A DNA stretch of 15,546 nucleotides from Myxococcota bacterium (GCA_036337435.1 JAYZEG010000073.1:1-15546); one strand, 5' to 3'. Numbered from the stretch's first letter, positions 1 to 15,546 are shown. The notes: a model not told the origin generated them from the letters alone. Numbers and translations: made by a program.

Positions 1-1
1 C

Positions 2-568
2 CGCCACAGCCTCGAGGTCGGAGACAGCCTGAATTCCGGCCACGGCTGAGGGTTCGCTCGATAAAATGCCTTTTTCATCGAGCCAAAAGACCCAGGGGAC
101 ATCCTCATGAGGCCCTCCGATCCCTGTATCATCACTGATGACGAGCGTTTCTCCCAGGTCGGGCAGATAGACAGCACCGCTGATCTCCATGCGTGTTTTG
201 GTGCGCAGATCATCTGGCACTTGGACCGGCTGCGGGGTTTCGGATGCGGCGGGGTCTGTCGTCGATTTGGGCGGCTCACTCCCCTGGGGCGGCTCAACCT
301 GCCCAGCTGTATTTGCGAGGGGGGCTGGGACCGGAGGCGTGGGTCGCGTTCCTGGTCGTGGTTCTGCGCTTACAACTTCTCCAGGGAGAAGACGATTCTC
401 GTCGAGCAGAACATGGATAGCGCGTCCATACTCTGGGATTCGAGGATGCCGCCACAAGCGCGCCGGCAGCTGGACTATCGTACTGCCCACATTGGATACG
501 ACCCCTGTCAATGAACCGAGATGGGCCATGCGCCCCCTAGATTTGAGGGCCATTTGCTGACCGACACG
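2..568 (-). CDS. In-frame C-terminal continuation of the HlyD-type protein (MFP beta-barrel, Pro-rich linker, start of a beta-propeller-like domain); partial, runs off the left edge
   Basis: My translation of the same frame past the TGA at 569-571 gives 189 stop-free codons: RVGQQMALKS...LTGVVSNVGSTIVQLPARLWRHPRIPEYGRAIHVLLDENRLLPGEVVSAE (MFP barrel end, LxPG motif), a P/T/S-rich linker (about 361-236), then MEISGAVYLPDLGETLVISDDTG...PWVFWLD...VSDLEAVA. The ExSG / SDD / DLEx motifs resemble SdiA-regulated, DUF3616 and phytase-like propellers. It is missing from the ORF track because it has no stop inside the window. A possible restart ATG at 553 lacks a clear RBS. Confidence 0.8.
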
Positions 569-1423
569 TCATGGGCGGTGCTGCATCTCTGGCATATATG
601 CAGTGACTCTTAGGCTCTGAGTCTCCACCAACTCAATCACGGGCGTCCCTGCGACGACGGAATGTCCACGGGTTGCCAACACTTGAGTGACTTGCCCTGC
701 AAGCGGGGCTTTGATCGTGCGCCGTTTCATTCGGTCCAGGAGACCGTTGATGACCTGACTTTGTTTTTTCAGGCGGGCTTTAAAGGGGGCTAAACGAACC
801 GCGGACTGGTCTTGATTTAACCTTTTTACCGCCTCAGCGAGCTGCTGCGTTAATAATTTGTAGCCTGTAATGGCTTTAGGGCTGTGACGGCTTGCTCTAG
901 CCAGTCTAGCTTGTCGGGTTCTGAGCTGGGCGAGAGACTCTAAGGCGGCAACCCCCGCACGTTCAGCAATAGACAAACGCTTGAGTTGTTGTCCGAGTGT
1001 GTAAAGCTCAGCTCGTTGGCTCGCCGTCACGGCTTGCGCATTGGAATGTTGCGCTGTCGCTTGAGCTTGGCGAGACTGGAGCTCGATTCTGTCTTTTCCG
1101 AGGTCACTCAGGTACGCCTGTGATGCGGCCTCCATCTCAGCCGTCATCTCAAGCAACTGCGCTCTGGCGACGTCCAATTGAGCCGTCAAATCGTGCCGGC
1201 TCATCTGTATGAGAGACTCACCCGGCCCCACATGCTGTCCTGGACGGACCAGTATCTGCTCGACGACAGCCATTTCACTCAGCGAGAGTTGGTGGGTCTG
1301 CGCGTTGACCAACCCCTTAAGTTCAGCCCGACTCTCGTCGTGTCTGAGCCACAGGAACAGACTGGCCAATGCAGCCAGTACCCACACGCCGAAGCTTAAG
1401 ATTTTTCTCGTACGCAGATTCAT
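569..1423 (-). CDS. HlyD/EmrA-type periplasmic adaptor (membrane fusion protein), N-terminal part, interrupted by an in-frame TGA
   Basis: N-terminal TM anchor (ILSFGVWVLAALASLFLWL), first lipoyl half-motif VVEQILVRPGQHVGPGESLIQM, long Q/A/L-rich coiled coil, second half-motif IKAPLAGQVTQV..GHSVVAGTPVIEL. The start ATG overlaps the upstream TGA (ATGA, 1420-1423). The stop at 569-571 falls inside the beta-barrel. Confidence 0.88.
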   Translation of the reverse strand: MNLRTRKILSFGVWVLAALASLFLWLRHDESRAELKGLVNAQTHQLSLSEMAVVEQILVRPGQHVGPGESLIQMSRHDLTAQLDVARAQLLEMTAEMEAASQAYLSDLGKDRIELQSRQAQATAQHSNAQAVTASQRAELYTLGQQLKRLSIAERAGVAALESLAQLRTRQARLARASRHSPKAITGYKLLTQQLAEAVKRLNQDQSAVRLAPFKARLKKQSQVINGLLDRMKRRTIKAPLAGQVTQVLATRGHSVVAGTPVIELVETQSLRVTAYMPEMQHRP

Positions 1424-2106
1424 AACTCAGTGTGGGCGTCTTGAAGCATTAAGGTGAGGCCGCCGATTCCGGGTATTTGAGCCAGGGAGTCGACGAGTGT
1501 GTCGTGGGCATCCAAGGTTTTGAGTTTGACTTGATACGCGTATTCTAAGGCATCCCCCCGCCCAACATCCCGTACGGCAACGAGGACAAAACTGCGACAG
1601 TACGGGCCAAGGATTGCCTTGATTGTCTCTGCGCCTCCCGCCTCCCGGGGCAGCCAAAATCTAAGCATGCCATCGAAACGCTGGGTTCGACCCATCGGAC
1701 TCCATTCGACCACAAGCGCAGCCAATGAGAAAATGGCCGTACCAACGCAGGCAATGGCAAAGGCGCGTACGCCCGATGCGATTCCAATGGACAAGGCCGC
1801 AAACACAAAAATCATGTCTCGACTGTCTCGGACATTGGTTCTGAATCTCACCAGTGCCATCGTACCAAGAATCCCCAAACCTCGAGCTAAGTTATCGCCG
1901 ATGGCGAGCATGAGAATGGTGGCGACAATGGCGCCAAGGATTAACGATTGGACAAAGCTCCGTGAGTAGCTCAAGCCTTGATAGGTCTTCTGATAGACAT
2001 AGGCGATGATGGACCCAAGGACAAACGCCGACATGAGGCAGAGCACCGCTTGTTCAATCGTGGCCGGACTTAACCCTGTCGAGAACAAATTCTGTGTCTC
2101 GCTCAT
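1420..2106 (-). CDS. DUF4956 domain membrane protein (MgtC/SapB-like TM bundle plus C-terminal ACT-like domain)
   Basis: Signature IGDNLARGLGILGTMALVRFRTNVRDSRDMIFVF, 4-5 hydrophobic segments and a soluble C-terminal domain. Start reassigned to ATG 2106 (MSETQ), which has GGAGG 9 nt upstream and an ATGA overlap with the VTC stop. Confidence 0.9.
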   Translation of the reverse strand: MSETQNLFSTGLSPATIEQAVLCLMSAFVLGSIIAYVYQKTYQGLSYSRSFVQSLILGAIVATILMLAIGDNLARGLGILGTMALVRFRTNVRDSRDMIFVFAALSIGIASGVRAFAIACVGTAIFSLAALVVEWSPMGRTQRFDGMLRFWLPREAGGAETIKAILGPYCRSFVLVAVRDVGRGDALEYAYQVKLKTLDAHDTLVDSLAQIPGIGGLTLMLQDAHTEL

Positions 2107-2894
2107 GACGAAATGCCTCCGACTCGATCGGTCCAAGTCGACACACCCATATGCTTCAGCTCGGGTCGAGTGACTTCAACGGAGGTGGCATATTTGCTAA
2201 AACCCATGCGCTTTAGGCTAAACCGATTGACCACATCGGTCATCCAAAACGGGACGCTGGTTGTACACTTCAGTTCTAAAACCACGCCCGAGCCACCCAA
2301 GCCAAATCGACGTGGTGCATCCTCTCGGTACCAGCATTGATCATCCTCGATGGGTATCTCCATGCCGGTGGCAGCAGCACCCACGATATTATAGTCGAAG
2401 GTGACACGCCCGTAGTCATCGGTGGTGCTGACCCAAGCCTCGCGCTCGTATCGAACGACGGTGTTGGGACTGGCCATCGTTTGTAGAACGGTATTGATAA
2501 AGGTGTCATAGGCCAGGCATTGCTGGGTGTTTAAGCCGAGATGGGTCCACTCTCTGGGATCGTCAATAATCGATGGCCAACTACCAGCAGGAATCGGACA
2601 GCGTGTTTTCCGCACAATGTCCATCATGCGACGCTTCACCTCGAGAAAATAGGGCCCTGATTTATAGCGCCGAACCCGAATTTTAAATCGGCGCGGTACT
2701 CGGGTTCTGGTCTCTCGATACAACCGTTGATCCGGCGTATCAAAATAGAGGCTCGAGATGGTGTACCGACCATCATCGCCTGCCGTGTCTGGCCTGCAAA
2801 ATGGCTTGATCACCTCACGAACCTGCGCGACCTGATGGGGCATCAGTCGATACTTCATCTCGTATCGCTCAATGGTGGACATATCGGAACTCAT
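2103..2894 (-). CDS. VTC-domain (CYTH/TTM superfamily) polyphosphate polymerase-like protein
   Basis: Motifs ERYEMKY, ISSLYFDTPD, FKIRVRRY, FLEVKR, VRYEREAW, RVTFD, VVLELK and FSKY appear in the order typical of bacterial VTC-domain proteins. No TM segment or signal peptide. Alternative start at Met 2882. Confidence 0.92.
   Translation of the reverse strand: MSSDMSTIERYEMKYRLMPHQVAQVREVIKPFCRPDTAGDDGRYTISSLYFDTPDQRLYRETRTRVPRRFKIRVRRYKSGPYFLEVKRRMMDIVRKTRCPIPAGSWPSIIDDPREWTHLGLNTQQCLAYDTFINTVLQTMASPNTVVRYEREAWVSTTDDYGRVTFDYNIVGAAATGMEIPIEDDQCWYREDAPRRFGLGGSGVVLELKCTTSVPFWMTDVVNRFSLKRMGFSKYATSVEVTRPELKHMGVSTWTDRVGGISS
2116..2120 (-). promoter_or_regulatory. Shine-Dalgarno site (GGAGG) for the DUF4956 gene
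   Basis: cctcc on the + strand at 2116-2120, 9 nt upstream of ATG 2106. Confidence 0.75.
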
Positions 2895-2994
2895 AGCCCC
2901 CCATTAAACCCCAGGATCAGGACCTGCACAATAAAAGCACTTAAATCCGTATCCTTCGGTTCAAATCCGCCCCATTCAAGCCGCCGTCATGGAA

Positions 2995-4860
2995 TCAGCG
3001 CCCTCCACCCCAGACGCCCACGTCAAATCGCCCTCTGATAGGCGCGCCGTTGACCGTTGAGGCTTCATCGAAAGTCAGAATACCTTGATGACATCCACCA
3101 AGGGGGGTGACAGCATTGTTTCGTGGATTAAAGATGTTGACTCCGCAAAAGTTCTCTTCTGCGCCAAAATCAATCTCGACCCCAGTCCGAACCGATTCGA
3201 GGGGTACGACCATCACGAAAAAGTAAATTTGGCCGTCCTGCAACACCATTGGAATGATCAACTGAGCAGCTCGGTCCGATTCGGGCTGGAAACCCATCGC
3301 GGACCCGACACGTTCCACGTTGATGTCTTGCTCGTCGAGTGTCATCGAGAGCATACCGGTCCCCGTCTCGAAGAGATCGTCGTTGGGAAAAGACCCCCAA
3401 GTCGTTTCAAACTGACCTGACGCCGACCCGAACTCTGATTGGCATAGACCACCGCGGAGGTCGACAGTCCACTCGATCGGTCCCACCTCAAGTTCATAGC
3501 GCATGGCGACACCATGGGATTCCAAAAAGTTTAGAACATAAGTCAAATTATCATAAAACGCATCCAACCGATTCGCACGCACAGCGGACCCAAAAACACT
3601 GACCATCTCGTCGATGGAGGCCTCCAGCTCATCAACCCGCCAATGGGTATCCACCAACGAGGCCAAGCGCTCAAGATAGCGTCGCCGACCCTCGGGATGT
3701 AAGTACAGACGACGGCATAACAAGCCTGCAGCATTGACGGTTCTCGGCGCCGGCTGGCGCTCCTCGAAGAAGAGGATGGGTGTCTGAAAAGTCCCATCTG
3801 TTCCCCACGGAATGAACTGAATCAGACCTGAGGTGGGATCGTCGTAGAAATGGAAATTATTGGTATTACCCGAATACCCATCCCAATGTGCAACCATGAT
3901 CTCAACCGCCCAAAACGTAATAAACGCGTCTAGGTCGATGATTTCAGAGAGCCTGTCTAGTAGACGGTCATCAGGTTCCTGAAGCGCGTCCGTCAAGGCA
4001 TTAATCGAATCAAAGTTTGGTTCATCTTCGTTGGTCTTCTGCCGAATGGTGCCTGTCCAACCCACCCGAAAATCACTGAGGGTTCCCTCATAAAGATTGC
4101 CCTCATCGTCGTCAAAGTTCCGGCGGATGAATGGTTTTTTTAAGCTCTCGACATTAACGTAAACGCCCATGTCTTCCCCGTTGAGCACAACATGTGCGAA
4201 GTTACATCTCGGCGCAGCAATCCCCGCAGCCCTAAACAGGTCATAGGACAAACATTGTCGTACGAAAGCTGGGTCCTGTCTTGAGTTATTTAAGGTCAAG
4301 CGCTTCATGTCGAGATAGGTTTGGTCATCGACATATTTGTCGAATTTAACTTTAAAAGATGGTTTCGACGCGCTGACAGACCCAAAAAATCCTTTTTTTC
4401 GAATCCCCACATTTTCAAACTGCTCACCGTTTACGCTGACCCGGGCTGAGAACCATGTATATGGCGATGGGGGCAATGTACACTCTGGGGCTAGAATATT
4501 GAGTCCGGCGCGACGTTGAAAGCGAAGCGCATTGTAATCAGCAGGATCCATCTCGATATTGACTTCGAGCAAAGTGGTTCGCGCATAGACTTCATCTGAG
4601 CGATCAGACCCTCTTGAAGCATCGACTAGGTCAGGTCCGCCAAGGTCCGATGCTGAGGGTACACCGCCATCTGATTCGAGAGTGCCTTGGTCTGAATTAA
4701 GACCCCCCTGATAAGCATCTATGGGTCCGCTATCTTGCCCAACGGAGGCCGCAGCGTCCGAGTCACGAGTCGTGTCACACCCAGACTGGACCCACACCAT
4801 CATCCAGCATAAACCGAGAGTGCCAAACCTGTGGAACCATCTTGAAACCAATGCTTTCAT
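2995..4860 (-). CDS. CotH-family atypical kinase, predicted lipoprotein (variant active-site motifs), with an uncharacterised C-terminal beta-rich domain
   Basis: Lipobox-like VQSG-C, acidic D-x-G linker, then CotH motifs VGIRKKG, KPSFKVKF, KRLTLNN, DPAFVRQ, APRCNFAHVVLNG..GVYVNVE, GNLYEG, HWDGY, NNFHFY and FIPWGTD. RBS AAGGGAAGG about 8 nt upstream of ATG 4860. Confidence 0.9.
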   Translation of the reverse strand: MKALVSRWFHRFGTLGLCWMMVWVQSGCDTTRDSDAAASVGQDSGPIDAYQGGLNSDQGTLESDGGVPSASDLGGPDLVDASRGSDRSDEVYARTTLLEVNIEMDPADYNALRFQRRAGLNILAPECTLPPSPYTWFSARVSVNGEQFENVGIRKKGFFGSVSASKPSFKVKFDKYVDDQTYLDMKRLTLNNSRQDPAFVRQCLSYDLFRAAGIAAPRCNFAHVVLNGEDMGVYVNVESLKKPFIRRNFDDDEGNLYEGTLSDFRVGWTGTIRQKTNEDEPNFDSINALTDALQEPDDRLLDRLSEIIDLDAFITFWAVEIMVAHWDGYSGNTNNFHFYDDPTSGLIQFIPWGTDGTFQTPILFFEERQPAPRTVNAAGLLCRRLYLHPEGRRRYLERLASLVDTHWRVDELEASIDEMVSVFGSAVRANRLDAFYDNLTYVLNFLESHGVAMRYELEVGPIEWTVDLRGGLCQSEFGSASGQFETTWGSFPNDDLFETGTGMLSMTLDEQDINVERVGSAMGFQPESDRAAQLIIPMVLQDGQIYFFVMVVPLESVRTGVEIDFGAEENFCGVNIFNPRNNAVTPLGGCHQGILTFDEASTVNGAPIRGRFDVGVWGGGR

Positions 4861-5122
4861 GGAATGAAACCTTCCCTTAACGGTGAACCGGATTGAGCAA
4901 CGATAACACAGATCGCTTTTTTTGCCTGAGTTGCTTCGAGAACAACCAAGACCAGACGCACTGCGTGTTCGGTTTGAGTGGAGGTGTGGGTCCGTTGGCC
5001 ACCGTCAGTCTGGACCTAGCCGAAAAACCAAACAGTTTTGGATATCCTCAACCACTCATGACTGTCAGGTGCAATCACGCCGCTCCGAATTCTACGCCAG
5101 GCGCAATGCTGGATGTTGGCCA

Positions 5123-5656
5123 TTAGAAGCTGCTTAACATCACGAAGAAGGCAAGTATCGAGACTGGGATTGCCGCCAGTGTGACAGCCGTGACCTTGAC
5201 GGGGGGATGGGCTGGGTCAACGGCCGCCGTAGCCCGATTTCTGAGTCGGCTAATCAAGGGACCGATGAATAATTCGGCGATGATCACAGCGTAAAATAAA
5301 GTCAGCAAAGCAACGGCCATGGCCGGTCCTATACTCTTCGGGTCGTCCATATTTGCAAGCATCGAGATCATACCGATCAGAGACCCCAAAACACCGCTGG
5401 CCGACGCGATAATCCGGACACTCGACAGGACACCGATGTGAACCCGAGCGTCCTGGTCTGAAAGCGGGCCCCGACCGAAAGCGGTCTTCAAGGCGGCCGC
5501 GATGGACCCGGGAGATTGATACGCACAGGAGAAGAAAATGGTGCCCCCGAAGACGTATGCAACACTTGGTAAATCGATATAAAGCCTGACTTCTCCCCCG
5601 TAAGACATGGCACCGAGCACGACGCCGATGCCCAAAACACCAAAAAGAATTCCCAT
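5123..5656 (-). CDS. Short MotA/PomA-like (MotA/TolQ/ExbB family) membrane protein, 177 aa
   Basis: DLPSVAYVFGGT (MotA TM2-like) and GVLGSLIGMISMLANMDDPKSIGPAMAVALLTLFYA..FIGPLISRL (PomA TM3-TM4-like). Start reassigned to ATG 5656 (MGILF), preceded by GGGGAGAGAG. Confidence 0.85.
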   Translation of the reverse strand: MGILFGVLGIGVVLGAMSYGGEVRLYIDLPSVAYVFGGTIFFSCAYQSPGSIAAALKTAFGRGPLSDQDARVHIGVLSSVRIIASASGVLGSLIGMISMLANMDDPKSIGPAMAVALLTLFYAVIIAELFIGPLISRLRNRATAAVDPAHPPVKVTAVTLAAIPVSILAFFVMLSSF

Positions 5657-6073
5657 ACTCTCTCCCCTTCGTTGCCATGCTACTGCATGGACGCAGATTG
5701 ATTGTGAGATCTCACACTCGAAGACGCCGACTCGTCTTCTGCGGTTCAAATTTTGCCCGACCACTTGTCGCCCAGAGCATGGCCGCAGGCCGACTCATGA
5801 GACCCGTCTTCACCAGTGCCCTACCAAAGATTAACGAATGTTTGGGCCCACGTCCTGAACTGAGCAAAAATTCCCACAAGGTCAGCGTGTTTGGCAGACA
5901 GCACCGACTTGATTCCAATGAGTACACACCTGCCCACGAACCCGGTTCGCGTTGTGGCCCCACAATCGCAAAAAGACCCGCTTTTGCCCCGATGATTCAA
6001 GCATGCTCATGGGGTCTTGTATTTGATCATAGTAGCGTGTTTTGATCGGGCATCGATTCGCAGTGAGTGTTCG

Positions 6074-8938
6074 ATGAGTCAAAAAAAACGACCCGACAAA
6101 TTTGGAGAGAAGACGATGGCTGCGGGGATAGCTCCAGATGACACGTCAGCTCAGTCTCCGACCGAGGCTCACGATCTGGTCTCCATGTTGATTGCAGAAG
6201 GCACATTGCGACGGCAGGAACAGGCCGAGAACATGCAAGAGGGTAGCGTGAACCAGACGGCCCTGTCGGCGCCGACCACCAACCTCCATGAGTCGTCGCC
6301 TGACGTATTGAATGTCAAACCGTTTTCCACCGATGTCACCCAGACCATCGGTGCCGCCGATGCGCTCACAGCCAGAGCGGTCATAGACGCATCGTATCCA
6401 CAGACCGAGCCATTGACGGAGCGATACGAGAAACTCGGTGAGCTAGGTGCGGGCGGTATGGGGCGCGTCCTTAAGGTGAAAGACAAGTTACTCAATCGTG
6501 TTCTGGCCATGAAAGTCATCCACGGTTATCTTTTTGAACACGAGTCTAATCTTCAACGTTTTGTGCAAGAAGCGCAGGTGTGCGCACAGCTACAACATCC
6601 GAACATTCTCCCTATTTATGACATCGGCATCCTCGACTCTGGACCCATCTTCATCACGATGATGGAGATTAAGGGGGACTCGCTGCACCAGCGAATTCAG
6701 GCAGTCCATGCCGCAAGCTCACACCAAAGCTGGCAAGACACAGAGGACGGGTGGAACCTTCATCGATTGGTGAGTGCGTTTCATGATGTATGTAAAGCGG
6801 TTTCTCATGCCCACGAAAACGGCGTCGTCCACAGAGACTTAAAACCAAAGAATATCATGATCGGTCCCTTTGGAGAGGTTCTCGTGGTCGATTGGGGCCT
6901 CGCCAAAGTCATTGAAGCAGATGAACTGAACAGCTCGGTCAACACCATTCGATCAACCCACGATGTGCAGGCAACAGCAGTTGGCTCTATTTACGGAACA
7001 CCGGCCTACATCGCCCCCGAACTGGCCACAGGTGAAGTAACGACAGCCAATCGACTGACAGACATCTATGCCTTAGGCGTCATTCTCTACGAAATCCTAA
7101 GGGGTCAAGCCGCGTACAGCGGTCAATCCATGCACCAGATCCTGATGCAAGTTGTGACGGCTCCCCAACCCGGATTTGAGTCAGTCAATGCATCGTCGAC
7201 CGACAATCCGACCCTGGAAAATGAATTGGCGGAGGAGGCCACATACGTGACAAATGGGGGGGCTCCCATCCCTGGTCTATTGGTCGAGATGTGTACAAAA
7301 GCGATGGCGCGGGATCCCCTTGAACGCTTCAAATCTGCGTCCGAGATGGTGGAGATGATAGGCCAATGGTTAGACGGGTCGCGTCGACGAGAAAAAGCAT
7401 TGGAGCTGGTCGGTGCAGCAAAACGACTTGAACAAGACATCCGAGACGCTGAATTGCGGGCGACGGACCTACTGGTGGCAGCCCAGGCATCGTCAACCGG
7501 GACATTGCCGTGGCAGTCGGACACCGCGAAGCTAGACGCATGGCATAAGGAGGATGAAGCGACTGCATTGCTCACTCAGTCGATGATTAAACGAACCGAG
7601 AAAATTCAGCTCTATCGCGCAGCATTGGCGCATAAAGATGATTTGGTTGAAGCACACATTGCGTTGGCTACATATTACAAAGGTGTTCATCAAGCTGCGG
7701 AAGAGGACGGAGACTCGGCGGAGGCAAAACGCTCAGAAATCATTCTTCGCGAGCATGTCAAAGCACTCCCGCTCCAGAGCGATATGAGACATGAGTTGAC
7801 TCGTTATCTTGACGGTTCAGCCTCCTTGAACGTATGCACCAGTCCCAGCGGAGCCTCCATCAGAATCGTCGCGTTCAGACTAGAAAACAGGCGCCTCAAA
7901 CTAGATCATGGCGATGAATTGGGTACAAGCCCGCTCAGAGACCATCCCCTTCAGATGGGGTCTTATTTGCTCAAAATTAACAAGGCGGGCTATCACGAAG
8001 CGATCTATCCAGTTTACAATCGCCGTCTGAATGATGTCAGCGGTCAGGATCCCGAGGGGGGTCCATTCAAAATCGAGCTCTTACCTTTAGGAACACTTGG
8101 CCCAGATGATTGCTATGTGCCCGGTGGATGGTGTCGACTCGGAGGAGACAGACAAACACCCAATAGCCTGAACAGCACCGTCGTCTGGGTTGATGGATTC
8201 GTCATGAGACGATTTCCAGTGACCCATGAGGAATACCTCAATTTCTTAAACGAACTGGTCAGTGCGGGTCGCGTCGACCAAGCCCTAAACCATGTCCCAA
8301 GAGAACAAAGTTCAACAGCAGATGAACTGGGTGCCATGGCCTATGCCCAGACCCCAAACGGCAGCTTTGAGCTACCACACGATCCCGAACGAGAGATTTG
8401 CTGGCCCAACCAGCCGGTCACCATGATTCAATGGAGGTCAGCTGTGGCCTATGCAGATTGGCTCGCTAAAAAAACAGGCATGCCTTGGCGACTCCCGATG
8501 GAATTTGAGTGGGAGAAAGCGGCACGCGGTGTTGATGGACGCTTCTACCCCTGGGGCAATGATTTCGATCCGTCCTGGGCCTGTATGAAAGACAGCCACC
8601 CCGACAAAATCTTGATGCAAGAGGTCGACACATTTCCTGCTGACGAGAGTGTTTATGGGGTACGAGGCACAGCGGGTAATACCAGGGATTGGTGTCTAGA
8701 CCGATTTAGGGAGAGCGGTCCACCGCTGAAGAACGGTCGACTTGTGATGCCAACGGCCGATGACTTAACAGACACTGGGTTTAAGTCAAGCCGCGGTGGC
8801 AGCTACGGCAACTCAGCGTCGCGTTCGCGGTCTGGCGATAGAGATTGGTGGTTTCCAGAGCGCAGTTATATCGGCCGCGGATTCAGGCTCGCTTGGGGAC
8901 TCAGCGACCGCACGAGTTGCCACTCTGACCCAAATTGA
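6074..8938 (+). CDS. Hanks-type Ser/Thr protein kinase fused to PEGA-like and FGE-sulfatase (SUMF1/EgtB/PvdO) domains
   Basis: Kinase motifs LGAGGMGRV, AMK, HPNI, VHRDLKPKN, DWGLAK, GTPAYIAPE and DIYALG. PEGA-like SLNVCTSPSGASI...LGTSP...LQMGSYLLKINKAGY. FGE-type PVTHEEY, PVTMIQW, RLPMEFEWEKAARG, YPWG, SVYG..GN..DW, RGGSY and GFR. Start uncertain: ATG 6074, or ATG 6116 (GGAG 8 nt upstream). Confidence 0.92.
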   Translation: MSQKKRPDKFGEKTMAAGIAPDDTSAQSPTEAHDLVSMLIAEGTLRRQEQAENMQEGSVNQTALSAPTTNLHESSPDVLNVKPFSTDVTQTIGAADALTARAVIDASYPQTEPLTERYEKLGELGAGGMGRVLKVKDKLLNRVLAMKVIHGYLFEHESNLQRFVQEAQVCAQLQHPNILPIYDIGILDSGPIFITMMEIKGDSLHQRIQAVHAASSHQSWQDTEDGWNLHRLVSAFHDVCKAVSHAHENGVVHRDLKPKNIMIGPFGEVLVVDWGLAKVIEADELNSSVNTIRSTHDVQATAVGSIYGTPAYIAPELATGEVTTANRLTDIYALGVILYEILRGQAAYSGQSMHQILMQVVTAPQPGFESVNASSTDNPTLENELAEEATYVTNGGAPIPGLLVEMCTKAMARDPLERFKSASEMVEMIGQWLDGSRRREKALELVGAAKRLEQDIRDAELRATDLLVAAQASSTGTLPWQSDTAKLDAWHKEDEATALLTQSMIKRTEKIQLYRAALAHKDDLVEAHIALATYYKGVHQAAEEDGDSAEAKRSEIILREHVKALPLQSDMRHELTRYLDGSASLNVCTSPSGASIRIVAFRLENRRLKLDHGDELGTSPLRDHPLQMGSYLLKINKAGYHEAIYPVYNRRLNDVSGQDPEGGPFKIELLPLGTLGPDDCYVPGGWCRLGGDRQTPNSLNSTVVWVDGFVMRRFPVTHEEYLNFLNELVSAGRVDQALNHVPREQSSTADELGAMAYAQTPNGSFELPHDPEREICWPNQPVTMIQWRSAVAYADWLAKKTGMPWRLPMEFEWEKAARGVDGRFYPWGNDFDPSWACMKDSHPDKILMQEVDTFPADESVYGVRGTAGNTRDWCLDRFRESGPPLKNGRLVMPTADDLTDTGFKSSRGGSYGNSASRSRSGDRDWWFPERSYIGRGFRLAWGLSDRTSCHSDPN

Positions 8939-9015
8939 ACTGCAGCCCATTGGATAATCGGCAACCGGGCCCAGAACAGGGGGGCACATAACGAATTTCG
9001 ATGGGAGTCCGCTCA

Positions 9016-10002
9016 ATGAAACGCAAGGTATTCATGGCTCTGTGGTGTTTTCTGCTCTGCGCCTGCTCCAATTCGGACACGACCCGTCGCGGGGGGCGCG
9101 CTGAGGGAGCAAAGAGTAATCAGGTCAAATCCAATGGCCAGTCCTCCAAGGCAGAGAACTCGATGGCCGGGCCTACAGCATCACCAGCATCACACACAAA
9201 CCAAACACCAGCTCCAGTGCCAGTGCCAGCATCAGCACCCTCGCGCTTTGATGCGGACATCAAGTCACCGAGGGAGATTCAGCCAACAAAGAAAGAAACG
9301 GGCCGCGTTGATGGCTTTAATATTCCAATCCATTCGCTCAAAGCAGACAAAGGTGATTGGGTCTGGGCAGCCGCCGCCAAACCCAAACAGCCAAGAAAAT
9401 TTATTTTTCGTCGCAGTCGAATCAAGGCCGTCAGACGAAATTCTGCAGTGGTGGGCGTCTTTGGCGAGGTGGCCCCAGCCGCGTTCATTTACCCATCCAA
9501 TTCAAACACTCACATTGCCATCGGTCAAACGGTACTCGCCCAGTCTGGTGCAACCAGTCTCTACGCGCGAGTGATTGCGAAAGACGGCCAACAGTACATA
9601 CTGGCAACCGGCCGGGCTAAACCCAGACAGGTTAAGAAAACGGCTGCCGAGTTGCGTCTGATTGAACCAGCGGCATGGCAAGCCGGTGGCGTCGTCATAT
9701 TTCGAAAGGGTCGAATTGAACGCAGCGCAACCATCGTTCATGTCGATGGCGAAACAATCTTTTTCACGACCTACAGCGGCGGATTAGACCAACGTAAACG
9801 GGCGGATTTGACCCTGGTTGACATGAGCCGACGATTTCAAGTCGGGGATTCTGTCTACGGCGAACCCAGCGGCGGGCTGAGTATGCACTACCAAAAAGGC
9901 CGCGTGGTCAGCGTGGACAAAAATCACACGCGCTATGAGGTGAAAACGAAAGATGGAAAGATGTTTGTAAGCAACTTTAAAACCATTGTCGCAGCACCGT
10001 AA
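9016..10002 (+). CDS. Lipoprotein of unknown function with tandem Tudor/SH3-like beta-barrel repeats
   Basis: MKRK n-region and lipobox LCA-C, with GGGAG 8 nt upstream of ATG 9016. An S/P/A-rich linker is followed by four roughly 50-aa units starting KGDWVWA, IGQTVLA, AGGVVIF and VGDSVYG. Domain identity is by pattern only. Confidence 0.75.
   Translation: MKRKVFMALWCFLLCACSNSDTTRRGGRAEGAKSNQVKSNGQSSKAENSMAGPTASPASHTNQTPAPVPVPASAPSRFDADIKSPREIQPTKKETGRVDGFNIPIHSLKADKGDWVWAAAAKPKQPRKFIFRRSRIKAVRRNSAVVGVFGEVAPAAFIYPSNSNTHIAIGQTVLAQSGATSLYARVIAKDGQQYILATGRAKPRQVKKTAAELRLIEPAAWQAGGVVIFRKGRIERSATIVHVDGETIFFTTYSGGLDQRKRADLTLVDMSRRFQVGDSVYGEPSGGLSMHYQKGRVVSVDKNHTRYEVKTKDGKMFVSNFKTIVAAP
9208..9240 (+). 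repeat. Imperfect hexamer repeat encoding a Pro-X linker (PAPVPVPASAP)
   Basis: cca gct cca gtg cca gtg cca gca tca gca ccc. Confidence 0.5.
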
Positions 10003-10032
10003 CAAAGAGCCTGCATGAGCCGACTGGCCCCT

Positions 10033-11796
10033 TCAAGGTCTCGCCTCAACAATATTTGAGGCAGCACTGCCCTGGGGACCATCAGGAGAGGGCCAAGCGG
10101 CATAGACTCGATATCGATAGACTTGTCCCATTTGGACCTGTTGGTCTGTCGCTCGAGGAGGCCGGTCGGGTTCGATGCCCATTCGGTTCGAAAAGTTCTC
10201 ACAATCAACCCCGTCGCAGCGCTGCAAAATGGTGAGTCCTTCACGATCGGAATTATCTGTCCAACTTAGGGTCACGCCATTTTGATCAATACGTTCGACT
10301 CGAAGGTCTGTCGGGTCGTCTGGACCGGGTTCACCAGGCATTGGTTCTCGCCTCTGAGTTGCTGATGGAGGCGGTTCGGACAAGGGTGAATCCAACTGCC
10401 TGCGCGCCGTCTGATAGCGTCGGACCATAAACGCCTTTAGGGACTGCACAATCCCTGGATAATTCGTGTCTGACTGCACGGTGACTCGACGGGGCGGATA
10501 AGGATCTCGGCTCAAACTCTCCGTCGCCTGCTGATACAAGGTGTCCAAAGCCATGCCCAGGATTTCAGGTCTAAAGTAGCGCTCTAAAATCCTCTCAGCA
10601 TGGCGCAGATAGCGACGCCTCAACGCACCATTGGACAGAATTCTTTCGATCAAAGGTCTGGGTGTAATCAGCAATGGCCACGATGCATTCCAACCGTCGA
10701 TGACAGGAATCCGTCCAAAGGCATTATCAGCAAACCCGACATCCAAATCCCAAGGTAAATAGTGGAGACGTCCGGTCTCTGGATTGTTGTAGATATAGAA
10801 ATTATGCGGTGCCTGACCCGTGTATTGGTCAAACGCGCCGCTGAAGACCATCACAGCCATCAACTTAATGAATGACTCAAGCTCGAAGATGGACTCCAAA
10901 CGTGCCTCAAGATCATCATCTGGCGTATCGCGAAGGAGGACGGATAAATCATAGAGCTCAGAGAAATCCGCTTCATTTTTATGGGTTTTTGGTTCAAAAC
11001 TCTGGGCATATTCGGACGGGTCATCCAGGACACGAAAATCTGACCCAGGGCCACCAACATGATTCTTGTAGAGCACGCCGTCACGATTTCCGAACACCCT
11101 TTGGAGAAATGATTTATCGATGCGCTCAACATTAACAAAGAGTCCATCAAAGACTCCGTTGATGGTCACTTCGGCATAATTTGCCCGCGAACAATGGATG
11201 CCCTCATTTCTTAAAATGTCGGTAATCAAGCGCTCAGAAAAAACAGACCCAAACTGAACCGCATTATCAAGAGCGACTCGACGCAAACCGAGAAATCGCT
11301 GGTCATCAACAAATTCACCGAACTTAATGAGCAAGCTGCGTTTCCACCATCCATCTGGATTTGATGAACTATTGCCTTTAAATCGAACGCCGACATTGTC
11401 AATTTCGATGTCGTTCCATCGGAAGCGAGCGGGGACATATACGCGTTCGGGGAGAGCGTCAAACATGCGTTGGCGGTCAGCCGGCGCAATGGTGATTTCA
11501 ATGTGCTGAATCTGCTCTCGGTCATAGAATTCATCTTGCTGCGTACCTGAGGTGAACTGGTCTCTTTCAGTTCCACCATCAGCCGCAGCTCCAGCGGAGC
11601 TCTGGTCCAAATCAGTTCCCTGCGCGCCGTCGGAAACCATAAAATCAGTGCCTTGGAGCGGGCCGTTCGTCTCCGAGGCTGCGCCCGATGAATCGCAGCC
11701 TAGGAGGGCAATGAGCAGAAGGCATGGTCCAAGTTGCCTTGCTAGATGACCTGCAGCGGGGATGCAACAGCGCAAGTGAAACGATACAGTTGGCAA
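10033..11796 (-). CDS. CotH-family atypical kinase, predicted lipoprotein, with a C-terminal fibronectin type III domain
   Basis: TTG start with GGGAGGG 7 nt upstream and lipobox LLG-C. CotH motifs VGVRFKGNSS, KRSLLIKF, LRRVALDN, SERL, GLFVNVE, GVLYK, FDQY, HNFYIY and LPWDLD. FN3 pattern PTDL..VTLSWTDNS...YRYRVYA...SN (about 10036-10314). Confidence 0.92.
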   Translation of the reverse strand: MPTVSFHLRCCIPAAGHLARQLGPCLLLIALLGCDSSGAASETNGPLQGTDFMVSDGAQGTDLDQSSAGAAADGGTERDQFTSGTQQDEFYDREQIQHIEITIAPADRQRMFDALPERVYVPARFRWNDIEIDNVGVRFKGNSSSNPDGWWKRSLLIKFGEFVDDQRFLGLRRVALDNAVQFGSVFSERLITDILRNEGIHCSRANYAEVTINGVFDGLFVNVERIDKSFLQRVFGNRDGVLYKNHVGGPGSDFRVLDDPSEYAQSFEPKTHKNEADFSELYDLSVLLRDTPDDDLEARLESIFELESFIKLMAVMVFSGAFDQYTGQAPHNFYIYNNPETGRLHYLPWDLDVGFADNAFGRIPVIDGWNASWPLLITPRPLIERILSNGALRRRYLRHAERILERYFRPEILGMALDTLYQQATESLSRDPYPPRRVTVQSDTNYPGIVQSLKAFMVRRYQTARRQLDSPLSEPPPSATQRREPMPGEPGPDDPTDLRVERIDQNGVTLSWTDNSDREGLTILQRCDGVDCENFSNRMGIEPDRPPRATDQQVQMGQVYRYRVYAAWPSPDGPQGSAASNIVEARP

Positions 11797-11803
11797 GTGA
11801 TAG

Positions 11804-11810
11804 CCCTCCC
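11804..11810 (-). promoter_or_regulatory. Shine-Dalgarno site (GGGAGGG) supporting the TTG start of the second CotH gene
   Basis: ccctccc on the + strand at 11804-11810, 7 nt from TTG at 11796. Confidence 0.7.
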
Positions 11811-11884
11811 ATCCGACGCAATTAGTGTGACCAACCGTCGAATTTCAAACAAGTTAAAACAAGCTGCTGACACCAAATCGTACC

Positions 11885-11921
11885 CATCTGTCCACCGCAG
11901 ATGCGCACAAACACCGTGCGC
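11885..11921 (-). other. Two back-to-back 6-bp hairpins downstream of deaD (possible transcript end or stabiliser)
   Basis: catctg-tccaccg-cagatg (11885-11903) and gcgcac-aaacacc-gtgcgc (11903-11921). There is no U-tract, so this is not a classic intrinsic terminator. Confidence 0.35.
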
Positions 11922-11972
11922 GAGCCTGTCAGTGACATGGATACAATGGTCTATCTGTCGTGTTTGACCGAT

Positions 11973-13745
11973 TTAGGTCTTGCGGGGCGTCGACTTGGTT
12001 TGTTTCCGTCGCGGTCCTTTGGATCGAGACCCTGATCCATCGCGGGTTCGACGACGAGATGCGGTTTTCGGCATTCGTTCACCCCCCAAGTGACTCATAT
12101 TGAGCCTTTTACCGCAGACGCGAACATTTTTTAGAAATGACAGAACGTCCGGTGGCATACCAGCTGGCAGCTCGACTACTGTGTGTTTTGTGCCCACTCG
12201 AATGGACCCAATGTACGAACTCGGTAAATCAATTTCATTGGTGAGTGCACCAACAAGGTGTTTAGGCTCCAACCCATCTTCGCTACCAACCTCGACGCGA
12301 TAGACATCCATCGGCGATTTTGGCGTCTTTGTCCTTTTGGCACGAGCCGGCGCGGGTTCGGTCTTGTGTTTAGCCCCTTTCTTAGGCCGCTCGACGTCTT
12401 CAATCTGCACATTTTTGACAGCGAAAGGGCGGTCGAGCTGGTAGGCGTGAACCAAAGCGGCCGCCACCGATATTGGATCGTGGTCGGTCTCTTTACAATA
12501 ATCGGAAACGATGGTGCGAAAACCATCTAGGTTATGCTCTCCAAGTGCGGTGCTCAAAAACCCTTTAAAATGAGCGATTCGATGCTCTCTGACGTCGTCA
12601 GCCGATGGCAACGCCAGTCGCTCTATTTTCTTTTTGGTTGCACGCTCGATGGTTGAGAGCATGCGTTTTTGGCGTTTGCCAGCAAATAAGATCGCTTTAC
12701 CGTCTCGGCCAGCCCGGCCGGTGCGACCAATTCGATGAACATAGACCTCTGTGTCGAAAGGGATATCGTAATTGATCACATGGCTGATGCGTGGCACGTC
12801 TAATCCACGAGCCGCTACATCGGTGCAAATGAGAATATCAAAGTCAGCCGCTTTGAAACGGTCCACCGTGCGTTGGCGCACTTGTTGACTCATATCTCCA
12901 TTCAGTGCCTGTGCCTTGTACCCGCGGGCTTCTAATTGGTCCGAGAGTTCAACTGTCGCTACTCGAGTTCGCGTAAACACGATCATGCCATCAAAATCTT
13001 CCGTCTCGACCAGCCGAGACAACGCTTCAAGCTTCTTAAGTTCACCCGTGACTGGAATGTAATATTGCTTAATGGCTTCGACAGTCGTCTCTTTTGACTT
13101 GGTTCGGACCTCAACGGGGTTGGTCAAGAATCGTTTGGCGATGCGAGCGATCGGCTTCGGCATGGTCGCCGAGAAGAGTGCTGTCTGATGGACATCTGGC
13201 AACTGCTCCATGATCTTCTCGACCTCTTCGACAAACCCCATGCGAAGCATTTCATCGGCCTCGTCCAGAACCAATGCGTTCACCGCGTCTAAGTTCAGAG
13301 TTTCACGCTCCAAGTGGTCCAATAGACGACCCGGTGTGCCGACGACACAGTGGACGCCCCTGCGAAGGGACCGTAGCTGAGTGGTCATGCCTTGACCTCC
13401 GTAGACAGGCAGAACGCGCAGCCCTTTGAGGTGTTTTGCATAGCCCTTGATGGCTTCGCAAACCTGGAGGGCAAGTTCCCGCGTGGGTGCGACGACCAAA
13501 AGTTGTGGGACGGCTTTATCGACTTCGATTTTGTCGAGTAAGGGGAGCCCGAATGCTGCCGTTTTACCGGTCCCTGTCTGAGCTTGACCGATGATATCTC
13601 GGCCCTCGATAAGGTGAGGGATCGCCAAAGCTTGAATGGGGGTTGGCAACTCAAACCCAAGCTCAGAAAGAGCGCGCAACAAAGGAGCACTCAATGCCAT
13701 ATCGGCAAATCGAATGGTCTCCGGGTTATCGTGTTCATTAGACAC
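11973..13745 (-). CDS. deaD: ATP-dependent DEAD-box RNA helicase DeaD/CsdA with a C-terminal DbpA-type RNA-binding domain
   Basis: Q motif GFELPTPIQ, AQTGTGKT, PTRELA, GTPGR, DEAD, SAT, ARGLD and HRIGRTGRAG. DbpA-type RBD (YRVEVG..DG.EPKHLVGALTNE..IGSI) and a basic tail. Start reassigned to GTG 13745 (GGAG 7 nt upstream). Confidence 0.93.
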   Translation of the reverse strand: MSNEHDNPETIRFADMALSAPLLRALSELGFELPTPIQALAIPHLIEGRDIIGQAQTGTGKTAAFGLPLLDKIEVDKAVPQLLVVAPTRELALQVCEAIKGYAKHLKGLRVLPVYGGQGMTTQLRSLRRGVHCVVGTPGRLLDHLERETLNLDAVNALVLDEADEMLRMGFVEEVEKIMEQLPDVHQTALFSATMPKPIARIAKRFLTNPVEVRTKSKETTVEAIKQYYIPVTGELKKLEALSRLVETEDFDGMIVFTRTRVATVELSDQLEARGYKAQALNGDMSQQVRQRTVDRFKAADFDILICTDVAARGLDVPRISHVINYDIPFDTEVYVHRIGRTGRAGRDGKAILFAGKRQKRMLSTIERATKKKIERLALPSADDVREHRIAHFKGFLSTALGEHNLDGFRTIVSDYCKETDHDPISVAAALVHAYQLDRPFAVKNVQIEDVERPKKGAKHKTEPAPARAKRTKTPKSPMDVYRVEVGSEDGLEPKHLVGALTNEIDLPSSYIGSIRVGTKHTVVELPAGMPPDVLSFLKNVRVCGKRLNMSHLGGERMPKTASRRRTRDGSGSRSKGPRRKQTKSTPRKT

Positions 13746-14048
13746 AGCGCTGCTCCAATACTCACCGTGGACGCCGTCTTTACACCCTCGGCACCGAGAT
13801 TGCACCAAACTCGTGCTGATTTGCTGATATAATTCTCGGCCGGGGGTCCAATCGACAACAGACAATCATGTGCCAATGCGTTTTGATGGCCTCGTTTAAT
13901 CTTTTTGCCGATCCACCGGCAAGGCCTCGGGCAAAATCGCCTAGACCGTGCTCTTGTTCTGCGCGAAAATAAAGAGGTAAGCTCACGAGTTTAAGGCGAC
14001 AGCAACGCTGGAACCAGTGGCATTGCGAACCCCCAAACAAGAGACTTT

Positions 14049-14078
14049 TTGAAACACCTATGATAGGGGCTGTACTGT
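14049..14078 (+). promoter_or_regulatory. Candidate sigma70-type promoter for the cytochrome gene, with a palindrome in the spacer
   Basis: TTGAAA (14049-14054), 18 nt, TACTGT (14073-14078). The spacer contains CCTAT-G-ATAGG (14057-14067). Confidence 0.3.
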
Positions 14079-14099
14079 AAAAGCTTGCAATCGAAGGGT

Positions 14100-15542
14100 A
14101 TGGCCATCGTGCTCCATCGCGTCCTCTCTGCCGTTATGACAATCGGTCTCCTGGTTGCATGCGTAGACACCGACAACCAGTTGCAAACCGCCATTGTCGA
14201 CTCCGGACAAATGCACGTCTCAGATACAGGCATTGATGGGGGCTTTGAATCCGACGCCAGTGCACCGACGGTCGCCCTCGCAACCCCTGAGTATTGTGGT
14301 TCGTGTCATCAGCAGCACTTTGAGCAATGGCGCACAAGCATGCATGCAAACTCGGTGAAGGACCCGATTTTTAGAGCATTAAATAAAAAGGGCATTGAAG
14401 AGACAGACGGTCGACTCGATCAATTTTGCGTTCAATGCCACGCGCCCAATGCGTCGTTGAGGGGGATACTGCCCGTCATCGAGCGGGATGGACGATTCGA
14501 AATGCCTTTGGACCTGTCGAATCCACTCATTGGTCATGGAGTACAATGTACCTCGTGCCATAGCATGGCGAGGGTGGACGCCACCCAAAACGCAAAAATT
14601 GAACTCTCAGACACAACCTATTACGGGGTATCATCGAGTGAGAGTGCAACTCGCGCCCATCCGATTGAACCGTCGGCACTCTTCTCAGATCCCCTGCAGA
14701 AAAATATGCTGTGTGGAAGCTGTCATGATTTTGTCAATCCAAATGGAGTGAGACTCGATTCGACGTTTAGCACCTGGTATTCAAACTCGTATAACGACGT
14801 ATCTAACCCTGAACGCCACAGAACATGCCAAGATTGTCACATGCCTGAGTACGAGGGGCCAATCACTAAAGATGGAGAAACTCGGACTTTGCATAGCCAC
14901 CATTTTCTTGGCGTCTATCAAGCACTTCAAGCTGACTTTCCCGGAAAGGAACACCAAGCGCGGATCGCGCGCGACCTGCTCAGCGACTGTGCCCTCCTCG
15001 AGGTGCGATACAATGGAATTGATGAGCTCGGGAACGCTGTGGTCATCGTGTCAGTCGAAAATATAAATAACGGTCATCAATTGCCCGCAGGCTCAACGGC
15101 GGACACGCAGGTTTGGGTTCACTTACAAATCTTCGATGGCAACGACAACTTGGTTTTTGAGTCGGGTATGACTGACGAAAATGGCGACCTGATGGATGGC
15201 GTCCGCGGTCATAGTCTCGATCCCGATGGTGACCCCGAACTCATGCTCTTTGGTCAATTCATCTACGGACAAGACGGCGGCCACGTCAACTTCCCCTGGC
15301 AAGCCCATAGTTTCACCGACAATGTCATCGGCCCCGGGCAGCGAAAATGGCGAGATTTCGCCATACCAGCGCAGCAGATTAACACAAACCAATTCCGAGT
15401 ACTTGCAACCTTGAACTACAGAACATTCCCTCCGTTCTTAATTCGAGACCTGGTCGATGGAGGCTACCTGGACCCTCAAGATATCTCACCGGTCCCTACC
15501 ATTGAAATGGAACGCACTGAGGCGCTGTTTCCGTTGCAGTAG
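14100..15542 (+). CDS. Pentaheme c-type cytochrome lipoprotein (cytochrome c554/c552-like N-terminal domain plus C-terminal beta-sandwich domain)
   Basis: Five CxxCH motifs at 14295 (CGSCH), 14427 (CVQCH), 14547 (CTSCH), 14712 (CGSCH) and 14826 (CQDCH). Also W..SMHA, HSH.F.G and NGHQLPAGS motifs, and lipobox LVA-C. TAG at 15540-15542. The start could be GTG 14109 (AAGGGT 9 nt upstream). Confidence 0.9.
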   Translation: MAIVLHRVLSAVMTIGLLVACVDTDNQLQTAIVDSGQMHVSDTGIDGGFESDASAPTVALATPEYCGSCHQQHFEQWRTSMHANSVKDPIFRALNKKGIEETDGRLDQFCVQCHAPNASLRGILPVIERDGRFEMPLDLSNPLIGHGVQCTSCHSMARVDATQNAKIELSDTTYYGVSSSESATRAHPIEPSALFSDPLQKNMLCGSCHDFVNPNGVRLDSTFSTWYSNSYNDVSNPERHRTCQDCHMPEYEGPITKDGETRTLHSHHFLGVYQALQADFPGKEHQARIARDLLSDCALLEVRYNGIDELGNAVVIVSVENINNGHQLPAGSTADTQVWVHLQIFDGNDNLVFESGMTDENGDLMDGVRGHSLDPDGDPELMLFGQFIYGQDGGHVNFPWQAHSFTDNVIGPGQRKWRDFAIPAQQINTNQFRVLATLNYRTFPPFLIRDLVDGGYLDPQDISPVPTIEMERTEALFPLQ

Positions 15543-15546
15543 CGGG

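Follow-up and report, generated by a model that had tools for sequence, protein, structure and literature searches.

Four genes, encoding a VTC-domain protein, a DUF4956 membrane protein, a HlyD-type membrane-fusion protein (MFP, the adaptor), and a TolC-like outer-membrane protein (OEP), form a conserved operon core. Judged from sequence, the chances are evenly balanced that this cassette is a pump-less, envelope-spanning machine that synthesizes and exports polyphosphate (polyP). The window, by which we mean the whole stretch of DNA that was analyzed, spans all 15,546 bp of contig C73 from a marine myxobacterial MAG (95 contigs, 87% complete). Counting the CotH gene that lies ahead of the core, it carries the first three genes and some two-thirds of the next one, MFP; because the window is the whole contig, the 3' end of the operon, with the gene that follows MFP, is missing from it. 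The features discussed below are as follows.

2995..4860, minus strand: CotH1, a putative exported atypical kinase of the CotH family, 621 aa; PF08757
2103..2894, minus strand: VTC-domain protein, 263 aa; PF09359
1420..2106 (ORF 1420-2106/2136), minus strand: DUF4956 membrane protein, 228 aa from the ATG at 2106; PF16316
572..1423 (ORF 569-1423, 284 aa), minus strand: MFP gene, portion ahead of the in-frame stop; HlyD_3, Biotin_lipoyl, HlyD_D23
569..571, minus strand: in-frame TGA within the MFP gene; Leu codon in other strains and the sister species
2..568, minus strand: further MFP coding sequence in that frame, truncated where the contig stops; assigned by alignment to the full-length G002 and G003 proteins
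10033..11796, minus strand: CotH2, a second exported CotH-family protein outside the conserved core; PF08757 (E = 2.7e-48), lipobox LLGC

The layout agrees with the original prediction of four co-directional genes: CotH1, VTC, DUF4956, and MFP all lie on the minus strand, and each has a Pfam match. Direct reading of the sequence confirmed the ATGA stop/start overlaps at 1420-1423 and 2103-2106 as well as the 100-nt gap between the CotH1 stop and the VTC ATG, and it revealed a GGAGG preceding the DUF4956 ATG.

The VTC protein retains the tunnel residues of yeast Vtc4

The VTC protein matches PF09359 at 121.7 bits (cutoff, 23; E = 4.8e-35) over model positions 2 to 233 of 235. It consists of the VTC domain alone, and no hydrophobic segment was found in its 263 amino acids. 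The VTC family profile matches yeast Vtc4 (3g3q) with an E value of 2.2e-12, and the match is specific to the VTC family and Vtc4, not Vtc2/3. In the profile alignment to 3g3q and 8i6v, K14 falls on the Lys of RQTTKY, corresponding to K200 of yeast Vtc4 (numbering derived from 8i6v, which starts at 195), which we take to be the catalytic residue. K14 is one of 14 tunnel positions that are invariant in 71 sequences (R10, E12, K14, R73, R75, E85, K87, K96, Y149, R151, R163, E207, K209, and K234). These features suggest a soluble Vtc4-like triphosphate-tunnel enzyme and a candidate polyphosphate polymerase. The genome also encodes PPK1, so the VTC enzyme would not be needed for ordinary cytoplasmic polyP. 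A search for a fused VTC-DUF4956 protein, in itself a weak one, found none.

The DUF4956 protein resembles MgtC

The DUF4956 protein matches PF16316 (E = 5.8e-11), and its length of 228 aa is common to its relatives. Its AF2 model (pLDDT 78) has five helices followed by a beta-alpha-beta-beta-alpha-beta domain that is predicted to be cytoplasmic and ACT-like. Structure comparison of the model assigns this C-terminal domain an ACT/ferredoxin-like fold (Z = 10.3) and aligns it with the C-domains of MgtC proteins (7qa5, Z = 8.7; 2lqj, Z = 8.5). The MgtC profile PF02308 gives subthreshold matches in 49 of 77 DUF4956 members (best E, 3e-4); none of the 77 reaches the gathering score of 31.4 bits, and the window's protein scores 10.4 bits (E = 0.89). 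The family also has a conserved RFRT..RD..RD loop.

DUF4956 had been proposed to supply a channel like the transmembrane helices of the Vtc proteins, an idea that our analysis does not support. Structure searches (Foldseek and VIA-align) with DUF4956 returned matches to the ACT-like domain only, these searches brought up nothing resembling the membrane part of Vtc proteins, and the Vtc1-type family DUF202 is absent from the 25 families most matched by the 77 DUF4956 members. Members of the MgtC family are known as regulators and binding partners, not as channels. With its modeled architecture of five helices and an ACT fold, DUF4956 resembles MgtC and not Vtc1.

The adaptor gene and the missing operon end

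The MFP gene is present and of the HlyD type, as anticipated (HlyD_3, E = 1.6e-8, 35.6 bits with a cutoff of 22.2; also Biotin_lipoyl and HlyD_D23); its matches to the NCBIfam TIGR01730, DevB, HlyD, and EmrA models all fall below the curated cutoffs. Its apparent end had to be revised: the 284-aa ORF is a truncation by the in-frame TGA at 569-571, and the frame continues to the first base of the contig. The portion at 572-1423 encodes an N-terminal membrane anchor (hydrophobic segment at residues 6 to 27), the lipoyl halves, a long alpha-hairpin (~160 aa), and the beginning of a beta-barrel. The continuation completes the barrel (~374-568), follows with a Pro-rich linker (~239-373), and then enters a five-bladed beta-propeller, predicted to be periplasmic, of which the first ~79 residues are encoded (2-238). 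In relatives, the MFP is a single ORF of about 650 to 750 aa, which is intact at 700 aa in the sister species G002. A model of the G002 propeller (pLDDT 88.6) has YjiK (3qqz, Z = 17.1) as its best structural match, and the Myxococcota MFP is predicted from such modeling to bear a periplasmic five-bladed propeller. An RNA-library run yielded two contigs that lie within MFP (916-1227), which at most hints weakly that the gene is transcribed.

In the sister species, a TolC-like outer-membrane protein gene directly follows MFP, and Pfam places an OEP gene (PF02321) immediately after MFP in L013, L014, L015, and L022. The G002 OEP, used as a query, had no match in the window's 87%-complete assembly, whose contig C73 ends inside the MFP gene. 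Another contig of this assembly, C38, starts with the genes that follow OEP in G002; the OEP gene and the rest of MFP therefore probably lie in an assembly gap.

The operon core is conserved across phyla

We surveyed 80 loci from other species, selected solely by DUF4956 patterns and thus blind to the neighboring genes. The expectation that an MFP would be conserved beside VTC and DUF4956 in other genomes was strongly borne out: MFP directly follows DUF4956 in 67 of the 75 loci that leave 1.3 kb or more for it (three rescued by eye). Of the 57 loci that leave 4.3 kb or more, 44 have both MFP and a TolC-like OEP, and VTC is found in 71 of the 80 loci. The MFP-bearing clade spans Myxococcota, Acidobacteriota, Verrucomicrobiota, Planctomycetota, Fibrobacterota, Spirochaetota, Bacteroidota, and other phyla, and a Pfam spot-check of 15 distant loci identified HlyD families in 13 and OEP in 9. 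All 14 of the same-family loci that were fetched share the VTC-DUF4956-MFP order. The conservation of MFP, together with the TolC-like gene that follows it, makes a trans-envelope route much more credible.

MFP had been described as an extra element added to a usual triad; two DUF4956 clades, cleanly separated on the tree, describe the data better. One, which includes the window's protein, nearly always carries MFP and OEP. In the other, represented by 20 loci from the same phylum, VTC adjoins DUF4956 in every case (20/20), and MFP (0/20) and OEP (0/20) are always absent. Within the MFP-type clade, eight loci are from Alphaproteobacteria, and MFP and OEP are absent from all seven of these with room to judge; five Bacteroidota loci have MFP with no VTC nearby. 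These exceptions indicate that the parts can work in other combinations.

Gene spacing in other species is tighter than expected by chance. Of 58 loci, 30 have a 4-nt overlap between VTC and DUF4956, and 50 have the two genes no more than 20 nt apart; for DUF4956 and MFP, the 20-nt limit holds in 46 of 59. These counts take the start codon nearest to the upstream stop and are thereby biased toward small gaps. Across 56 loci, the pairwise-identity matrices of the four core proteins correlate (Spearman, 0.62 to 0.83), with the highest value, 0.83, for DUF4956 and MFP. At 20 loci, the 180 ORFs that lie no farther than 5.5 kb from VTC include no detected ABC, RND, or MFS pump (ORF picking was imperfect in some high-GC loci), and neither do the window's 11 ORFs. 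A paper describing a VTC-DUF4956-MFP-OEP cassette was not found in the literature searched.

CotH proteins are facultative neighbors

CotH1 matches PF08757 (E = 1.4e-45) and Bacillus cereus CotH (5jd9, 2.5e-10). It was predicted to be a lipoprotein; its leader is basic-hydrophobic and ends in ...VQSGC, and both leader and Cys are kept in the sister species, which makes that assignment plausible, if not canonical. Catalytic roles have been assigned to Asp residues D228 and D251 of B. subtilis CotH (10.1101/469122). CotH1 keeps the equivalent of D228 (HWDGY) and has Gly at the equivalent of D251, with an Asp two residues on (IPWGTDG), a Gly variant seen in about 8 of 28 cassette-linked CotH proteins. 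CotH2 keeps both catalytic Asp positions (AFDQY and WDLD). The genome has four CotH genes, two of them on contig C73. A CotH gene precedes the core in the window's genus, but CotH lies within the locus in only 21 of the 80 surveyed cassettes, and its proposed place as a fixed member of the set was not upheld.

A proposed model of polymerization-driven export and its alternatives

We propose that, on the cytoplasmic side of the inner membrane, the soluble Vtc4-like enzyme would polymerize the gamma-phosphate of ATP into polyP; the conservation of its active-site residues in the alignment is consistent with polymerase activity. In the weakest step of the scheme, this enzyme would dock on the MgtC-like DUF4956 protein, and a DUF4956 oligomer, with its conserved basic cytoplasmic loop, would thread the growing chain across this membrane. 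The conserved gene set leads us to infer that the anchored adaptor, which has a long alpha-hairpin, and the TolC-like duct would carry the chain over the periplasm and outer membrane, pushed by polymerization and not by an ABC, RND, or MFS pump, as in the yeast VTC complex and synthase-dependent polysaccharide secretion. More speculatively, the propeller of the Myxococcota adaptor may bind, gauge, or trim the polymer, and the exported CotH kinases might be accessory users or modifiers at the cell surface. We tentatively suggest, at somewhat short of even likelihood, a new class of envelope-spanning secretion machine in double-membraned bacteria, a tripartite exporter whose pump has given way to a soluble Vtc4-like polymerase and an MgtC-like inner-membrane protein. 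Polymerization would drive inorganic polyP through the adaptor and duct onto the cell surface or into the medium, where CotH and, in Myxococcota, the propeller would use, bind, or trim it. If true, this would be the first dedicated bacterial route of polyP export and would give the DUF4956/MgtC-like fold its first biochemical role.

The exported product could be a different polymer, with VTC and DUF4956, often joined by CotH, phosphorylating an exopolysaccharide, lipid carrier, or surface protein (with phosphate or short polyP) and the adaptor and duct moving that product. Such a role is unlikely in our view, even though Wza (Poly_export), Wzz, and Bac_transf genes lie beside the cassette, divergently upstream, in 5 of 20 loci (L015, L019, L020, L021, and L023), GGDEF/EAL genes adjoin VTC in L030 and L032, and CotH is near the cassette far more often than four copies per 4.4-Mb genome would give by chance. 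The contiguity of CotH, polyP polymerase, and DUF4956 genes with the pel operon of Gram-positive bacteria, described in 10.1101/768473 and 10.1101/2024.04.20.589940, points in the same direction. Exopolysaccharide genes are absent at most loci, however, the window included, and the conserved unit is the four-gene core. Moreover, to our knowledge, TolC-type ducts are not a route for Wzx/Wzy or synthase-dependent polysaccharides. We find it decidedly improbable that the MgtC-like DUF4956 and VTC proteins form a regulatory or sensing pair that reads ATP, P_i, or polyP status and gates or tunes an adaptor and duct whose pump is encoded elsewhere. The MgtC architecture, with its subthreshold PF02308 matches and MgtC-like ACT domain, would suit this role, as ACT domains are typical ligand-sensing modules, and different pumps of model bacteria use a common TolC-family duct. 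Against it, adaptors are normally encoded with their own pump, and none of the 20 loci showed one within 5.5 kb; the DUF4956 stop and MFP start are coupled or nearly so; and DUF4956 and MFP are the best-correlated pair.

Least probable of all is a VTC protein that acts as a hydrolase or other tunnel enzyme (a triphosphatase or a polyP- or nucleotide-binding protein) in a cassette that handles phosphate or metal stress, for instance by extruding metal-phosphate complexes. The triphosphate tunnel metalloenzyme superfamily is catalytically diverse, including triphosphatases and cyclases, and the literature searched yielded no characterized bacterial VTC-domain enzyme and no measurement of activity, product, or localization for one; nevertheless, the specificity for Vtc4 and the invariance of the catalytic Lys and the whole basic tunnel argue against this role. 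It is somewhat unlikely that the MFP nonsense codon is real and the cassette a dead, decaying pseudogene cluster in the window's genome. The in-frame TGA favors decay, as does an in-frame TGA five codons beyond this site in the MFP gene of a congener (G003, L014). The window has C at plus-strand position 570, whereas both of the two contigs from other studies that cover the site (runs X1 and X3; two studies; ~98 to 99% identity to the window) have A, giving TTA (Leu), and the codon in G002, whose ORF is intact, is TTG. Sequence beyond the stop is also conserved: its 189 codons contain no other stop, and dN/dS is about 0.25 over the propeller portion. UGA followed by C is a leaky stop context. 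Because the nonsense codon in the consensus of this MAG is absent from other strains, the gene may be nonfunctional in the window, or the base call may be wrong.

Comparison with known systems

A polyP export cassette of the kind proposed here would share with the eukaryotic VTC complex (yeast Vtc4/Vtc3 or Vtc2/Vtc1; 3g3q, 7ytj, and 8i6v) its catalytic Pfam family, with the catalytic Lys and basic tunnel kept, and the proposed logic of coupling polymerization to membrane passage. The window's VTC protein differs in lacking an SPX domain and a fused membrane domain, and its membrane partner appears to be the MgtC-like DUF4956 instead of a three-helix Vtc1-type domain (DUF202). There are also two membranes to cross here, and the eukaryotic complex has neither an adaptor nor a TolC-like duct.

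Tripartite exporters (HlyBD-TolC type I secretion, EmrAB-TolC, MacAB-TolC, and AcrAB-TolC) have a similar HlyD/EmrA-like adaptor with an anchor, lipoyl domain, long hairpin, and beta-barrel, and in relatives of the window the next gene in the operon is likewise of the TolC family. Unlike these exporters, the cassette showed no ABC, MFS, or RND pump in its neighborhood; the inner-membrane place would be held by a 228-aa MgtC-like protein with a soluble candidate polymerase, and the adaptor often has an extra C-terminal beta-propeller. In the MgtC/SapB family, as in the DUF4956 model, a helical membrane domain precedes a cytoplasmic ACT-like domain, and PF02308 gives subthreshold matches; the 77 DUF4956 members nonetheless score below the gathering score and are filed as DUF4956. 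We know of no MgtC that is operon-coupled to a tunnel enzyme or an adaptor.

The accessory set of Gram-positive pel loci (Whitfield et al., 10.1101/768473 = PMC7112168; 10.1101/2024.04.20.589940) also has CotH, polyP polymerase, and DUF4956 genes in contiguity, with CotH predicted to be exported, but its hosts are single-membraned and it has no adaptor or duct. The authors of that work suggested cytoplasmic retention of the polyP. The window's DUF4956 belongs to a separate clade, and no Pel families (pelD-G contiguity) were detected among the window's ORFs.

The proposed scheme resembles, by analogy only, synthase-dependent exopolysaccharide secretion (cellulose Bcs, alginate, PNAG, and Pel), in which an inner-membrane polymerase pushes its product through a dedicated route with no separate pump. 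In the cassette, by contrast, the polymer would be inorganic, the polymerase would be a soluble protein with a different fold, and an adaptor and TolC-like duct would form the outer route instead of a TPR/beta-barrel porin.

Four genes at one end of a marine Myxococcota contig

The window is an entire contig, 15,546 bp long, from a metagenome-assembled genome of 4.38 Mb in 95 contigs (87% complete, 52.6% GC). Marine Myxococcota/Bradymonadia MAGs are the closest relatives that carry a name, and the stretch is also present in seawater and marine metagenomes sequenced by several studies. The genes under study are as follows.

Genes of the candidate system in the window, with their family matches
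2995-4860, minus strand: CotH (CotH1), PF08757, 1.4e-45
2103-2894, minus strand: VTC, PF09359, 4.8e-35
1420-2106, minus strand: DUF4956, PF16316, 5.8e-11
569-1423, minus strand: open reading frame of the adaptor (membrane-fusion protein, MFP), HlyD_3 at 1.6e-8 plus lipoyl and barrel-sandwich matches

The original prediction had read these genes as a candidate polyphosphate (polyP) synthesis-and-export system, and the sequence bears out its description of both ATGA stop/start overlaps and of a 100-nt gap between CotH and VTC. All four genes are present, but the 284-amino-acid frame that it took for the MFP is a shortened one that continues past a TGA. The NCBIfam models RND_mfp, DevB, HlyD, and EmrA match this frame, all below their cut-offs. 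The start of DUF4956 is best placed at ATG 2106, which gives a protein of 228 amino acids, the length seen in relatives. Promoter and terminator scans returned sites no more numerous than in shuffled sequences. PPK1 is also encoded in this genome; PPK2 was not found in the 87%-complete assembly.

The adaptor is conserved beside VTC and DUF4956

Among 41 related genomes, VTC turned up in 24, and all 14 same-family loci retrieved share the gene order VTC-DUF4956-MFP. A wider survey, using one genome per species and two DUF4956 peptide patterns as the sole criterion, yielded 80 loci from Myxococcota, Acidobacteriota, Verrucomicrobiota, Planctomycetota, Fibrobacterota, Spirochaetota, Binatia, Bacteroidota, and Alpha- and Gammaproteobacteria. 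One locus, L070, derives from a cultured Puniceicoccaceae isolate. We searched six-frame open reading frames of the 80 loci with locally built HMMs (the C-domain model was not iterated). An adaptor lies immediately 3' of DUF4956 in 67 of the 75 loci that leave 1.3 kb or more for it (three rescued by eye), an adaptor plus a TolC-like gene occurs in 44 of the 57 loci with 4.3 kb or more, and VTC is present in 71/80. That the adaptor would be conserved in other genomes was the boldest testable point of the original prediction, and its interpretation was right on this count; hence an envelope route. The co-occurrence with TolC that it had raised was also found. CotH, counted by it as part of the set, does lie near the cassette (VTC, DUF4956, adaptor, and TolC-like duct) in 21 of the 80 loci, but its role had been overstated.

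In a Pfam spot-check of 15 distant loci, HlyD families were matched in 13 and the outer-membrane family OEP in 9, the most divergent loci being without Pfam confirmation. As a control, we took 20 "canonical" DUF4956 loci of the same phylum, defined by full-length Pfam matches at E <= 1e-35: VTC adjoins DUF4956 in all 20, CotH lies within 7 kb in 10, and an adaptor or duct occurs in none of the 20. A DUF4956 tree of 95 sequences (FastTree, rooted at the midpoint) separates the two types cleanly into two clades. The eight survey loci that lack the adaptor comprise seven from Alphaproteobacteria and L079; the alphaproteobacterial ones branch within the adaptor-bearing clade.

Pump families of the ABC, RND, and MFS types were seen neither in the window nor among the 180 open reading frames within 5.5 kb of VTC at 20 loci. 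The cassette genes are closely spaced throughout the surveyed loci. Identity matrices of the four proteins correlate (Spearman 0.62 to 0.83), which reflects co-inheritance, not contact.

Gene arrangements vary among lineages. In Kiloniellales/Pelagibius (Alphaproteobacteria; L102-L104 and L108-L112), DUF4956 is followed by VTC, and adaptor and duct are missing. In Saprospiraceae/Chitinophagales (Bacteroidota; L098, L099, L101, L105, and L106), DUF4956 is followed by the adaptor, with no VTC within 9 kb. At five Myxococcota loci (L015, L019, L020, L021, and L023), the cassette is divergent from an exopolysaccharide cluster with Wza, Wzz, and an initiating sugar transferase, an adjacency that echoes the pel linkage of Gram-positives.

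An in-frame stop interrupts the adaptor gene of the window as assembled

The 284-amino-acid frame is closed by a TGA at 569-571, in frame with positions 2-568, which encode the remaining β-barrel, a Pro-rich linker, and the beginning of another domain before leaving the contig end. In relatives the adaptor is a single frame of about 650 to 750 amino acids. The site of the TGA is TTG (Leu) in the sister species (G002), whose proteins are 82 to 93% identical, and contigs from two metagenome runs of two other studies (X1 and X3, about 98 to 99% identical) carry A at plus-strand position 570, giving TTA (Leu); a third run, X2, has no coverage of that position, and the comparison rests on X1 and X3. 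The propeller part beyond the stop has a dN/dS of about 0.25, a rough value because dS is saturated. Given the Leu codons and this constraint, the sequence comparison identifies the TGA as either a nonsense change confined to this strain or an error in the consensus, rather than a feature of the system. Selenocysteine insertion and an altered genetic code were ruled out: relatives have Leu, Val, Gln, or Ile at the aligned position, not Cys, TGA also serves as the stop codon of the operon's VTC and DUF4956 genes, and other strains have TTA.

In another congeneric species (G003; L014), the adaptor gene contains a separate in-frame TGA, located five codons beyond the site of the first (about 10180-10182, as assembled). 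Both stops sit at the junction of lipoyl domain and β-barrel, with conserved coding sequence beyond each, and the pair may reflect coincidence, assembly error, or tolerated read-through.

The gene after the adaptor in the sister species encodes a 403-amino-acid TolC-family lipoprotein (PF02321). Another contig of the present genome (C38) opens with the genes that come after this duct gene in the sister species; by this synteny, the duct gene and the remainder of the adaptor therefore probably fall in an assembly gap.

The extra domain of the adaptor is modeled as a β-propeller

Modeled from the sister-species copy, the extra domain is a five-bladed β-propeller (pLDDT 88.6, pTM 0.89). Its best solved match is the C-terminal domain of Escherichia coli YjiK (3qqz; Z 17.1, rmsd 3.0 over 199 residues), followed at Z 13 to 15 by GH130 and GH43 enzymes, glutaminyl cyclase, and apyrase. 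Pfam gave only sub-threshold Phytase-like matches, in 3 of 6 copies, and a stand-alone homologue matches DUF3616 (4e-7 in L027, 6702-7871, minus strand); look-alike clusters in the Atlas bear the same families. The propeller is joined to the adaptor in about 24 of the 80 loci, mainly in Myxococcota, and is a separate gene beside VTC in at least five others (divergent and just upstream of VTC in L027, L090, L095, L096, and L100). Fused or separate, the propeller thus appears to be a fifth part of the system that recurs across loci.

VTC retains the catalytic residues of Vtc4

The VTC family profile matches the catalytic domain of yeast Vtc4 (3g3q, 2.2e-12); a phmmer search of the PDB with the single sequence gave 3g3o at E 0.34 only, and the relation appeared with the profile search. 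K14 aligns on the Lys of the Vtc4 RQTTKY motif, which we take to be the catalytic residue, and the Arg, Lys, and Glu residues of the tunnel are invariant in 71 sequences. PolyP would be the product of such an enzyme. VTC itself lacks both an SPX domain and a membrane segment.

DUF4956 is MgtC-like

An AlphaFold2 model of DUF4956 (pLDDT 78) has five helices and a β-α-β-β-α-β domain. This C-terminal domain has, in the model, an ACT/ferredoxin-like fold (best match Z 10.3), and the C domains of MgtC proteins match at Z 8.7 (7qa5) and 8.5 (2lqj). The MgtC family model also gives sub-threshold matches to the helical part in 49 of 77 members. DUF4956 is thus MgtC-like, not Vtc1-like. A conserved basic loop between helices 3 and 4 (RFRT..RD..RD) is predicted to face the cytoplasm because of the positive-inside rule.

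Foldseek with the whole model returned nothing at E <= 0.001, and its RND-pump rows were rejected as meaningless (rmsd about 20). The VIA-align rows all span residues 141-227, so that the membrane part was barely compared; no Vtc membrane chain stands in either the Foldseek or the VIA-align list, though the two may still be alike. A profile search of PDB sequences with a DUF4956 profile gave nothing meaningful (beta-adducin at E 0.15). Fused, longer DUF4956 relatives were absent from 5063 candidates, a weak negative. DUF4956 may form the conduit, the channel role that the original prediction proposed for it.

CotH proteins and other genes of the window

Of the four CotH genes in the genome, this contig carries two, and both CotH1 and CotH2 bear export or lipoprotein leaders. 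The roles of CotH residues D228 and D251 are described in 10.1101/469122. CotH1 retains the D228-equivalent Asp, but its D251 position is occupied by Gly and an Asp follows two residues later, a variant present in about 8 of the 28 CotH proteins linked to the cassette; in CotH2 both catalytic Asp positions are kept. Among 14 named control genomes, DUF4956 occurs in Bacteroides thetaiotaomicron, Corynebacterium glutamicum, and Methanosarcina acetivorans, and CotH in those three and Bacillus subtilis, so genome-level co-occurrence extends to Archaea.

A MotA/ExbB/TolQ-family proton-channel gene lies at 5123-5764 (minus strand), in the same orientation as CotH1 and 260 nt upstream of it; it is syntenic in the sister species only, and no ExbD/MotB-like partner was called beside it. 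Its homologue aligns from residue 31, so the true start probably lies downstream of the annotated GTG. Considered as a possible energiser, this gene was rejected as a member of the cassette, being nearby in the sister species alone among the 80 loci. Between the two CotH genes, 6017-8938 (plus strand) encodes a 973-amino-acid fusion of a Ser/Thr kinase (Pkinase, 5e-38) and a C-terminal FGE-sulfatase (formylglycine-generating-enzyme-like) domain (1e-32), 76% identical in the sister species. Positions 9001-10002 (plus strand) encode a predicted 333-amino-acid lipoprotein (leader ...LLCAC) with a sub-threshold Tudor-like match only, 60% identical in the sister species versus 76 to 93% for its neighbors. 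A multihaem c-type cytochrome occupies 14085-15542 (plus strand); its best NCBIfam models are named (seleno)proteins (ExtKL-like and UshA-like), both far under cut-offs.

Discussion

Bacterial polyP is thought to be made by PPK and to be cytoplasmic, and we know of no explanation of how it gets to bacterial surfaces or the environment. The gene set, its order, and its coupling are conserved here, no pump gene lies near, the catalytic residues are kept, and the parts have recognizable folds. The best-supported reading, which we hold to be evenly poised between right and wrong, is a pump-less tripartite machine. The Vtc4-like polymerase and the MgtC-like inner-membrane protein would take the place of the pump, and polymerization would push polyP through the HlyD-type adaptor and the TolC-like duct, presumably outward and with the cassette proteins in contact.

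Exopolysaccharide and pel neighbors are the basis for a different reading, in which the cargo is a phosphorylated polysaccharide or protein; we consider this unlikely. A further reading is an MgtC-like sensor pair that tunes a duct whose pump is encoded elsewhere, which seems improbable. Least probable of all is that VTC, with its invariant tunnel residues, is a hydrolytic tunnel enzyme. Decay would touch only the window's own cassette copy; we consider it somewhat unlikely.

If the cargo is polyP, the pump-less machine would be a new kind of secretion route. The cassette, conserved in at least eight double-membraned lineages, would supply a testable route for polyP export, would give a function to two large families (bacterial VTC-domain proteins and DUF4956), and would bear on the working of MgtC-like proteins. 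PolyP export by marine bacteria, if true, would matter for phosphorus and metal cycling.

Two reports (10.1101/768473; 10.1101/2024.04.20.589940) present CotH, a polyP polymerase, and DUF4956 as an accessory gene set of pel operons in Gram-positives, assign four TM segments and an ACT domain to DUF4956, and suggest that polyP remains cytoplasmic in these pel-linked sets. VTC is treated as eukaryotic in a review on polyP evolution. Judged by titles and abstracts, we found no publication describing the cassette in the literature. Compared with published systems, it is a new variant assembled from known modules.
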